Source: Capsulimonadaceae bacterium
Lineage (GTDB): Bacteria; Armatimonadota; Armatimonadia; Armatimonadales; Capsulimonadaceae
Length of the DNA stretch: 64,000 nucleotides
Direction of reading: 5' to 3'
Assembly: GCA_965215505.1 (NCBI GenBank)
Contig: OZ244065.1
Span: forward strand, 1,632,001 to 1,696,000
Below the pieces are notes generated by a model. That model saw only the letters and a list, made by a program, of their open reading frames with translations. It searched no databases and was not told the origin of the DNA. The position numbers and the translations under genes are program-made. How positions within the stretch are numbered: the first letter of the stretch is position 1; every line of letters begins with the position of its first letter. Below are positions 1-64,000 of the stretch, piece after piece.

Positions 1-2039
1 CGCAGGTGCGGCGGCGTGGCAGGCAGGGGGGCGGCGGGCAGGGGCACGAGCTGGTTCAGGCGGGCCTGCGGGGCGAGGGAGATGACGCGGGTGGCCGGGT
101 CCGCGCCCGAGCCGGGCAAGGGCTGGAAGACGATGACGTGCCGGCCCGCAGGGAGAGACACCCAGAGGCCGTGGGCCAGGTCCTCCGAAGGCTTGCCGTC
201 TATCTTCACCCATTCGGCAGGGATGGGCACCAGCTCGGGCTTCTGACCGGGCACGGTGACGGGGAGCCATCCCGAGACGGAGAGCAGGCCGGTGGAAGCC
301 GGGTCGGGCTGCACTGCCAGCATGGGTGCGGACGGGAACGGAATCCGCTGGCTTAGGTGGGCTTGCGCCGCCAGGTTGATGTTCCAGGTCTTGGGGCCGA
401 TCCCCAGCGCGGGCGTGGGCTGGAAGGTGACGACGTGCCGACCGGCCGGCAGCCGCGCCCACCGGCCGAGGGCCAAGGCGAGGACCGGGCGGCCGTCCAC
501 CTTCACCCACTGGGCGGAGGCGCGCACCAGGGCGGGCGTGTGGCCGGGCGCACCGATGGGGACCCAGCCGGAAACGGTGTACAAGCCGGTCTGACGTGCG
601 GTGTGGGCGGCGCGGGCGGGGACGACGGGCGCGGCCTTGGGCCTGACCGCCCGCGCCGTAAGGCGCGCAGACTTTGGCGTCCGGAGCGGCTTAGGGCGGG
701 GGGGCGGGGGGGCGGGGGGAACGACCACCGCGATCAGACGCCGTGCCGGCTTTGGATGGGCATGGGCGAGGACGGGGCGGCTCGGCTTGGGACGGCTCGC
801 CGTCTTCACAGGCTCCGGCGGCTGTTGGGCCGCCACGACCCGGTGGAGCGGATGGGGAATGACGGCAGGCTCGGGCTTAGGTGTCTGTGCGACGGCGACG
901 GGCGCGGCAGGACGGGGCGCGGCGGGGGCGACCTTCGGGGGCGTCTTCGTCGCCTGCGCGACGCGCGCGGGGTGCGGCGCGGCGAGTTGCCCGGTTCCCC
1001 AGAGGGCGAGCGCGCCGAGCAGGAGCAGGGCGGCACCGGCGACGGCCCCCGTCATCGCCCCGGTCCGGCGGGCGGCGGCCATCGCGCGGTGTTCCGGGAT
1101 GCCCGCCTCGGCCTCGACGGCGGCGCGCAGGGCGGCGGCGAATTGGCCGGCGGAGGAGTAGCGGGACGCCGGCGCTTTGGCAAGCCCACGCAGGACGGCG
1201 GCCTCGACAGCGAGCGCGAGGTCTTCCCGGTAGGAGCGCAGGGGGGGCGGGGCGGAGAAGACCTGCCGGTGCATGACAGAGAGCTGGGCCTGGGTGCTGT
1301 TGTCGGCGGCGCGGAAGGGCGGCGTCTTGGTCAGCGCGAAATAGGCGACGGCCGCGAGCGAGTAGACGTCGCTGCGGGCGTCCGGCGCCTCGTTGCCGTG
1401 GACCTGCTCGGGGCTTGCGTACTCGATGGTGCCGAGGATGTCGCCCATGACCGTCAGCGGCGCTTCCTCGTCAATGTGGGCGACGCCGAAGTCGAACAGG
1501 CGGGCGGGGGCGCGCGGGGGGAGCAGGATGTTGGAGGGCTTGACGTCCCGGTGGATGATGCCCTGCGCGTGGGCGCAGTCCAGGGCGGCGGCGACTTCTT
1601 CGATGACCTGGGCGGCCCGTTGGGGCGCCAGCCAGCCCTCGGCCTCTACGAGTGCGGCCAATGTCCGCCCCGGCACATACTCCAGAACGAGCGCGGCGGG
1701 GTCGCCGTCGTGGAACCGGTAGAGCGCGACGATGTTGGGGTGCCGCAGGCGCTTCATCACGGCGGCCTCGCGCCGGAATCGCTCGGCCGCGATAGGGTCG
1801 CCGGTCGCGCGCTGCACCTTGACGATCACGTCGCAGCGGTGGGCGCGGTCCCACCCCCGGTAGATAGCGGCGAAGGGGCCACGGCTGAGTGGCTCGGCGG
1901 TAACCGCGATGTCCGGCAGGGGCGGGAGGGCGGCGAGTCCGGACTCAGGGGCCGGCGGGGCCGGCACGGCGGCGTCTTCCGGGGGGGCAGGCCGGCTCTC
2001 GGCCCGGCCCGGCTGCTTGTTGGGACGGTTACGACGAAT
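1..2039 (-). CDS. Hanks-type Ser/Thr protein kinase with TM segment, Pro/Ala-rich linker and tandem C-terminal repeats (3' end runs off the window)
   Basis: Hand translation of the minus strand (not in the ORF track): VIVK, FRREAAVMKRLRHPNIV, HRDVKPSNIL, LFDFGVA, GTIEYASPEQ; then hydrophobic AVAGAALLLLGALALW and two ~95-aa repeats (TGLYTVSGWVP.../TGLLSVSGWLP...). Start uncertain; ATT at 2039 follows GAGGAG. Confidence 0.88.
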   Translation of the reverse strand, partial: MRRNRPNKQPGRAESRPAPPEDAAVPAPPAPESGLAALPPLPDIAVTAEPLSRGPFAAIYRGWDRAHRCDVIVKVQRATGDPIAAERFRREAAVMKRLRHPNIVALYRFHDGDPAALVLEYVPGRTLAALVEAEGWLAPQRAAQVIEEVAAALDCAHAQGIIHRDVKPSNILLPPRAPARLFDFGVAHIDEEAPLTVMGDILGTIEYASPEQVHGNEAPDARSDVYSLAAVAYFALTKTPPFRAADNSTQAQLSVMHRQVFSAPPPLRSYREDLALAVEAAVLRGLAKAPASRYSSAGQFAAALRAAVEAEAGIPEHRAMAAARRTGAMTGAVAGAALLLLGALALWGTGQLAAPHPARVAQATKTPPKVAPAAPRPAAPVAVAQTPKPEPAVIPHPLHRVVAAQQPPEPVKTASRPKPSRPVLAHAHPKPARRLIAVVVPPAPPPPRPKPLRTPKSARLTARAVRPKAAPVVPARAAHTARQTGLYTVSGWVPIGAPGHTPALVRASAQWVKVDGRPVLALALGRWARLPAGRHVVTFQPTPALGIGPKTWNINLAAQAHLSQRIPFPSAPMLAVQPDPASTGLLSVSGWLPVTVPGQKPELVPIPAEWVKIDGKPSEDLAHGLWVSLPAGRHVIVFQPLPGSGADPATRVISLAPQARLNQLVPLPAAPLPATPPHL

Positions 2040-2094
2040 GGTTTCTCTCCTCACCGGCTCGAAAGAGTCGGCACTAGTCGGCGCGGGGCCGGCG

Positions 2095-2901
2095 CTAGTC
2101 GGCGGAGAGGTCAGCCAGTGGCCTAGCCCGTCGCTCCGCCAGGGTGCGCCGCACGATCTTGACCAGGAACGGCAGATCCCGCACGAAGTAGCGGTGGAAC
2201 AAGCGGGTCGGCTCCTGCGAAAAGCGGTAGGCCCATTCCAGCCCGCACTCCTGCATCCAGAACGGGGCGCGCTTGATGACTCCGCTCGCCATCTCGAAGG
2301 ACCCGCCGACGCCGATGGAAACCGGGACGCTCAGAAGATCTTTATTCGCCGCAATCCATTTCTCCTGCTTTGGCGCCCCGAATCCCACCAAAAGAATATC
2401 CGGCTGGGCGGCGCGGACCTTTTCACGGATCCGGTCCTGTTCGTCCGAGTCTGCGAAAGTCTCAAACGGGGGGCAGTAGGTGCCGCAGATCTGGGCGCCG
2501 GGGTTGCGGCGCAGGACGGCGTCTTTGGCGAGGTCGGCGGCGCAGGGTGCGCCGCCGAGGAAGAACAGGCGCAGGCCGGTCGCCTCGGACGCGCGGGCCA
2601 GCTCCCAGAAGAGGTCGCTGCCGGTCACGCGCTGCTTGAGGGCGGGGTGGGCCGGCGTCGCGCCGAGGCGGGACAGCAGGACAACCGGCTTGCCGTCGGC
2701 CAGCGTCAGGTCTGAGTCCCGGTAGATGGCCCGGAATTCGGAGTCGTGTTCCAGCGTGACCAGGTGATCCAGGTTGCCGGTGCAGACGTAGCGCGGCTTC
2801 TCGGTCTTCTGGGCCATCTGCACGATGCGTGCGACCGCCTCTTCCATGGTCACATTATGGAACGCCACATCGGCGACATATACTCTGCTCAAAGCATCCA
2901 T
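2095..2901 (-). CDS. WecB/TagA/CpsF family glycosyltransferase
   Basis: Motifs TGNLDH, LADGKPV, RVTGSDL, VGFGAPKQEKWI, GVGGSF, GLEWAYRFSQEP. Confidence 0.93.
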   Translation of the reverse strand: MDALSRVYVADVAFHNVTMEEAVARIVQMAQKTEKPRYVCTGNLDHLVTLEHDSEFRAIYRDSDLTLADGKPVVLLSRLGATPAHPALKQRVTGSDLFWELARASEATGLRLFFLGGAPCAADLAKDAVLRRNPGAQICGTYCPPFETFADSDEQDRIREKVRAAQPDILLVGFGAPKQEKWIAANKDLLSVPVSIGVGGSFEMASGVIKRAPFWMQECGLEWAYRFSQEPTRLFHRYFVRDLPFLVKIVRRTLAERRARPLADLSAD

Positions 2902-2913
2902 GACTTTCTCGCG

Positions 2914-3576
2914 CTATCTGGTAGAGGGGCGCAGCTTCGGGTCGAGCGTCCCCCACATCTCGGCGGCGAAGCGGCCCATATGGGCATGCCCGCGCGCGTT
3001 CGCCGATGCGTCGGCATCCAAGCCGCGCGTAAACCGCAGAAAATAAACCGGCGTCCCGCGCCGGCCGAGGAGGGCGCTCCAGAGCATGGCCGCGCGGATC
3101 TGAGTCACCTCGTTGATCACCTTGCCGTCTACGACGTATACATACAGCATGTCGCTCCCGCCGGCTCCCGACGCCGCGACAGCGTGGCAGGCGCGGGCCT
3201 GGATGTCGGTCCCCGGCAGCCGCTCCAGGTGATCGTCCTCGAGCTGCATTCCTGCCCCGATCAGGCAGGAGCGCGGGTCGTGGAGGGCGCTGCGGTCCGT
3301 CCCGCCGATCAGCACGAAGTTCACCGACTCGCCGCCCCGCCCGTCTGCGGGCGCATAGGTGCGTTCCAGCAGATCGGCGGACGCTAGGGCGGCCTTGACG
3401 TCGGTGGGGACGGGGTCGTCCGCCCCGGCCCGGAGGCCGCCCAGGGTGCGCGGCACGTCCGCGCCGGTCAGGCCGAGGAAGCGGGGCGGCGGGGCCGGTT
3501 TCCAAGCCATCGCCGTCGCCAGAGCCGCCCCGATCAGCAGCGCTAAAAGATAGCCCATCCGGCGAATGTGCGGCAT
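2914..3576 (-). CDS. Exosortase-associated EpsI-family protein
   Basis: N-terminal signal/TM segment, LHDPRSCLIGAG (HxPxxC motif), directly downstream of the exosortase; start could also be 3558. Confidence 0.8.
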   Translation of the reverse strand: MPHIRRMGYLLALLIGAALATAMAWKPAPPPRFLGLTGADVPRTLGGLRAGADDPVPTDVKAALASADLLERTYAPADGRGGESVNFVLIGGTDRSALHDPRSCLIGAGMQLEDDHLERLPGTDIQARACHAVAASGAGGSDMLYVYVVDGKVINEVTQIRAAMLWSALLGRRGTPVYFLRFTRGLDADASANARGHAHMGRFAAEMWGTLDPKLRPSTR

Positions 3577-4475
3577 CCCAATCCTTTTGCCAGCCCGAAG
3601 AGGGCGGTGAATCCGAGAACGAGCGTGATCAGCCCGCTCCAATCGTGAAAGACGTGGGCGGCGTTTGAGCCGATGCACTCCCCGACCACCCCGATCAGCG
3701 CGATCCGCACACTATTGACCAGAAGACTGAGCGGCAGGCTGAACGCGAACAGTCCCAGACGCCGGGCCGGTTTGCCGTCCACCAGATAGGCAAAGGCCGC
3801 GCTGAAGGTCAGCAGGGCCAGCAGCAGCTTGAACCCGGAGCAGGGTACGTCCACGAACAGCGAGTAGTCTTCCATCGTGATGACGTTGCCGACCAGGGTC
3901 GTGCCGAACGTCATCAAGTGCAGCAGGTGGTTTGCCAGAATCGTGGACAGCATCTGCACATGCAGGGTCGAGTCGTTCAGGACGGGTCCCGGCAGCGGGG
4001 CCATCAGCCACAGGAACAGGAGCGGGATGGCCGCCGCCCGCACGAAGCGCGTGCCCAGGGCCAGCCAGACCCCCGAACACACAGTCAGCAGCAGCCCCGT
4101 CGATTCCATCGCCTCGGCCTGCGTCTTGATGGCGAACACGAGCAGGGCCAGGGCGGGCAGGAGCAGGGCCAGGGCACCCAGCGCGGGCGCTTTGGGCACG
4201 GCCCGCAGGGCGTCGCGCCGGTGCCAGAGCATCAGGGCGACGATCAGCGGGATGAGCGGCGCGTGGCCGTAGTACGACTCGGGCTTGGTGTATTCAAAGC
4301 CCCAGAAGCGCAGGACGGGCCAGGCGAGGACGGTCAGCAGGGCGGCGGCGGCGAGGAACGGCGTGAGGGTCGGCCAGTCCTGACGACCCAGGAGGGCCGG
4401 CAGACCGCGCGGCGACTTCTCAGGCTCCGCGTGTTCAGGCTCCGCGTGTTCAGGTTTCTGGGAGACGACTGCCAT
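3543..4475 (-). CDS. Exosortase (EpsH family)
   Basis: Multi-TM protein with YYGHAPLIP and catalytic-type VDVPCSG, NSVRI, FHDWSG; adjacent to a PEP-CTERM gene. Confidence 0.92.
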   Translation of the reverse strand: MAVVSQKPEHAEPEHAEPEKSPRGLPALLGRQDWPTLTPFLAAAALLTVLAWPVLRFWGFEYTKPESYYGHAPLIPLIVALMLWHRRDALRAVPKAPALGALALLLPALALLVFAIKTQAEAMESTGLLLTVCSGVWLALGTRFVRAAAIPLLFLWLMAPLPGPVLNDSTLHVQMLSTILANHLLHLMTFGTTLVGNVITMEDYSLFVDVPCSGFKLLLALLTFSAAFAYLVDGKPARRLGLFAFSLPLSLLVNSVRIALIGVVGECIGSNAAHVFHDWSGLITLVLGFTALFGLAKGLGCRTFAGWAIF

Positions 4476-4641
4476 GGCTAAAATGAGGGCAAAAGGAAAG
4501 CGACAAAAAAGCGAAAGCAACAACGAAGCTAAGACGAATGAGAGGGTCCCCTCCAGGGACATCCCCCTCTTCTGCGGACACTTCTATCTTCGGCAGAATG
4601 GGGCCGGAATGGACACCGGGACAATTACCAGGTTTCCCCGG

Positions 4642-4683
4642 AAAAAAACAGGGTGGCGGGTTGTTGGTACAACACCGCCACCC
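4642..4683 (-). terminator. Rho-independent terminator after the PEP-CTERM gene
   Basis: Minus strand GGGTGGCGG...CCGCCACCC hairpin followed by TGTTTTTTT. Confidence 0.7.
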
Positions 4684-4799
4684 ATTTCTGTCGGCGTTTT
4701 CAGGATCGGTACAACGCGGCGACGCCTTTGTGTGTTCTTCAAAGCCGCCCCCTCCTTTCCCAATCCCGCCTCCGCGTCGGACGTCCCAAGAGGTGAGTC

Positions 4800-5486
4800 T
4801 TAGGCCGCCGCGCCGCCGGTCCGGCGGGTCTTGCGGGCGATCAGGCCCAGGAGGCCGAGGCCACCCAGGGCGAACGTGGCGAGAGTCGCCGGCTCGGGGA
4901 CCGCAGATGCGGGAGCATAAGACGGCGTATTGATGGTCGTACCGTCGCTGATACCGGCCAGACCGGCCGTGTACGACGGGGCGTTCGTGCGGATGATCAG
5001 CAGATCGGACGTCGCGCCCGGCAGCAAGGTGCCGATGCCCGGATTGGCAGCAGTCTCGAAGCGGAAGCCGATCGAGGCGGTGCCGATCCGGAACGCCGAA
5101 GTCGGGACCATAGTGCCACTGCTGGTGCTGTAGAAGGCGCTGGTCTGGAAGCCGGTGAACGACTGGTCGGTGACCCGATCCAGAGGATCCGTGCTGCTGG
5201 CACTGTTAGCGATCTGGAAGACGAACGTCAAACCGCCCAGAGAGTTGGCAGCACCTTCGTTATAGACGCCGGAGAACATGGTGCCGTTGTAGAGCGAAGG
5301 GTTCCCATTATTCGGCGGAGCGACGAAGGGATTCGTCTGCGAGGTGATCAGGACGCCGCCCAAGGCTGTGGCGGACGGAGTGATCGTCGTGTTCGGCAGC
5401 AGGTTCTGGGCGAACGAAGCACCGGTCGCCGCGGCGGCCATGGCCGCCGACGCGATGGTGATCTTGATTGTCTTTTGGATGTTCAT
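4800..5486 (-). CDS. PEP-CTERM sorting-domain surface protein
   Basis: Signal peptide MNIQKTIK...ASFA; Ser/Thr/Gly-rich body; C-terminal VPEPATLATFALGGLGLLGLIARKTRR. Confidence 0.93.
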   Translation of the reverse strand: MNIQKTIKITIASAAMAAAATGASFAQNLLPNTTITPSATALGGVLITSQTNPFVAPPNNGNPSLYNGTMFSGVYNEGAANSLGGLTFVFQIANSASSTDPLDRVTDQSFTGFQTSAFYSTSSGTMVPTSAFRIGTASIGFRFETAANPGIGTLLPGATSDLLIIRTNAPSYTAGLAGISDGTTINTPSYAPASAVPEPATLATFALGGLGLLGLIARKTRRTGGAAA

Positions 5487-5778
5487 TGTTGTTTTCACCC
5501 CCCTTCTTTTATGGATGGTCTTCCTGCCCCTGAAAAGGCAGTAGAATTGTAAATACGGTTGGCGGGTGCAGGCCTCGGCAAAAGGACCTCGTCTCGTCAG
5601 GTCACTTTCCATTTCTTTGGAGGTTTCCTTGCTGCCTCAGACAGTAGGGTCATTCCCGGCCTTCTCCATCCCAAACGTCAGATTTGCGCGATTTCATTAG
5701 AAAACAAGATGCGTCAGCCTCTTCTTTCCGAGTGTAACACATTTCCGCCGAAAATACAATATGCTCGGACCCTATTAT

Positions 5779-6738
5779 TCAGCGATCACTCGCGGTTTTT
5801 TTGCCGCCATCGCTGTCCGAAGAGGTGCCCTGGATCGTGCTGAGGTAGCCGGCATATTTGTCCGAGTTGATGACCGGCTTGGCCGCCTGGTACAGCCGCG
5901 CGATTTCGGCTTTCGGCAGGGGCGCGCGCTCCAAGCGGGCCATCCGATCCACCTGATTGTAGAAGGGAGTCTTCGGTACAAGGGGCGGGATCATCGCGCG
6001 GCTGCTGTTGGTCACCCGAAAGGTCAGGAAGTACATGCCGTCCGGAGCCTTCAGGGGGAAGGTCCTGATGTCGCCGACTTTGGCCTTCTGAACGAAGCCG
6101 CTGATCTGCTGTTTCAGGGGCAGCGGCAGGCCACTCATGTCCGGATTGTAGCCGTTGATGCCCGCGACTGCGAGGCGCGGCTGCCGGCCGAGCACATCCA
6201 GCGGCGTCTTCTGTTCCAGGAGGTCTTCCGCCGTTTTGGCGTCCACGGGGTTCCGAGTCATTACCGTGGTGGCCTGGACCTGCTGCGGCAGGGCGAACTT
6301 GCGAGTGTTTGCAGCGTAGTACGCCGCCACCTGGGCGGGGGAGAGGGCGACATCCTTAATGCGAAGACTGTCCAGCGCGATGGCTGTTTGCAGTTCCTGC
6401 CGGAACTCCGCCATCTTGGCCGGGTCCTGGATGTAGGGAACCAAGACCTGGGGAGAACGGCGCTGGATGTCGCTGATCTGATCCTCGACATTCTTTGCCG
6501 TCGGCGTCACGCCCTGGCGGGCCGCCGCCTGGGCCACCAGTCTGTCGGCGACCATCTGGCTCAGGACTGTCGGGCCAGCCACATGTTCCAGTTGGTCCTG
6601 GTACTGCTTCTTTGTGATCACGTCCTTGCCCACCGTCACGAGGGGACGGCCGGTGGAGTAGCGCGTATAGAGGAGTGCGTTGCCTGCCAGCGACAGCGTG
6701 GTCACCAGCACCAAGACGCCGGTCGGAAAAGATTTCAT
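5779..6738 (-). CDS. PrsA/SurA-like foldase (parvulin-like chaperone)
   Basis: N-terminal anchor, VTVGKDVITKKQY..LEHVAGPTVLSQMV, QVAAYYAAN..KF..PQQV; start could be 6756 or 6771. Confidence 0.7.
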   Translation of the reverse strand: MKSFPTGVLVLVTTLSLAGNALLYTRYSTGRPLVTVGKDVITKKQYQDQLEHVAGPTVLSQMVADRLVAQAAARQGVTPTAKNVEDQISDIQRRSPQVLVPYIQDPAKMAEFRQELQTAIALDSLRIKDVALSPAQVAAYYAANTRKFALPQQVQATTVMTRNPVDAKTAEDLLEQKTPLDVLGRQPRLAVAGINGYNPDMSGLPLPLKQQISGFVQKAKVGDIRTFPLKAPDGMYFLTFRVTNSSRAMIPPLVPKTPFYNQVDRMARLERAPLPKAEIARLYQAAKPVINSDKYAGYLSTIQGTSSDSDGGKKTASDR

Positions 6739-6838
6739 GGTGAACTCTACCTTCATTGTTTTATCATGCATAAATCATGCCAAAGTATCGTAAGGGCTGA
6801 TTTTTATGCAAAAATGCGGAAATATTATGTTTGGCACC

Positions 6839-7981
6839 TTACGCCTCGAGCGATGAGGGACGGACATGGGGGCGAATGGAGGCATTTTGAACGCCCCCGC
6901 TCGCCTCGGAGATGGCTCCAGCGAGGCACACGGCCCAGCGGTCAAGGGACGCATTCTCCTCCACCCAGCGGCGCGCGTTCCGCCCCAAACGCTCGCGCAG
7001 GGCGTGGTCGGCCCGCAACCGGGTGATTGCGCGCCGCCACCCGGCGACGTCTCCCGGCGCGACCGTCAGCCCATTCTCGCCGTCCGTGATGACGTCCGTC
7101 TGGCCGGTCGTCCGCGTGGCGACGACGGCCTTGCCCATCGCCATCGCCTCCAGGATGGTGGTGACGCCCGCCTGGAAGTCCGTCTCGCGCAGCGGCACGA
7201 CCACGAAGCTGGACTCCGCATAGAGGGCGCGTAGCGCGGCGTAGTCGTAGCGGCGGGCGTCCACATTGGGCGGCAGGGCGCGGCCCGCCGTCTGGTCCTC
7301 GTGCTTGGACCAGGGCGAGGCGGCGGCCAGCCGGACGGACAGGTCCGGCATGTCGGCCACGGCCTCGATCAAGGTCGGGTAGTCCCGCCACTCCAGACCC
7401 GCCGAGCAGATGAGGTTCGGGTCGGCCGAGGCGGGCAGCGGGCGGTAAAACCGGTCGTCCGCATGGAACGGGATCAGGGCGAGCTTCCGGGGCGCGATCC
7501 CCAGCCGGCCCACCCCCCAGTCGTACTGCGCCCGCGCGTAGACGAAGATCCGGTCCAGCCTCCGGTGTGCTTTCAGGGTGCGGAAGAAGAATTGCTTCTT
7601 GCGAGTCGAGATCCGGTGGCCGATGGTGACGTGGCCCACCCGGCGCGGCGTCAGCCCCAGCAACAGGGCGAGCGGGACGCCGACGTTCTCACCGTTCGAG
7701 AAGATGGCCGCGTATTCCTCCCGACGCGCGAACGCCAGAGCGGCGAGGGCGGCGTCCCGCCCGCCGGCCTTCCGCGCCAGGCGGACGGCGGGCGTGGAGT
7801 CGGCGTCCACGGCGGCATAGTCCAGTGTGTCCACGGTCAGGCCGTGCCGGTCGCGCAGGGCGGCGGCGAGGGCGTGGTAGTCCATGGTCGGGTGCCGGTC
7901 CGAGGCCACGTCGGCCTCGACGCCGGTCTTGACGACGCTCGGGATCAGCAGCAGGGTCTTGGAGGCGTGGGCGTCCCTCAT
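6839..7981 (-). CDS. GT4 glycosyltransferase
   Basis: RDYPTLIEA and GVTTILEAMAMGKAVVAT (GT-B C-terminal motif). Confidence 0.9.
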   Translation of the reverse strand: MRDAHASKTLLLIPSVVKTGVEADVASDRHPTMDYHALAAALRDRHGLTVDTLDYAAVDADSTPAVRLARKAGGRDAALAALAFARREEYAAIFSNGENVGVPLALLLGLTPRRVGHVTIGHRISTRKKQFFFRTLKAHRRLDRIFVYARAQYDWGVGRLGIAPRKLALIPFHADDRFYRPLPASADPNLICSAGLEWRDYPTLIEAVADMPDLSVRLAAASPWSKHEDQTAGRALPPNVDARRYDYAALRALYAESSFVVVPLRETDFQAGVTTILEAMAMGKAVVATRTTGQTDVITDGENGLTVAPGDVAGWRRAITRLRADHALRERLGRNARRWVEENASLDRWAVCLAGAISEASGGVQNASIRPHVRPSSLEA

Positions 7982-8006
7982 ACTTTTTCTCCTAATACCT
8001 ATTGTC

Positions 8007-9098
8007 CTAGGCGCGGACCGTGCCGACCTGGCGGACGGTCTCAACGAGGCGGCCGTAGTTCACGACGGCGTCGAACCGCTCCCGCCCGACCGCGCGTGCC
8101 TGACGGGCGAGCCGGGCGCGAAGGGGGGCGTCGGAGGCCAGCGCGGTCAGCGCGCCGGCGAGGGCTTCGGGGTCGTCCGGCGGCACGACCCATCCGGTTT
8201 CACCGTGGGTCACCGCTTCCGGCAGGGCGCCGACGGTCGTGGTGACGACGGGCAGGCCCGCCGCCAGCGCCTCCATGACCGCGAGGGGGAGGCAGTCGCC
8301 GCGCGTCGGGAAGACGAACAGGTCCGCCTGGGCGAACAGCCCCAGCAGGGCATCGGAGTTCGGCTGAACATCATGCCAGACGGTCATGCGGGGCAGATTG
8401 TTCCCCACCCCCGGCGTCTTGGTGACGACGTGGAGGTGGACGTCGAGCGAGGGCGGCAGGCGGGCGAAGGCGTCCAGCAGGGTGTCGCCGCCTTTGCGGG
8501 GGAAGTCGCCGCCGACGAACAGCAACTGGACCGGGCCGGGGCGGCGGGCCGCCCGGTCGAAGTCCCAGCGGGCGGTGTCTATGCCGGGCGGTATGACCGT
8601 GACCTTATCGGCGGGCACGCCGTAGTCGGCGACCAGGGAGTCCTTGGACCACTGCGACCACGAAACCAGGTGCCGGGCGGACCGGAACGCGCGCTGATTC
8701 AGGCGCTTCTTCAGGGCCTCGATCCGCGCGCTGCCGCTCGGGACATGGCCATAGAACGCGCCCAGGGCGTCGTATTGCAGGGGCGTGGCGTCCAGGGAAA
8801 CCACGGAGGGCATGCGGCGCATCAGCCCGGGCGAGAACAGGGCGGTCACCTGCGTGTGGAACAGGGCACCGTCCAGCCGCCCGGCCCGCCCGCGCAGGCC
8901 GAGCCAGGCACCCAGCGAGGCCCGGAGCGACCAGTTGGAGCGGACGCCGGGCAGGCGGGTCCAGGCCCCGGTCAGACCCTCGTAGGGCAGATCAACGTAG
9001 GACGGGGCGATGTCCGGACGGTCCCGCAGGACGCGCTTGAGGTTCTGCGCGTGCGTCGTGTGGCCCAGGGAGTATTCGAGTGCGAAGCCGAGGTTCAT
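8007..9098 (-). CDS. GT4 glycosyltransferase
   Basis: FVGGDFPRKGGD, DLFVFPTRGDCLPLAVMEALAAGLPVV. Confidence 0.92.
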   Translation of the reverse strand: MNLGFALEYSLGHTTHAQNLKRVLRDRPDIAPSYVDLPYEGLTGAWTRLPGVRSNWSLRASLGAWLGLRGRAGRLDGALFHTQVTALFSPGLMRRMPSVVSLDATPLQYDALGAFYGHVPSGSARIEALKKRLNQRAFRSARHLVSWSQWSKDSLVADYGVPADKVTVIPPGIDTARWDFDRAARRPGPVQLLFVGGDFPRKGGDTLLDAFARLPPSLDVHLHVVTKTPGVGNNLPRMTVWHDVQPNSDALLGLFAQADLFVFPTRGDCLPLAVMEALAAGLPVVTTTVGALPEAVTHGETGWVVPPDDPEALAGALTALASDAPLRARLARQARAVGRERFDAVVNYGRLVETVRQVGTVRA

Positions 9099-9135
9099 GT
9101 GTCTTCCGTGTCCTTCCTGTCTTCCATGGCCCCCG

Positions 9136-10215
9136 TCATGCCGCCTTCATGGCGTCCAGAATGCGGCCCAGGTTGGCCCGACAGTCGAATTCCTCCCGCG
9201 CGCGCGCGAGTGCGGCGGTCCCCATCTGCTGCCGCAGGGCGGCATCGTAGACGAGTTGGTCCAGGCGCAGGGCGAGGGCCGCATAGTCGCCCGGCTCCAG
9301 CCCGTAGCCCGTCAGGCCCTCGGCGATGATCTCGGGGATGCCGCCGAGCCGCGAGATGACGACGGGCAGGCCGCAGGACATGGCCTCCATGGCGACCAGG
9401 GAGTAGCAGTCGGCCAGTGTCGGCAGCACGAACAGGTCGGACCTCTGGTAGAGACGCACGAGTTCGGGGCTGTTGTTGGCGATCCCCCGGTGTACGACGA
9501 CGTTGGGCACGGCGGGGACCGGGTCGCGCGTCACCAGGTGCAGCTCCCAGGGGGCCGGAACCTGGGTTTCCTGCGCCCAGCGCAGCAGCAGGTCGCCGCC
9601 CTTGCGGGCGAAGTCGCCGCCGACGAACAGCAGGCGGGCGACGCCGTCGCCGGGGCGGGTGGCGGGGTCGGGCCGGAAAAGCTGCTGGTCCACGCCGGGC
9701 GAGACGGCCGTGACCTTCTCGGGCGGGACGCCGTAGTCGTCGCGCAGGCTGCGCGCCACCCACTCGTTCCAGGGGAACAGGTGATGCGCCTCGGCGTAAA
9801 GGCGGTCGGTGGCGCGGCGCTTCCAGGCGGCCCCGAAGCGGGCGCGCGCGCGGCCGTAACCGTACCGCCCGCCCATGGCCTCCATCTGGAGGGGCGTCAT
9901 GTCCATGACCAGGAAGGCGGGCGCGGCCCGGACCGAGTCGGGGACGGACTTCGCCGCCCAGGTCGCCCAAAGCACGGCGTCACGCGGCCCGGCCCCGGCC
10001 AGCCCGGCGCGGATCTCCCCCACCCCGCGCAGTGTGCCGCGGATGCCGGACGGGAGGCCCGGCAGGCGCGACAGCGGGCCGGCGTCGGCCTCATAGCGGA
10101 CGGGGACGACGGCGGCCTCCACGGACGGGTCTTCCGCCGCGACGCGCTCCCAGTTGAGGGCCTGGGTCTTCAGCCCGACCTGCTGGTCCAGGACGAACGC
10201 GAATCGGTGAGCCAC
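9136..10215 (-). CDS. GT4 glycosyltransferase (paralogue of the neighbour)
   Basis: FVGGDFARKGGD, DLFVLPTLADCYSLVAMEAMSCGLPVV. Confidence 0.92.
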   Translation of the reverse strand: MAHRFAFVLDQQVGLKTQALNWERVAAEDPSVEAAVVPVRYEADAGPLSRLPGLPSGIRGTLRGVGEIRAGLAGAGPRDAVLWATWAAKSVPDSVRAAPAFLVMDMTPLQMEAMGGRYGYGRARARFGAAWKRRATDRLYAEAHHLFPWNEWVARSLRDDYGVPPEKVTAVSPGVDQQLFRPDPATRPGDGVARLLFVGGDFARKGGDLLLRWAQETQVPAPWELHLVTRDPVPAVPNVVVHRGIANNSPELVRLYQRSDLFVLPTLADCYSLVAMEAMSCGLPVVISRLGGIPEIIAEGLTGYGLEPGDYAALALRLDQLVYDAALRQQMGTAALARAREEFDCRANLGRILDAMKAA

Positions 10216-10800
10216 TCACGCCCCCGCGCTTTCCCGCGCTTCGGCCAGGACGCGGTCGCGCAGGGCCGAATAGATCAGGTGTCCGACGACCACATGGACG
10301 TCCTCGACCATCTGCATGTTGTCCGAGTGGACGACGACGTTGTGGCGGGCCAGGCCCGCCAGCTTGCCGCCGCCGAAGCCGCTCCAGCCTAATGTCTCCG
10401 CGCCCGCGGCGTGGGCGGCCTCGACGGCGGCGAGGATGTTCGGCGAGTTGCCGCTGCCGCTGATGGCGACCAGCAGGTCGCCGGGCCGCAGCCAGGTCCG
10501 CGCCTGGGCGGCGAAGACGTTGGCGTACTCGGTGTCGTTGCTCCAGGCGGTCAGGAGCGGCACCGAGTCCACCAGGGACATGCACTCCCAGGGGCGGCCT
10601 CCGTGCAGGAACATGTTCTTCTGGAAGTCGGCGGGCAGGTGGCTGGCGGTCGCCGCCGAGCCGCCGTTGCCGCAGAAGACCGCCCGACGCCCGCCCCGGT
10701 AGTTGTCCCAGAGCAGTGCGGTCGCGGCGTCGATCTCGTCCGTCGAGACTTCGTGCAGCAGTGCGGCCATGCGGCCGAGGTAGTCACGCGCGTAGCTCAT
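10216..10800 (-). CDS. gmhA: SIS-domain phosphoheptose isomerase (GmhA-like)
   Basis: CGNGGSAATASH, AWSND, ISGSGNSPNIL, EDVH. Confidence 0.8.
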   Translation of the reverse strand: MSYARDYLGRMAALLHEVSTDEIDAATALLWDNYRGGRRAVFCGNGGSAATASHLPADFQKNMFLHGGRPWECMSLVDSVPLLTAWSNDTEYANVFAAQARTWLRPGDLLVAISGSGNSPNILAAVEAAHAAGAETLGWSGFGGGKLAGLARHNVVVHSDNMQMVEDVHVVVGHLIYSALRDRVLAEARESAGA

Positions 10801-11318
10801 GTATCAAGGCTCCTTATCAACTTCGCCGGGACGCCGCCCCACATCTGGTTCGGCGGGACGCTCTTGTTGACCAGCGCGCCCGCCGCGATGACGCTGCCCG
10901 CGCCGATCTCCACGCCGCCGAGGACGGTCACGCGCGCGCCGAGCCAGCAGCCGTCGCCGATCGTGATCGGGAGGGCGAAGCCCGGCCCGCACCGCCGCGC
11001 GGCGGGGCCGATCTCGTGCGAGCCCGTCCAGAGCATCGCCTCCGCGCCGATCCAGACGTCTCGGCCGATGGTGATGGGCTTGCCCCAGTCGGCCAGCAGC
11101 GCGCCCCGCCGCTGGATGTGGCTCCCCGCCCCGATCGTGATGAGGTGGGCGTCGTTGCCGAAGTCCAGGTGCGCGTTGAGCGTCACGCCCGGCCCGACGT
11201 GCACGCCCAGCAGCGACCGGACCAGCCGGGCGCGGGCCGACTCGCAAACCAGAATGTTGGGCATCAGCCGGTCGGCCAGGGCCGAATACAGGCAGTGCCG
11301 CAGAAACCGCATGTTCAC
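10797..11318 (-). CDS. Hexapeptide-repeat (LbH) O-acetyltransferase
   Basis: PITIGDGCWLGARVTVLGGVEIGAGSVIAAGALVNKSVPP..WGGVPAK. Confidence 0.88.
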   Translation of the reverse strand: MNMRFLRHCLYSALADRLMPNILVCESARARLVRSLLGVHVGPGVTLNAHLDFGNDAHLITIGAGSHIQRRGALLADWGKPITIGRDVWIGAEAMLWTGSHEIGPAARRCGPGFALPITIGDGCWLGARVTVLGGVEIGAGSVIAAGALVNKSVPPNQMWGGVPAKLIRSLDT

Positions 11319-11362
11319 CGGCTCATGCCTTCACCGACGGGGAAGCCCGTCGAAAGAGATGC

Positions 11363-12736
11363 TTACAGTCTGTCATAGCCTCGCCCCCCTCGTATTATGG
11401 ACGGATTCGCTTCCGGCGAGAGGTCTGACGGCGAGAGGTCTGAGGAGGAGCCGGCGTCCTCGGGCGTCCCGGCCCCTGCGGCGGCGGGCGGCGCGGGGGG
11501 CGGCCTCCGCAGGCGGAAATGCGCCGCCTGCGGGGCGGGCTTCCGGACGCGCCGCGCGTCCGTGTCGCGCGGCACGTTCATGAAGGGGCGCTCGAACAGG
11601 AGGTGGAACAGGTAGCCGAGGCCCACCATCAGCGGGGCGACGAAGAGCAGCATGAACAAGACCTGGGCCGTGTTGGAGAACCGCGCGTGGCCGTAGGTGC
11701 CCAGCACCATCACCATCGGCAGGTGAATCAGGTACACGCTGTAGGAGAACAAGCCCAGCCAGACCAGCAGGGGATGCGACAGCGCCCGGTGCAGGCGCGT
11801 CTCCGAACGGCTCCCGGCGAGCAGCAGGGCGGCGAACAGCAAGCCCCACATGGCATCTGTCAGCGTCTGGAAGTGCCCGTGTCGCCCGTCCAGGATCGCC
11901 AGCAGGGTTATGGCGACCAACAGCAAGCCGTCCACCCATCGCTCGGGGGACTTCTGCTCCGCGTGCCGGCGCGCGACCAGCAGGGCGGCGAACATCCCGA
12001 CCGCGAACTCGAATCCGCGCCCGAAGACGCTGTACGCCAGCACATAGCCGTAGCCGTCGTCCGGCAGATAGTGGCCCCGCACGAGAAAGAACCGGTAGGC
12101 CGTACAGACCAGCAGCACGGCCAGCACGACGCCGCGCGCGTTGAAGCGGCGGTAGGCCTCCACCAGTACGGGGAAGAGGATGTACAACTGGAATTCCAGG
12201 GCGAGCGACCAGAGCGAGCCGTTGACGCTCAGGACGTAATCCGGCCTGGTGTTGTGCAGCATCAGGGCGTGCAGGAACAGCCAGTTCAGCGTGTAATGGG
12301 CGTCGGAACCGGTGTGGTGGAGCCAGGCTTGGGTCAGGGGCACGACGCTGAACAGAATAAGGGTGACGTAGTAGGGCGGCAGGATGCGCCGGCAGCGTTT
12401 CTTGGCGAACTCCCATAGCGTCGGCTCACGCCTCCTCCCGCCTTTGACGAACGGCCAATAGAGGCAGAACCCGGACAGCACCAGGAACAGGTTGACGCCG
12501 ACGTGCCCGAAGCCGAGGACGGGCGCGGCGTTGAAATGGCGAGCGCCGGCGGTCAGGCCCACGGACCACATGCCGCCGAAAAGCCAGCAGTGGTAGAGCA
12601 GCACCATGAGCATCGCCAGGCCACGGAGGCCGTCTATGAAGTGCAGGCGCGGCGCGGGACGAGCTTCAAGCGGCCCCGGCGCGGCCGAATCAGGCGCTAA
12701 GGCAAGCGCGTGCGTTTCTTGCGCCGTTCCTGACAT
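11363..12736 (-). CDS. Acyltransferase family 3 (OafA-like) membrane O-acyltransferase
   Basis: IDGLRGLA, GVNLFLVLSGF, RRILPPYY, WSLALEFQLY, SYSVYLIH. Confidence 0.92.
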   Translation of the reverse strand: MSGTAQETHALALAPDSAAPGPLEARPAPRLHFIDGLRGLAMLMVLLYHCWLFGGMWSVGLTAGARHFNAAPVLGFGHVGVNLFLVLSGFCLYWPFVKGGRRREPTLWEFAKKRCRRILPPYYVTLILFSVVPLTQAWLHHTGSDAHYTLNWLFLHALMLHNTRPDYVLSVNGSLWSLALEFQLYILFPVLVEAYRRFNARGVVLAVLLVCTAYRFFLVRGHYLPDDGYGYVLAYSVFGRGFEFAVGMFAALLVARRHAEQKSPERWVDGLLLVAITLLAILDGRHGHFQTLTDAMWGLLFAALLLAGSRSETRLHRALSHPLLVWLGLFSYSVYLIHLPMVMVLGTYGHARFSNTAQVLFMLLFVAPLMVGLGYLFHLLFERPFMNVPRDTDARRVRKPAPQAAHFRLRRPPPAPPAAAGAGTPEDAGSSSDLSPSDLSPEANPSIIRGGRGYDRL

Positions 12737-13210
12737 TGGGGGTTCTCCCTGCTCACTCGCGTACACGGGCGTTTCTGACGGTTTCAGGGAAGACGGGGCA
12801 CCCCAACGCACCCTTCCAGGGTCGTTCCGACCGGCTCATGTGAACCCCGGCATTGGGTTGAAAAATAGTGTTAGCCTTCAACAATTTTCAGGTGACATGG
12901 CTGAACCATCGTTTGTAATCAAACACCCCGGCTTCAAGTAAATGGCCGTGAGTGTTTCCTCACTCTGTTGTGACAGCGGAAGTGCGCTCGATGACAGATG
13001 ATGCCATAGTCGGAATGAGTCCAACCCGGCAACAGTGTCATATGAATATAGTGCAAGAATCATGCCAAAGTGGCCAGCCGGTTGAGCGCGGCCCTACTGC
13101 CATCAAGGAGCGCCCTTTCCCCTGTGGGCGTCTCAGGGCAGCGGGCGCTCTCAGTTCCGACGCACACGGACCGCGCCGTGCGTGTCGGTCAAGCAGGACG
13201 AGGCTGCGGC

Positions 13211-14173
13211 TCACCGGCGCAGGCCGCGCGTGAAGCCCTGGAGGCGATACAGGTAAGTACGCAGGCCGCTCGGCTTGCGCCCGCGCGCCAGCGCCCGCAG
13301 GAAGCCGCCCAGCGGCTGCGCCAGCTCTTGCAGCGCCTTGAAGCGGTAGCGTGGGCCGCGCCCGCCGCAAACGAGGTAGGCCAAAAACTGCCCCATGCCG
13401 GTGCCGTTGACCTGATGCACGAACGCATGATAGTCCGCCCCGGAACGCGCCCCGGCGTGGTGGACGACGCGGGCTTCGGCCAGGGTGTGCATCTCCAGCG
13501 ATGGACGGTGACACACACAGCGCAGGGCGTACTCGAAGTCCTCGCCCGCTACGCCCGTCCCCGCGCCCAGGGCCGTGTCAAAGCCGCCCACCCGCTCGAA
13601 CGTCGTCCGCCGCAGGGCCATGTTCGCGCCCATGCCGCCGAAGACCTCGGGCTGGAACCAGCGCACGGGCCGTTTCGTGGGCACCCGGCTGTACGGGATG
13701 AACTCCGTCCGCCAGTCGTGGACCTCGGGCGGCAGGACCGTCCCGAACAGGAACGCGAGGCGCGGGTAGGCCGCGAACTCGCGGACGATCTCGGCGAGCC
13801 AGTCTTCCTCAACGACCACGTCGTCGTCGGTGAAGACGATCAGGTCGCCCCGGCTGCCTTCCAGGCCCACATTGCGTGCCCGCGACAGGCCGCGTGTCGG
13901 CGTCGGCAGGTAAAGGACCTCGCCCGCCCCAGCGGCAATCTGCTCGACGGCACGGCGCGTGTCCTCCCCATCGCTCTGGTCCACGACCAGCAGCTCGTCC
14001 GGTCGGTGCCGGCCGGCGAGGATGCTGTTCAGGGTCGCTTCGATCAAGGTGCCCCTGTCGCGCGTACAGATGATGACGGAGACGGTCATGACGGAGACGG
14101 TCATGGCGGGAACAGGGATGGCGGGGGCGGCGGCGGCCTCCCCTATTATAGCGCAATTTTCGGCGGTAGTCAT
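13211..14173 (-). CDS. GT2 glycosyltransferase
   Basis: VSVIICTRDR, LLVVDQS, GLSRARNVG, FTDDD, GGFD...GED. Confidence 0.92.
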   Translation of the reverse strand: MTTAENCAIIGEAAAAPAIPVPAMTVSVMTVSVIICTRDRGTLIEATLNSILAGRHRPDELLVVDQSDGEDTRRAVEQIAAGAGEVLYLPTPTRGLSRARNVGLEGSRGDLIVFTDDDVVVEEDWLAEIVREFAAYPRLAFLFGTVLPPEVHDWRTEFIPYSRVPTKRPVRWFQPEVFGGMGANMALRRTTFERVGGFDTALGAGTGVAGEDFEYALRCVCHRPSLEMHTLAEARVVHHAGARSGADYHAFVHQVNGTGMGQFLAYLVCGGRGPRYRFKALQELAQPLGGFLRALARGRKPSGLRTYLYRLQGFTRGLRR

Positions 14174-14186
14174 GGGTTAGGCACCA

Positions 14187-15395
14187 TTATCGGCGCGGGG
14201 AGCGGACAAAGAGAGGGCGCGGGGTTTCTTCGGGCCGGCCGCTCTCCGCCGAGGCGGGGGCGGGCCGCAGCGCGAACCTCGCGCCGCGCGCCGTCAGGAA
14301 GGGCCTCTCGAACAGCAGGTGGAACCCGTAGGCGGCGGCGACGACCAGCGGGGACGACGCCAGCAGGAGCAGGAACATCGGGACGGGGCCGGGGTGGAAC
14401 AGGCGGGTCAACACGAGGTCCGCCGCATGCAGCAGGGGCGCGTGGACGAGGTAGAGGCTGTAGGAGAACAGGCCGACGCGTACCAGCGGGGGCCAGGACA
14501 GCCAGCGCGTCAGCCGGGACTTCTGGAGGGGCGCATCTTGATAGATCGCCGCCATCGTCAGGGCGGCGGCCAGACCGATCAGGGTGTCCAGGTAGGGCGA
14601 ATAGGCGGCGAAGAACAGCTTGCCTTTGGCGGCGATCGCCAGGACGACGAGTACCCAGAGGCCGTTCGCCAGGGGCCGCCAGAAGGGCCGGGGGCGCGAC
14701 AGCGTTTCGCGCGCGGCGACCGCGCCCAGCGTGAACAGGCCCAAGTACCAGGGCGTGGCCGAGTCCAGCCGGCCGTGGGAGGCGACGTGTGCCAGCAGGC
14801 CCAGGCCGACCGTCCAGGCGAGGGTCCACGCCGTCCCAATCCGCCGGAGGGAGGGCACGATGAGGGGCAGGAACAGGTAGACCTGGCACTCGACGGCGAT
14901 GCTCCAGAGGGGATAATTGATGCTCCCGCCGCGCAGCCCGAGTGGCAGGTCATGGACCAGGGACAGGTGCGCCAGGAACTGCGGCAGGGTCAGCGGCAGG
15001 CTGTTGTCCCAGACCGTGCCGGTGGCTGCGTGGGCGACGGTGACGATGAACAGGCAGGACAGCAGCAGGGAGGCATAGTAGGGCGGGAGGATGCGGCGCG
15101 CGCGCCGGGTGAAGAACTCGCGCAGGGGCGGCATCCGGTCGCCGCGCCGGGCGATGGGCAGCATCAGGCAGAAGCCGGAGACGACGATGAACACGTCCAC
15201 GGCGATGTGCCCGTAGGCCAGGCCTAGGTGGTTCATCAGGCGCGAAGCGTAGTAGCCGTTCGTCGGCTCGAAGTAGGCGTGGCAGACCATGACGAACAGC
15301 GCGGCCACCGCCCGCAGGCCGTCAATGAAGGCGAGGTGCGGCTTTAAGGGTGCGGGCGTTTCGGACGGGACTCGTGGCAGTACCGGAGTAGACAA
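14187..15395 (-). CDS. Acyltransferase family 3 (second copy)
   Basis: IDGLRAVA, VDVFIVVSGF, RRILPPYY, WSIAVECQVY, SYSLYLVH. Confidence 0.92.
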   Translation of the reverse strand: MSTPVLPRVPSETPAPLKPHLAFIDGLRAVAALFVMVCHAYFEPTNGYYASRLMNHLGLAYGHIAVDVFIVVSGFCLMLPIARRGDRMPPLREFFTRRARRILPPYYASLLLSCLFIVTVAHAATGTVWDNSLPLTLPQFLAHLSLVHDLPLGLRGGSINYPLWSIAVECQVYLFLPLIVPSLRRIGTAWTLAWTVGLGLLAHVASHGRLDSATPWYLGLFTLGAVAARETLSRPRPFWRPLANGLWVLVVLAIAAKGKLFFAAYSPYLDTLIGLAAALTMAAIYQDAPLQKSRLTRWLSWPPLVRVGLFSYSLYLVHAPLLHAADLVLTRLFHPGPVPMFLLLLASSPLVVAAAYGFHLLFERPFLTARGARFALRPAPASAESGRPEETPRPLFVRSPRR

Positions 15396-15574
15396 AAGGG
15401 TGTTCCAATCAGGATGCCGATCTCACGACTGCCATGGCGATCCTGCTGCCATGGTGATCCTGTTACAACCACTGTGCAAGAATCATGCCAAAGCGCGGGT
15501 CGGGGAGAATCCCGGCCCGCGCCCTCGTCGGCAAGACTGAAGCACCCTTCAGGAGTACCCTTCAGGAGTGTCCT

Positions 15575-18500
15575 TTAGGGGAGCGCCGGGAAGCCCGGCA
15601 GCACCTCCTGTCCCATGTTGTCCCAGTGGCGCTCGTCGCACCAGGGGCGATAGTTATACCAGTAGGCGCTGGGCAGGCCGGCGCCCACCTGCTCGGGCCG
15701 GTCGTTGCCGGTGTGGTAGACCTGGTGGACCCAGTAGGCCTGCCAGGGGCCGGCGGGCATGGCCTGAGCGGCGGGGATGTCGGCCTCCCAGGCCAGGACC
15801 CCTTGCTCCATGATGCGGAAATGAGTCCGCGACAGGTACAGGTCGAACCGGTGCCGCTTGTCCAGGTCCTGCGCGGTGCCGTTCGCCTGGGGCGTGTGCT
15901 GATAAGGGTCGGTCCGGGCCGTGCCGTGGGCAACGTCCCACGCCATGCCGTTGATCGGGAACAGGGGCATCTCGATGGTCTTGCCGGGCACGGTCGTGCC
16001 GGGGGAAACCATCTCGGGGATGCTCTGGTATCCGTTGATGCGCCAGCGGAAGGCGGTGTCCGTCCCCGACATCACCGCCCTGGCGTCGCCGTCCTTTGAT
16101 CCCGGATTCAGCAGTGTCGCCGAGGCCGGGGCGATGATCAGGTCACACCAGCGGCGCTCGTTGAAGTGGGCGTCCACCTCGAACGTGACGTGCAGGACGC
16201 CGCCGGCCGAGATGTCGGTGGTGGCGCGGGGCATCATCACGAGCGAGGCGTCGTTGTTGTGCAGCGGCCCGCTCACGCCCACCGTGCCGCCGTCGTACAG
16301 AGTCTCCATGAAGTGGCCGCCCATGAAGAACGACTTGGTGGAGATCTGGTCACCGACGTAGTCGCGAATCCGCCACTTGTCGTTCGCCACTTCGGAGTAG
16401 TTGCCGTACTGCCCGTAGGAATCATAGTTGCCGTTCGGGTTCCCGCTCGTGTCCGGCTTCGGCTGCAGCGTGAGGGGCTGCTCGGTCCGGAAGGTGTCGG
16501 CGAAGACCTGCGACCCCTTCAGGACGAACGGCTTGCAGACGACATGGAACGGGGCGGACGCGGCCAGGACGTTCGGCACGTCGGAGGGGTCCCCCTGGCC
16601 GTTGATCGCCTCGTGCATCCCGTCCATCGCCATCGCGCCCGGCCCGGCCATGCCGTCCATCTTCTGGAACGGGCCGAGCTTGTCCACGGCCTCGACCACT
16701 AGGTCCGCGCCCGCCGCCGGGTCCAGGCCGTTCATCTCGATGCTCAGGCCCCCGCCGCTGTACTTGACGGTGTTCGGGTTGGCGACATTGTAAACGCGGT
16801 AATCTACCGCTCCGGGGATGGCGGCGAAGGAAACCACGGCGCTGTCGTCGTTGGGCTGGACGCCCGTGATCTGGATCAGGCCGGGGACCGCAGCCGGGGC
16901 GGACATCAGTGCCGTGGCACTGACGGCACCGCTCTGGCCGCTCTCGACGGGCGTGGAAATGGGCAGGTTGACGGCGGAGACGGTGTAGGAATGGGTCGCG
17001 CCCGGCCTGACATCCTGGTCGTAGTAGTTCAGGCCCCAGAGGCCCGCGCCGACGCGCTGACCATCACGGTAGATGTTGTAGGTGTAGGCCGCATCCTCGC
17101 CGTGCCAGGTGAGGTGGATGCGCGGCACGCCGGCGTTCCACTCGGCCGTGGCGGCGAGCAGGGTCGGCGGCGTCGGGGGGGGCGGCATCCATGCGGGCGG
17201 GGAGGCCGGATTGTAGGCCCCCTGAGCCGTGGCGACGGCGGAGGGCAGTGTCTCGGAACCGTCCACGCCGACAGCCGTGATCGTATAAGTCGGCCCCCAC
17301 ACGAAGGCCGTCGGGGGGACGATGTAGCTGGTCCCGGTCAGGCCGGTCGCGATCTGGGTGTCATACTGGTAGAGGTTGTAGGAGACCGCGCCGGGGACGG
17401 CCGTCCAGGTCAGCGCGTCGGTCGGCGCGGCCTGCCACACGCCCATGACCGTCAGGTTCACCGGGGCGGTGAGGACCATGCCGGGCGGGTTTGGGGCGGT
17501 GGCGGAGACGGACGCCGAGTGCGCCCCCTCGCCGCCCGGCCCGGTCGCCGTGACCGAATAGGCGTAGGTGTGGCCGCTGACGACGTTCATGTCGGTCAGG
17601 GACGGCGTGGTCAGCCCGCCCTGGACCTTGACTCCGTCCCGGTAGACGGCATAGGAGGTCGCACCCGAGACGGCGTTCCAGGCGAGGGCGACGTGCGCCA
17701 TCGCCATGCCGCTGCACGCGGGGCAGGACGTGGCCCAATGCGGGGTGGCGGACAGCCCGGTCGGCGCGTCGGGCAGGGACAGCACGGGGGGCGAGGAGGC
17801 AGGCGGGGCGGTCGTGCCGGTGCCCGGCTTCAGGGCGACCTCGTCCACGGAGAAGGCGGGCTGGGCCGTGCCCGAGGCGTCCGCCACCCACAGGCCGTCC
17901 ATGTCCGGGGCGCCCGCGATGCCGAGGTCGCTGAGGGGGATGGTCACGGACTGCCACTGGTTTGCCCGGAGCGGGCCGAGGGGGACGGCGGTCTGGGGGG
18001 TGCCGCTCCGCAGTGCGCGCACCGAGAGCCGCTGCCCGCCCGCGCTACCGCCGTTGATCCAGAAGGTCACGGCGGCGTAGGGCGCGGCGCTGAACGGCGC
18101 GTGGTGCAGGTAGAGCGCCTGCCAGGGGCCGGCGGTGACGCGGATGGCCTTGCCGGAGTGGGCGGGGGACGTGGAGGCGAGGTCGGTGGCGGCCCAGCTC
18201 CAGGACACCCAGCCGTTGACGAGGCTGTCGGCGTAGACGACCGAGTTCCCGCCGGCGGGGACGGTGGCCGTGGCGGCGGCGCAGGGGTGGCTCTCGCCCG
18301 CCGCGCCGAGGCTCGTGACGGTGTAGGCGTGGGTCTCGCCCGACGCCACGGCGTAGTCGGTCCAGGAGGCGCCGGGGCTGGAGGCGAGGAGATTGCCGTC
18401 ACGGTAGACATTGTAGGACAGGGCGCGCGGCACGGGGAGCCAGGAGAGCTGGACCTGCGCCCCGATCGGCTGCACCCGGCCCGCCGCCGCGAGGCGGCTC

Positions 18501-18643
18501 GGAACGGCGGGCGGGGCGGGGACGGGACTGGCCGGCGGGACCGGCGGGGCCACGACGGGCGTGGTCGCCGCGACAGGCACGGCGGCAGAGATGCCTCCGG
18601 CAAGGGCCAGCGCGGCCCAGGCAGGGGACAGGATAAACTTCAT
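15575..18643 (-). CDS. Large secreted protein with FN3-like repeats, a CBM-like insert and an unassigned C-terminal domain
   Basis: Signal peptide; four modules of type LxW...YN(V/I)Y(R/Q)DG...YTVTA...GES; YADSLVNGWVSWSW segment. Confidence 0.8.
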   Translation of the reverse strand: MKFILSPAWAALALAGGISAAVPVAATTPVVAPPVPPASPVPAPPAVPSRLAAAGRVQPIGAQVQLSWLPVPRALSYNVYRDGNLLASSPGASWTDYAVASGETHAYTVTSLGAAGESHPCAAATATVPAGGNSVVYADSLVNGWVSWSWAATDLASTSPAHSGKAIRVTAGPWQALYLHHAPFSAAPYAAVTFWINGGSAGGQRLSVRALRSGTPQTAVPLGPLRANQWQSVTIPLSDLGIAGAPDMDGLWVADASGTAQPAFSVDEVALKPGTGTTAPPASSPPVLSLPDAPTGLSATPHWATSCPACSGMAMAHVALAWNAVSGATSYAVYRDGVKVQGGLTTPSLTDMNVVSGHTYAYSVTATGPGGEGAHSASVSATAPNPPGMVLTAPVNLTVMGVWQAAPTDALTWTAVPGAVSYNLYQYDTQIATGLTGTSYIVPPTAFVWGPTYTITAVGVDGSETLPSAVATAQGAYNPASPPAWMPPPPTPPTLLAATAEWNAGVPRIHLTWHGEDAAYTYNIYRDGQRVGAGLWGLNYYDQDVRPGATHSYTVSAVNLPISTPVESGQSGAVSATALMSAPAAVPGLIQITGVQPNDDSAVVSFAAIPGAVDYRVYNVANPNTVKYSGGGLSIEMNGLDPAAGADLVVEAVDKLGPFQKMDGMAGPGAMAMDGMHEAINGQGDPSDVPNVLAASAPFHVVCKPFVLKGSQVFADTFRTEQPLTLQPKPDTSGNPNGNYDSYGQYGNYSEVANDKWRIRDYVGDQISTKSFFMGGHFMETLYDGGTVGVSGPLHNNDASLVMMPRATTDISAGGVLHVTFEVDAHFNERRWCDLIIAPASATLLNPGSKDGDARAVMSGTDTAFRWRINGYQSIPEMVSPGTTVPGKTIEMPLFPINGMAWDVAHGTARTDPYQHTPQANGTAQDLDKRHRFDLYLSRTHFRIMEQGVLAWEADIPAAQAMPAGPWQAYWVHQVYHTGNDRPEQVGAGLPSAYWYNYRPWCDERHWDNMGQEVLPGFPALP

Positions 18644-19358
18644 GTCGTTCTCCGGATTCTTATCAAACGCGCGGCAGCCGCGGGTAGGGTTTTGGTAGGA
18701 GCCGTGGCCGAGGGCCGCGACTGCTCTAGATAGTCGGCAAGGGAAAGCCTATAATCAACCGGCAGGGGTACGGGGAAGTGCGACGCGCAAAGGGAAAACT
18801 GTTTTTGCCTGCCGCCTGGAGTCAGGCGGGCCGAGGGCGGGCATGGGGGCTGGGAGAGCCGTCTTACCACCGAGCGAGTGAACAGTATCCCGGAAGCCAC
18901 CGATGGGTGCATCGGCTTTGTCTTGCTCTTCCGGCTATTTTCGTCCGATAGTATACCCGATGTTCGTGAAATAAAGCGCGCAGTTTGGCAGATGACAGCC
19001 TGTTTCTGACTGATCTCAAAATTAGAAGGGCGGCGATCAGGTCTTCCATGATGTCCGGAGTGAGAATGTGGGGGACAGGCTGGCGCTGTCTCCAAGGCTG
19101 ATGTCGCGCAGCCAGAAGATGTCGAGGCCGGATGCGCCCTGAGTGGCGATACGGTTGTGGAGGAGCTTCCGCCGGACAGTCTCGCCCACGCCGCCTTCAA
19201 CCTTCAGCCTGCCCGTCTCATCCGCTGCCGGCCCGATGGTTCGACGGCACGGCCCTGTTTTCCTTTGAAGCCGTCTCCCGGCGGAACTTTTTCCGGAGTG
19301 GAATCGCTTCCTGACAGCAAGGGGCAGTCAAAATCCCCTCCCTGAAAGGAACCAAACG

Positions 19359-19595
19359 ATGAACATTATATCTCGGTCTGCCGCTCTCTTCGGGCTGGCC
19401 GCCCTCGCCTTCGGCACGTTCGCCGCCCCCGCCGGCGCGAAGGCCCCCCCCTACATCCGCCACGCCCAGATGCATCAGGCCAAGCGCCTGGACCGGCAGG
19501 CCGCACACGCCGCCTACAATGGCAACTACCGCCGCGCCAGCCGCCTGCGGCACCAGGCAACTCACCTCCGCGTCGCCGCCCGCCACGGGCACTGA
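19359..19595 (+). CDS. Small secreted His/Arg/Ala-rich protein
   Basis: AAAGGA RBS, signal peptide ending AGA, terminator directly downstream. Confidence 0.7.
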   Translation: MNIISRSAALFGLAALAFGTFAAPAGAKAPPYIRHAQMHQAKRLDRQAAHAAYNGNYRRASRLRHQATHLRVAARHGH

Positions 19596-19610
19596 CGGGT
19601 CAGTAAGTTC

Positions 19611-19650
19611 ACGAAAACCGCCGGGGGCCGTAGCCCCCGGCGGTTTTCGT
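19611..19650. terminator. Bidirectional terminator
   Basis: ACGAAAACCGCCGGGGG-loop-CCCCCGGCGGTTTTCGT between convergent genes. Confidence 0.85.
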
Positions 19651-19655
19651 GCGAG

Positions 19656-20516
19656 TCAGGTCCGGGCCAGGTGCGCGAACTCTTCCAGGCTGAGAGTCTC
19701 GCCCCGGCGGCCCGGATCGAGGCCGGCGGCGGCCAGCGCGGCGGCGGCCCGGTCGCGGTCCCAGCCCAGTGCGGGGTCGCCGCTGAGTGCGTTCAGGAGG
19801 GCCTTGCGGCGCTGGCCGAAGGCGGCGCGGACGACAGCGAAGAACAGCCCCTCGTCGGGGACGGAGACGGGCGGGGCGGCGTGGGGGGTCAGGCGGACGA
19901 TGGCGCTGTCCACGTCGGGGGGCGGGAAGAAGACGCGGCGCGAGACGATGCCGACGGTTTCCACCTGGGCATGGTACTGGCTGAAGACGCCCAGGGAACT
20001 GTAGTCCGGGGTGCCCGGCTTCGCGCCGAGCCGGGCGGCGACCTCCCTCTGCACCAGCAGCACGATCCGGGCGAAGCGGCCCCGCTGGTCCAGAAGCGTC
20101 GTCAGCAGCGGCGAGGTGATGTTGTAGGGGATGTTGGCGACGACCGAGACCGGCCCCGTGCCCGCGAACTGCGCGTCCAGGAAGGCGGGCCAGTCGAGCG
20201 CCATGGCGTCGCCGGGGACGACCTCGACCTGCGTCAGTTCGCCGGTCGTTTCAGCCAGGGCGGGCAGCAAGTCGCCGTCTATTTCCAGCGCGACCACCCG
20301 GCCCGAGGGCGTGACGGCCTCGGCCAGCGAGCGCGTCAGGACGCCCAGGCCCGCGCCGATCTCCAGCACCGAGTCGCCAGGCCCGAGCGCACCGGCCGTG
20401 ACGATCTTCGCCAGCGTGTTGGCATCCACGAGGAAGTTTTGCCCGAAGCGGCGTCGGGGGCGCAGGTCGTGCCGCCTGAGCAGGGCGGCGACGGCGGCAG
20501 GGCTGGAAAGGTTCAT
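19656..20516 (-). CDS. rsmA: 16S rRNA adenine dimethyltransferase
   Basis: FGQNFL, VLEIGAGLG, VANIPYNITSP, QREVAAR, FFPPPDVDSA, AFGQRRK. Confidence 0.95.
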   Translation of the reverse strand: MNLSSPAAVAALLRRHDLRPRRRFGQNFLVDANTLAKIVTAGALGPGDSVLEIGAGLGVLTRSLAEAVTPSGRVVALEIDGDLLPALAETTGELTQVEVVPGDAMALDWPAFLDAQFAGTGPVSVVANIPYNITSPLLTTLLDQRGRFARIVLLVQREVAARLGAKPGTPDYSSLGVFSQYHAQVETVGIVSRRVFFPPPDVDSAIVRLTPHAAPPVSVPDEGLFFAVVRAAFGQRRKALLNALSGDPALGWDRDRAAAALAAAGLDPGRRGETLSLEEFAHLART

Positions 20517-20520
20517 GCCG

Positions 20521-21840
20521 CTATTGTACCTGAGTCGTACCGGGTGGCGGGAAATCGCGGGCGGCGGCGTCCAGGACCAGCACCCAATCCGGGCCGTCCA
20601 GGTCCGTGGGCGGCGTCCAGGTTTGTGACGGTGTGCGGGGGAACAGGCCCAAGCTCTGGGCCGACCCCGTGCGCGGGTCGAACCACCAGGCGGCCAGCGT
20701 CTCGCCCGAGAGCGATGCCGTGTCCAGGGTGAAGGCCAGCCCGGCGGGAGAGTAGATGAAAGCATAACTGCCGTCAGTGTCGCGCGTCGCCTGGACATGG
20801 TCGCCGCCCGCGCCCACCTCAGACAGCAGGAGCGACTGGTCGGGGATCCGGGACAGGAACGGGCGCGATTCGAGCAGGGCGCGGAGGTGGCTCATCTGGG
20901 CCGCGCCGGGGAGCAGCAGGGCCTCGCGCCAGGGGGTCCGGGCCACCGTCACTGCGGGGAAGCGGGCGGCATCCAGGAATTGCCAGACATCGTGGCAGCC
21001 GTAGGTGTGGCCGAAGCCGCCCGCGAAGGCCGCCCAATAGCCCGCGCGGCGCACGGCATGGTCGTCGAACCACAGGTCGGTCGGCGTCCATTGCGGCGTC
21101 ATGACGGGGTGGTCCTCGTAGCAAGGCTCGGCGTCCAAGGCGGGGCGCGTCGGAAGCGCCTGGTAATCGCGGGCGATGGCCCCGTAGTTGGGGACCAGCC
21201 CGACGTGTCCGGTCTGGCGCATGTCGAAGTCCAGCCAGGCGTCATTCGGGAAATAGTCGCTGGCCGAACGCCCGCCGGGCGGGTGGAACGTCCGCAGGTG
21301 CGCCCCGCCGTCACCCTCTGCCAGCCCCGCAGCCATGGCGCGGATGATCTCCCGGTGCCGGTCCGTTTCCACAGGCCGATCCCCGCCCAGGACCCAGAGC
21401 AGATCGGCGTCGCGGTAGCGATGCCCCAGGAACTCGCCGTAGCCCTGCGCGTTCTCGGGCGTGAAGATCTCCGGCCCCTCCCCGGTCCCCCGGTTCCACT
21501 TGTCGCCCCAGGTCGGCAGCAGCGCCACCCAAAGCCCGAGTTCGTTGGCGCGGCGGATGACCCAGTCTACATGGGCGAAGTACGGCTCGTTCGGCCTGGC
21601 CGGGTCGTCGTCGTGCAAGGGCAGGTGTCCGACCGGGCCAGGCCGGTCAAAGCCGTGTTCGGCGAGGACGACGGCCATGACGACCGTGAAGCCCTGGCCG
21701 GCGCGGGTCTGGAGGTAGAAGTCGGCCTCCTCGCGTGTCAGCCGGTGGAACAGCTCCCAGGCGGTGTCGGCGAGATAGAGGAACGGCGCTCCCCCGTCGT
21801 GGACGAGGAAGCGCCGGTTGGAACTGACTTGGAGCGGCAT
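20521..21840 (-). CDS. DUF4038/GH140 (apiosidase-like) glycoside hydrolase
   Basis: FLYLADTAWELFHRL, NEPYFAHVD, WVLGGD, EPCYE, GHTYG, WWFDPRTG. Confidence 0.8.
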   Translation of the reverse strand: MPLQVSSNRRFLVHDGGAPFLYLADTAWELFHRLTREEADFYLQTRAGQGFTVVMAVVLAEHGFDRPGPVGHLPLHDDDPARPNEPYFAHVDWVIRRANELGLWVALLPTWGDKWNRGTGEGPEIFTPENAQGYGEFLGHRYRDADLLWVLGGDRPVETDRHREIIRAMAAGLAEGDGGAHLRTFHPPGGRSASDYFPNDAWLDFDMRQTGHVGLVPNYGAIARDYQALPTRPALDAEPCYEDHPVMTPQWTPTDLWFDDHAVRRAGYWAAFAGGFGHTYGCHDVWQFLDAARFPAVTVARTPWREALLLPGAAQMSHLRALLESRPFLSRIPDQSLLLSEVGAGGDHVQATRDTDGSYAFIYSPAGLAFTLDTASLSGETLAAWWFDPRTGSAQSLGLFPRTPSQTWTPPTDLDGPDWVLVLDAAARDFPPPGTTQVQ

Positions 21841-21850
21841 GGGGACAGCC

Positions 21851-22789
21851 TCAGCGCGCGGGTGAAAGGAGCCAGACGGTCACGCGGCGGCGGCCCACGT
21901 TGGACGCCTCGCGAAACGTGGTGTGGCCGAGATCAATGCGGTGGCCCTTGATCGCGCCGCCGGTGTCGCCCGCCAGGGCGTAGCCGTAGCCCTCGATATA
22001 GAGCTTGGAGCCGAGGGGGATCAACCGCGGGTCCACGGCGACGACGCCGTAGCCGGCCCGCATCCCGTTCGCGCAGCGGCCCACGCTGCTGCCCTCATAG
22101 GGGGAGTAGCCGGTCGCCACCATGCTGAAGCACTGCATCCGCTGGTAAGTTCCGGAACGGGACGGCAGGGCGCGCGCCTCGCGGACGCGGATGCCGGCCA
22201 GTGTTTCCTGATCCTGCGGGGCACGGGCGACGCGGGTGGCGACCAGTTTGCGGGAGGTCGCCATTTCGTTGACGAAGCCCGCGTTGTAGGTCTTGGCGAG
22301 GACGCCGTTGACGCCGCGCTGCCCCGTCTTGACCTGGCCGGGCGCGACCTCGCGGCTCATTTTGAACACTGTCTTGAAGGGGATCGGGCTGGTCTCCGTC
22401 TGGTCTTCAAAACGGACGCGCGTGATGACGATCTTCAGGCCCGCGACGAGCGGGGCGGTGGGCTTGGGGACAATCCGGTCGTCTTTGCCGCAGGTGATGC
22501 CGGCCGCCGCCAGGGCGTCGCCGACGGTCGATGCCTTGGTGTCCAGAGTCCGGACAGCCTTGGCACCATCGGCGACGGTAACGGTGAGCGTGCGGGCCGG
22601 GGGGGCGTCGGAAGCGGGGGTGGTGCCGGCCCCTGCGCTGGGGCTGACGACGGGACTGATGGCGGGAGTGTCCGTGGGAGTGGTCGCGCTCTGCGCCAGG
22701 ACGGCGAAGGGGCAGGAAAGCGCGGTCACCGAGAAAATGGAAGCGACGGACAGATAGCCGAAGGTCCGTGCTGTCTTCGAGTTACGCAA
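21851..22789 (-). CDS. YabE-like cell-wall protein (DUF348, G5 and 3D domains)
   Basis: [18 protein letters not shown]5-like segment; [34 protein letters not shown] start after GGAGG. Confidence 0.88.
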
Positions 22790-22907
22790 ATGGTCTCCTC
22801 CTGGAGAGTCTGTAGGTTTGGACGCGCGAGTGCTGCGATGGATTTCCGCGCGCCATGCCGGGACGCCTTTTGGCGAGCCGACCTTTGCTGTTCTTCGAGG
22901 CTGGGTC

Positions 22908-22936
22908 AGTATAACCCAAAGCCCCCGCCGTGTCAA
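22908..22936 (-). promoter_or_regulatory. Sigma70-type promoter for the yabE-like gene
   Basis: TTGACA-17 nt-TATACT. Confidence 0.7.
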
Positions 22937-23010
22937 GATGCCTTGTGACGGCGTGACGTGTCGTTGCTAATTGTTGGCATGAAAACAGCCTAAAAAGAGG
23001 GTGAAATTTG

Positions 23011-23039
23011 TTGACATCCGGCCCTGAATATGGTATATT
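23011..23039 (+). promoter_or_regulatory. recA promoter
   Basis: TTGACA-17 nt-TATATT with TG extended -10. Confidence 0.75.
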
Positions 23040-23050
23040 AGGGTGATTTA

Positions 23051-23064
23051 CGAACAGATGTTTG
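23051..23064. promoter_or_regulatory. Putative LexA box at recA
   Basis: CGAAC-AGAT-GTTTG, similar to the GAAC-N4-GTTC family; matches two sites near lexA. Confidence 0.72.
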
Positions 23065-23092
23065 ACGAACACGGTTTAGAGAGGAACTGACA

Positions 23093-24136
23093 TTGGACAA
23101 AGAGAAAGCACTGGAACTGGCACTGGCACAGATAGACAAGCAGTTCGGCAAGGGCGCGATCATGCGTCTGGGACAGGCCGAAAAGCTGGTGACGGAGGCC
23201 GTCCCGACCGGCTCCGTCGCGCTGGACATCGCCCTGGGCGTCGGCGGTATCCCCAAGGGGCGCATCACCGAGGTCTACGGCCCCGAGTCGTCGGGCAAGA
23301 CGACTCTGGCCCTGCACCTGGTGGCCGAGTCGCAGAAGACGGGCGGCATCTGCGCCTATGTGGACGCCGAACACGCCCTGGACCCGGAGTACGCCCGCAA
23401 GCTGGGCGTCAACATAGACAGCCTGCTGGTCTCGCAGCCCTCCACGGGCGAGGAGGCCCTGGAGATCACGGACGGCCTGGTCCGGTCGGGAGCCATCTCG
23501 CTGGTGGTCATCGACTCGGTCGCCGCGCTGGTGCCGAAGGCGGAGATCGAGGGCGAGATGGGCGACAGCCACATGGGCCTCCAGGCCCGCATGATGTCGC
23601 AGGCCATGCGGAAGCTGTCCGGCAGTGTCAGCAAGACGGGCTGCGTGATCATCTTTATCAACCAGCTCCGCGAGAAGATCGGCGTCATGTTCGGCAACCC
23701 GGAGACAACGCCGGGCGGCAAGGCCCTGAAGTTCTACGCCTCGGTGCGGCTGGACATCCGGCGCGTCGAGACTTTGAAGCAGGGCACGGACATGGTGGGC
23801 AACCGGGTCAAGGTCAAGGTGGTCAAGAACAAGGTCGCCCCGCCCTTCCGCCAGGCCGAGTTCGACATCATGTTCGGCACGGGGATCAGCCGCTCAGGAG
23901 GAATCCTGGACATGGCCATCGAACTAGGCATCGCGAACAAGTCCGGCTCCTGGTTCACCTACGGCGACACCCGGATCGGCCAGGGACGCGAGAACGCCAA
24001 GCAGTACCTGGAAGAGCGCCCCGAGATCATGGCCGAGATGGAGTCGCGCATCCGCGAGATCGCCGTCGGCCCGGTCGAGAGCCTGCCCGCCGCCATGGAG
24101 GCCGACGACGCCGAGGCGCTGGCTTTGGCCGCATAA
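23093..24136 (+). CDS. recA: Recombinase A
   Basis: [43 protein letters not shown] start. Confidence 0.99.
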
Positions 24137-24211
24137 CTTCCCATGCCTCCCGCATGAGTTGCCGGGGGCTTCCCCCTTCTGAGTGACTGACCTGGTGTAA
24201 GGAGAACTGAA

Positions 24212-25150
24212 ATGGCGTTCGATTTTAAGAGGCATCTAATCAAAGTCCAGGGCGGCCGGACGTACCTGCCGGTTTCGGCGCGCATCGTCTGGTTCCGGGA
24301 GGAACACCCCGACTGGAGCATCGAGACGGAGGCCGTCGAGATCAACCACGAGAAGCAGTACGCGATCTTCCGCGCCCGCATCTGTGACGGCGACGGCAAG
24401 CTGATGGCGACGGGGACCAAAAAGGAAGACGTCAAGGGTTTCGGCGACTACATTGAAAAAAGCGAAACCGGGGCCGTTGGCCGTGCCCTCGCCCTGTGCG
24501 GCTTCGGGACGCAGTTCTCACCCGAACTGGACGAGGCGACGGGCGGGCGCTTCGCGGACAGCCCACAGCCGATGGGCGGCGGGCGCTTCGGTGGCGGGGG
24601 TGGTGGGAACTACGGCGGCAATAATGGCGGCGGGCAGAACGGGGGCGGCAGCAACCGCTATGGCAGTCCCCCGCCGAGCGGCGAAGGCGTCCGCTTCACC
24701 CCGCCGCGTGAGTCCGCTCCCCCCCGCGAGATGAACGCGCCCCCCGCCGAGCGCCCGACGCCGCCTCGTAATGACGCGCCGCCTCGTAATGAGGCACCCC
24801 GGAGCGAGGCCGCGCGGCCCGAGCCAGTGAGGCCTGCCCCGGCCCGCCCAGCCCCCGTGGAGGACGCAGGCGAGGACGATTTCGAGGCGCTGATCGGCGG
24901 CGAAGGCCTGCTGGATGCGACCGAGGATGACCCGTTCGGCGACGCCGCCGAGGCTGCCCCCAAGCCCTCCGCGCCGGCCCGGCCGGCTGCCCCTGCGCCG
25001 CCGGCGAATGGGACACCGGCTTGCATCGGCTGTAACAAGGCTCTGACCAAGGCGCAGCAGGAGCTTTCGATCCGCAACTACGGCGAGGCGCTCTGCCCCG
25101 GCTGTCAGCGCGACAAGGCGCGGCGGCCCGCGCTGGCCGAACGTGCCTGA
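24212..25150 (+). CDS. Putative Rad52/Sak-like ssDNA-annealing protein with low-complexity linker and C-terminal Zn ribbon
   Basis: YLPVSARIVWFREEHP...IEKSETGAVGRALALCGFG resembles Rad52-like proteins; C-terminal CIGC...CPGC; GGAG RBS. Confidence 0.6.
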   Translation: MAFDFKRHLIKVQGGRTYLPVSARIVWFREEHPDWSIETEAVEINHEKQYAIFRARICDGDGKLMATGTKKEDVKGFGDYIEKSETGAVGRALALCGFGTQFSPELDEATGGRFADSPQPMGGGRFGGGGGGNYGGNNGGGQNGGGSNRYGSPPPSGEGVRFTPPRESAPPREMNAPPAERPTPPRNDAPPRNEAPRSEAARPEPVRPAPARPAPVEDAGEDDFEALIGGEGLLDATEDDPFGDAAEAAPKPSAPARPAAPAPPANGTPACIGCNKALTKAQQELSIRNYGEALCPGCQRDKARRPALAERA

Positions 25151-25178
25151 CCGGTCTGAGCCTCCGGCATCGGATGAA

Positions 25179-25310
25179 GACGAGCGAATAGAATTCGCTC
25201 GCTCCCACGAGACCTGTCCAGGGGACAGAAGAAGGGCGTAAGGCTCGCCTCCCCCTATTCTACTGTCCCCTGGACAGGTCCATTTCAGCGAGTGATTTCA
25301 ATCACTCGTC
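25179..25310. repeat. Nested inverted-repeat element (REPIN/MITE-like)
   Basis: Outer palindromes CGAGCGAATAGAATTCGCTCG and CGAGTGATTTCAATCACTCG; inner perfect 18-bp IR GACCTGTCCAGGGGACAG/CTGTCCCCTGGACAGGTC. Confidence 0.65.
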
Positions 25311-25317
25311 CCGACCC

Positions 25318-25357
25318 AAAAAGCCCCCACTTCTACTCAGAAGCGGGGGCTTTCTTG
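25318..25357. terminator. Bidirectional terminator
   Basis: AAAAAGCCCCC...GGGGGCTTTCTT between convergent genes. Confidence 0.75.
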
Positions 25358-25374
25358 TGCCGTTAGCGGTTCAC

Positions 25375-25875
25375 CTAGCGTCGGGCGACGAGGCCCTTGT
25401 GATAGCGGTGTTCGATCTGGGCGATGACGGTAGGATTGGTGACGGGGATCAGGAGGTGCTGGCCGGGGATGAGGGGGGTGGTCCCGGCAAGATGGTTGAC
25501 GCGGGCGATCTGCTCTTCACGCGCAAGGATATAGACGTTTGGGTCGCCGTAATGCCTGGCGAGCTTGGTCAGCGTGTCCCCACGGGCGACGGTCTTGGAG
25601 ATCATGACGACGGCAGGCTGGGCCGGGACGACGTAGCTTTGCTGGACCGAGTGGACCAGGGAGAGGGCGAAGGTGAAAAAGAAATACAGGAGTACGGCGG
25701 CGGCGGCGGCGGCCAGGAGGACGTTTTCGAACCGGCTGAACGGGCTGCGCCGGGCAACGGAGGGGGTCCGGGAAGGTGCGGCTTCCGTCACGTCCTTCAG
25801 GACGAGCTGAGGCCGGGGGCGGACACTGGCGGGGCGCGGGCGATCATCACACACATCAAGTCTCAACGGAACCAT
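25375..25875 (-). CDS. TM plus LysM protein; YneA/ChiZ-like SOS division inhibitor candidate
   Basis: Single TM followed by LysM (TVARGDTLTKLA...VNHL...LIPGQHLLIP); divergent from lexA; GAGGAG RBS. Confidence 0.78.
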   Translation of the reverse strand: MVPLRLDVCDDRPRPASVRPRPQLVLKDVTEAAPSRTPSVARRSPFSRFENVLLAAAAAAVLLYFFFTFALSLVHSVQQSYVVPAQPAVVMISKTVARGDTLTKLARHYGDPNVYILAREEQIARVNHLAGTTPLIPGQHLLIPVTNPTVIAQIEHRYHKGLVARR

Positions 25876-25909
25876 GGTCTATTCTCCTCACTTGATACGA
25901 CAGGCGGGG

Positions 25910-25923
25910 CAAACACTTGTTTG
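25910..25923. promoter_or_regulatory. Putative LexA box at the LysM gene
   Basis: CAAAC-ACTT-GTTTG just downstream of the promoter -10. Confidence 0.72.
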
Positions 25924-25933
25924 CTTCTTCTGC

Positions 25934-25962
25934 ATTATACACAAGATGTAGCAGAGTGTCAA
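25934..25962 (-). promoter_or_regulatory. Consensus sigma70 promoter for the LysM gene
   Basis: TTGACA-17 nt-TATAAT. Confidence 0.8.
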
Positions 25963-25990
25963 CGAGATTCTGCCCATACAGTGAAAAAAA

Positions 25991-26032
25991 CAAACAAAAG
26001 TTTGACTAAGTTCCGGGCGTCCGTGGTATAAT
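25991..26032 (+). promoter_or_regulatory. lexA promoter with overlapping putative LexA box
   Basis: CAAAC-AAAA-GTTTG (25991-26004) overlaps TTGACT; TGG-TATAAT extended -10 at 26024-26032. Confidence 0.68.
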
Positions 26033-26127
26033 CCCAGAGACAGCACTTATTCGTCATTATTGGCTTTTATTCCGGTTTCATCACTTCATTCCTATTCATC
26101 AATCCGCATTCATAAAAAGGAAGCATC

Positions 26128-26754
26128 ATGCAATCACTCACCGAGAAGCAGCGGCAGATCCTTGAAGTCGTCCGCACCCATATCGAACAGCGTGGTCACG
26201 CGCCCACGGTCCGTGAGATCGGCGCGCAGGTCAGCCTCAGTTCCTCCTGCACCGTCAAGAAGCACCTGGACAGCCTGGAAGCCAAGGGCTTCCTGCGGCG
26301 CGACCGCTACAAGCGGTCCCTGGACCTGATGGAAGGCGGCGAGCGCCTGACAATGGGCCGGGCGGTCTGCGTCCCCCTGCTGGGGCGCGTTGCGGGTGGC
26401 GCACCCATCCTGGCGGAGCAGTCGCAAAGCCCCGAGATGCTGCCGATCCCCGCTACCCTTCTGCGACGCGGCGACCAGGGGGGGCGGAACCTGTTCGCCC
26501 TGGAAGTGTATGGGGATTCGATGCGGGACGCGGGGATCGGGGACGGCGACATCGTGATTGCCCGCCGGCAGAACACGGCGGGGGACGGCGACATCGTGGT
26601 GGCGCTTCTGGGCGAGGAGGCGACGGTGAAGACGTTCTACCGGGAAGTGGATGGCGTGCGGCTCCAGCCGGAGAACCCCGACTATGAGCCGATCTTCGCC
26701 GCCGACGTGACGATCATGGGCAAGGTGGCGATGGCGATTAAACGGTTTTCATAA
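26128..26754 (+). CDS. lexA: SOS repressor
   Basis: PTVREIG HTH, GRVAGGAP cleavage region, GDSM and ATVK catalytic Ser/Lys, LQPEN. Confidence 0.96.
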   Translation: MQSLTEKQRQILEVVRTHIEQRGHAPTVREIGAQVSLSSSCTVKKHLDSLEAKGFLRRDRYKRSLDLMEGGERLTMGRAVCVPLLGRVAGGAPILAEQSQSPEMLPIPATLLRRGDQGGRNLFALEVYGDSMRDAGIGDGDIVIARRQNTAGDGDIVVALLGEEATVKTFYREVDGVRLQPENPDYEPIFAADVTIMGKVAMAIKRFS

Positions 26755-26771
26755 GAGCGAACGAAGGGAGA

Positions 26772-26836
26772 GGGCGCACCCCCGTGTGCGCCCCTACGGC
26801 GTCGGCATCGTGTAGGGGCGAACCTCGTGTTCGCCC
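26772..26836. repeat. Pair of GTAG-type REP sequences in opposite orientation
   Basis: Minus GTAGGGGCGCACACGGGGGTGCGCCC (26772-26797); plus GTAGGGGCGAACCTCGTGTTCGCCC (26812-26836). Confidence 0.75.
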
Positions 26837-28554
26837 CTTCCCATGTGTCCACTCTCCCCAATGCTCGGCTGTGGGGCCGCACGCCGCCGGAGGATCGTCA
26901 GCGCGAACCCATAGGAGGCCAGCCCGACGGCGAAGTAAATCAGGCCCGTGCCCACCCAGAGCGGCCAGGCATTATAGCCGGCCATGCCGACGGCGGCGGC
27001 GATGTTGTCGCGGCCGAACGTCATGTGGCTGCCGAGCGCGTCCGTGAGTTGCCAGAGCGGGACGAAGGGGCACAGGTAGAGCGAGTTGACGGCAGGGTTG
27101 TGCGCCGCCGCGCTGGCGTCCATGCCGCTGAGGAGGGCATAGGAGAAGAACGGCAGCGCGACGGCGAGAACGACCGTCAGGTACAGAAGCGTCAGCGACG
27201 ACCAGCGGTTCCCCAGCAGGACCGAGAGCAGGAAGCCAAGCCCCGCGATCCCGAACACGACCAGGGCCAGCATGAGGGAACCCTGGAGGAGTACGTCCGT
27301 CACCCGCGCCCCGGTCGTGCCGGACGCCAGGGGCGCGGCGGCGAGCAGCGGCGGCGGCCCACCCCCGAAGCGCGTCAGAAAGGGGGGCGGCGCGAGGCTC
27401 CCCAGGTGCGTCGCGGCGAAGGTCAGACCCAGCACCAGGGCGGTCAGCAGCAGGGCGAACGGCAGGCCGGAGGGCAGGGTCGCGTCCCCGAAGATATGGC
27501 CCGGCGACCACGCCCGCGCGAGAGCCTGCCCCTGCCCCCGCCCCCCCCACCCTTCCAGGTCCCCCGTCACGAGGATGGGCACGAAGAGCAGCAGGACGCT
27601 GGCGACGAGGAGGAGCAGGAACAGCACCTGCTGGTCGGTCGTCACCGACCCGCCCGCCGGCAGCCCCCGCAGGATTCCCGCCCCGAAGAAGACGATCAGG
27701 CCCGCGAACAGCAGCGTCACCAGCCGCAGCGGGGCCGCGCGCCGGGAGGGGAAGTCCTCCAGGCGGTTGATGCAGGCCAGGACGAGGACCGCGCTCAGGG
27801 TGCCGTTCAGCAGCAGGGCGGGCACCCAGGCGGGCAGAGTCCAGCCGTAGTAATGTTCGGGAACGACCGCGCCCGTCACCGCCCCGACGGGGTTCAGGGC
27901 ACACAGCCCGAAGCTCCCCTGGAAGCCGCCGCCGAACACGACGGGGGCGGCGAAGGGGGCGGTCACGACGAAGAAGACGATCAAGGTGGCGTAGGACAGG
28001 ACCGTCGCGGTCGCCGTGCTGGCGGCATAGGCAGACCAGCACAGGCCGACGGCCCCGAAGAGGAAGGCGTCCCCGACCAGCAGGATGTAGGCGAAGAAGA
28101 CCTCGCCGGGCGAGACGCCGCCCAGCAGGAAGCACAGCGACAGCAGCGGGAGCGAGGAGGTCAGGAGCAGCGCGACGAACGAGACCGACGAGGCCAGCTT
28201 GCCCCAGACGATGGCGCGCGGCCTCAAGATGGTCCCGCGCAGCATCTCGAACGTCCGCTGCTCGCGCTCGACCGAGATGGCCCCGGCCGTCAGGGCGGGC
28301 GTGATCAGGGCGATCATCACGGCCTGCGAGTAGAAGAGGATCTGGAAAAAGGTCCGGCCGACCGTGAAGCCCGCCGACGCGCCCCCCCGCTCCATCTCGT
28401 TGGAATGCTGGTTCCACCAGCCGAGGTAGGGGAAGAAGAGGATCAGGGAGAGCAGGAGCAGGTAACCGAAGAGCAGCCAGTACGTCCGCGTCCCCCGCAT
28501 CCGCCCGCGCAGCTCTTTGGTGATGACCGGGTTGTCCAGGGTCCAGCTTGGCAT
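26794..28554 (-). CDS. ABC-2-type transporter permease
   Basis: NPVITKELRGRMRG, PALTAGAISVEREQRTFEML, IVWGKL; many TMs. Confidence 0.88.
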   Translation of the reverse strand: MPSWTLDNPVITKELRGRMRGTRTYWLLFGYLLLLSLILFFPYLGWWNQHSNEMERGGASAGFTVGRTFFQILFYSQAVMIALITPALTAGAISVEREQRTFEMLRGTILRPRAIVWGKLASSVSFVALLLTSSLPLLSLCFLLGGVSPGEVFFAYILLVGDAFLFGAVGLCWSAYAASTATATVLSYATLIVFFVVTAPFAAPVVFGGGFQGSFGLCALNPVGAVTGAVVPEHYYGWTLPAWVPALLLNGTLSAVLVLACINRLEDFPSRRAAPLRLVTLLFAGLIVFFGAGILRGLPAGGSVTTDQQVLFLLLLVASVLLLFVPILVTGDLEGWGGRGQGQALARAWSPGHIFGDATLPSGLPFALLLTALVLGLTFAATHLGSLAPPPFLTRFGGGPPPLLAAAPLASGTTGARVTDVLLQGSLMLALVVFGIAGLGFLLSVLLGNRWSSLTLLYLTVVLAVALPFFSYALLSGMDASAAAHNPAVNSLYLCPFVPLWQLTDALGSHMTFGRDNIAAAVGMAGYNAWPLWVGTGLIYFAVGLASYGFALTILRRRAAPQPSIGESGHMGRGEHEVRPYTMPTP

Positions 28555-28638
28555 GATCGTCTCCCCCTCACATCGTCAGGTAAGAGAGTATACGGCAAAC
28601 AGGCTGCCGAATCCTTTAAGGGACTCATTGCAGGGGAT

Positions 28639-30099
28639 TCACCGGGGCTTGATCTTGACCGACGCGCTCACCATGCCGTCGAAGGCGGACATGGACGGCA
28701 TCTGGCCGCTCGCCCGCAGCCGCCGGGTCAGGGCGTCCATCTCCTTCGCCGCTTCCAGGCCGGCGGGGTCCAGGCGGCGGCACACCCCGTATTGGTTCAG
28801 CGCCCAGGCGTATTGCCCGCCCTGGGCATAGAGTCGGGCCAGCCGCAGGCGCAGATTCGGGTCGTCGAGCTTCTTCTGGGCCAGTTCCTGGGCGAAGCCG
28901 AGGTTCCGGGTGTAGTCGAACAGGCCGAGCGAGGCCGCGCGGCAGTAGGCCGCCCGTTTCCTGCTGCCGAGCCGGGCGTAGGCCGTTCCCAGGGCATACC
29001 AGATCTTCGGGTCGCCCGGCGACCACGCCTCGGCGTCTTCCAGCAGGGTGACGGCCTCGCGCGGCTTGCCCTTCCCGAGCGCGGCCCGCCCCAGTCCGGC
29101 GAGCGCAGCCGGGTCATGGGGCGAGAGTGCAAGGGCATCGTGCAGCAGTCGCGCGGCCTCGGCCTGACCTTCCGGCGATTGCGCGTGGTCCAGCAGGAAC
29201 AGGCCCAGGGCGAGCGCGGGCGCGGAGTCGTTCGGGCTGAAGGCGAGCGCCCGACGTCCGTCCCGCTCCGCCGCCGCGTCCTGATGCGCTTTGGCCTCGG
29301 TCCCGGCCAGGGCCAAGGCGCATTCGCCGCTGTGTGGGTCGAGTGCGAAAGCGCGGCGGAAGTCCGACTCGGCGAGCAGGTTCCGGGCGTCGTCGTCCCG
29401 GACACAGACCCCCAGCCCGTACCAGTAGCGGGACACGTTCGGCGCTTCCTTGACGAGCGTGGTCATGCGGCGCTCGGCCTCGTCCCCGAACCCGGCACCG
29501 TAGTAGAGCAGGGCCAGGCGGTAGCGCGCCTCATACAGCGTGGGCTGGAGTCGGACGGCCCGGCTGTAAGCGCGGAACGCCTCGTCGCTCTTCCCGCGCG
29601 TGTCCAGAATCAGGCCGAGGCTGTAAAGGGCTGGCGCGGAGCTGGGGTCGCGGGCGAGTATGGCGTTGAAGCCGCGCTCGGCGTTATCCAAGTCATTGCG
29701 GGCCAGCAGCGCGCTGGCGTCTCGGATCAGGCGGTCCGTCGGAACGGCAGGCTGTGCACTCCGCTGGTGCAGGTCGCGGACCGTCGCGGCCAGGATGTCG
29801 GGGTCCAGTGTGGCGGCGCGGGTGTAGGCGTCCTGCGCGGCCCCGGTCTGCCCCAGCCCCTGCAAGTGCAGGCCGAGGTAGTAGAAGACGCGCGCGTTGT
29901 TCGGCTCCCGGCGCGAGGCCGCCTGGAGCTGGTCCAGCGAGGCCGCCTGCAAACGCCGTTCCTGGAGGGCCGGGGCCGTCCACAGGTAGGCGGCGAGGCA
30001 GGCGAGGACAGCCAGCGCCAGGAGCGGCCAGGCCTTGGGGGCGGGGCGGCGTGTGGCTCGCAGGGATTGAAGGAGGGGAGTGGTCATGGGGATCGTCAC
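28639..30099 (-). CDS. Membrane-anchored TPR-repeat protein
   Basis: N-terminal TM; repeated YYLG...A...Y.RA..LDP TPR units; start may be 30087. Confidence 0.88.
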   Translation of the reverse strand: MTIPMTTPLLQSLRATRRPAPKAWPLLALAVLACLAAYLWTAPALQERRLQAASLDQLQAASRREPNNARVFYYLGLHLQGLGQTGAAQDAYTRAATLDPDILAATVRDLHQRSAQPAVPTDRLIRDASALLARNDLDNAERGFNAILARDPSSAPALYSLGLILDTRGKSDEAFRAYSRAVRLQPTLYEARYRLALLYYGAGFGDEAERRMTTLVKEAPNVSRYWYGLGVCVRDDDARNLLAESDFRRAFALDPHSGECALALAGTEAKAHQDAAAERDGRRALAFSPNDSAPALALGLFLLDHAQSPEGQAEAARLLHDALALSPHDPAALAGLGRAALGKGKPREAVTLLEDAEAWSPGDPKIWYALGTAYARLGSRKRAAYCRAASLGLFDYTRNLGFAQELAQKKLDDPNLRLRLARLYAQGGQYAWALNQYGVCRRLDPAGLEAAKEMDALTRRLRASGQMPSMSAFDGMVSASVKIKPR

Positions 30100-30205
30100 G
30101 CGATTGTGGAATCGGCGCTGGAAGCCTTCCGGGTCTGCCAGTGCAGCGCCGGCCTACTCTTAAATGAAAACCGCTACGCGGTTGAAGATCGGGTGCATGG
30201 ACGGC

Positions 30206-30230
30206 GTAGGGGCGAACCTTGTGTTCGCCC
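30206..30230 (+). repeat. GTAG-type REP
   Basis: GTAGGGGCGAACCTTGTGTTCGCCC, one mismatch to 26812-26836. Confidence 0.75.
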
Positions 30231-30322
30231 TTCCTCTCCGCCTCCGTCCTTCGCCCTGTCCCCAACCCCGGAGGGGTTTTCACTTAGGAGTAGACCGGCG
30301 TTTCAACGCCGGGGCATCCTGC

Positions 30323-31228
30323 CTACTGCCAGTTCCCGACGCCGACGCCGGGAGCGTTCGGCCCGCCCATGTTGCAGTAGTCGTTGGTGTCATTCGCCAT
30401 GCGCTGCTCTGGGTCAATGGACTTGGTCCAGGGGAGGGTGGAACAGATGGTCAGGTTGCCGTTCGGGTCCTTCACAGTGATGGCTTTGGCATGGCCGTCA
30501 CAGTAGGCGACGACGCATTTGCCACTGTAGAAGGGCGTCCCGCTCGTGTGCTGGCCCCAGCCGCCATAGGAGGTGCCCGCCACGAGGAACGTCTGATAGC
30601 CCGAGAGTGATTCCTCCAAGTGCCACTTGCTCCTAGGGGAAGTGCTGCCGGTCCAGTCAGGTGGGAGAGCAGCCCCGTTCGCTTTGTCCCAGCCGCCATG
30701 CCCTTCAATCAGCATCACGCAGTCCGAGGGCGAGTTGATTGAACCGATTGATGCAGCAGTCTGCAACTGGACCTGATTGGTCACATCGGCGAAACCGGCC
30801 GCCGTCGTGCTCATATGGTGGCTCAGGATGTCGTTCATCAGCAGGCTGCAATTGCCATTGTCTGGGTTGAAGTCATTGCCGGTGGCGGAAGTCGCGTTGC
30901 CCGCAGTGCTAGAGTCGCTGAGTGAGAGGAAGATGCCGGCGCTTTTGTGGAAGGGTGCGGTGGCGTCCTGCCATTCACCAACGCCATTGGTATTGCCTGG
31001 CTTATCGCCCCAGCCGCACCGGGGCAGCTTCTCGTCCGCATCCTGCACATACTGCATGATCGCGATGCCTTCCTGCTTGGCGTTGCTAACTCCTTGAGTT
31101 CGCCGAGCGTTCTCACGAACTTTGGCGAATACGGGGAAGAGAATAGCCGCCAATATCGCTATTATAGCGATGACGACAAGAAGTTCGATGAGCGTGAAGC
31201 CGCTCCGATTTTGTCCTGTCTGTTTCAT
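30323..31228 (-). CDS. DUF1559 prepilin-type N-methylation domain protein
   Basis: [50 protein letters not shown]. Confidence 0.93.
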
Positions 31229-31237
31229 CTTTGTCTC

Positions 31238-31540
31238 CTAGTTCTTGATGCCATCGAATGCGGCCTTGCTGTGTCCGCCGGTCATCTGATTGGCCTTCTG
31301 GATTTCCTCATCGGTCAGCTTGCTGTAGTCGCCGTGCGTCCGGTCGTACAGCCCTTCGATGTAGTCGTGGTTGGTCTTCGCCACGCCGGTCGGTGGGAGG
31401 ATCGGCGGTGGGCTGAAGCTCTTCTGGTAAAGCCAGCCCATGAAAAAGAGCAGGAGGACACCGGCCACGATGATGAGCGGTAGGCCAACGTTTCTCTTCT
31501 CTTTCTGCTCGGGCTTCTTGGTGCCGGGATGGATAGCCAT
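31238..31540 (-). CDS. Small single-TM protein upstream of the DUF1559 gene
   Basis: AAAGGA RBS, one TM, 9-bp gap to the next gene. Confidence 0.7.
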   Translation of the reverse strand: MAIHPGTKKPEQKEKRNVGLPLIIVAGVLLLFFMGWLYQKSFSPPPILPPTGVAKTNHDYIEGLYDRTHGDYSKLTDEEIQKANQMTGGHSKAAFDGIKN

Positions 31541-31673
31541 TGATTCGTTGTTTCCTTTCTGCATCTGAAGTCCGCGATTGTAGCGACTACTATGAGTCGA
31601 CTGTGGCTAGGCCGCAGGACAGACCAAAATGGTCTGTCCTGCGTTCCAGCAAGAGGTCTTGCCTTCGTGCTGG

Positions 31674-32165
31674 CTACGGCACTACCATGGTCTGTGTTGC
31701 GTACCAGTTCACTTTGTCCCAATTAGAACTATTGGCACCATCGTAGTAGTTGATTGTGCCATTCCCTGTGAATGTCACAAAACGATTTCCCGTCGTCAGT
31801 GGGTACGCTCAGGCGACCGTTATGATGGTCGGATTGTTTGGGTCATTCGAGAGTACAGGCGCATAGACCTCAAGCGCCGGTTTGTTGTGATTGTTGACGT
31901 TATCGACATAGAGCTGAACATGGATTGTTATGTTCGCAGCCTTGGGAAAGGTGGTCCAGTATCCGCCAGTCATCGTTGCGATGGCAGCCGGATTGCCATT
32001 GGCGTCCGTGCCGGGCGACAGGACAACAAGTATGTCCTTGCCGTTGACGGTCCAGGGGGACTGGGCATTCACAGGAGGTGCTATGAGCCACAGCAGTAGC
32101 AGAGATGCGAGTGCTATTGCTAGCACGAGTGAGCGAACGCAGAGCGGTTGTCGGATCGTCTTCAT
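31674..32165 (-). pseudogene. Secreted hypothetical protein apparently interrupted by an in-frame TGA at 31809-31811
   Basis: GAGGAG RBS and signal peptide; after the TGA the frame stays open for 44 codons of similar composition (AYPLTTGNRFVTFTGNGTINYYDG...). Confidence 0.5.
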
Positions 32166-32336
32166 TGTCGAGTCTCCTCGTAAAGAACTTACCGGATAGT
32201 TGTCAGCATCCTGCTGGCCTAGGAAGCACCTTCCCCATTGTGGTCTTTCACTTAGTAGGCGATGTCTCGGCTTCGCGTACTCCTCCTTCTGGCTAAGTAG
32301 TTTGCAATGATAGCGAAAAGATGTGCATACGCTTGG

Positions 32337-33392
32337 CTAGGCGGTGTCGCCCACGACCAGCTCCACCGGCAGAGCCGTCTCGGCGGGGAGCGTTTCGCCC
32401 TCGATCCGGCGCACCAGCAGTTCCACCGCCGTGCGGGCGACCTGCATCCAGGGCGAGCGGACCGTCGTCAAGCGCGGGCCGAACGTGGGCGGCGGGGTGA
32501 CCCCGTCGAAGCCGGTCACCGCCAGGTCTTCGGGGACGCGCAGCCCGAGGCTCCGGCAGTGCCCCAGCAGGTCGTCCGCCGCCGCGTCGTTCCAGCAGAC
32601 GGCGGCGGTGGGGCGCTGGTCGCGCGGCGTCTCCGTCCACAGCATCTCCGGCGGCGTCAAGTGGTCCAAAGTGTTCAGGGCGACGCTCTCGACCGCCTCC
32701 AGACCTAGAGCGTATACGGTTTCACGGAACGAGAGCAGCCGGCGGAGAGCGGAGACGCGCGGGTAGTTACAGTCGCGGTAGAAGAGCGAGCGGTGGCCCT
32801 TCCCGGCCAGGAACCCGACGATCTGACGCATCCCGGAGGCATCGTCGGCGACCACGGAGGGCACTCCGGGGACGGCGTCCACGATGGCGACGGCGGGCAG
32901 GGCGGAGGCGGTCAGGAGCGGGACCAGCGGGTCGTCGCTGTTGGTCAGCAGGACCAGCCCGTCCACCCGCCCGTCGGCAAGCTCCGACAGTATCCGCTCC
33001 GGCGAGTGCCCGTGGAACGCCCCGTGCAGGAGCAGATCCTTCTGGTGGGTGTCGCACCCCTCCTGCAATCCGCCCAGCAGCTCGGTCAGGAAGTAGCTGC
33101 GCCCGTTCAGATAGCCGTACCGCGTGTAGACGCCGAGGATGTCGGTCCGCCGGCGGCGCAGGTTCCGTGCGGCGATGTTGGGCCGGTAGTCCACCTGTTT
33201 CACCACATCCAGCACCCGCTGCCGGGTCGCCTCCGACACGCGCACGGTCTTGGAGTTCCCACTGAGGACGGCGGAAACCGTCATTTTGCTGACGCCGGCC
33301 CGCTCGGCGATGTCCTTGATTGTCGGCCGATATTGTTTCTCTACTGCCCGCCCCTTTTCCGATTTACCGTTAAACCTAGTACATCGTAACAC
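32337..33392 (-). CDS. LacI-family transcriptional regulator
   Basis: TIKDIAERAGVSKMTVSAVL, YRPNIAARNL, VPEDLAVTGFD; start uncertain. Confidence 0.95.
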   Translation of the reverse strand: MLRCTRFNGKSEKGRAVEKQYRPTIKDIAERAGVSKMTVSAVLSGNSKTVRVSEATRQRVLDVVKQVDYRPNIAARNLRRRRTDILGVYTRYGYLNGRSYFLTELLGGLQEGCDTHQKDLLLHGAFHGHSPERILSELADGRVDGLVLLTNSDDPLVPLLTASALPAVAIVDAVPGVPSVVADDASGMRQIVGFLAGKGHRSLFYRDCNYPRVSALRRLLSFRETVYALGLEAVESVALNTLDHLTPPEMLWTETPRDQRPTAAVCWNDAAADDLLGHCRSLGLRVPEDLAVTGFDGVTPPPTFGPRLTTVRSPWMQVARTAVELLVRRIEGETLPAETALPVELVVGDTA

Positions 33393-33527
33393 AGCACTTC
33401 AAATATGTCAAGTGTAATCAAAAATATATTTTATTCGGTAAATCACGCACAAGGGCTGCGGCGGGGCGGAGTGCAAGCCGGGGTATAATCTAAAATCATT
33501 CCCGGACGCTCGTAACGGAGGCGGCAC

Positions 33528-34482
33528 TTGAACCCAAACGGACACACGGGCCGGTGGCGGCACTTGCCTGTGTTGGTGGGTGTCCTCGGCACATCGGCCC
33601 TGACGCCTTGGCTGCCGGCGCACGCGGCTAGTTCACCGGCAAGACTACAGGCGAAAATGGCGGACATCGTGCGCGTCACGGGCGGTCCGGTGGGAGCCGC
33701 CGTAGTGGTCGTGGAAGGGGGCCACGTCGTCGCCCTGCACGGCGAGCAGAGGTTTCCCATGCAGAGCGTCTACAAACTGCCCATCGCCATGGCCGTGCTG
33801 CATCAGGTTGATCTGGGGAGACTGCGGCTGGGCCAAAGGGTGAAGATCGGGCGGGGCGATCTGGTCCCGCCCTCGCGGGGCAGTGCGATTCGGGACAAGT
33901 ACCCAAACGGTACGAAAATGACGGTTTCGGAACTGCTGGGTGCGATGCTGGAAGTCAGCGACGGCACAGCCTCGGACGTCCTCCTGGAGATAGTCGGCGG
34001 CCCGGAGCGGGTGACGGCGTATGTGCGCGGCCTGGGGGTGAGGGGCGTTGCCGTCGCGACGACGGAGGGGGCAATGGCGGGGGGCGAGCAGATACAATAC
34101 CGGGACTGGGGGACGCCGGGCGCGCTGGCGGGCCTGCTGTGCGCCCTGCAAAAGGGGGAAGGGTTTGTCGGGGTCCAGCCGCCGTTTGCTGCTGGGCCTG
34201 ATGGCCGCAAGCAGGACAGGGCCGGACCGGATCAAAGGGCTGCTCCCGGTGGGGACCATCGTCGCGCATAAGACCGGGTCGAGCGGGACCGTGAACGGCC
34301 TAACGCGGGCGACGAATGACGCGGGGTTGATAACGCTCCCGGACGGCAAGCACCTCGCAATAGTCGTGTTCGTGTCGGACACGCGGGCGGATGAGGAGAT
34401 ACGAGACGCGGTGATCGCGAAGATCGCGCGGGCAGCCTGGGACGACCGGGCGGGGCTGGAAGGCCGCCGTAAAGACCATTAA
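33528..34482 (+). pseudogene. Class A beta-lactamase split by a single-base frameshift near 34150-34166
   Basis: First frame: FPMQSVYK (SxxK) and SDG; second frame: RIKGLLP..VAHKTG..TNDAGLITLPDG; junction at AAAAGGGGGAAGGGTTT. Confidence 0.85.
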
Positions 34483-34509
34483 AAACAACCGCCGATCAAT
34501 CGCGCTTCA

Positions 34510-35550
34510 TCACCGCTCGCGCGTCAGCGCATAGTCGGCCAGCGCGTGCAGTGCCTCACGGTAGGGGGAGGCGGGGATGGCCTGGAGCGCGCCTTGGGCG
34601 AGCGCGACGTAGCGGCGGGCGGCATCCGCCGTGCGGGCGTAGCCGTCGTGGCGGGCGATGGCATCACGGACGTTCGCGATCTCCGCATCCGTCAGCGCCT
34701 CCGGCTCCTGCAAGATGTGCAGCAGGTCGCGGCGCTCGGCCTCACCCACGTCGAGCAGGGTCAGGATGAGCGGCAGGGTCATCTTGCCTTCCCGCAGGTC
34801 GCCGCACAACGGCTTACCGGTCTTGACCGGGTCGCCGGTGTAGTCCAGGAGGTCATCGGCGATCTGGAAGGCCAGACCGCAGTTCAGGCCGTAACTCGTC
34901 AGTGCGGCCAGCGCCTCGGGGGTGGCCCCGGCCAGCATGCCTCCGACCTCGCAGCAGCCGGCGATGAAGCCTGCCGTCTTCTTGTGGATGATCGTCAGGT
35001 AGGTTTCTTCCGAGGTGTCCACGTCGCCTTTGGCCGTGATCTGCAAGACCTCGCCTTCGCTCAGGCCGACGGTGACTTTGGAGAAGACACAGATGACGTC
35101 AATGTTGCCCTCACGGGCGGCGAGGTTGATGCTCTTGGCGAGCAGATAGTCGCCGACCAGGACGCTGATCTGGTTGCCGAACGCGGCGTTGGCCGTGGGC
35201 CGTCCCCGCCTCTCGGCGGCCCCGTCCACCACGTCATCGTGAATCAGGGAGGCCATGTGGATCAGCTCGGCGGCGGCGGCGGAGGCGTAGATGGTCCGGG
35301 CCGGGAACTGCCCGGCGGCGGCGCGGGCCGCCAATGTCACGAGAGCGGGGCGCAGGCGCTTCCCGCCCGCCGAGAGCGTGTGGCCGGAGATGGCATAGGC
35401 CGCCCGGACATCCGAGCGGATCTCGTCGCCGAGCAGCGCCTCCACGGCCGTCAGGTCGTCCTGAACGCAGTCCAGGAAGTTGACCCGCCCGGCGGGGGCC
35501 GGGGCGGGAGAAACGGTCGCCTCAGAAAGAACGGTCGCGGTGGCTCCCAT
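34510..35550 (-). CDS. Polyprenyl diphosphate synthase (HepT/IspB-like)
   Basis: GGKRLRP, IHDDVVD...RRG, FQIADDLLD. Confidence 0.95.
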   Translation of the reverse strand: MGATATVLSEATVSPAPAPAGRVNFLDCVQDDLTAVEALLGDEIRSDVRAAYAISGHTLSAGGKRLRPALVTLAARAAAGQFPARTIYASAAAAELIHMASLIHDDVVDGAAERRGRPTANAAFGNQISVLVGDYLLAKSINLAAREGNIDVICVFSKVTVGLSEGEVLQITAKGDVDTSEETYLTIIHKKTAGFIAGCCEVGGMLAGATPEALAALTSYGLNCGLAFQIADDLLDYTGDPVKTGKPLCGDLREGKMTLPLILTLLDVGEAERRDLLHILQEPEALTDAEIANVRDAIARHDGYARTADAARRYVALAQGALQAIPASPYREALHALADYALTRER

Positions 35551-35595
35551 GCTGTTTATTCCCATCTAGTAATCGGCAAGAGGCTTACGAGAATC

Positions 35596-36354
35596 TTACG
35601 AAAGAGGCTTGACGCCAACATGGACGCAGACAAGCCCGAAGGTGAGGTCCACCCAGCGCACCTCGGCCAGCCCCGCGCGACGCATCCGGTCGGCGAGCTG
35701 ACGCCGGGTGTCGAAGAGCGCCACCGAGGCGGGCAGGTAGGCGTAGGCGTCGGGCCGCCCGCTGACCTTGCCGCCGACGGCGGGCATGACATAGCGCGAG
35801 TGCAGCTCATAGGCCGTGCGGAACGGGCCGGGCGGCGGCTGCGAAAACTCCAAGCAGACCACGCGCCCGCCGGGCCTGACGACGCGGGCCATCTCGGCAA
35901 AGCCCTTGTCCCGGTCCGCGACGTTGCGGATGCCAAAGGCGACCGTAGCCGCGTCAAAGCTGTCGTCGGCGAACGGCAGTCGGGCCGCGTCCCCCTGAAC
36001 CTCCCCCACCCCGTTTTTGGCGAACCGCTCGGCCCCGTTTTGCAGCATCGGCAGCGAGAAGTCCGCCGCCGCCACCAGCCCGGCCGGCCCCACCGCCTGA
36101 CGCAGACGGACCGCCCAGTCGCCCGTCCCGGAGCAGACGTCCAGCACACTGCCGCCGGCGTTCAGGGCGGCGCAACGGGTCGCGAAGACGCGCCAGCCGT
36201 GGTGGATTCCCGCCGACAGGAGCGAGTTCAGCAGGTCATAGCGCGGCGCGATGTCGTCGAACATCGCGCGCACATAGCGCGCCTTCTCTTCGTCCGTCAC
36301 GGGCCGGTCAAGGACGAGAATGCCGCTCGGCGGCTTGGTGGCTGGGACAGACAT
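35596..36354 (-). CDS. menG: Demethylmenaquinone methyltransferase (MenG/UbiE)
   Basis: MFDDIAPRYDLLN, LDVCSGTGD, FGIRNV, AYAYLPASV. Confidence 0.9.
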   Translation of the reverse strand: MSVPATKPPSGILVLDRPVTDEEKARYVRAMFDDIAPRYDLLNSLLSAGIHHGWRVFATRCAALNAGGSVLDVCSGTGDWAVRLRQAVGPAGLVAAADFSLPMLQNGAERFAKNGVGEVQGDAARLPFADDSFDAATVAFGIRNVADRDKGFAEMARVVRPGGRVVCLEFSQPPPGPFRTAYELHSRYVMPAVGGKVSGRPDAYAYLPASVALFDTRRQLADRMRRAGLAEVRWVDLTFGLVCVHVGVKPLS

Positions 36355-36504
36355 TGTGAAAAAATCCGCAAACTTTGGTAGGATTATACCCACCAAGCGG
36401 CTAAGTGTCAACGCGGCGACGGAAAATCGCTGAAACCTAGTAAGCGTAACGGAGTCTGATAGGATGAAGACGAGGCGACGAGGATCAAGACGAGGATCAA
36501 CACG

Positions 36505-37041
36505 ATGAACATAACCATGCACGCCACGACCATCGTCGGCGTCAAGAGGGACGGCAAGGTCGCCATTGCGGGCGACGGGCAGGTGACTCTGGACAAGACC
36601 GTGATGAAGAACACGGCGAAGAAGATACGGAGGCTGTACCAGGGCAAGGTGCTGGCCGGTTTCGCGGGCAGCGCCGCCGATGCCATGGCGCTTGCGGACC
36701 GTTTCGAGGCCAAGCTGGAGGCGGCCAACGGCAACTTGCAGCGGGCGGTGATCGACTTCGCCAAAGAATGGCGCTCGGACCGCGTCCTGCGCCGCTTCGA
36801 GGCGCTGATGATCGTCGCCAACCCCGAGTACCTGCTGGTCGTCTCGGGCGACGGCAATGTACTGGAAACCGACGACGGCATCGCGGCCATCGGCAGCGGC
36901 GGCCCCTACGCGCAGGCGGCGGCGAAGGCTCTGGTGGAGAACACGGACCTGTCGGCGCGGGAGATCGCCGAGAAGGCGCTACGCGTCGCCGCCGACATCT
37001 GCATTTACACCAATTCCAACATCACAGTGGACGAACTATGA
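36505..37041 (+). CDS. hslV: HslUV protease peptidase subunit
   Basis: [31 protein letters not shown]. Confidence 0.97.
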
Positions 37042-37844
37042 AAGCCATTCTCACCCACACAGCCTGTCTCCTGCTCGGGCTGGCACCGCTGGCGGCGCGC
37101 GCCCAGAACATGCCCGCCGTCCCGCTGGCGCAGGCGCGGGCCTTCGCGCTCGGCTACACGCTGCGCGCCTGCGACCTGCGCGCGATCGCGTTCACAAGCT
37201 CCGTCAAGGGCCTCAAAACCATAGACGACGACCAAACGGCGGGTGAGGTCGCCCGGCTGGAACGGGAGGCCACCGCCCTGCGGCACACGCAGGCGGTCTC
37301 CTATGGGCAGATCAACGGCCTCCTGACGAAGATGAGCGCACCCGCCCCGCTGCGCGCCTGGGCGTCCAAGGCGGCCACCGGCCTCGCGGGGCCGCCGGTC
37401 TATGGGGCGGAGGAGCAGGCGCTGGCGAAGAGCGACCCGAACACGGCGGCCGTGCTGGCCGCCCTTGACGAAGTCTCCGCGCTGAAGACGGAGTCCGACG
37501 CCGAGCTGCCCCTCCTGGCTGCCTGGCTCGGCACCGGCGGCGGCCCTCTTTCGGTCTGGACCGCAGAGGTCGGCACCTACACCGCCGACCTGCGCGCGGC
37601 GGCCACGACGCCCGCCCAGGCCGTCCCGCCCCTGCGTGCCGCCCGCCGCCTGCTCCAGACCGCGCCGCCGGGGGCACCATCCCTGACGCGCGCGTACTTG
37701 GCGGCGATGGCCCCGCGCGGCGGCAACCTGGGCGACCTGGCGACGGTCACTCCTCAGCCCATCTCGCCCGAAAAGATGGCCGGCGTTGCCGAGGGCCTGC
37801 TGGCGGTCTACGTCCCGCGCCCATCATCCAGCACGGCCAAGTGA
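37038..37844 (+). CDS. Secreted Ala-rich hypothetical protein
   Basis: Signal peptide MKAILTH...ARA; ATGA overlap with the hslV stop. Confidence 0.7.
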
Positions 37845-37894
37845 GCTGGGTGCGGTTAAATGGGCCGGACGGAGGATAGGGGTATACTAGCCGC

Positions 37895-39382
37895 ATGGAA
37901 GACATGATGGAAGACATGACGCCGCGCGAGATCGTGGCCGAGCTGGACAAGTATATCGTCGGGCAGCAGGCCGCCAAGCGCGCCGTCGCCATCGCGCTCC
38001 GCAACCGCTACCGGCGTCGGCGTCTGGCAGACGACCTGCGCGACGAGGTCATCCCCAAGAACATCCTGATGATCGGACCGACCGGGGTGGGCAAAACGGA
38101 GATCGCCCGCCGACTCGCGACCCTGGCCCGCGCGCCGTTCGTCAAAGTGGAGGCGACCAAGTTCACCGAGGTCGGCTACGTCGGGCGGGACGTGGATTCG
38201 ATGGTGCGCGACTTGGTCCAGGCCGCGCTCCGAATCGTCGAGGGCGAGAAGATGGCCGAGGTGCGCGAGAAGGCCGAGGAGCAGGCGGTAGACCGCATCG
38301 TGGACCTGTTGCAGCCGCGCCGCGAAGTCAAGACGGCGCGGATACGGCTCCCTAAGCCCGGCAGCGGCGAGAACCCCCTGGAGGCGCTGTCGCAGTTCTT
38401 CGGGCAGAGCGCCCCCCCGGCCGCCGCGCCGGAGAAGGAAGCGGCGGAAGAGGAGACGGACGAATACGCCCAGCGGCGGCGGGAGCAGGAAGGCCGCGTC
38501 CGCGAGCGCCTGCGGGCGCAGATCGCCTCGGGCGTCAAGGACGGCGACCCGCTGGAGATCGAGGTGGAGGAGAGCGGCCCGACGCCGTTTATGCAGGTGA
38601 TGTCGCCGCAGGGCGGCATGGAAGAGATGGGCATGGACATGCAGGGGCTGTTCGGCTCCATGATGCCCAAGAAGCGCAAGAAGCGGACGCTGACGATCAA
38701 AGAGGCGCGTGAACACTTCGCGGGCGAAGAGGTGCGGGCCTTGATCGACCAGGACGCCCTGACGCGCGAGGCGGTGACGCGGGCGGAACAGAGCGGCATC
38801 ATCTTCGTGGACGAGATGGACAAGATCGCCGGGCGCGGCGCGGGCGGCGGGTCCGGGCCGGACGTCTCGCGCGAGGGGGTGCAGCGGGACATCCTGCCGA
38901 TCATCGAGGGCAGCACGGTCCAGACCAAGTACGGACCGGTCAAGACCGACTTCGTGCTGTTTATCGCGGCGGGCGCGTTCCACCTGTCCAAGCCCTCCGA
39001 TCTGATCCCCGAGCTTCAGGGCCGCCTGCCGATCCGGGTGGAGTTGGAGAGTCTGACCCAGGACGACTTCAAGCGCATCCTGACCGAGCCGCGCAACGCC
39101 CTGATCAAGCAGTACGTCGCCCTGCTCGCCACCGAGGGCGTCACGGTCGAGTTCACCGACGACTCCATCGCCGAACTCGCCCGCGTCGCCGCCGACGTCA
39201 ACGCGCAGATGGAGAACATCGGCGCGCGCCGCCTGCACACGATCATGGAGCGGCTGCTGGACGACCTCTCGTTCGACGCGCCCGACCTGGAAGACAAGAC
39301 CCGGAAGATTGATGCCGCCTATGTGCGCGAGAAGCTGGACGACATCGTCAAGGACGAAGACCTGAGCCGGTATATCCTTTAA
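37895..39382 (+). CDS. hslU: HslUV protease ATPase subunit
   Basis: [55 protein letters not shown]. Confidence 0.98.
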
Positions 39383-39489
39383 GGGCGGCGGATTGTGCCG
39401 GTAAGGGCGGCGGATTGTGCCGGCTGCCGGACCCGCCCTGGTGGCAGTTGGTATGGGACGAAGCATCAACAATCGGGTATCATATACCC

Positions 39490-40176
39490 ATGATAACGGT
39501 GCGGATGCTGTTTTTTGCCCATTTGCAAGACGTAGCGGGGACACGCGAGTTCTCCCTGTCACTGCCGGACGATGCGACGGTGCAGGCGGCGGCGGCGGCA
39601 CTCGAGGGGCATTCAGCGGGCTTCCAAGACCTGCTCCGTCATGCCCGCGTGGCAGTCAACGCCGAGTTCGCCGATGCCGACACGCTACTACATGAAAACG
39701 ATGAAGTCGCCTGGATGCCGCCGATGAGCGGAGGGGCAGGCCCGCCGCTGCTGACGCACGGCACGGTTGACATGGACGGCCTGAGCCGGGCGGTGGAAGC
39801 CTCAGGCTACGGAGCGGTGGTGACGTTCGCGGGCAACGTCCGGGACAACGCGCGCGGCCTGCAAGTGCTTTATCTGGAGTATGAAGGCTACGAGCTGCTG
39901 GCCGAGAAACACCTGGCCCGGCTCGTCGCCCAGGCCGAAGGGCGCTGGGGCGTGAAGTGCGCCGTGCAGCACCGGCTGGGGCGGCTGGAGATCGGCGAGT
40001 GCAGCGTCGGCGTGGCCGTCGCCTCCCCGCACCGGGCGGAGGCGTTCGAGGCCTGCCGCTGGCTGATGGACACCCTGAAAGAGACCGTCCCGATCTGGAA
40101 GCGCGAGTTCTTTGCGGGCGGCGCACACTGGGTGGAAGGGCCGAAGACCGTCGCGAGTGAAACGCCGCAAGGCTGA
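39490..40176 (+). CDS. MoaD-MoaE fusion (molybdopterin synthase, MoaX-like)
   Basis: ThiS/MoaD domain ending PPMSGG fused to GAVVTFAGNVR, HRLG, SPHR, PIWKRE. Confidence 0.92.
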   Translation: MITVRMLFFAHLQDVAGTREFSLSLPDDATVQAAAAALEGHSAGFQDLLRHARVAVNAEFADADTLLHENDEVAWMPPMSGGAGPPLLTHGTVDMDGLSRAVEASGYGAVVTFAGNVRDNARGLQVLYLEYEGYELLAEKHLARLVAQAEGRWGVKCAVQHRLGRLEIGECSVGVAVASPHRAEAFEACRWLMDTLKETVPIWKREFFAGGAHWVEGPKTVASETPQG

Positions 40177-40193
40177 ATTAGAAACCACGTCTC

Positions 40194-40736
40194 ATGATCG
40201 AAATGCCGCAGATAGTTGAAACGCCGCGCCCCCCCGCCGTCATCCTCCGCCCGATGCGCCTCGAAGACATTGAGCACGTCTCCCGCCTAGAGCGCCGCTG
40301 CTATACCCTGCCGTGGAGTTCCAGCGCCTACGTCACCGAGGTCGGCAACCCCTCCGCCTACTACACCGTCGCCACCGAGCAGGATAACACCATACTCGGC
40401 TATGCGGGCATGTGGGTCATCATGGACGAGCTGCACATCACGACCATCGCCGTGGACCCGGTCCAGCGCGGGCGCAAGATCGGCGAGCGCCTGCTGCTGG
40501 ACTTGATCGAGGAGGGCACGGCGCGCGGCGCGGAGCGGGCGACACTGGAGGTGCGCGAGCGGAACACGGTCGCCCACAACCTGTACCTCAAGTACGGCTT
40601 TGAAGACGTGGCCGTCCGCAAGAGCTACTACAGCGACAACGGCGAGAACGCCTTGATCATGTGGGCCAACGACCTGATTCTCCCGGCCTATCAGTCCATG
40701 CTGCGCGACTACAAGGCGCGGCTGGCGGAGGGTTGA
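40194..40736 (+). CDS. rimI: Ribosomal-protein N-acetyltransferase
   Basis: GYAGMW..DELHITTIAV, TLEVR, RKSYY..ENA. Confidence 0.9.
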   Translation: MIEMPQIVETPRPPAVILRPMRLEDIEHVSRLERRCYTLPWSSSAYVTEVGNPSAYYTVATEQDNTILGYAGMWVIMDELHITTIAVDPVQRGRKIGERLLLDLIEEGTARGAERATLEVRERNTVAHNLYLKYGFEDVAVRKSYYSDNGENALIMWANDLILPAYQSMLRDYKARLAEG

Positions 40737-41446
40737 TGCGCGTCCTCCACCAGTCCTTCTCCGGCCCCGAGACCTGCCACTATCTGCCCGACCGGGACGC
40801 GACCCAGGAGTACGTTCAGGTCGGGCAGTTGTCGCCGGAAGAGTACGAAGCACTGATGGACCGGGGCTGGCGCAAGTTCGGCCCGATGCTCTTCCGCCCC
40901 GTCTGCGCGGGCTGCCGGGAGTGCCGCCCCCTCCGAATCCCCGCCGAACTGTTTACACCTGACCGAAGCCAGCGGCGGGCGCTGGCGCGCAATGCCGACC
41001 TCGTGGTCCGCTACGCACAGCCGACCGTGGACGAGGCCCGGCTGGACCTCTACCGCCGCTACCACACCTCCCAGGCGGCCTACAAGGGCTGGCCGGACGG
41101 GGAGCGGTCGGAAAAAGGCTACGTCTTCCAGTTCGTCCATAACCCCCTCCCTGCCGTCGAGATCAGCATTTGGGAAGGTGACACGCTGCGGGCGGTTGCC
41201 TTGACGGACGTGACGCCGAACGTCGTTTCGGGCGTGTACCACTTCCACGAGCCGGACTGCCGGCAGCGCGGGCTGGGGACGTTCGCCATGCTGCACACCA
41301 TCGAGCTTGCCAGGCGGCTCGGCCGGCGCTGGGCCTACTTCGGCTACTACGTTGCCGAGTGTCCGAGCATGAGCTACAAGACCAACTTCCGGCCCTGCGA
41401 GATATTGGGGACGGACGGCGTCTGGCGCGAGCCGACGAAGGATTGA
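40736..41446 (+). CDS. Bpt/ATE-like aminoacyl-tRNA-protein transferase
   Basis: CHYLPDR, GWRKFG..FRPVC..C..C, SGVYHF, LGTF, YFGYY, MSYK..FRP. Confidence 0.88.
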   Translation: MRVLHQSFSGPETCHYLPDRDATQEYVQVGQLSPEEYEALMDRGWRKFGPMLFRPVCAGCRECRPLRIPAELFTPDRSQRRALARNADLVVRYAQPTVDEARLDLYRRYHTSQAAYKGWPDGERSEKGYVFQFVHNPLPAVEISIWEGDTLRAVALTDVTPNVVSGVYHFHEPDCRQRGLGTFAMLHTIELARRLGRRWAYFGYYVAECPSMSYKTNFRPCEILGTDGVWREPTKD

Positions 41447-41508
41447 ACCGCGTCCAAGAACAGGGTACAATAGGAGCAGAACTCTCAGAGAGTATAGGAA
41501 CTCCGACC

Positions 41509-41838
41509 ATGCCGCAAGGAATTGACCTCATGCCTGCCGTTCTTCCCGACGAGCGCACCCTGGAAGCCCCCGACGAGCGCGAGCAGCGGACGCCGCCCGG
41601 CTCCGACGGGCCGTACATGGTGATCCTCTACAACTGCGACTGTCACACCTTTGAGCAGGTGGAGAAGCAGCTCCAGAAGGCCATCGGCTGCACCTTAGAA
41701 AAGGCGGAAGCCTTCGCGATCGAGGTGGACTCGACGGGCCGCGCCGTGGTTTTCTCCGGGTCGGAAGAGGAGTGCGAGAAGGTCGCCAACATCCTGCGCC
41801 AGATCCGCCTGCAAGTGGAGACCGACAAGTCCGCTTGA
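41509..41838 (+). CDS. clpS: Clp protease adaptor ClpS-like protein
   Basis: PYMVILYNCDCHTFEQV, EVDSTGRAVV. Confidence 0.8.
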   Translation: MPQGIDLMPAVLPDERTLEAPDEREQRTPPGSDGPYMVILYNCDCHTFEQVEKQLQKAIGCTLEKAEAFAIEVDSTGRAVVFSGSEEECEKVANILRQIRLQVETDKSA

Positions 41839-41849
41839 TCGCGCACGGC

Positions 41850-43121
41850 ATGACTGACCTACTCCCCCACCTCGTCACCCCCATCCCCGGCCCGCGCTCG
41901 CGCGAACTGGCCCGGCGACTGCGCCGGGCCGAGAGTCCCAACGTCACCTACCTGGCCCCCGATTTCCCCGTCTTCTGGGAGGAGGCGCGGGGCTGCCTCG
42001 TCACCGATGTTGACCGCAACCGCTTCCTCGATGTGACGGCGGCCTTCGGGGTCGCCTCGGTCGGCCACAGCCACCCGCGTGTGGTCGCCGCTGTTCGGGC
42101 ACAGGCGGAGAAGCTGCTGCACGGCATGGGTGACGTTCACCCCTCGGAAGTCAAGGTCCGGCTCTGCGAGCGCATCGCCGCGCTCGTCCCCCTCCCCGAT
42201 GCTCAGGTAATCTTAGGGCAGAACGGCGGCGATGCCGTCGAGGCCGCCCTGAAGACGGCGATGCTCGCGACCGGCCGGCCCGGCGTGCTGGCGTTTGAAG
42301 GCGGCTACCACGGCCTGACCTACGGAGCGCTGGACGTGACGGCGCGGGCGGACTTCCGCGCGCCGTTCCGGCAGCAGCTTGGCGGTTTCACGCGGCATCT
42401 CCCCTACGGCTGCTCTTTGGAGGAAGTCCGCGCACATCTTGCCGAACACAGGCCGGGCGCGGTCCTGGCCGAACCCATCCAGGGGCGCGGCGGGATCGTC
42501 GTCCCGCCGCCGGGCTGGCTGCGCGGCCTGCGCGGCATTTGCTCCCAGACGGACACCCTGCTGATATTCGACGAGATCTTTACCGGCTGGGGCCGGACGG
42601 GGGCCTGGTTCGCCTGCGACCATGAAGGCATGGTTCCAGACATCCTCTGCGTCGGCAAGGCGATGGGCGGCGGCCTGCCGATCTCCGCCTGCGTCGCCTC
42701 GGCGGGCCTGATGGCGGCCTGGGGCGAGTCCACGGGGGAGGCGCTGCACACCAGTACGTTTCTAGGCAATCCTGTGGCCTGCGCCGCCGCGCTGGCCGCC
42801 CTGGACGTTCTGGAAGAGGAAGACCTGCCCGCCCGCGCCGTGCGGATAGGCGCAGTCTTCACGGACGGCCTGTGTACCCTACAGGCCGAGTTCCCCGAGC
42901 AGATCGTGAGTGTGCGCGGGCGCGGCCTGATGCTGGGGCTGGAGTTCGACGCGCCGAGCCGGGCACTGTCCCTGGTCCCCGCCGCCCTGCGCGCGGGGCT
43001 GATCGTCCTGCCGGCGGGCGACGGCCGGGTGCTGGAGTTCGTGCCGCCCCTCGTCATTGAAGAGGAGCAGATCGCGTGGTGCCTGGCGACGCTGCGGTGC
43101 CTGCTGGCATCCGCCGCGTGA
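41850..43121 (+). CDS. Class III PLP-dependent aminotransferase
   Basis: YHG, EPIQGRGG, FDEIFTGWGRTG, PDILCVGKAMGGG, STFLGNP. Confidence 0.93.
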   Translation: MTDLLPHLVTPIPGPRSRELARRLRRAESPNVTYLAPDFPVFWEEARGCLVTDVDRNRFLDVTAAFGVASVGHSHPRVVAAVRAQAEKLLHGMGDVHPSEVKVRLCERIAALVPLPDAQVILGQNGGDAVEAALKTAMLATGRPGVLAFEGGYHGLTYGALDVTARADFRAPFRQQLGGFTRHLPYGCSLEEVRAHLAEHRPGAVLAEPIQGRGGIVVPPPGWLRGLRGICSQTDTLLIFDEIFTGWGRTGAWFACDHEGMVPDILCVGKAMGGGLPISACVASAGLMAAWGESTGEALHTSTFLGNPVACAAALAALDVLEEEDLPARAVRIGAVFTDGLCTLQAEFPEQIVSVRGRGLMLGLEFDAPSRALSLVPAALRAGLIVLPAGDGRVLEFVPPLVIEEEQIAWCLATLRCLLASAA

Positions 43122-43243
43122 TAATGGGCTTGATTTTCCCGATCTGTTTGTGTCATAGTGACTTGGTTCACGCCCCCGGCCGCCGCAGTCCGTCTACCCG
43201 TGTCCTCTCAACCTATCCTGATTCTCCGAGAAAGACCTGCCCA

Positions 43244-45271
43244 ATGACCCGACGCACCCGCGCCGTCGCCCTGGCATGCGGCCTGCTGGCCGTCTTATCC
43301 CCTTCCGCGCCGACTCTGGCCGCCCCGCCCGGACATGGGCTGGATCTCTCCGCCATGGACACAAGCGTCAAACCCTGTGACGACTTCTACCGGTATGCCA
43401 ACGGCAAGTGGCTGGCGCGTACCGCCGTCCCGGCCCAGTACCCCCGATGGGACAGCTTCGGCGACGTTTACGAGCGCAACCTGGCCGTCGAGCGCGGCCT
43501 GGTGGAGCGCGCGGCGGCCGACCGGCGAGCGGACCCGAACAGCCCCGAGGGCAAAGTGGGCAGCTTCTATCGGGCTGCCACTGATGAGGCCCGCATCCAG
43601 GCCGACGGCGTCACGCCGCTCGCGCCCGAGTTCTCCCGCATTGACGCCGTCCGGGACGTTCCGGGCCTGCTGGTGGCCCTCGGCCACCTGCACCGCATGG
43701 GGATCGGCGCGGGCTGGGGCTTTTACGTCGGCCAGGACGACAAGGACAGCACGCAGGAGATCGCGCACCTCGTCCAGGGCGGCACCAGCCTGCCGGAGCG
43801 CGGTTACTACGAGCGCACCGACAAAGAGACGCAGGCGACGCGGGACGCCTTCGTCGCCCACGTCACCAGGACTTTCATGCTAACCGGCGAGGGCGCGGAC
43901 AGGGCCGCCGCCGACGCTAAGACGGTGATGGCGATGGAAACCCGGCTCGCCCTCGCCTCCAAGGCACCGACCGACCTGCGTGATCCGCAGGCCAACTATC
44001 ACAAGATGACCCTGGCCGAGCTGGACGCGCTCACGCCCAATGTCCGCTGGGAGCCTTACTTCATGGCCCTGCGGCTGCACGATTTGGGCGCGCTGGATGT
44101 CGGCCAGCCGCAGTTTTTCGTCGAGGCCGGCCGGATGCTCGCCGACGTGCCGCTGGCCGATTGGAAGACTTACGCGCGCTGGCAGATCGTGGACACTGAG
44201 GCGGGGCGTCTCAGCAAGCCGTTCGACCGGGAGCATTTCGCCTTCTACGGCACGACACTCAGCGGCACGAAGGAGCAGCAGCCCCGGTGGAAGCGCGCCC
44301 TGGGCGCGACTGACGTGGCGGTGGGCGAGGCCCTGGGGCAGCTCTATGTGGCGCAGGCGTTCCCGCCCGCCGCCAAGGCCCGCGCCTTGGCCCTGGTCCA
44401 GAACCTGAAAGGCGTCCTGCGCGACGACCTGACTCAGCTCCCCTGGATGGGGCCGGACACGCGCCGACAGGCCCTCGTGAAAGTTGACGCGATGGCGATC
44501 AAGATCGGCTACCCGGACAAGTGGCGCGACTATTCTAAACTGGACGTGTCCAGCCCCTCCTACGTCGTGAACGCCATGCGCGCGGATGAGTTCGAGTTCC
44601 AGCGCAGCCTGAACAAGATCGGCAAGCCCGTGGACAAACAGGAATGGGGCATGACGCCGCCAACGCCGGACGCCTACTACGACCCGCAGAACAACACCAT
44701 CAACTTCCCCGCCGGCATTTTGCAGCCGCCGTTCTTCAACGCCGACGCGGACGACGCCGTCAATTACGGGGCCATTGGGGCGGTCATCGGACACGAGATG
44801 ACGCACGGGTTCGACGACCAGGGCCGCCAGTACGACGCCCAGGGCAACCTGCGCGACTGGTGGACGGCGGACGACCTGAAGAACTTCACGCAGCGCGCAC
44901 AAGGAATCATCTTCCAGTATTCGGCCTACGAGCCGCTGCCGGGCCAGCACATCAACGGCGCGCTGACGACGGGCGAGAACATCGCCGACATCGGAGGTCT
45001 GAAGATCGCCTACCTCGCCCTGGAGAAGTCCCTGTCGGGCAAGCCCCGGACGAGGATAGACGGGTTCACGCCGGAGCAACGCTTCTTCCTGTCGTTCGCC
45101 CAGATGTGGCATGACAAGCGGCAGCCCGCCTACGCCAAGGTCGCCTTGGCGACCGACCCGCACTCGCCGGACCAGTACCGAGTCATCGGCGCACTGGCCG
45201 ACACGCCCGAGTTCCGCCAGGCCTTCGGCTGCCCGCCCGACCCCAAGGCCAGTTCAACCACCCTCTGGTAA
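43244..45271 (+). CDS. M13 metallopeptidase (neprilysin/PepO)
   Basis: Signal peptide, PCDDFYRYANG, GHEMTHGFDDQG, GENIAD, DPHSP. Confidence 0.95.
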   Translation: MTRRTRAVALACGLLAVLSPSAPTLAAPPGHGLDLSAMDTSVKPCDDFYRYANGKWLARTAVPAQYPRWDSFGDVYERNLAVERGLVERAAADRRADPNSPEGKVGSFYRAATDEARIQADGVTPLAPEFSRIDAVRDVPGLLVALGHLHRMGIGAGWGFYVGQDDKDSTQEIAHLVQGGTSLPERGYYERTDKETQATRDAFVAHVTRTFMLTGEGADRAAADAKTVMAMETRLALASKAPTDLRDPQANYHKMTLAELDALTPNVRWEPYFMALRLHDLGALDVGQPQFFVEAGRMLADVPLADWKTYARWQIVDTEAGRLSKPFDREHFAFYGTTLSGTKEQQPRWKRALGATDVAVGEALGQLYVAQAFPPAAKARALALVQNLKGVLRDDLTQLPWMGPDTRRQALVKVDAMAIKIGYPDKWRDYSKLDVSSPSYVVNAMRADEFEFQRSLNKIGKPVDKQEWGMTPPTPDAYYDPQNNTINFPAGILQPPFFNADADDAVNYGAIGAVIGHEMTHGFDDQGRQYDAQGNLRDWWTADDLKNFTQRAQGIIFQYSAYEPLPGQHINGALTTGENIADIGGLKIAYLALEKSLSGKPRTRIDGFTPEQRFFLSFAQMWHDKRQPAYAKVALATDPHSPDQYRVIGALADTPEFRQAFGCPPDPKASSTTLW

Positions 45272-45290
45272 GGATTCACAAGGAGACGCG

Positions 45291-47375
45291 ATGAAACGAC
45301 GATGGAAAGTAGCGGCCCTGCTGGGCCTGCTCGGGGCGGGCGCGGCCGGCGCGCGGGCGGACGAGGGCATGTGGCCCTATAACAGCCTGCCGACGGCGCA
45401 GATCCAGGCGAAATACGGGTTCGGCATCACTGACGCCTGGGCGGGGCACCTGCAAAGGGCGTCCGCCCGCGTCGGCGGCGCGTCCGGCTCGTTCGTCTCC
45501 GCCGACGGCCTGGTGATGACCAACCACCACGTCGGCCTGGACACCCTCCAGAAGCTCAGTACCGCCTCGCACAACTATGTGCGGGATGGGTTCACCGCCC
45601 GGACGCGGGCGGACGAGGCGAAGGCCCCCGACCTGGAGATCAACGTCCTGGACAGCATCGTGCCGGTGACGGATCGGGTGCAGGCGGCCGTGAAGCCGGA
45701 CATGACGGCCGCGCAGGCGTTCCGCGCCCGCCGCGCCGCCGTCGCCGCGATCGAGAAAGACTCGCTCGACAAGACGGGCCTGCACGGCAGCGTCGTGACC
45801 CTGTTCGGCGGCGCGCGCTATGACCTCTACCGCTACAAGCGCTATACGGACGTCCGGCTGGTCATGGCTCCGGAGCAGAACGCCGCCTTCTTCGGCGGAG
45901 ACCCGGACAACTTCGAGTACCCACGCTATGACCTGGACATGTGCTTCTTCCGGGTCTACGAGAACGGGCAGTCCGCGAAGGTCAAGGACTATCTGACGTG
46001 GAGCAAGACCGGAGCGAAGGACGGCGATCTTGTCTTCGTTTCGGGCCATCCGGGGCGGACCGAGCGCCTGAACACCGTGGCGGACCTGGCCTACGACCGG
46101 GACGTCGCCCTGCCGCTGGCCTTGAACGGCCTGCGCCGCCGGGAGGTGCTGCTGACCAGTTGGGGGCAGCGCCTGCCCGAGAACGCGCGGATCGCCCGGC
46201 AGGCGCTGTTCGGCACGCAGAACAGCCGGAAACTGCTGACCGGCGAGCTGCAAAGCCTCCAGGACCCCGCCGTGTTCGCGCAGAAGCAGGCGCAGGAACA
46301 GGCATTGCGGGCGCGTGTCGCCGCCGACCCCAAGATGCAAGCCGCGTTCGGCGATGCCTGGACTCAAGTGGAACAGGTGGATGCGGCCCAGCGGGCGCTC
46401 ACCGCGAAATACGGGGCGTTCGCCGGCGGACGGTCCCTGACTTCGGGCCTGTTCAACATCGCCCAGACACTGGTCGAGACGGCCCAGGAGGACCGGAAGC
46501 CGAACCCGCAGCGTCTGCCGGAAGACAGCTCGGCCAACCGCGCCTCGCTGGACCGTCGGCTGTTCTCGCCCGCCCCGATCTATCCGCAGTTCGAGCGCCT
46601 GACCCTGGCCGACTCGCTCGCCTCGATGGAGGAGACATTGGGCGCGAGTGATCCGCTCGTCCTCCAGGCACTGGGCGGCAAGTCGCCCTCAGAGCGCGCC
46701 GCCGAACTGGTAGACGGGACGAAGCTGGGCGACGTGGCCGAGAGGGAGCGGCTCCAGGCGGGCGGCGCGGCGGCGATCAAATCGTCCCAAGACCCCATGA
46801 TCAAGCTGGCCGTGCTGCTCTCGCCCGCCTTGCGCGCGCTGCGCCGGCAGAGCGAAGACCAGGTGGCGAGCGTCCGGCAGCAGGCCTACCCGAAGATCGC
46901 CCAGGCGGAGCTTGCGGTGGGCGGCGGGAGCGTCTACCCCGACGCGACCGGCACCCTGCGGCTGTCCTACGGCGTCGTGAGCGGCTACACGCAGGACGGC
47001 GGCAGCGTCCCCGCCTCCACGACGATGGGCGGCCTGTTCTCCTATGCCTCCCAGCACGACGATCAGGACCCCTTTCAGCCTTCGCCGTCCTGGGTCAAGG
47101 CCAAGGACCAGATCAGGGCCGACACGCCCTTCGACTTCGTCTGCACGGCGGACATCATCGGCGGCAACTCGGGCAGCCCGGTCGTCAACAAGGCCGGCGA
47201 GTTGGTCGGCCTGATCTTCGACGGCAACATCCAGTCTCTCGGCGGCAGCTACGCCTACACCGACACGCAGGCGCGTTCGGTTTCCGTTCACTCGGAGGCG
47301 ATCATCGAGGCCCTGCGCCACATCTATAATGACGACGCGCTGGCCGACGAGATGCTGTCCGGCCATCTGCCCTAA
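45291..47375 (+). CDS. S46 dipeptidyl peptidase
   Basis: ADEGMW, TNHH, PDATGTLRLSYG, DIIGGNSGSP, FDGN. Confidence 0.95.
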   Translation: MKRRWKVAALLGLLGAGAAGARADEGMWPYNSLPTAQIQAKYGFGITDAWAGHLQRASARVGGASGSFVSADGLVMTNHHVGLDTLQKLSTASHNYVRDGFTARTRADEAKAPDLEINVLDSIVPVTDRVQAAVKPDMTAAQAFRARRAAVAAIEKDSLDKTGLHGSVVTLFGGARYDLYRYKRYTDVRLVMAPEQNAAFFGGDPDNFEYPRYDLDMCFFRVYENGQSAKVKDYLTWSKTGAKDGDLVFVSGHPGRTERLNTVADLAYDRDVALPLALNGLRRREVLLTSWGQRLPENARIARQALFGTQNSRKLLTGELQSLQDPAVFAQKQAQEQALRARVAADPKMQAAFGDAWTQVEQVDAAQRALTAKYGAFAGGRSLTSGLFNIAQTLVETAQEDRKPNPQRLPEDSSANRASLDRRLFSPAPIYPQFERLTLADSLASMEETLGASDPLVLQALGGKSPSERAAELVDGTKLGDVAERERLQAGGAAAIKSSQDPMIKLAVLLSPALRALRRQSEDQVASVRQQAYPKIAQAELAVGGGSVYPDATGTLRLSYGVVSGYTQDGGSVPASTTMGGLFSYASQHDDQDPFQPSPSWVKAKDQIRADTPFDFVCTADIIGGNSGSPVVNKAGELVGLIFDGNIQSLGGSYAYTDTQARSVSVHSEAIIEALRHIYNDDALADEMLSGHLP

Positions 47376-48253
47376 CTGCCTATAAACTCCTCAATCGCGG
47401 CGTTGATGATCCCCGGATGCTCATGCACCACCCAGTGCGAGCCGCCGGGGATTTGCCGTATCGTGAGGTCCGGGACGTACTCCCCCAGACCCTCCAGATT
47501 GCCGAGCAGCAGCGCCGTGTCCTTAGCACCCCACAAAACCAGAGTCGGCGTCGGGATGGGCTGGATGGCCTCGCCGGGAACAAACCGGGCCGCCCGGTAG
47601 TAGTTCAGCCCGCCCGAAAGCGCGCCCGTCCGGGACCAGGCCGCGAGATACCGCCGCCGGTCGTCCGGCGGGAACGCGCCGGGGGCCGCACCCCCGAAGA
47701 CCGCCCGGCGTAGAAAGGCGAAGCGCCCCGCCCGCAGCAGCGGCTCGGCCAGCGGGCTGCGGAACAGCGCGACATAGGCGCTGGCAAGCCTCTGGGCCGG
47801 ATTGTTCAGCAGCTCGCGAACGAAGACGGCCGGGTGCGGCGCGTTGACGATGACCAGCTTTTCCAATCGATCCGGGTGCCGGGCCGCGAACTGCCAGGCG
47901 ACCACGCCGCCCCAGTCGTGCCCCACTAGGATGGCGGGCCGGTCCGGGCTGATCCTGTCTAGGATAGCCGCCACGTCGGCGACGAGGTTTGGAAGGCCGT
48001 AGGCATCCACGTCCTGCGGCTTGTCCGACTGGCCATAGCCGCGCATGTCAAGTGCCGCCGCAGCGCGCTTCGTGCCGAAGAATTCCAATTGGCGACGCCA
48101 GGCGTACCAGGAATCGGGGAAGCCGTGCAGGAACAGCATCGGCGCGGGGCCATTCAAAGATGCGCCCGGAAACGCCGTGACGAGGTGCAGCAAGACGCCA
48201 TTTGCGGGTATCAGTGCGCGTTCCCAGGGAGCCGGGGCAGAAGTGTTAGACAT
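47372..48253 (-). CDS. Epoxide-hydrolase-like alpha/beta hydrolase
   Basis: LHGFPD.W, DMRGYG, GHDWGG, NYYRA, SHWV. Confidence 0.92.
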   Translation of the reverse strand: MSNTSAPAPWERALIPANGVLLHLVTAFPGASLNGPAPMLFLHGFPDSWYAWRRQLEFFGTKRAAAALDMRGYGQSDKPQDVDAYGLPNLVADVAAILDRISPDRPAILVGHDWGGVVAWQFAARHPDRLEKLVIVNAPHPAVFVRELLNNPAQRLASAYVALFRSPLAEPLLRAGRFAFLRRAVFGGAAPGAFPPDDRRRYLAAWSRTGALSGGLNYYRAARFVPGEAIQPIPTPTLVLWGAKDTALLLGNLEGLGEYVPDLTIRQIPGGSHWVVHEHPGIINAAIEEFIGS

Positions 48254-48417
48254 GGCGCGTTATTCCCCCAGCCGCTCCCCGATAACCCGTAGCGCCGCCG
48301 AGAAGCAGGAGTCCGCCTGCTTGACCGCGAACAGACCTAAACGCGAGTGAAGCAAACCATCATACGGCGGGTCTCAATGGAAGACGGAGCGGCGCTGGAC
48401 CGCGAGGAGGCGGGAAC

Positions 48418-49974
48418 ATGAACACAAGCAGGCACAAGAATTGGGCGGCTCGGCTCGTGGCGGGGTCTACCCTGACTGGATGGGCGGCGGCGGCACTGGC
48501 CGCGCCGGTCGCCCCGCCGGCGGCGGAGTCGGGCGGACACGCGCTGACCATCTACAACCAGAACTTCGCGGTGGTCCGCGAAACCGTGCCGCTGGCCCTG
48601 ACGGCGGGCGTCAACCATCTGACTTTCAGCGACATCACCTCACACCTGGAGCCGGACTCGGTCGTCCTGCGCGACCCCGCCGGGCTGCGGACGCTGCAAG
48701 TCCTGGAACAGAACTACCGCTCAGACCCGATCTCGGAGGGGCTGCTGCTGAACCGCTACGAGGGCCAGACGATCGACTTCCAGGTGACGCACGGCGACAA
48801 GACGGAGATCGTCAAGGGCAAGATCGTCCGCAGCGGCTACGTCATCCACAACAACGCCTTTTCCTACGGCCAGAACTACTACCAGGGGCAGATGGGCTAC
48901 GCCAACGGCGGCGCGGGCCAGCCCTTGATCGAGGTGAACGGGCGGCTCCAGTTCACGCTGCCCGGCCTGCCGCTCTTCCCCGCCCTCAGCGACGACTCCA
49001 TCCTCAAGCCCACGCTCGACTGGACGGTGCAGACCGACCGGGCCGGGCCGCTGAACGCCGAGCTTGCCTACATCACCGAGGGCATGACCTGGAAGGCCGA
49101 CTATAATCTGGTTTCCCCCGAAGTTGGGAACAGCCTGGACATGGTGGGCTGGGTGACGATGGACAACCAGAGCGGGAAGTCTTTCGACAATGCTCGCATC
49201 AAGCTGATGGCGGGCGACGTGAGCAAGATTCAGTCTCAGAACTCGTATGGGGGCGGTTTTGGCGGGGGTGGCGGGTATGCCGGCGGGGGCGGCCAGCCGG
49301 CCGTCTCCGAGAAGGCGTTTGACGAGTACCACCTGTACACACTTCAGCGGCCCACGACCTTGCGCGACCGCGAAACCAAGCAGGTGGAGTTCGTCCACGC
49401 CTCGGGCATCCCGTCCAGCGTCCTCTATGTCTACGACGGTGCTGCCCTGGACTCGAGCCAATACAACTATAGTGATTGGCAGGCTCGGACCGTCGCCACC
49501 TACGGGACGCAGTCGAACACCAAGGTTTCGGTCTTCCGGGAGATCGTCAATTCCGCCAAGAACGGCCTGGGCATCCCCCTCCCCAAAGGCCGCGTCCGCT
49601 TCTACCGCCGGGACGCCGACGGGCACCTGGAGTTCATCGGCGAGAACACCATTGACCACACGCCCAAGGACGAAACCCTGCGCGTCTACACCGGGAATAC
49701 GTTCGATCTGGTCGGCGAGCGGCGGCAGACGGACTTCCACAGCAACAACAATAACACCGTCGTTACCGAAACCTTCGAGATCAAGGTCCGCAACCACAAG
49801 GCGGTCTCCGTCGAGTTCCGCGTCGTGGAACACCTCTACCGGGGGCTGACCTGGACCATTGAGGAACACTCCCAGGCGTTCACCAAGACCGACGCCCACA
49901 CCATTGAATTCCGCGTCCCGGTCGCGCCGAACGCCGAGGGGGTCGTCACCTACACGGCACATTACACTTGGTAG
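48418..49974 (+). CDS. Secreted DUF4139/DUF4140-type protein
   Basis: LTIYNQNFAVVRE, LEQNY, WKADY, EYHLYTL, GIPLPKGRVRFY. Confidence 0.8.
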   Translation: MNTSRHKNWAARLVAGSTLTGWAAAALAAPVAPPAAESGGHALTIYNQNFAVVRETVPLALTAGVNHLTFSDITSHLEPDSVVLRDPAGLRTLQVLEQNYRSDPISEGLLLNRYEGQTIDFQVTHGDKTEIVKGKIVRSGYVIHNNAFSYGQNYYQGQMGYANGGAGQPLIEVNGRLQFTLPGLPLFPALSDDSILKPTLDWTVQTDRAGPLNAELAYITEGMTWKADYNLVSPEVGNSLDMVGWVTMDNQSGKSFDNARIKLMAGDVSKIQSQNSYGGGFGGGGGYAGGGGQPAVSEKAFDEYHLYTLQRPTTLRDRETKQVEFVHASGIPSSVLYVYDGAALDSSQYNYSDWQARTVATYGTQSNTKVSVFREIVNSAKNGLGIPLPKGRVRFYRRDADGHLEFIGENTIDHTPKDETLRVYTGNTFDLVGERRQTDFHSNNNNTVVTETFEIKVRNHKAVSVEFRVVEHLYRGLTWTIEEHSQAFTKTDAHTIEFRVPVAPNAEGVVTYTAHYTW

Positions 49975-50063
49975 GAACTCTTGCCAATCCTGCGCTGTTT
50001 CAGGTAATATCATCTCAGCGACCGACACTGACCGAGTGAATTTAGATTAGGACGGTGACAGAC

Positions 50064-50954
50064 ATGGCGGAAGAGCAGAAGTCAACATGGAAGACCAAGG
50101 TGGGTCTGGCCGAGATGCTCAAGGGCGGCGTCATCATGGACGTCGTGAACCCGGAGCAGGCGATCATCGCCGAGGAAGCCGGCGCGACGGCGGTGATGGC
50201 CTTGGAGCGCGTGCCCGCCGACATCCGGCGCGACGGCGGCGTGGCGCGGATGTCCGACCCGAAGATGATTAAGGGCATCATGGACGTCGTGACCATCCCG
50301 GTCATGGCGAAGGCCCGGATTGGGCACTACGTCGAGGCGCAGATATTGGAGGCCCTGGGCGTGGACTTCGTGGACGAGTCCGAGGTGCTGACGCCCGCCG
50401 ATGACGCCTTCCACATCTCAAAGCACGACTTCAAAGTCCCCTTCGTCTGCGGCTGCCGCGATCTGGGCGAGGCCCTGCGGCGCATCGGCGAGGGCGCTTC
50501 CATGATTCGCACCAAGGGCGAGGCCGGCTCGGGCAACATCGTGGAGGCAGTCCGGCACATGCGGACCGTGCTGGGCGGCGTCCGCCGCATCCAGGCCATG
50601 CCGTTTGAAGAGCTGATGACCGAGGCCAAGAACCTGGGCGCTCCGTATGAGCTGGTCGTCGAGATCCACCGGACCGGCAAGCTGCCCGTGCCGAACTTCA
50701 GCGCGGGCGGCATCGCCACCCCCGCCGACGCGGCCCTGATGCGCCAGATGGGCGCGGAAGCGGTCTTTGTCGGGTCCGGCATCTTCAAATCCGGCGACCC
50801 CAAGCGGCGCGCACGGGCAATGGTGGACGCCTGCACCCACTACGACAACCCGATGATGCTGGCCGAAATCTCTAACGACATCGGCGAGCCGATGGTGGGC
50901 ATCAACTTGAACTTCGTGCCCAAGGAAGAGATGATGGCGAATCGCGGCTGGTAG
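50064..50954 (+). CDS. pdxS: PLP synthase subunit
   Basis: [47 protein letters not shown]; alternative GTG start at 50055. Confidence 0.97.
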
Positions 50955-50965
50955 CACAGGCCGGC

Positions 50966-51006
50966 AAAGAAAGAGCGGCTGCCCCCTTGGGGCAGCCGCT
51001 CTTTTG
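50966..51006. terminator. Bidirectional terminator between pdxS and ro60
   Basis: AAAGAGCGGCTGCCCC-CTT-GGGGCAGCCGCTCTTTT. Confidence 0.88.
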
Positions 51007-51026
51007 TCGTGTCGGGCCTTGCCATG

Positions 51027-52628
51027 TCAGGCGACCGCGAAGTCGCTCATGACGTTCGGCGTTGCGGTCGAGAACCCGACCACGTCCATCATGCCCGCGT
51101 CGTCGGGGTCGGCGATGGTGAATTTATTGGACACCATGCCGCAGACGATCAGCTTGGCCGGGATGCCCATGCGCTCCCGGTACAACCGCAGGGCCTGGAC
51201 CGGCTGGATGTTCCCCGCCCACGTCTCCGAGTCGGTGTAGACGACGAACACGTCCGCTTCGACCTTGTTCTTCAGCGCCCAGACCATCGGCAGGGCGCAG
51301 TCGGTCCCGGCGAAGGGCAGACCGCTGACCGTCTTCAGCACGTCGTCGAGCCGCTGGCGCGGGCTGATATTCAGCGGCATGAACGTCGTCGAGAACGCCA
51401 TGAACCGGTGACGCGCCTCGGTCGCCGCCGTGATCAGGGCCATCGCCGCGCTGGCGACGCGCGGCGTCAGGCCCGGAACGCCCGCGATCTGACCGCCCTC
51501 CATCGAGCCGGACACGTCCAGGGCGAGCAGCCACCGCTGGCCGGTCGGCGTGACGTTGCCGAACGAGGCGTAGAACGCCGCGTCCAGGGCGTCCACGATG
51601 GCGGGGACCGGCGTCCAGCTATTCCCACCGCGCTCGCCATGCCCCTGGGCATAGGTCTTCAGGGCAGACAGGACCTGAATCGGATGGACCCGCGCCTTCC
51701 GCAGACGCGCCCCGTCGGTGATCTGCGCGGCCACCTTCTGAGTCTCCGGCCCCATCGAAGTGAGCAGGCCCACCCGCGTCAGGGTCGCCAGGTTGCGGAT
51801 GAGCGCCGTCATCGGCATCTCCTCCAGCAAGGCCTCCCAGACGAACGGGTCGGTGAGCCACTGCGTCGGGACCGCCTCACGCGGCAGCCGGTACTCGCGA
51901 ACGAGTGCGGCGACCTGCGCCGCCGTCTCTGCCGTTTTGACCCGCTCCGATGCCCAGACCAGCCGCAGGGCCGGGTCCGGGTGGGGCATCTCGCCGACCG
52001 ACTCCCACCCCTGGGTCAGCCAGTGGTAGAGCGCGAAGTGCTGCTCCGTCGCGGGCTTCGGGTGCGAGAGCCGCAGCAGGTCGCGGTGGCTCCAGCCGTC
52101 CCGCTGCCCGTACTTGACCGCCTGGTAGGCCAGCCTGTCGGCGGGCATCTGGGCGTACCAGTTGCCGACCGCCTGCCGCAGCCCGCGGCCCCAGCCGCGC
52201 ATCCCGTCCACATACTGCGCGAAGTGGAACAGGTGCGTCCCGATCCGTGCCACGACCGGCAGGGCCGCCAGCGCCTTCCGGCGCGTGTCCTCGTCGCCGA
52301 GTGCAGCGCACATGGCGAGTGCGAACAGGGCGGGGTCGTTCTTCGGCGCGCGCCCGGCCTCGGACACGGCGACGATCTCGCGTACGACGCGCGGGCCGTC
52401 CGCGCCGATGCACCGCTTGACCGCCTCGGCGTTCTCCAGCGTCAGGGTCGTCTCGCCCGCGTAGAACGAGCCGCCCTCGGTTCCCAGCGCGAGGAATCGT
52501 GCCAGCCGCGTCCAGTCGTCCACGGCGAAGGTGAACCCGCCCGCGCTGTTCGCGACCTGGGCCGAGCCGGGGATGGGCCGGCTCTGCGGCGTCACTTTCT
52601 TGTTAAAAACCGTCTTCAAGTACGTCAT
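51027..52628 (-). CDS. rsr: Ro60/Rsr TROVE-vWA RNA-binding protein
   Basis: NSAGGF, RFLALGTEGGSFY, GWGRGLR, KYGQRDGWSHRDLLRLSHP, ALIRNL, vWA DVSGSM, GTDCALP, YTDSET; ATG at 52628 after AAAGGAG. Confidence 0.97.
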   Translation of the reverse strand: MTYLKTVFNKKVTPQSRPIPGSAQVANSAGGFTFAVDDWTRLARFLALGTEGGSFYAGETTLTLENAEAVKRCIGADGPRVVREIVAVSEAGRAPKNDPALFALAMCAALGDEDTRRKALAALPVVARIGTHLFHFAQYVDGMRGWGRGLRQAVGNWYAQMPADRLAYQAVKYGQRDGWSHRDLLRLSHPKPATEQHFALYHWLTQGWESVGEMPHPDPALRLVWASERVKTAETAAQVAALVREYRLPREAVPTQWLTDPFVWEALLEEMPMTALIRNLATLTRVGLLTSMGPETQKVAAQITDGARLRKARVHPIQVLSALKTYAQGHGERGGNSWTPVPAIVDALDAAFYASFGNVTPTGQRWLLALDVSGSMEGGQIAGVPGLTPRVASAAMALITAATEARHRFMAFSTTFMPLNISPRQRLDDVLKTVSGLPFAGTDCALPMVWALKNKVEADVFVVYTDSETWAGNIQPVQALRLYRERMGIPAKLIVCGMVSNKFTIADPDDAGMMDVVGFSTATPNVMSDFAVA

Positions 52629-52640
52629 CGTCTTTGTCTC

Positions 52641-52662
52641 CTTTCGGCCCCAGTGGGGCAAG
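52641..52662 (-). promoter_or_regulatory. Minimal Ro60-binding-type hairpin abutting the ro60 Shine-Dalgarno
   Basis: CTTGCCCC-ACT-GGGGCCGAAAG: the same bulged-C helix as the Y RNAs, running into AAAGGAG. Confidence 0.6.
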
Positions 52663-52665
52663 TGC

Positions 52666-52744
52666 CGGACAGGCAAGGGGTGCGCCTGGGTGTTGGTTTT
52701 CTGGTTTCAAGAAGAGTGTTAACCCAAACACTTCGGCCCGTCCG
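52666..52744 (-). ncRNA. Y RNA E1 (canonical topology)
   Basis: 5' CGGACGGGCCGAAGTGTTTGGGTTAA pairs with 3' CCCAGGCGC...TTGCCTGTCCG, leaving a bulged C. Confidence 0.85.
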
Positions 52745-52762
52745 TGTCACAGTGTCACGATC

Positions 52763-52909
52763 TGAAGAGCGGCAGGACTTGCACCTGCACTGCCTCTCGG
52801 CAACGCCGTCCCTGATAACCGTTATCCTGCGGCCTGCAAGCGGGCAAAGGTCGGTAACGGGAATGCCTTGCGGCCACGACGCGCGTCTGCTGATTTCGCC
52901 ACGCTCTCC
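52763..52909 (-). ncRNA. tRNA-like/Y hybrid E2 (tRNA-Leu-like, long variable arm)
   Basis: GGAGAGCG/CGCTCTTC acceptor, TGGCGAAATCAGCAGACGC D arm, TGCCGAGAGGCA variable arm, GCAGG-TGCAAGT-CCTGC T arm; internal TTTGCCCGC-TT-GCAGGCCGCAGGATAACGGTTATC. Confidence 0.8.
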
Positions 52910-52915
52910 ATCGTT

Positions 52916-52937
52916 GGTTCAGGCCATGGCCTGAACC
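52916..52937. repeat. Perfect 22-bp palindrome, possibly a collapsed Y-RNA stem
   Basis: GGTTCAGGCCATGGCCTGAACC resembles the ends of E6 and E8. Confidence 0.6.
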
Positions 52938-52957
52938 GGCTCCGTCGTCAGTATGCA

Positions 52958-53095
52958 TGAAGAGCGGCAGGAGTCGAACCTGCTGCCTCCGGGGTGAAAG
53001 ATAACCGTTTTCCTACGGCCCGCATCGCAGGCAAGTGGCGGAAACGGGAACCGCCTTGCGGCGACCCGGTGAGCTGCCGTTGCTCCACACTCTTC
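52958..53095 (-). ncRNA. tRNA-like/Y hybrid E3
   Basis: GAAGAGTG/CGCTCTTC acceptor, GAGC-AACGGCA-GCTC D arm, CCGGG/CCCGG stem, GCAGG-TTCGACT-CCTGC T arm; internal TTGCCTGC-GAT-GCGGGCCGTAGGAAAACGGTTATC. Confidence 0.83.
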
Positions 53096-53100
53096 ATCGC

Positions 53101-53218
53101 TGGCTCAGGCAAGGTGATTGCCTACGGGTGTCACCCCGTACTGGAGTTCATCGCTCCAGCGCTTTGCTCTTGGTCAGGGTGCGATCACTCGATAACCCGT
53201 ATGCTGCGGCCCGAGCCA
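53101..53218 (-). ncRNA. Y RNA E4 (canonical topology)
   Basis: TGGCTCGGGCCGCAGCATACGGGTTATC ... CCCGTAGGC...TTGCCTGAGCCA. Confidence 0.85.
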
Positions 53219-53235
53219 TTCTTATCCAGTTGTCA

Positions 53236-53344
53236 TGGAGGCGATCGGAGTCGAACCGATGACCGTGTGGTAACCATCTTCCAGCGGCCCGCGAAGCAGG
53301 CAAAAGGCGGCGATGGGTTGCTCTACCTACTGAGCTACGCCCCC
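53236..53344 (-). ncRNA. tRNA-like/Y hybrid E5 (Ala-like acceptor)
   Basis: GGGGGCG/CGCCTCC-A with G3.U70, GCTC-AGTAGGTA-GAGC D arm, ATCGG-TTCGACT-CCGAT T arm; internal TTTGCCTGC-TTC-GCGGGCCGCTGGAAGATGGTTAC. Confidence 0.85.
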
Positions 53345-53350
53345 GCCTGT

Positions 53351-53416
53351 GGTTCAGGCAAATGCCGCGCCTGGGGGTAATCTTAACAGGATAACCCAGG
53401 CGCTTCGGCCCGAACC
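53351..53416 (-). ncRNA. Y RNA E6 (minimal, canonical topology)
   Basis: GGTTCGGGCCGAAGCGCCTGGGTTATC ... CCCAGGCGCGGCATTTGCCTGAACC. Confidence 0.87.
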
Positions 53417-53442
53417 GGTGTCTCGCTCTTCGTATCCAGTTG

Positions 53443-53567
53443 TGGTGGAGAGCGGGAGGATTCGAACCCCCGACCCCGTCAGTGATAATGATAACCGTCA
53501 TCCAGCGGCCCGCGGGGCAGACAAAGGGCGGAGACGGATCGTGCTCTGCCACTGAGCTACGCTCCCC
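53443..53567 (-). ncRNA. tRNA-like/Y hybrid E7 (Ala-like, encoded CCA)
   Basis: GGGGAGCG/CGCTCTCC-ACCA, GCTC-AGTGGCA-GAGC D arm, GGGGG-TTCGAAT-CCTCC T arm; internal TTTGTCTGC-CCC-GCGGGCCGCTGGATGACGGTTATC. Confidence 0.85.
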
Positions 53568-53630
53568 GTATTCGGCGATCCGCTATTCAGTTATGACCGG
53601 CCCCGCCTGGCAGCAGGGCCGGAAAAGGAC

Positions 53631-53720
53631 GTTCAGGCAAAAGGCGTCCTGGGATCATCCCGTTGCCGGGATTTGGATTCGAACCAGTGTGCCAGATAAC
53701 CCAGGGACTACGGCCCGAAC
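53631..53720 (-). ncRNA. Y RNA E8 (canonical topology with an internal T-loop, YrlA-like)
   Basis: GTTCGGGCCGTAGTCCCTGGGTTATC ... TGG-TTCGAAT-CCA ... CCCAGGAC...TTGCCTGAAC. Confidence 0.85.
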
Positions 53721-53744
53721 TTCAATCTTCGTCGTGGTCTTCGC

Positions 53745-54077
53745 CTAGAACCGGAAGGCCGCGAGGCAGCCCGCGAGGCAGGCCAGAAGCAGCAGGAGCA
53801 TGAGCGCGTCGGAAACGCGCGACAGGCCCGCGTTGTGGCCCTTGCCATCCCGCTTCGGCTCCGGCGCGGGCGGCGGGGCGAACTCCAGGATGATCAGGTT
53901 GCCGCGCCGCTCGATCACCCGTCCCACGCTCCTGCCGGGGGGCTTCGGGTTACGCTCCGGGGGATGGCCCGTGCGCTCCGCGAAATAGTGGACCAGACAC
54001 AGCGGCGCAGCTGTGTCGCCCCCGCTGTCCCCCACCCCCTGCATGTCTTCGTCGTACTCCGTGATGTCGTATGTCAC
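53745..54077 (-). CDS. Small hypothetical protein with C-terminal TM segment
   Basis: GAAGGAG RBS before GTG; C-terminal LMLLLLLACLAGCLAAF. Confidence 0.6.
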   Translation of the reverse strand: MTYDITEYDEDMQGVGDSGGDTAAPLCLVHYFAERTGHPPERNPKPPGRSVGRVIERRGNLIILEFAPPPAPEPKRDGKGHNAGLSRVSDALMLLLLLACLAGCLAAFRF

Positions 54078-54103
54078 TGGTTTCTCCTTCAGGAAAAGCG
54101 TTC

Positions 54104-54160
54104 AAAGAAAAAGACGCCCACCGCTCGGCTTGTGGGCCTTTGCGGTGGGCGTCTCTTTCT
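54104..54160 (-). terminator. Intrinsic terminator/attenuator in the leader of the Y-RNA-ro60 operon
   Basis: AGAAAGAGACGCCCACCGC...GCGGTGGGCGTCTTTTTCTTT. Confidence 0.8.
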
Positions 54161-54186
54161 CACGGGTACACGAGTGTGGTGAGTGT

Positions 54187-54333
54187 CTAAGGGACGAGTC
54201 CTCCGTCAAAGGAAGCAGTCGGGCGCTGGTACTGGGCGTTCACGAGCCACTGCCCACGACCGGCGGGGTCGGACTGGTGGCGCTCGCTGGTTAATGTGCT
54301 AACGTAAATCATGCTGGTCTGCTTCAGTGTCAT
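54187..54333 (-). CDS. Putative 48-aa leader peptide
   Basis: GAGG before ATG; MTLKQTSMIYVSTLTSERHQSDPAGRGQWLVNAQYQRPTASFDGGLVP*; lies between the promoter and the terminator. Confidence 0.5.
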   Translation of the reverse strand: MTLKQTSMIYVSTLTSERHQSDPAGRGQWLVNAQYQRPTASFDGGLVP

Positions 54334-54373
54334 TGTCCTCGGCTGCTCCTTTCACTAAAATCGGTTGGTGCGT

Positions 54374-54403
54374 ATGATACCCATACGTTCAGCGGCTTGT
54401 CAA
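54374..54403 (-). promoter_or_regulatory. Sigma70-type promoter of the leader/Y-RNA/ro60 unit
   Basis: TTGACA-18 nt-TATCAT; inverted repeat CGTATG-N5-CATACG overlaps the -10. Confidence 0.68.
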
Positions 54404-54432
54404 GGGGTGGGGCGAAATAGTTTTGCGCGGCC

Positions 54433-55695
54433 TCACAGCTTCGTGCTGCTGTTGAGGAAGGACTGGGCGTAGATGCCGCCGCGGAGGGCATCACTGGCGG
54501 CCTTGGCGAGCGAGGCGGTCGTCTCGCCGGGGTGCAGGGCCACGTCCGCGGGGGTGATCGTCAGCAGCGGCTTGTCGGAGATCAGCACCTGGTCGCCGCT
54601 GGACTCGATTTGGTACATCTGCAAGCCGCCGTCCAGCAGCGTGTTGAAGCGGTCGGCGATGGCCTTGGCCCGGTTCAGGTCCGGGTCGGACAGGGTCGGC
54701 AGGGTGTGGTTGACGAACACGATGTCCTCCCCGCCGCCCGGCGCGGGGTGGACGAGGGCGTGGGGGGCGTCGGTCGCCTCGCGGACGGCGTGTGTGGTGA
54801 TGGGGACGTTCATGGCATCGAGTTCCGCGCGGATCATCCCGACGCGCTCGGTCGTGTAAGGGTGGTCCATTAGGATGCCCAGCTCGACCTTGGGGCTGCG
54901 GGCCTCGATGTCGGCCAGCCGCTGCATGAACGTCATCATGGCGACGGGATTGTAACCCGCCTTCTGCAAGAGGAGGGTGCCGCCATGGTCGGCGTCCGCC
55001 TCGGCGGCCTGGCTGTATTTGGTGTTGAGGATGCCCATCTGCGCGTACTGCGCGCCCGCCGCGAGGTTCGCGATGTCGGTCGTGTTGACGTGGGCAACGA
55101 TTGCGGCCAGCAGACCCGCGATCATCTCGGTGTTCATCTTGGACTGCTCGTGCGACAGCGACTGGATGTGGTGGTGGGCGGCGTGGGTGATCTCGTGGGC
55201 CAGGACGCCGGCCAGCTCGTCGTCGGTGCGGACGAACTTCAGCAAGCCGGAGTTGACGTAGACGTAGCCGCCCGGCAGCGAAAAGGCGTTGACGTCCTTC
55301 TCGTCAATGACGAAGAAGTGCCAGGTGAAGGGGAAGGTCCTGTCGTTGCCGTAGTCGGCGTGATAGGTCGTCGTGTTGGCTATGGCGGCGAGCTTCTGGC
55401 CGATGGCGTTGACTCGGTCCAGAACGGCCTTGTCCTTGACCATCTTGACGGCCTTGTTGACCTGTGCGGAGGCGTCCGCACCCTGCTTTGCCTCGTCGGC
55501 GGCCTGGGCCTTGTCGCGGGCGGACAGAGGCGCGGGCGTCGCCATGGAGAGCGCGCCCGTCGGGGGGAGGCCGGCGGCACGGGCGGACACCCCCCACCCC
55601 AGGCAGGCCAGGGTCGTAAACAGCAGAGGCTTGATGTTCGCGGGGGGCTTGATGTTCGCGGGGGGCTTGATGTTCGCGGGGGGCTTGATGTTCAT
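54433..55695 (-). CDS. M48-family metallopeptidase (BepA-like)
   Basis: NAFSLPGG, ELAGVLAHEITH, EADAD, DHP. Confidence 0.9.
   Translation of the reverse strand: MNIKPPANIKPPANIKPPANIKPLLFTTLACLGWGVSARAAGLPPTGALSMATPAPLSARDKAQAADEAKQGADASAQVNKAVKMVKDKAVLDRVNAIGQKLAAIANTTTYHADYGNDRTFPFTWHFFVIDEKDVNAFSLPGGYVYVNSGLLKFVRTDDELAGVLAHEITHAAHHHIQSLSHEQSKMNTEMIAGLLAAIVAHVNTTDIANLAAGAQYAQMGILNTKYSQAAEADADHGGTLLLQKAGYNPVAMMTFMQRLADIEARSPKVELGILMDHPYTTERVGMIRAELDAMNVPITTHAVREATDAPHALVHPAPGGGEDIVFVNHTLPTLSDPDLNRAKAIADRFNTLLDGGLQMYQIESSGDQVLISDKPLLTITPADVALHPGETTASLAKAASDALRGGIYAQSFLNSSTKL
55628..55693. repeat. 18-bp tandem repeat (about 3.7 copies) encoding NIKPPA
   Basis: GGCTTGATGTTCGCGGGG repeated at the N-terminus of the M48 gene. 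Confidence 0.9.
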
Positions 55696-55751
55696 GGCAT
55701 GTTTTCCAGATCGCCGACGCATATGCCGGAAGGATATGATATAATGGCGCT

Positions 55752-56834
55752 ATGACCCGTATGTACGTTCTGACGGTTCTTTTCCTGCTCGCGCTCCTGC
55801 ATCCCGTCCGGGCGGACGACACGCTGCCCGCCCTGCTTGGGCAGGCACAGAAGGCCAAGGATGCGGGACAGGTGGAGGAGGCATTGGGCGCGCTGGTCAC
55901 GGCCCGCCGGTCCTATCCGACCTCGAACGAGGCGGCGCGGCGGCTGGAGACGCTGGTCGGAGCGGGCCTGCCGCCGCACCTTCGGAGCGACTGGCTCGGC
56001 GCTGTGCCGGTAGACGCCACCTCTTTGCCTTACGACCTCGGCACCCTTATCGTTCCCAAAACCTACCTGCCGACACACGCCGAGGAGCCTCAGCACCACT
56101 GGTCGTTCGCTAAGGCGGCCTACGTCTACTCTGCGGACGGTCAATCGCTCCGCCTGTTCTGCGCGGTGCATTACCCCACCGACGCGGACGCCGCATTGGC
56201 GGCGCGCATCGCCCGCCTGCTCGCGCTGGCGCACCAGACCTTGACGCGCAGGACCGGATCGGAGGCCGCCAACGGGGCCGTCCCATTCGACGTCTGGCTC
56301 TGCACCGGGGGGCAGAGCGGCGGCGAGCAGTGGCGCGACAACCTGTACCTGTACGACATCGAGACGCCCCGCTCGTCCATCGAGTGGCTGCGCGAGACGG
56401 TCCACGAGTACGCCCACCTCGCCCTGCCCGCCATCGGCGGCTACGAGGCACCCGAGTATTGGGCCAACGGCTACCTCGGCGAGCGGCTCCTGGTGCGCTG
56501 GATGGAGCGCGGACCGGACGGGCCGGCCCATGTCGAGGCGCTGTGGGGCGACTTCAGCGGTGCCCCCAACTTCGACCGGCTCCTGATCGCCCCCCCGCTG
56601 GCGCTCTACAGGAAGATCGGCCCAAGCCCCATCTGGCTGGCGCGCAAGGACGAGGCTGGGATGCGCTATCTGATCGGGCAGGCCTTGACTTTTGACGACA
56701 AGTATGGCGCGTCGCGTCTAGGGGACGCCTTCCGACGGCTGCCCCGCTTCCGCGAGGCGACCGCCAAAGACTTCGCCGCCGCGCTGGCCGAGTCGCTCGC
56801 GGCGGACCCTGCCCACGCCCAGGGCACCCCATGA
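55752..56834 (+). CDS. Secreted hypothetical protein with HExxH motif
   Basis: Signal peptide; ETVHEYAH...EYWANG; overlaps the ispE start. Confidence 0.7.
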   Translation: MTRMYVLTVLFLLALLHPVRADDTLPALLGQAQKAKDAGQVEEALGALVTARRSYPTSNEAARRLETLVGAGLPPHLRSDWLGAVPVDATSLPYDLGTLIVPKTYLPTHAEEPQHHWSFAKAAYVYSADGQSLRLFCAVHYPTDADAALAARIARLLALAHQTLTRRTGSEAANGAVPFDVWLCTGGQSGGEQWRDNLYLYDIETPRSSIEWLRETVHEYAHLALPAIGGYEAPEYWANGYLGERLLVRWMERGPDGPAHVEALWGDFSGAPNFDRLLIAPPLALYRKIGPSPIWLARKDEAGMRYLIGQALTFDDKYGASRLGDAFRRLPRFREATAKDFAAALAESLAADPAHAQGTP

Positions 56835-57724
56835 GCAGTCTAGCACGGAACGCCCACGCCAAGATCAACCTGACGCTTGATGTCGGCACGCGCCGTCCCG
56901 ACGGCTATCACGACATCCGCTCCGTCATGCAAACGGTCGCGCTGCATGACACCCTAACAGTCACCCGGACGCCGGACGTTCCCGGCGTCCGCCTGGAAGT
57001 GACGGGCGAAGAGGGCGAGGGCGTCCCCGCCGACGAGTCCAACCTGGTCCACCGGGCGGCCGTGCGCCTGCAAAAAACCGCCGCCGCGCGCGGGAGTGTG
57101 CCGGGTAATGAGAGTGGCCTGTATGTCCTCCTGTACAAGCGCATCCCCTCTCAGGCCGGGCTGGGCGGCGGCAGCAGCGACGCGGCGGCCACACTGCTCG
57201 CCGTCGATGCGCTGTTCGGCCTGACGCTTCCTCATGCGCGCCTCGCAGAGATCGGCGCGGCCCTGGGGGCGGACGTGCCTTTCTTCTTGACGGGCGGCAC
57301 GGCTTTGGTGGAGGGCCTGGGCGAGCGCGTCTCGCCCCTGCCGCCGCTGTCCCCGCCCTGGCACTTGGTGATCGTCAAGCCGCCCGTCGGCGTCCCGACG
57401 GCGGCGGCCTATGCCGCCCTAGATGCCCTGCCGGGGCGTGTGCCGGGGGCGGCGACGGAGGCTTGGCTGCGGGGCGGACGGAACCCGGCGAACGACTTCG
57501 AGCGGGTAGTCTTCCCCGCCTACCCCGAGGTCGCATCGGCCCACGCCCTACTCCGTCAGACAGGCCAGGACGGGGAAAGTTTCACGCCCCTGCTCTGCGG
57601 CAGCGGTTCGTGCCTCTTCCGCCGGGTCTTGACGGCGGAAGACGGGCGGCGCATAGCGGAAGAGATCGAGAATGCCGGCCTGGGCAGATGCTGGGTAACG
57701 GCGACAGTGGGGGCAGGCGAATGA
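56831..57724 (+). CDS. ispE: 4-diphosphocytidyl-2-C-methyl-D-erythritol kinase
   Basis: AKINLTL, DGYH, IPSQAGLGGGSSDAA, GADVPFF, CGSGS. Confidence 0.95.
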   Translation: MSSLARNAHAKINLTLDVGTRRPDGYHDIRSVMQTVALHDTLTVTRTPDVPGVRLEVTGEEGEGVPADESNLVHRAAVRLQKTAAARGSVPGNESGLYVLLYKRIPSQAGLGGGSSDAAATLLAVDALFGLTLPHARLAEIGAALGADVPFFLTGGTALVEGLGERVSPLPPLSPPWHLVIVKPPVGVPTAAAYAALDALPGRVPGAATEAWLRGGRNPANDFERVVFPAYPEVASAHALLRQTGQDGESFTPLLCGSGSCLFRRVLTAEDGRRIAEEIENAGLGRCWVTATVGAGE

Positions 57725-57750
57725 CGACGGGTGAAAAATGAGTGTGAAAA

Positions 57751-58524
57751 ATGAGTCTGAATGTCGTGGTGCTGGCGGGCGGCAGGAACAGCGCGGAGAT
57801 GGCGGCGGCCACCGGCGTCAAGAACCGCGCTCTGATACCGCTGGGCGACCGGACGATGCTGGACTATGTCACGTCCGCCCTGGGCGGGACCGCGTCCGTG
57901 GGCGAGGTCTACGTCGTCGGCGATGTCCCGGCGGGGCCGGGCTACCGGGTCATCAGGGGCGGCGAGACGCTGCTGGACAACCTGATGGCGGGGGTGCGGG
58001 CGGCGGAGGCGGGCGTGGGCGGGGACCGGCTCCTCGTCAGCACCTCGGACATCCCGTTCCTGACGCCCCAGGCCGTGGATGACTTCGTCGGCAGCGCAGT
58101 CCGGTCGGGCGCGGACCTGTGCTGCTCCTATGTGCCCGTGGGCCTCTGTTACGCGCGCTTCCCAGACATGAAGCGCACGGCGGTGAAGCTGCGCGAGGGG
58201 CGACTGACGCTGGGGAACCTGATGCTGGTCAACCCGCACTTCCTGATGGCGAACCAGGAAACGATCTCGCGGGCTTATGACGCCCGGAAAAGCCCGGTCA
58301 AGGTCGCGCAGATGCTCGGGCCTGGCCTGCTCGTCCGGCTGCTCCTGGCCCAGCTTATTGCGCCTTCCCTGCTGACGGTCGGCGCGCTGGAGCGGGGTGT
58401 CGGCAGGCTGCTGGGGGGAGGCGCGCGGGCGGCGGGCATCCGGTCGGAGTACCCGGAGATCGGCACCGACGTGGACAAGCCGGGCGACGTCGCCGTCGCC
58501 CGGCGGATGCTGGCGGAGGGTTAA
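57751..58524 (+). CDS. MobA-like nucleotidyltransferase
   Basis: VVLAGG, TSDIP, GTDVDKP. Confidence 0.8.
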   Translation: MSLNVVVLAGGRNSAEMAAATGVKNRALIPLGDRTMLDYVTSALGGTASVGEVYVVGDVPAGPGYRVIRGGETLLDNLMAGVRAAEAGVGGDRLLVSTSDIPFLTPQAVDDFVGSAVRSGADLCCSYVPVGLCYARFPDMKRTAVKLREGRLTLGNLMLVNPHFLMANQETISRAYDARKSPVKVAQMLGPGLLVRLLLAQLIAPSLLTVGALERGVGRLLGGGARAAGIRSEYPEIGTDVDKPGDVAVARRMLAEG

Positions 58525-59783
58525 TCCTCCGCCGGGTCGTCGCTCAAGTCGAGCGGCAGGTTTTCCGTTTGGGGCGACGTCGGCCTGATGGTCGCGGGGG
58601 GGCCGCCGCGCGGGCGCGGCTTGCGGACACGCTTCTGGGAGGCGCTCCGGTGGTCCTCGGCGGCGATGTAGTGGCGCACCCGGTTCCCGCCCGCATCCTT
58701 GGCCGCGTACATGGCGGCGTCGGCAAAGTCGATCAGGTCGGCCATGACGGCGGCGTCCTGCGGGCAGGCGGCGATGCCGAGGGAGAGGCTGACGGGCAGA
58801 TCAAACTCGGTACGCAGGGCCTGCGCCTGCCGCCGGATCCGGTCGGCGACGGCCAGGGCGGCTTCCACCGAGGTGCCGGGCATCAGCCAGGCGAACTCGT
58901 CACCGCCGTACCGCGCGACCACATCGGTGTCCCGCGCCTGCCCCGCCAGAAGGCGGCCCACCTGCCGCAGTGCCTGGTCACCCGCTCCGTGCCCCTGCGT
59001 GTCGTTGACTCCCTTGAAGCCGTCTATGTCTATCATGGCGACGGCCAGCGTGTCGGTGCGGCGGTTGGCGTGTTCGATCCGCTGGCGCAGCGCGGACTCG
59101 AAGTGGGAGCGGTTGTAGAGGCTGGTCAGCGGGTCACGCTTGGCCCCCTCCAGTACGTCCTCGATCTGCCGATTGAGCCGCAGCAGCGTCTCCCGGACGG
59201 AATTGTGCCCCGCCCCGCCTACCTGGTATCCCTGCTGGGCGAGGTGCGCGGCGGTGGCGATGACGAAACGGCATTCAGGATCGCCGTTGGCGAGGCAGGC
59301 GGCCTCGGCGCACTCGACCTCACCACTCGGAAAGCCACCCAAAGGCGGCAGCCCCCGGACGACCCCCCGCAGCAGTCCGCGCAAATAATCGCAGACAGAA
59401 CCCGTCCGCCCCCGCATCGTGTCCGCTTCCAGGCTGTCCTCAACGCGGATCGTGATCTCGTCCGACTGCCGGGAGGACTGTTCCAGTCGGAGCCGCCCGT
59501 AGCCGGCCTGTGTCAGCACACCCAGCGCCCGCTCCAGCCGGGCGAATCCGGCATCAGCTCCCTCCACCTCGGCGACAGAGGCCATGACGCGCTCCGCCGA
59601 GGCGGTCCCGGCCCGGTAGAGGATGTCGGCGGCGAGGTCGGCACCGATTTCCTGTGTCATCTGTTCCCGCAGGGCATGGAGGCCCCCGGCGTCCTGGAGG
59701 AAGACGCGCTCACCCCCGACTTCCATGCGCCCGGCCTCCCCCGCTCCGGGCATGGCCGGCGTCTCTGAGTAACTCATATTCAT
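58521..59783 (-). CDS. V4R-domain diguanylate cyclase
   Basis: V4R (VCDYLRG, EAACLANGDPECRF) plus DIDGFK..ND..GH, RYGGDEF, ADAAMYAAK. Confidence 0.92.
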   Translation of the reverse strand: MNMSYSETPAMPGAGEAGRMEVGGERVFLQDAGGLHALREQMTQEIGADLAADILYRAGTASAERVMASVAEVEGADAGFARLERALGVLTQAGYGRLRLEQSSRQSDEITIRVEDSLEADTMRGRTGSVCDYLRGLLRGVVRGLPPLGGFPSGEVECAEAACLANGDPECRFVIATAAHLAQQGYQVGGAGHNSVRETLLRLNRQIEDVLEGAKRDPLTSLYNRSHFESALRQRIEHANRRTDTLAVAMIDIDGFKGVNDTQGHGAGDQALRQVGRLLAGQARDTDVVARYGGDEFAWLMPGTSVEAALAVADRIRRQAQALRTEFDLPVSLSLGIAACPQDAAVMADLIDFADAAMYAAKDAGGNRVRHYIAAEDHRSASQKRVRKPRPRGGPPATIRPTSPQTENLPLDLSDDPAED

Positions 59784-59950
59784 CCGTGCTGTCTTGCGCT
59801 TCCTAGAGAGTCTGCGTCTCCCCGAGTTGCCGTTCAGCTTCTCCGGGGGGGCGATTCTCCTGTTTGTATCTGTATAAGCACAAACCATGCCAAAACTGTG
59901 CCTTCCCGAATTTATTTTTCATCCGCGTGCCGCCGCGAACCGCAGGTCCT

Positions 59951-61456
59951 TCATGCAGTACCTTCAGCCGCCTCCAGTTCCGACAGCAGGCTGTAAAGTG
60001 AGGCCATCCAGGCGTGACACGGCTCATCTATGGGGGCAAGGTCCGGGCGGCGGCGTCCCAATGACTCAGCGTAGGCGCGCACCCACCTGATGGCGAGTTC
60101 GGCCTCACTCGCCGCAGCCACTTTAGAAGCCCGATCAAACTGCACGCTCACCCAATCTTCCAGTGTCAGTATGCTGATCACTACGCCATGCAAGTCCTCG
60201 ATCTGCTCGACCCTGAATTTCACTTTTTCCAGATGTTCCGGCGTTTCGCTCGTGACGAACCCTGCCTGATCGACGCTGCCTTGGCCACTCAGTTTTTCGT
60301 TCAGTTCCTCGAGTTCTTCCCTGAGGTCGGGTTTCCCGAATTTGGCGTCCCATGCCTCAACGATCTCGCCGTCCACCTGAAGCTCGATGTCTGCCACGTT
60401 GCCGTGTTTTTTGTTGGCGGATCGCATTTGACTGAGGGGGATCAGGCGGCCATCAAGTGCCTCCACCTCCTGCAACGCCTGCATGAGACTGTGCATGGCG
60501 ACCTCCATCACTCGGGCGCTGTAGTCGGCTTCGTAGATGTGTCGTTTCAGCAGCGCGGTGATAGAGGGCCGATCAACCAGTCTGCCGGAGGATTGAAGGC
60601 GACCTAACAGATCGGTCGAGCTTGACACGAGCGCCTTGAACTCCGAGGCATTGTTGAGCAGTTGTGACAGCAGATATTGAAGTGCCGCCAGAGGAGGCAT
60701 CTTCCCCGCCTCCAACAGCTCTATCATCTCCATCCATTGTCGCCGCGCTCCGCGCGTCCCAGCTTTGTAGACCTCAGTGTAAGGGTAGTTCTCGGCAAGA
60801 GATCGCGTCATGAAAACGCCGTCACGATTCAAGCGGATGAGGTCGTACTTACGCAGGATGGGGGTTATTGATGGACGGTCAATGGCTGTCCGCATCGCCA
60901 CGCCCTCCACCCAGGAGAACAGATCTTGTTTTTCCTCGGCATCCTCGCCCGCCGCAGATCCCGTCGGCTTGCGGGGGAGGCGAACGCTGCGTCCACCGGC
61001 GGAGCGCCCTTTGTGGAGGCGCACACTCTGCTGCGGCTCTACGGCTTTGATGCAGAGCTGTAACACGGACAGTGCGACCAGTGCCCTGCCGACCTCACTT
61101 GTGACCGCCACCACCAAAGCATTCAGAAGCCGTCTGTGGCTGTCCCTCAGGAGGTCCAGGTTGGCCTCTACGGCACCCGGCTCATCGCGGCACAGCAGTA
61201 TCTGCTTCTCTAAAAAATTACCATTTTCTACGGCAAGCGCGGCGCTTATCGTTCGTGACCGCTCCCGCGCCCCTTCACTCTGAGGCCCTTCATGGAACAC
61301 CTCTACCGTTCCATCCGGCCGCACCAGTTCACTGCGGTCGGCGTAGACACGCAGATGGAGTTGAGCCGCCTCGGGGCCGTCACTTGCACCCGCATTGACG
61401 TCCGACGGGATTTTGTCTTGGGAGCTTCGTATGACTTGGTCGGCGTTATCACTCAT
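59951..61456 (-). CDS. Putative type II restriction endonuclease (PD-(D/E)XK)
   Basis: 2-bp gap after the C5 methyltransferase; ADIEL...EAWDAK candidate catalytic motif. Confidence 0.6.
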   Translation of the reverse strand: MSDNADQVIRSSQDKIPSDVNAGASDGPEAAQLHLRVYADRSELVRPDGTVEVFHEGPQSEGARERSRTISAALAVENGNFLEKQILLCRDEPGAVEANLDLLRDSHRRLLNALVVAVTSEVGRALVALSVLQLCIKAVEPQQSVRLHKGRSAGGRSVRLPRKPTGSAAGEDAEEKQDLFSWVEGVAMRTAIDRPSITPILRKYDLIRLNRDGVFMTRSLAENYPYTEVYKAGTRGARRQWMEMIELLEAGKMPPLAALQYLLSQLLNNASEFKALVSSSTDLLGRLQSSGRLVDRPSITALLKRHIYEADYSARVMEVAMHSLMQALQEVEALDGRLIPLSQMRSANKKHGNVADIELQVDGEIVEAWDAKFGKPDLREELEELNEKLSGQGSVDQAGFVTSETPEHLEKVKFRVEQIEDLHGVVISILTLEDWVSVQFDRASKVAAASEAELAIRWVRAYAESLGRRRPDLAPIDEPCHAWMASLYSLLSELEAAEGTA

Positions 61457-61458
61457 GG

Positions 61459-63459
61459 TCAGAGGGTCTTTCTAAGCTGGATGCTGCGGGGCGTCAGTGT
61501 CGGGAAGGCGTAGGGGATCAGATACTCTCCTGGCAGTATTTGTGGATTGGTGTTGCTGTTGCGGACCTCATAGCCCATCGAACGCAAGGTTTTGAGCGCC
61601 GGCACCACCTCATCCTCTGGAACCCCCCAGGCCTCCGCGAAGACGGATGAGGGCATTTGTGAGGAGACACCGATGCCCCCTATCACCTTGGCCAAGATGC
61701 GCCACTCCATCGCAGGGGGGGCCATGCTCGACATGTACATCCATGCGCGCATCTTGGGCGCGTACTGGTAGTAGCCCGAGAGTTGAACCAGGTCAGCAAT
61801 TCCGTACTTCTCTTCAACCGTCTCTTCAAAGGCTTTCCACAGGGCCGTCAGCAATGCCGGCGCGCGGCCGGAGCCACAGAGCGTGACGGACTGTAAAGGA
61901 ATGGGCCACTCCATTCCCTGGGCCGGCTCGATGCTGATCGAATAGCTGAAGCCGTCATCCCTGCCCGCCTCAGGCTCCAGAGGGGAACTGCTGATGATCG
62001 GCGTGAGTTGATCTCCCCCATAGTGTAACTGCACAGGGAAATTCCCCTGGCCCGCGTCGTTGACGAGAGCGAAAGTTTGGGTCAGGTAACGTATTTCCCT
62101 CTTGACAAAGACGCCGCGCGGCACGGAAGATGGAGATAACTCAGGCATCGCCGCGATCGCGGCCCTAGCCTTCGCGGCGTACTTCTCCGTCAGAGTACGC
62201 TTGCGGGTACGGAATCCGAGCGTCTGGCCTTCTTCAAGATAGTGCATCGGGAACGGGAGGGCCGTGTCGAATATCTGGTTCAGGATGCTGAGGGCGAGGA
62301 TTCGGCCGATCTGCGGCGGGACAGAGTTGCCGATCTGATGGATGCGCGCTTGGCGCGGGCCGACGAGTTCATAACCGTCAGGAAAGGTTTGTAGGCGTTT
62401 CATCTCGGCCGTACTGAAGTGCCGATTTTCCCACGAGAACGGCCCGGTATAAGCGCCGCCTTGTGCCTTGACTGTACGCACGGGTGTCAGGGGGTCCGCC
62501 TTGTACATGAGGTCGCTGAACTTCGACCGCCATGCGAACACGGGCGTCGGGTGCCCCATCTCGCGCGTGTAGAACGAATAGTTCAGGCCTGGAGGTATGT
62601 CGCAGATCAAGTGTCCCCACTTCCCGCGCATGAGGAGTGAATTCTCTTCAGTAGGGTCGGCCCCCATCACGGCCTCGCCTGCGGAGTAGAAAGCTCTTGC
62701 GGTGTAAGCGTCCGGCCCGTGCGTCGGACACGGAAAGCGATAGTGACGGATGGCAACGGCATCATCCCGCAGACCGATGATGAACAACCTTTCGCGATGC
62801 TGCGGTACGCCGTAGTCGGCCGCGTCCAGCACCCGGAAGTGAATGACATAGCCGGCATCGCGAAAAGCCTGCTGGATATGACGCCACGGTTCCCCGCCTT
62901 CGGCACCCGTGATGCCGTAGACGTTCTCAAAGAGAAAGCCCACAGGGCGGAGCGCCTGCAATATACGCACATACTCTTGGAACAAAGTGCCGCGTGGGTC
63001 GGTGGTTCCTTTAACCCCGGAAGCCCGCCTGCCCGCTGCCGAAAATGTCTGACAGGGTGGCCCGCCGATGATGAAGTCTATCCCAAGGTCCGCAGGCGGC
63101 TGATACTCGCGGATGTCTACACACTTCACCGTGCCGGTCAGCATCTCCCCCCGACGCGCATTCGCTTCAAGGGTGGCCGCGAACCGCTTCTCGATCTCGA
63201 CCATTTCCACCACATGAAACCCCGCATCATGGAACGCGATGTCGAGGCCGCCGCCGCCACTGAACAAGCTCAACGCGCGGACCGGGCGGCGGTCATGGGT
63301 GGCTAGCCAGAGGCGAAGGTTCTCTCCGAAGCGGTCCGGCCAGGCCGGGCCGGGTGGCACGCCGAGGGCCGATAACATCTGCCCGTGCCAATCTTCAAGC
63401 ACTTCAGGACGAGGCTCAAAATCAAAAAGGGTGGGTTGGGGGCTGTTCAAGGAAAGCAT
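61459..63459 (-). CDS. DNA (cytosine-5)-methyltransferase with long C-terminal extension
   Basis: LFSGGGG, GGPPCQ, FENV, DYGVPQHRER, QTFPD, QIGNSVPP; about 270 extra residues after motif X. Confidence 0.95.
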   Translation of the reverse strand: MLSLNSPQPTLFDFEPRPEVLEDWHGQMLSALGVPPGPAWPDRFGENLRLWLATHDRRPVRALSLFSGGGGLDIAFHDAGFHVVEMVEIEKRFAATLEANARRGEMLTGTVKCVDIREYQPPADLGIDFIIGGPPCQTFSAAGRRASGVKGTTDPRGTLFQEYVRILQALRPVGFLFENVYGITGAEGGEPWRHIQQAFRDAGYVIHFRVLDAADYGVPQHRERLFIIGLRDDAVAIRHYRFPCPTHGPDAYTARAFYSAGEAVMGADPTEENSLLMRGKWGHLICDIPPGLNYSFYTREMGHPTPVFAWRSKFSDLMYKADPLTPVRTVKAQGGAYTGPFSWENRHFSTAEMKRLQTFPDGYELVGPRQARIHQIGNSVPPQIGRILALSILNQIFDTALPFPMHYLEEGQTLGFRTRKRTLTEKYAAKARAAIAAMPELSPSSVPRGVFVKREIRYLTQTFALVNDAGQGNFPVQLHYGGDQLTPIISSSPLEPEAGRDDGFSYSISIEPAQGMEWPIPLQSVTLCGSGRAPALLTALWKAFEETVEEKYGIADLVQLSGYYQYAPKMRAWMYMSSMAPPAMEWRILAKVIGGIGVSSQMPSSVFAEAWGVPEDEVVPALKTLRSMGYEVRNSNTNPQILPGEYLIPYAFPTLTPRSIQLRKTL

Positions 63460-63552
63460 TCACTCAGTCGTTCCCGGCCAGGCGCTGCCGGACGTGCAAA
63501 AAGCAGAGGGCGCGGCCATCCACTGTCGGGGCATGACCTGATTGTACCCCTT

Positions 63553-64000
63553 TCATCCGCGCGCCGCCGCGAAGCGCAGGTCCTTCATGATCCGCAGTTG
63601 GTACAGGGTGAAGCCGACCAGCAAGGCCCCCATGACCCAGGCCGCCGCCGTGGCGTAGCCGAATTTCAGGAACAGGAAGGCGTTGTACCAGATCTCCAGG
63701 CCCAGCGTCTGGGTCGAGTAGAGCGGCCCGCCGCCGGTCATCACCAGGATGTTGTCGGTGGCCTGGAAGGTCCCGATGACCGCCCCGACGAGGTTGATGA
63801 TGATGAGCGGTTTCAGGGTCGGGACTGTCACGCGCCAGATCTTGGTCCAGATGCCCGCGCCGTCCAGGTCCGCCGCCTCGTACATCTCCGTCGGGATGGA
63901 GCGCAGGGCGGCCTGGTAGATCAGACTGCCCGGCCCCGCCGAGGCCCACACAGACGGCAGGATGACCGAGAGCAGGGCGATCTTCGGGTCTTCCAGCCAC
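63553..64000 (-). CDS. Carbohydrate ABC transporter permease (C-terminal part; 5' end outside the window)
   Basis: MYEAADLDGAG..W (EAA loop), MTGGGP, FGYATAAAW. Confidence 0.9.
   Translation of the reverse strand, partial: WLEDPKIALLSVILPSVWASAGPGSLIYQAALRSIPTEMYEAADLDGAGIWTKIWRVTVPTLKPLIIINLVGAVIGTFQATDNILVMTGGGPLYSTQTLGLEIWYNAFLFLKFGYATAAAWVMGALLVGFTLYQLRIMKDLRFAAARG

Follow-up and report, generated by a model that had tools for sequence, protein, structure and literature searches.

A probable operon-like row of eight Y RNA genes, four of them tRNA-shaped, upstream of ro60 in a Capsulimonadaceae bacterium

Introduction

Which RNAs are encoded between a small conserved open reading frame and ro60 in the genome of a Capsulimonadaceae bacterium, and how would they serve a single Ro60 protein? 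The window analysed is a stretch of 64,000 nucleotides (64 kb), in which a first-pass annotation had described eight minus-strand units, thought to share a handle for Ro60 and to carry different effector domains. The host is called a soil-type bacterium. The array of units is framed by the following features:

51027..52628, minus strand: ro60 (Rsr), 533 aa, directly downstream of the array and on the same strand
53745..54077, minus strand: P0001, a conserved 110-aa ORF with a hydrophobic C-terminal tail, ending 24 nt before unit A1
54374..54403, minus strand: sigma-70-like promoter match TTGACA-18-TATCAT, 11 of 12 hexamer positions, a consensus match only

The ro60 product belongs to the Ro60/TROVE protein class, containing both the TROVE ring domain (Pfam PF05731, 1e-46) and the C-terminal vWA domain (vWA_Ro60, PF25045, 1.7e-66). 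Among PDB entries (1yvp, 9nen and 2nvo, about 1e-135), it matches Xenopus Ro60 (4.8e-137), human RO60 (9.7e-136) and Deinococcus Rsr (3.5e-135) over the full length; relatives align from residue 1 of the start codon used here. By tblastn, P0001 immediately precedes the array in 11 related loci (L001-L010 and L013). Its homologues are found in 103 unnamed clusters, and no Pfam family was matched. Promoter-like sites in 50800-55900 number three versus 0.6 expected. The one at 54374..54403 is a candidate start of a transcript comprising the small ORF, the Y RNA array and ro60, and a sequence scan revealed no terminator-like site between this site, the array units and ro60.

A Common Putative Docking Helix in Eight Units

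The motif GGCCG-N9-GGTTA occurs exactly eight times in the window, always on the minus strand and within 52720-53715, as had been noted at first pass. The mean of shuffled sequences is 0.11 and their maximum 1, with none of 100 shuffles reaching eight; in the entire genome of 6.18 Mb there are 12 matches, of which the array accounts for eight. The partner strand TTG(C/T)C(C/T)G is present in every unit (TTGCCTG in six, TTGTCTG and TTGCCCG in one each) and forms, together with the GGCCG strand, a helix with one unpaired C, so that the bulged-C helix of the first-pass annotation was recovered in all eight units. The three pairings of the N9 segment given there as examples were likewise located, namely GCGCCTGGG/CCCAGGCGC in unit A2, GGAAAACGG/CCGTTTCC in unit B3 and, with one bulged U, GGATGACGG/CCGTCTCC in unit B1. 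Common to all eight units is a GGGCCG/UUGCCUG docking helix with an unpaired C, followed by a variable second stem. These data support an array of Y-RNA-like modules with one common Ro60 handle adjoining ro60; binding of the eight units by Ro60 is inferred from motif conservation alone.

The units are of two types, which alternate strictly along the array. In four of them (type A), the partner strand is found 28-78 nt downstream of the GGGCCG strand; in the other four (type B), it lies 5-6 nt upstream, which would create a closed hairpin inside a tRNA-like body. Of the original idea of one handle with different effector domains, the handle has stood, whereas eight arbitrary domains have given way to two alternating types, four tRNA-shaped and four hairpin-type. 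Exactly 6 nt separate A2, A3 and a ninth element, H, from the type B units that follow them (B2, B3 and B4, respectively).

Type A Units and Element H

In type A units, the docking helix would be formed from the 5' and 3' ends, as is the case in classical and YrlB-like Y RNAs, while the interiors differ from unit to unit:

53631..53720, minus strand: A1, predicted type A Y RNA; R1 45.7 bits, RF01656 18.2 bits, fold z -1.68
53351..53416, minus strand: A2, short predicted type A hairpin, YrlB-like; R1 86.8 bits, RF01656 32.3 bits, fold z -4.26
53102..53217, minus strand: A3, predicted type A with a long branched interior; R1 40.4 bits, RF01656 28.2 bits, fold z -2.74
52667..52743, minus strand: A4, predicted type A; R1 49.5 bits, RF01656 30 bits
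52916..52937, minus strand: H, bare 22-nt palindromic hairpin; R1 20.4 bits (E 0.063), fold z -4.33

Inside A1 are two hairpins, one of which is T-arm-like with the loop UUCGAAU. A4 ends 38 nt before the ro60 start codon, and this last position is kept in relatives, with orthologues at about 3865-3965 in related loci whose ro60 starts at 4001. H, located 6 nt before B4, looks like a type A unit reduced to its outer stem and may be a remnant of such a unit.

Model R1 finds the four A units at 40-87 bits and nothing else at E≤0.001 in the 6.18-Mb genome. In its alignment (63 rows), 93.8% of cells pair versus 77.4% in shuffles (0 of 500 reach this value) and 26-48% when the structure is slid, and 17 of 20 pairs have changes on both sides. 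The docking helix is 97-99% paired with the C unpaired in all units, and GGGCCG and UUGCCUG are invariant or nearly so. Folding of single sequences gives back the proposed fold for the A units.

Type B Units: A tRNA-Shaped Body with a Closed Hairpin

The predicted order of elements in type B is acceptor strand, D arm, closed docking hairpin in the anticodon position, T arm and acceptor strand, the acceptor end being open. The individual units are:

53443..53567, minus strand: B1, predicted 8-bp acceptor stem, D arm, T arm, A plus encoded CCA; Rfam tRNA 38.8 bits, R2 63.6 bits
53236..53344, minus strand: B2, predicted 7-bp acceptor stem, closed Ro60 hairpin in the anticodon position; Rfam tRNA 44.5 bits, R2 63.3 bits
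52958..53095, minus strand: B3, predicted 8-bp acceptor stem, D arm, T arm, discriminator A, no CCA; R2 67.6 bits
52763..52909, minus strand: B4, same family as B3, additional variable arm capped by GAGA, T loop UGCAAGU; R2 67.6 bits

In B1, the closed Ro60 hairpin would replace the anticodon arm, and a variable region precedes the T arm. B2 has G3:U70 and a discriminator A without encoded CCA; both its MFE and its centroid fold are a cloverleaf plus hairpin, its nearest tRNAs in the genome are tRNA-Ala, and in the Rfam tRNA alignment it carries a 48-nt insert where a 17-nt anticodon arm should stand. B3 possesses a 5-bp anticodon-type stem bearing a GCAA-capped hairpin and the closed Ro60 hairpin; its best Rfam tRNA-type score is only 18.3 bits, for tRNA-Sec. 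The Rfam tRNA cut-off (RF00005, 29 bits) is passed by B1 and B2 and not by B3 and B4. ARAGORN predicts no tRNA gene in the window, and none of the type B units has an anticodon stem with a 7-nt loop. A descent of B1 from tRNA-His was considered, with 37 of 52 positions matching, and is not claimed, because this match barely exceeds that of other tRNAs.

Model R2, representing the type B hairpin, finds exactly the four B units in the whole genome. In a MAFFT alignment of 30 hairpins, made without fitting to the structure, the proportion of paired cells is 95.8%; shuffles give 88.8% (0 of 500 reach the observed value) and sliding of the structure 28-49%. Seven of the 14 pairs show changes on both sides, including the two that close the loop and could form in no topology other than the closed hairpin. 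For the tRNA body (18 sequences), 97.8% of cells pair versus 83.5% in shuffles, and compensation is seen for 16 of 23 pairs, including all seven of the acceptor stem and pairs of the D and T stems. Covariation in relatives thus supports the predicted handle with its variable stem as well as the tRNA body. It was assessed by column-wise pair counts on sequences that are related to one another; alignment A3 had been fitted to the model, and alignment A1 served both to derive the structure and to test it. The covariation anticipated at first pass is seen for the handle and for its variable stem. For B1, B3 and B4, folding of single sequences does not favour the proposed hairpin: folds constrained to contain it lie 3.7-7.1 kcal/mol above the MFE, and the fold z-scores of B1 (-0.53) and B4 (-0.77) are weak. 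Duplexes between cognate strands have a mean of -11.0 kcal/mol versus -8.1 kcal/mol for non-cognate ones, with only 20 of 90 modules in the best 5%; this comparison is blurred by overlap of the candidate partner sets of neighbouring units, and the column-wise pair counts took its place.

Occurrence in Related Genomes

A search of related ro60 neighbourhoods, as advised in the first-pass annotation, showed that the modules are kept in homologous loci. The 12 closest of these carry two to nine modules (median six). Eight units, set at first pass against "about two" in the studied bacterial loci, are therefore unexceptional, since arrays of this range are normal in close relatives. When 16 related loci were scanned with the Rfam tRNA model, 17 of the 19 tRNA rows were insert-bearing tRNA-like units of 105-142 nt that pass the cut-off. 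Three orthologous B families are kept across relatives, and genuine tRNA genes are present upstream of such arrays in L026 and L054. In the genome under study, both architectures occur only at the Ro60 locus, according to the R1 and R2 searches.

Across Armatimonadota, type B hairpins track Ro60 genes. Out of 151 sampled genomes, 34 have TROVE, 20 have R2 matches and 18 have both; in all 18, an R2 match lies on the Ro60 strand no more than about 1.5 kb ahead of the gene. Sixteen of the 34 TROVE-positive genomes sampled have no R2 match, and type B is hence not obligatory for Ro60. In a Gemmatimonadota sample, R2 matches were found in three of 151 genomes, the centre genome being among them. 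With the Rfam YrlA model, none of the 151 Armatimonadota genomes is above cut-off and 65 have sub-threshold matches; as those listed include tRNA-tRNA junctions and genomes without Ro60, they do not make a usable YrlA census.

Proposed Pathway and Alternative Readings

Taken together, the stretch is probably an operon-like row of eight Y RNA genes feeding one Ro60, with type A being classical and type B tRNA-shaped. One transcript would run from the candidate promoter upstream of the small conserved ORF through the array into ro60. The tRNA-shaped bodies with their compensated acceptor stems, one of them with an encoded CCA, suggest substrates for end-processing enzymes; RNase P and the tRNA 3'-end enzymes would cut at each of these units, and the cuts would also free the type A units. 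Ro60 would bind each RNA at the common helix, and the different second modules would provide it with different partners.

That the row would instead be a cis-acting leader of the ro60 mRNA, with Ro60 autoregulating at sites in the 5' untranslated region and no discrete trans-acting RNAs being formed, is improbable. A leader would be compatible with the orientation of all units, which is that of ro60, with the lack of a terminator-like site between the array and the gene, and with the kept position of A4, which ends 38 nt before the start codon. Against it stand four complete tRNA-shaped bodies with compensated acceptor stems, one including CCA, and the example of M. smegmatis, where the Y RNAs upstream of rsr are described as coming from a processed single precursor (Chen et al. 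2014, PMC4201824). For A4, the leader and the Y RNA readings are compatible.

Two further readings concern type B. These units might be decaying or insertion-bearing tRNA genes, or mere cutting marks, unrelated to Ro60, with only type A being Y RNAs; this would agree with B1 and B2 passing the Rfam tRNA cut-off, with the likeness of B2 to the tRNA-Ala genes of the genome and with the genuine tRNA genes upstream of the arrays in L026 and L054. It is nevertheless very improbable, considering that ARAGORN calls no type B unit a tRNA and that the insert is nonrandom, consisting of an invariant GGGCCG-N9-GGUUA and UUGCCUG handle with compensated pairs. Moreover, the hairpin is restricted to the array in this genome, adjoins a Ro60 gene in 18 of the 20 sampled Armatimonadota genomes that contain it, and belongs to three orthologous families kept across relatives. 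The real RNAs might, alternatively, be permuted YrlA molecules read across unit borders, each extending from a GGGCCG strand to the first UUGCCUG strand downstream and having its acceptor stem closed. Junctions of adjacent B units in relatives are indeed matched by Rfam YrlA (29.8 and 36.3 bits), but that model finds nothing in the present array at E≤10, the acceptor strands are complementary within one unit (seven of seven pairs compensated) and the loop-closing pairs of the hairpin covary. As the element after each B unit in the window is an A unit or H, no B-to-B YrlA reading exists here, and this arrangement is to be regarded as extremely improbable.

The Acceptor End and Its Possible Significance

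The acceptor end of B1 and B2 reads G:C, G:C, G:U, then A, then CCA, which is encoded in B1 and absent from the B2 gene. G:U is kept in 17 of 18 orthologues, with neighbouring pairs changing in a compensated manner; this alanine-type acceptor was not found outside the close clade in L012, L022, L026 and L054. A G:U third acceptor pair together with a discriminator A is the identity rule of tRNA-Ala and tmRNA. It is conceivable, though rather unlikely, that B1 and B2 are real substrates of the tRNA machinery with an alanine-type acceptor and represent unpermuted ancestors of YrlA, which would have arisen from tandem arrays. CCA would, in this case, have to be added to B2. If B1 and B2 carried alanine, or if AlaRS, the CCA-adding enzyme or an elongation factor bound them, a chargeable RNA would link Ro60 to the translation or the tRNA-quality-control machinery, and an RNA-decay ring could sense stress on tRNAs or ribosomes through the charging state. 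RNAs of the B1/B2 type would also be extant representatives of the unpermuted form that gave rise to YrlA.

The role and the origin of the tRNA-like part of bacterial Y RNAs are posed as questions in Chen et al. (2014, PMC4201824) and Wang et al. (2018, bioRxiv 10.1101/312249); the interactors of this part are given as not known in the pertinent text of the former, and the latter refers to a model in which that part arose from dimeric tRNA transcripts. The present locus and at least 17 other Armatimonadota genomes would offer a free tRNA-like acceptor end with the Ro60 handle in the anticodon position. With a one-piece RNA of this kind, whether a Y RNA is charged, given CCA and cut by RNase P can be assayed directly. 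A simple path between tRNA and YrlA is also suggested, in that type B units standing side by side, read across their junction, would give YrlA. Standard annotation overlooks these RNAs, with ARAGORN reporting none, Rfam two as plain tRNA, and the rest remaining uncalled.

Comparison with Known Systems

The comparison with the Rfam families YrlA and Y_RNA that had been proposed at first pass gave no match to the array at E≤10 for either. For YrlA (RF02553, gathering score 69 bits) this applies to 52500-53900, the best match in the whole genome being a tRNA junction elsewhere with 26.4 bits; for Y_RNA (RF00019, cut-off 38 bits) it applies to this genome in full. Type B units nevertheless resemble YrlA, as described for S. 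Typhimurium and M. smegmatis (Chen et al. 2014, PMC4201824; Wang et al. 2018, bioRxiv 10.1101/312249), in being predicted Ro60-associated RNAs beside rsr on the same strand; both combine a handle, after which comes a YUAY-type element (GGUUAUC in the array), with a tRNA-like module that includes the D and T arms. The two differ in topology: YrlA makes its handle from the 5' and 3' ends, has a loop closing the acceptor stem and places the T arm ahead of the D arm, whereas type B would have an open acceptor, the D arm before the T arm and a handle that is a closed hairpin. By its predicted fold, type B is a circular permutation of YrlA (reverse topology). In L054 and L055, the YrlA matches (29.8 and 36.3 bits) reach from the second half of a B hairpin to the first half of the following one; adjacent type B units in relatives, read from hairpin to hairpin, would accordingly assume the YrlA arrangement.

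For M. smegmatis, Chen et al. (2014, PMC4201824) describe one precursor, shared with rsr, from which the Y RNAs encoded upstream of that gene are processed, as well as cleavage of YrlA by RNase P and addition of CCA to it. Mature YrlA of this organism would share with type B an open 7-bp acceptor stem, a CCA end and the Ro60 handle; according to the same description it consists of two pieces cut from a permuted precursor, while type B would be one piece in tRNA order, and B1, unlike that YrlA, carries CCA in the gene. The type A units are similar to YrlB and Yrn2 in being predicted long hairpins with the handle at the base. In D. radiodurans, Yrn2, tRNA-Asp and Yrn1 constitute a polycistronic precursor (Chen et al. 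2014, PMC4201824), a combination of Y RNAs and tRNA-type units on one transcript that is also predicted here; the difference lies in the four hairpin units of the present array, each of which is paired with a tRNA-shaped Y RNA and not with a decoding tRNA.

With metazoan Y RNAs, described as being without a tRNA module (Chen et al. 2014, PMC4201824), and nematode stem-bulge RNAs, the array has both strands of the bulged-C helix in common. The N9 spacing, GG(U/G)CCG-N9-GGUUAUC, equals the Rfam consensus of the stem-bulge RNAs (RF01656, cut-off 38 bits); A1-A4 score below that cut-off (18.2-32.3 bits), and two type A units of relatives pass it with 40.4 and 38.4 bits. Type B is comparable to tmRNA in having a predicted acceptor stem and T arm and no anticodon, and B1 and B2 further share G:U as third acceptor pair and A before (C)CA. 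There is, however, neither an mRNA-like reading frame nor a pseudoknot in type B, the Rfam tmRNA model matches the ends of B1 weakly (21.7 bits versus a cut-off of 47), and the tmRNA of the genome is located elsewhere. The b7a-tRNA (Burroughs and Aravind 2016, via Wang et al. 2018) is, like type B, a predicted tRNA-like non-coding RNA occasionally found beside rsr. In the description given by Wang et al., it strongly resembles authentic tRNA and a Ro60 handle is unmentioned; it is set apart from type B by this description only, and the two may be identical. In the literature searched, no description was found of a Y RNA that is unpermuted or has its handle in the anticodon position. What would be new at this locus is a Y RNA of unpermuted, tRNA-like topology, predicted from conserved sequence and pairing, in an array of ordinary size.

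Array of Predicted Y RNA Modules Upstream of ro60

Eight minus-strand modules of the form GGCCG-N9-GGTTA had been proposed in the first-pass annotation, and the window contains exactly eight matches, which lie at 52720-53715, all of them on the minus strand, versus a mean of 0.11 in dinucleotide shuffles (eight were reached in 0 of 100). Twelve matches are present in the complete, single-contig 6.18-Mb genome, eight of which belong to the array. The partner strand, UUG(C/U)C(C/U)G, is found in all eight units, and the three N9 pairings given as examples were all recovered.

The first ORF downstream of the array, on the same strand, is ro60 (51027-52628, minus strand, ATG at 52628), whose product matches the Pfam domains TROVE (1e-46) and vWA_Ro60 (1.7e-66) and the solved Ro60 structures of Xenopus, human, and Deinococcus (about 1e-135). 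It is about equally close to Xenopus Ro60, human Ro60, and Deinococcus Rsr (461, 456, and 455 bits, resp.), which fits with Y RNAs that retain both strands of the animal-type helix. In animal and Deinococcus Y RNAs alike, it is this bulged-C helix that Ro60 recognizes (Chen et al. 2014, PMC4201824; PMC12135203).

Base-by-base inspection of the minus strand of 52660-53725 yielded the following units, which share the predicted Ro60-docking bulged-C helix (handle; GGGCCG strand plus UUGCCUG partner strand with one unpaired C).

Units of the array, listed 5' to 3' on the minus strand
A1, 53720-53631: type A, interior with a T-arm-like hairpin
B1, 53567-53443: type B, encoded CCA after the unpaired A
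A2, 53416-53351: type A, short hairpin
B2, 53344-53236: type B
A3, 53217-53102: type A, branched interior
B3, 53095-52958: type B, anticodon-type stem of 5-6 bp, GCAA-capped hairpin beside the handle
H, 52937-52916: bare 22-nt palindrome, resembling an A unit reduced to its outer stem
B4, 52909-52763: type B, anticodon-type stem of 5-6 bp with GCAA-capped hairpin, GAGA-capped variable arm
A4, 52743-52667: type A, last unit before ro60

If H is taken as an A unit, the two types alternate without exception (A-B-A-B-A-B-(A)-B-A). Three of the four A-to-B gaps measure 6 nt (A2-B2, A3-B3, H-B4) and the fourth, A1-B1, 63 nt; B-to-A gaps span 18-26 nt. In the expected A slot, 6 nt before B4, H resembles an A unit whose interior has been lost, or else a minimal hairpin for processing or stability. 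The trailers of the B1 and B2 families carry a conserved CAACUG(G/A)AUA-like element directly 3' of CCA or UGA (53425-53442 and 53219-53235, minus strand), which recurs at the equivalent position in the related loci L002-L013.

Two Architectures

In A1-A4, GGGCCG is placed close to the 5' end and UUGCCUG close to the 3' end, with a variable interior between them; the bulged-C helix would thus be formed by the RNA ends. B1-B4 have the opposite strand order: the partner strand leads, and a loop of about 3-6 nt separates it from GGGCCG-N9-GGUUAUC, which makes the predicted handle a closed hairpin. The type B body reads, in order, acceptor 5' strand, UA/UG, D stem, handle, variable region, T stem, acceptor 3' strand, and an unpaired A. 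The D arm of B1-B3 has a 4-bp stem and a loop with GG, and the T arm has a 5-bp stem and a UUCGAAU-type loop (UGCAAGU in B4). Comparative sequence analysis establishes eight conserved modules predicted to be structured RNAs, with one common bulged-C helix, two topologies, and, for four of the eight, a tRNA-type body. That the array, including its tRNA-ordered units, is real is held with high confidence.

Covariation was examined in three alignments of sequences that are related to one another, and in each of them pairing exceeded that of the shuffles, with 0 of 500 shuffles reaching the observed value. For type A, 63 rows, aligned by fitting to R1, the covariance model of the type A hairpin, gave 93.8% paired cells (77.4% shuffled; 26-48% with slid partners), and both-side changes occur in 17 of 20 pairs, including all nine of the variable upper stem. 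The type B hairpin, in a MAFFT alignment of 30 hairpins that was not model-fitted, reached 95.8% (88.8% shuffled; 28-49% slid), with both-side changes in 7 of 14 pairs. These include both loop-closing pairs, which supports the closed hairpin, since such pairs would be meaningless in an open end-to-end helix. For the type B body (MAFFT, 18 full-length units), 97.8% of cells are paired (83.5% shuffled; 37-53% slid) in a structure that is RNAalifold's own, derived from the alignment on which it was tested; both-side changes are seen in 16 of 23 pairs, and the acceptor stem is 100% paired and compensated at 7 of 7 pairs. Weaker support than from covariation is lent to the predicted units by single-sequence thermodynamics: fold z-scores range from -4.3 (A2, H) to -0.5 (B1), the forced handle of the B units lies 3.7-7.1 kcal/mol above the minimum free energy, and B2 alone reaches the proposed shape unaided.

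Acceptor Ends of the Type B Units

The type B acceptors were compared in three orthologous families recurring in relatives.

Acceptor ends by family
B1 family, 9 sequences: 8-bp acceptor, third pair G:U in 8/9, A-CCA in 8/9
B2 family, 9 sequences: 7-bp acceptor GGGGGCR/YGCCUCC, G3:U70 in 9/9, A in 8/9, no CCA
B3/B4 family, B3 and B4 of the window plus the 8 related copies listed: 8-bp acceptor GAAGAGYG/CGCUCUUC, nearly invariant, third pair A:U, A after the stem, no CCA

Alanine acceptor identity consists of G1:C72, G2:C71, G3:U70, and A73. Compensated changes are found at pair 7:66 of B2 and at the fourth pair of B1, with the G:U pair constant, and the nearest tRNAs to B2 in its own genome are tRNA-Ala genes (39 of 52 arm positions). 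Beyond the close clade, the alanine-type acceptor is absent in L012, L022, L026, and L054.

Related Loci and Tie to Ro60

Searching with the Ro60 protein yielded 33 related loci, the nearest being from Armatimonadota (metagenome-assembled genomes of Capsulimonadaceae and Armatimonadales, 76-91% identity). Of these 33 loci, 24 carry the strict motif, in 1-9 copies and without exception on the Ro60 strand. R1 had been built from 14 short type A hairpins and R2, its type B counterpart, from 30 type B hairpins. At 30 bits or more, they match eight times in the window (4 A and 4 B), at least once in 18 of the 33 loci, and 1-3 times in other phyla where present. Matches in the 12 closest loci number 2, 3, 5, 5, 5, 6, 6, 6, 7, 7, 7, and 9, and two loci of other Armatimonadota families, L054 and L055, carry at least nine modules each at E<=0.01. 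The array size is therefore ordinary for the clade, and eight units are not exceptional against the about two Y RNAs of the studied bacterial loci.

At E<=0.001, R1 matches in the window's own genome the four A units only and R2 the four B units only; as judged by these models, the association of the predicted modules with ro60 is exclusive there. Among 151 evenly drawn Armatimonadota genomes (R2 threshold E<=0.001), 34 have a gene with the Ro60 domain TROVE, 20 an R2 match, and 18 both; in all 18, at least one hairpin lies within about 1.5 kb upstream of the TROVE gene on the same strand. Two genomes, one of them in 580 contigs, have R2 without a TROVE match, and 16 have TROVE without R2. In three of these 16 (G124, G071, G009), sub-threshold matches to the YrlA model (39.5-50 bits) adjoin the Ro60 gene, so that both the type B and the YrlA-type topology seem to be present in the phylum. 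Among the places listed, the sole off-locus cluster is a pair of R2 matches about 1.7 Mb from the Ro60 gene (G046:C1:2682138-2682337, minus strand). Outside Armatimonadota, an Entotheonella locus and a Gemmatimonadaceae locus contain type B units that score 50-56 bits with Rfam tRNA; in a Gemmatimonadota sample, just 3 of 151 genomes have R2 matches.

In L054 (Armatimonadota; 2346-2705, minus strand) and L026 (Gemmatimonadaceae; 2256-2634, plus strand), the Y RNA array is directly preceded by three or four tRNA genes of ordinary length (Rfam tRNA, 30-63 bits). Two actinomycete Ro60 loci (L015, 3384-3537; L032, 3381-3538; plus strand) contain a composite, which may represent a further topology. 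It starts with a tRNA 5' half (acceptor and D arm); a GGGCCG-N9-GGUUAUC strand comes about 60 nt further on, and after it another D-arm-like piece, a stem-loop, a T arm, and finally an acceptor 3' strand that could pair with the first 7 nt.

Transcription and Proposed Working

A promoter-like site, TTGACA-18-TATCAT (54403-54374, minus strand), matches the consensus at 11 of 12 positions, and no minus-strand terminator-like site was found from there through ro60. Between this site and A1 lies a 110-aa ORF (53745-54077, minus strand), whose product has an acidic N-terminus and ends in a hydrophobic tail. The product belongs to no Pfam family and has homologues in 103 unnamed clusters. In 11 related loci the ORF is conserved in the same place, next to the array on its upstream side, and it may encode a third component, a protein, of the ro60 operon. 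Downstream of ro60 lies a convergent gene for a PdxS-type protein.

The array would be transcribed as one precursor, from which the units would be freed at the B units by RNase P and 3'-end enzymes; the fixed A-to-B spacing of 6 nt would follow from such cutting. Ro60 would bind all eight RNAs, and the A interiors and the tRNA-shaped bodies would engage different partners. PNPase is one of the partners to which Y RNAs link Ro60. Genes for RtcB, RtcA, and PNPase were absent among the neighbours scanned.

Relation to Known Y RNAs

At gathering thresholds, Rfam gives only two matches in the array, both to "tRNA" (B2, 44.5 bits; B1, 38.8 bits), and ARAGORN called no tRNA in the window. With relaxed thresholds, the nematode stem-bulge RNA model RF01656, whose consensus GGUCCG-N9-GGUUAUC has a spacing identical to that of the array units, matches the four A units at 18.2-32.3 bits, under its cut-off of 38. 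At E<=10, YrlA (RF02553) has no match in the array region and vertebrate Y_RNA (RF00019) none in the genome; the best YrlA-model match genome-wide (26.4 bits) lies at a tRNA junction outside the array.

Y RNAs, their tRNA mimicry, and multi-copy rows are already known. A Y RNA in unpermuted tRNA order, in which the closed handle takes the place of the anticodon arm and the acceptor is free and in part has its CCA encoded, is undescribed in the literature searched and may have been described elsewhere. The array bears on the field of Ro60 and tRNA mimicry.

According to Chen et al. 2014 (PMC4201824) and Wang et al. 2018 (bioRxiv 10.1101/312249), the Ro60 handle of YrlA is made from both RNA ends; YrlA also has a conserved YUAY element and a tRNA-like domain with a loop-closed acceptor stem and the T arm before the D arm, termed a circularly permuted tRNA by the authors. 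Type B units have the same parts, arranged without the permutation. B units stand side by side in L054 and L055, and there the Rfam YrlA match bridges two neighbouring B hairpins, from the second half of the upstream one to the first half of the downstream one (29.8 and 36.3 bits), as a tandem-duplication route to permutation would predict; this fits with the dimeric-tRNA origin model of Sim and Wolin 2018, as cited by Wang et al. 2018 (bioRxiv 10.1101/312249). Such a cross-junction reading is impossible in the window because its B units are never adjacent. The closest functional precedent is the YrlA of M. smegmatis, in which the acceptor loop is cut by RNase P and CCA is added (Chen et al. 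2014, PMC4201824), giving a two-piece RNA with an open acceptor end as in type B.

Follow-up and report, generated by a model that had tools for sequence, protein, structure and literature searches.

The DNA directly upstream of the Ro60 gene in a Capsulimonadaceae bacterium is predicted to encode an array of Ro60-associated Y RNAs, half of which are hybrids between a tRNA and a Y RNA. Two of these hybrids, E5 and E7, carry the complete bacterial alanine acceptor set at an open, tRNA-like end. Alanylation of E5 and E7 is plausible from comparison of their sequences and those of their relatives, and we give the whole chain of events, from processing of the RNAs to charging, a probability of about 0.5. 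E5 and E7 may be the first amino-acid-charged Y RNAs and, if so, would form a second cellular class of anticodon-less alanine-accepting RNAs beside tmRNA.

Results

An array of eight structured elements precedes rsr

The window analysed here is a stretch of 64,000 nt from contig OZ244065.1. It contains rsr, the Ro60 orthologue, on the minus strand at 51027..52628, with an ATG at 52628, GGAG before the start, and matches to Pfam TROVE (9.2e-47) and vWA_Ro60 (1.7e-66). This is the single TROVE gene in the whole genome, which has 6.18 Mb and 66.5% G+C. Between rsr and the next ORF, directly upstream of rsr and on the same strand, lie eight structured Y-RNA-like elements (E1–E8, 52666–53722), comprising four simple Y RNAs (E1, E4, E6, and E8) and four tRNA-Y hybrids (E2, E3, E5, and E7). 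The neighbours of rsr and the array encode PdxS, an M48 peptidase, hydrolases, and a GHMP kinase. Simple consensus scans of 52500–54200 gave no promoter-like or terminator-like sites, and ARAGORN called 0 tRNA genes in the window.

In the simple Y RNAs, the RNA's own 5′ and 3′ ends pair into the bulged helix typical of Y RNAs. Against the nematode Y-RNA homologue family RF01656 they scored 18–32 bits, all below the cut-off of 38. E1 (52666..52745, minus strand, as are all eight elements) has a bulged, putatively Ro60-binding stem formed from its own ends, with a sub-threshold RF01656 score of 30 bits and a fold z-score of –3.5. The sequence GCCGAAG in E1 fits the GNCGAAN0-1G motif of Chen 2014. 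E4 (53102..53218) has a larger internal domain and was recognized by its fold and an RF01656 score of 28.2 bits. E6 (53351..53417) scored 32.3 bits with a fold z-score of –4.55. E8 (53630..53722) has the usual Y RNA topology, a T-arm-like hairpin in its interior, and a stem capped by GCAA, as judged from its fold and an RF01656 score of 18.2 bits.

The hybrids were scored with R1, a census covariance model built from 23 hybrids, which is biased toward E5/E7-like sequences and in which some low-scoring rows are mis-registered. E2 (52763..52909) scored 50.4 bits with R1. It has an 8-bp stem, GGAGAGCG/CGCUCUUC, followed by A, with a G.U at pair 2 instead of pair 3 and without CCA. E3 (52958..53095) scored 58–62 bits and has an 8-bp stem, GAAGAGUG/CGCUCUUC, followed by A, with A-U at pairs 2 and 3 and again without CCA; the register of this stem was set by eye, the R1 alignment being off by 2 nt. 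Much higher R1 scores were obtained for E5 (53236..53344; 106.4 bits), which has a 7-bp acceptor stem, and for E7 (53443..53567; 103.9 bits), which has an 8-bp acceptor stem and an extra hairpin in the variable region.

The hybrids join a complete tRNA body to a predicted Ro60-binding helix

The hybrids consist of a complete tRNA body (acceptor stem, D arm, and T arm) in which a capped, predicted Ro60-binding helix takes the place of the anticodon loop, and the RNA begins and ends at the acceptor stem. The Rfam tRNA model RF00005 matched E5 (44.5 bits) and E7 (38.8 bits) over the full model, 1–71, at scores above the gathering score of 29. The replacement for the anticodon arm is 48 nt in E5, from the cmscan alignment, and approximately 59 nt in E7, estimated from the length of the match. 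The minimum-free-energy fold of E5 is a cloverleaf with the Y stem at the anticodon position. The strand order of the Y helix is reversed in the hybrids, with the 3′-strand motif CUUUGCCUG coming first, then the capping loop, and then the 5′-strand motif CGGGCCG..GGUUAUC. The simple Y RNAs carry GCCGAAG and the hybrids the variant GCCGCUG or GCCGUAG, and the published Ro60-contact motif (GNCGAAN0-1G / GGUCCGA-like 5′ strand) is only partly kept letter-for-letter in E5 and E7.

We aligned 23 hybrids from 18 genomes to a hand-drawn structure that has an acceptor stem, a D arm, a two-part Y helix, a variable hairpin, and a T arm. In this alignment 92.6% of cells were paired and compensatory changes occurred at 19 of 35 pairs. 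None of 500 shuffles reached the observed values, and slid controls were 38–49% paired. The Ro60-binding helix (helices 3 and 4) is backed by covariation in this alignment, and the GGCCG and GGUUA.C of the helix are invariant in all 23 hybrids. Together, these data support placing E5 and E7 among the Y RNAs that associate with Ro60 (Rsr), with a so far undescribed topology and with Ro60 binding as a prediction.

Several other identities were considered and rejected. A tRNA gene with an intron was ruled out because nothing like a 7-nt anticodon loop occurs within or around the insertion. A canonical YrlA formed across two adjacent elements was ruled out as well. Junctions in relatives matched at only 24–30 bits against a cut-off of 69, and at the L016 junction the acceptor 3′ strand of one element lacks complementarity to the 5′ strand of the element that follows. 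The YrlA model RF02553 itself had no match in the window at E values up to 10. E7 is not a tmRNA, since only its ends match the tmRNA model RF00023 (21.7 bits against a cut-off of 47), and the real tmRNA of this genome lies elsewhere.

The hybrids co-occur with the Ro60 gene

An R1 search of the bacterium's own genome found hybrids at the rsr locus only, and the next-best matches were three tRNA-Ala genes. Across the order, hybrids occurred in 34 of 71 genomes (R1, E ≤ 1e-11) and a TROVE gene in 37 of 71. The two go together: hybrids were present in 34 of the 37 TROVE-bearing genomes and in none of the 34 TROVE-less genomes, and all 34 genomes with hybrids have TROVE. Of 151 genomes sampled evenly across the phylum, 29 had an R1 match, approximately seven of these 29 being ordinary 76-nt tRNAs.

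The closest Ro60 loci are labelled as MAGs of Armatimonadota, Armatimonadales, and Capsulimonadaceae. Hybrids were also found upstream of rsr in loci labelled Gemmatimonadaceae, Entotheonella, Planctomycetota, Dictyobacter, and Actinomycetes or Solirubrobacterales. The hybrids from other phyla have different acceptor stems, without G.U at pair 3. From these covariance-model searches, the native-topology tRNA-Y hybrid is a widespread predicted RNA class that is present in two families of the order as well as in loci of five or more further phyla. Both the Rfam YrlA model and ARAGORN miss native-topology tRNA-Y hybrids. In the literature that we searched, we found neither this topology nor a link of Y RNA, Ro60, or Rsr to alanyl-tRNA synthetase (AlaRS), and an earlier description elsewhere is possible.

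E5 and E7 have alanine-type acceptor ends

The first-pass annotation of this DNA had read alanine identity elements in both E5 and E7. For E5 it gave G1-C72, G2-C71, G3.U70, and a discriminator A, and we confirmed this reading on the minus strand. G1 of E5 is at 53344 and A73 at 53236, and the acceptor strands are GGGGGCG and CGCCUCC. The pairs are G1-C72, G2-C71, G3(53342).U70(53239), and G4-C69, followed by A73 and the trailer UGA, without an encoded CCA.

For E7 the annotation had noted a GGGG start, a G.U as the third pair, and an encoded CCA. All three are present, with the qualification that the G.U is third in the helix-end register and not in the tRNA-body register. E7 runs from 53567 down to 53443, with the 5′ end GGGGAGCG and the 3′ end CGCUCUCC-ACCA. 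Counted from the helix end, its 8-bp stem is G-C, G-C, G(53565).U(53449), G-C, A-U, G-C, C-G, and G-C, followed by the discriminator A and the encoded CCA (ACCA, 53446–53443). In tRNA-body numbering, that is, 7 bp from the T arm, this G.U is pair 2:71; it is third only in the register set by the helix end and ACCA. The helix-end register is the one that AlaRS reads and hence the relevant one for the G.U of E7. Relative to the tRNA body, the G.U pairs of E5 and E7 are one pair apart, and they have the same register from the 3′ end. The two stems differ by one inserted A-U pair, so that their G.U pairs may have a single common origin.

The variable-region hairpin of E7 hints at serine identity, for which the discriminator and pair 3 are informative, and the discriminator A and pair-3 G.U of E7 rule this identity out. 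Histidine identity (G-1:C73) is a misfit for E7, which has an extra A ahead of the CCA. As a separate observation, some other 8-bp hybrids with C next might fit histidine identity.

The bacterial alanine set is listed as A73, G2-C71, G3.U70, G4-C69, and G20 in the part of PMC9976931 that was available. The acceptor portion of this list is complete in both E5 and E7. The minor element G20 is absent, with U20 in E5 and C20 in E7. Among the 64 ARAGORN genes of this genome, the combination of G1-C72, G2-C71, G3.U70, and A73 occurs only in the three tRNA-Ala genes and the tmRNA; a doubtful 92-nt 'tRNA-Gly' among the 64 shows GC CG GU. E5 and the genome's own tmRNA share all seven acceptor pairs. 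As judged from these comparisons, the alanine set in E5 and E7 appears to be more than chance.

We also compared the halves of E5 and E7 with tRNA genes. For the E5 halves, the genome's own tRNA-Ala genes were the best match by a narrow margin, and the tRNA body of E7 is not especially Ala-like. An origin as a recent copy of a tRNA-Ala gene was rejected, since the match of the E5 halves to the genome's own tRNA-Ala is only marginally the best and the E7 halves do not have it.

The G.U pair and the CCA are conserved with exceptions

Copies in other genomes were assigned to the E5 or E7 type by their position in the array and by a tree of short sequences that is weakly resolved, and all counts of orthologues come from related genomes and overstate the independent support. 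With this in mind, the E7-position orthologues in 12 genomes of genera g1 and g2 had the G.U in 11 (A-U in G004), the discriminator A in 12, and an encoded CCA in 11 (CCC in G014). The E5-type 7-bp orthologues, from nine genomes, had G3.U70 in 9/9, A73 in 7/9 (G73 in G013 and G017), and an encoded CCA in 0/9. In many E7-type orthologues, pair 4 is A4-U69. The annotation had named conservation of G3.U in homologues as a check on charging and its loss as a refutation. The pair has mostly held, being retained in these g1/g2 sets (11/12 and 9/9), replaced by A-U in G004, G066, and G067, and replaced by A-U or G-C in four copies from family f2.

Outside g1 and g2, the E7 set is kept in genus g15 (2/2) and in genus g9 of the other family (2/2). 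Genus g17 has A-U at pair 3 and yet keeps the CCA (2/2), and an E5-type copy from one g17 genome combines G3.U70 and G73 with an encoded CCA. G3.U70 and A73 also occur together in 7-bp copies from genera g3 and g6, with G1.U72 in addition in the g6 copy. G1.U72, which one copy (L021) has, is an antideterminant for E. coli AlaRS. The three E7-type copies with A3-U70 (G004, G066, and G067) have the CCA, and the four f2 copies, which cluster with E7 and come from genera g8, g21, and g5, are without it. Among copies that retain the G.U, the discriminator is G73 in three and U73 in one.

We examined the placement of G.U pairs in 118 distinct hybrids, which come from related genomes and are not independent. 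In 30 of these, the third pair counted from the helix end was a 5′-G.U. The counts at pairs 1, 2, 4, 5, 6, 7, and 8 were 4, 5, 2, 0, 3, 0, and 3. Pair 3 is something other than G.U in the remaining 88 of the 118 hybrids, which rules charging out as a general function of the hybrid class.

In the sets sampled first, the G.U was invariant, with 17 of 35 pairs varying in the E7 set (81% mean identity) and 20 of 31 in the E5 set (75%). Pairs 4 and 5 of the acceptor stem alternate between G-C and A-U while the G.U stays, and neighbouring pairs covary. E7 has a second G.U, in the T stem, and only 2 of 23 rows share it. The triplet after the discriminator is CCA in E7-type copies and UGA, CGA, CAA, or UAA in E5-type copies, and a downstream CAACUGA is common to both. 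Because the triplet varies in the E5 type while CAACUGA is shared, the CCA seems to be conserved in its own right. U at –1 is frequent in E7-type copies and would suit RNase P.

Discussion

A possible route to alanylated Y RNAs

In the mechanism that we propose, the array would be transcribed together with rsr as one precursor, which is the arrangement described for the Y RNAs of M. smegmatis in the available part of PMC4201824. RNase P would then cleave at the top of the acceptor helix. The 3′ end of E7 would be trimmed back to its encoded CCA, and that of E5 would be cut after A73 with CCA then added by the CCA-adding enzyme. The free G1-C72/G2-C71/G3.U70/G4-C69/A73-CCA end could then be alanylated by the cell's single AlaRS, for which the anticodon would not be needed, with Ro60 sitting on the distal 'anticodon' helix. 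The site of RNase P cleavage is important for E7 in that its 8-bp stem gives G3.U70 only if the cut is at the helix end; a cut that leaves 7 bp would place the G.U at 2:71.

The components for this route are encoded in the genome, which has one AlaRS, a CCA-adding-family enzyme, RNase Z, and RNase P RNA. E5, which has no encoded CCA, would need RNase Z and the CCA-adding enzyme. Approximately two thirds of the genome's tRNA genes have no encoded CCA, so CCA addition is routine in this genome. A dedicated second AlaRS or a nearby aminoacyl-transferase was ruled out, given the one AlaRS in the genome and the PdxS, M48 peptidase, hydrolase, and GHMP kinase neighbours.

Published data describe how strongly alanylation depends on this pair. 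G3.U70 governs alanylation, its change to A-U or G-C abolishes charging, and putting G3.U70 into a tRNA-Tyr or tRNA-Phe confers alanine acceptance (PMC9976931, in the part available). The A3-U70 in G004, G066, and G067 thus counts against alanylation, since A-U abolishes charging in the systems tested. The first-pass annotation had suggested that E5 and E7 could be alanylated, and this part of it gains from the conserved acceptor set and the encoded machinery and loses from the exceptions to conservation and the missing G20.

The most likely use of an alanyl ester on these RNAs is protection of the 3′ end and/or coupling to the cell's charging state. The ester, possibly bound by EF-Tu, would shield the 3′ end from the 3′–5′ exonucleases that Ro60 works with, and/or it would tie the Ro60 particle to that charging state. 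The annotation went further and proposed a link to ribosomes and the donation of alanine to a transferase; neither idea found support, and no transferase or RtcB is nearby. A bolder reading, which is quite improbable, has EF-Tu binding to alanyl-E5 and alanyl-E7 and the Ro60 ring being carried in this way to the translation machinery, or has the charging state of the two RNAs acting as a switch on Ro60-dependent RNA decay in response to amino-acid supply.

Alternatives to charging

The alternative that survives best is that the hybrids, as tRNA mimics bound to Ro60, expose a free acceptor end with CCA without being meaningfully aminoacylated in vivo, an explanation that is possible with the odds against it. 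The alanine-like end would then be retained for a different purpose, such as tethering Ro60 to a protein that reads such ends (AlaRS itself as a bound effector, a D-aminoacyl-tRNA deacylase, RNase P, or the CCA enzyme) or simply stability. The minihelix work established that a helix with G3.U70 and A73-CCA suffices by itself for AlaRS. An exposed helix of this kind was a sufficient AlaRS substrate in every bacterial system tested, as given in the available part of PMC9976931, so avoiding charging would need active shielding. The retention of G.U at pair 3 (30/118, compared with 0–5 elsewhere in the stem) is also what selection for AlaRS recognition predicts. On the side of the uncharged mimics, three E7-type copies have the CCA with A-U at pair 3, so conservation seems stricter for the free end than for the G.U. 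DTD proteins also read G3.U70 (PMC9976931). In addition, Y RNAs tether Ro60 to effector proteins, and the tRNA-like domain of YrlA has been proposed to bind an unknown tRNA-binding factor (PMC4201824 and 10.1101/312249, both as available in part).

A second alternative, which we consider unlikely, treats the G.U as a relic of an ancestral tRNA-Ala or tmRNA-like acceptor that drift has not yet removed, and the hybrids as Ro60 scaffolds that also serve as RNase P/RNase Z punctuation to release the simple Y RNAs. The alternation of hybrids with simple Y RNAs in the array is consistent with this, as are the possible single origin of the G.U in E5 and E7, the loss of the G.U in several lineages, its absence from pair 3 of 88/118 hybrids, and the marginally closest match of the E5 halves to the genome's own tRNA-Ala genes. 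However, in the very orthologues that retain the G.U, both bases of neighbouring acceptor pairs have been replaced in compensatory fashion, and a neutral G.U needs only one transition to turn Watson-Crick. The G.U in the T stem of E7 has not been conserved in this way, the tRNA body of E7 is not especially Ala-like, and the encoded ACCA is specifically conserved.

That the elements are decayed tRNA genes or an artefact of assembly or annotation, with no functional RNA, would agree with the absence of an ARAGORN tRNA call in the window and of promoter-like or terminator-like sites in simple scans, but it is very improbable given the structure-preserving covariation over many genomes, the strict co-occurrence with rsr, the invariant Ro60-binding motif, and the presence of hybrids in several phyla.

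Comparison with known systems

The purpose of the tRNA-like domains of bacterial Y RNAs has been a question since 2014. Salmonella Typhimurium YrlA (RF02553) resembles the hybrids in that it lies beside rsr and links a Ro60-binding module to a tRNA-like part with D arm, T arm, and elbow. In YrlA the tRNA is circularly permuted, its acceptor loop is closed, and there is no free CCA end (10.1101/312249, in the part available). It ends in the Ro60-binding stem, its acceptor-like stem is closed by a loop, and its T arm comes before the D arm; E5 and E7 are the opposite on all three points. The RF02553 consensus acceptor-like stem has no G.U. Aminoacylation has been thought unlikely to be general because the known YrlAs have a sealed acceptor end. 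The hybrids would be a natural form with an open acceptor end, with the alanine acceptor set in two conserved lineages and an encoded CCA in one, and aminoacylation of a Ro60-bound RNA by AlaRS becomes a directly testable question.

The nearest precedent is YrlA of Mycobacterium smegmatis, which has a tRNA-like domain, an open CCA end, and a possible aminoacylation that was already raised. The 7-bp acceptor stem of its tRNA-like domain is cut by RNase P, and CCA is gained in vivo (Chen et al., 2014, PMC4201824). The authors mentioned possible aminoacylation of YrlA and protection from exonucleases in passing, in the part of that paper available. M. smegmatis YrlA is a circularly permuted tRNA in which the closed acceptor loop is cut to give two base-paired halves. 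By contrast, the hybrids have the native order of acceptor 5′ strand, D arm, Ro helix, T arm, and acceptor 3′ strand, and their Ro helix is capped. The alanine identity set is present in E5 and E7 and the encoded CCA in E7, and neither is reported for M. smegmatis YrlA in the available part of PMC4201824. Yrn1 of Deinococcus radiodurans resembles the hybrids as a Y RNA with a D-like arm ahead of a T-like arm (PMC4201824, in part). In Yrn1 the Ro60-binding stem is formed from the ends of the RNA and is at the acceptor position, whereas in the hybrids the corresponding helix is at the anticodon position.

The tRNA-like structures of plant RNA viruses are non-decoding RNAs to which CCA and an amino acid are added and which bind elongation factor (10.1101/312249, in the part available). 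They differ from the hybrids in being viral 3′ ends with Val, His, or Tyr identity that are neither cellular nor linked to Ro60. The tRNA-like domain of tmRNA, like E5 and E7, has no anticodon and has G3.U70 and A73, and tmRNA is charged by AlaRS through G3.U70 and A73-CCA. The hybrids are unlike tmRNA in having a normal D arm and neither a tag reading frame nor pseudoknots, and their putative partner is Ro60 rather than SmpB.

By their closeness to rsr and their Ro60-helix motif, E5 and E7 are placed among the predicted Y RNAs. They are separated from YrlA by topology and from tRNA by the anticodon, and they do not group with tmRNA. If they are charged, tmRNA would no longer be the sole cellular non-decoding RNA charged with alanine, and the RNA quality control carried out by Ro60 would be tied to tRNA charging and the translation machinery.

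E8 and the spacers behind the hybrids

E8, a Y RNA of the usual topology in which the Ro60-binding stem is made by the RNA ends, lies on the minus strand at window positions 53630-53722. Within its loop, the T-arm-like hairpin UGG-UUCGAAU-CCA precedes a stem of 6 bp with a GCAA cap, and a D arm is absent. E8 looks like a reduced canonical YrlA/YrlB that adjoins hybrids of native topology, where a capped Ro60-binding helix replaces the anticodon loop of a tRNA body.

We compared the spacers of the window with those of L002-L013. On the minus strand of the window, the spacers 3' of E7 and E5 occupy positions 53420-53442 and 53219-53235, respectively. In most genomes of the genus, the spacer 3' of both E5-type hybrids (7-bp acceptor stem) and E7-type hybrids (8-bp stem) starts with a conserved CAACUG(A/G)A, and the interval between E8 and E7 has the similar AACUGAAU. 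This motif may be a processing site.

Hybrids and tRNA genes at other loci

In genus g9, the E7-type copies (L017:1502-1687 and L018:1502-1685) have a length of about 185 nt. The 5' acceptor strand of these copies, GGGGAGCG, is repeated internally, and because of this second copy two alternative acceptor pairings are possible, with or without a D arm. Hybrids are interspersed with 2-7 ordinary tRNA genes at the loci of family f2, the other family of the order (L014-L018 and L039). In four Actinomycetes/Solirubrobacterales MAG records (L084, L090, L097, and L100), rsr is inside or adjoins arrays of 15-24 canonical tRNA genes, and a hybrid of 154-167 nt is directly upstream of it.

An rsr-hybrid array is also borne by a contig in a record titled as a Janthinobacterium lividum MAG (L071). 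Its model scores of 95.8, 94.5, and 58.4 bits are identical to those of the Armatimonadota locus L013, which makes the organism label look like a binning error.

Within the genome under study, ARAGORN called a 'tRNA-Gly(ccc)' of 92 nt whose acceptor stem is imperfect (C1:1176009-1176100) and a tRNA with a two-letter anticodon (C1:1991483-1991559). Both calls are probably false or aberrant.

Across the census, the acceptor stem has 8 bp in 70 of the 118 hybrids. The top pair of these stems is nearly always G-C, U is often found at -1, and in several the nucleotide next after the stem is C rather than A. The 8-bp stems followed by C are reminiscent of tRNA-His, with its G-1:C73 pair.
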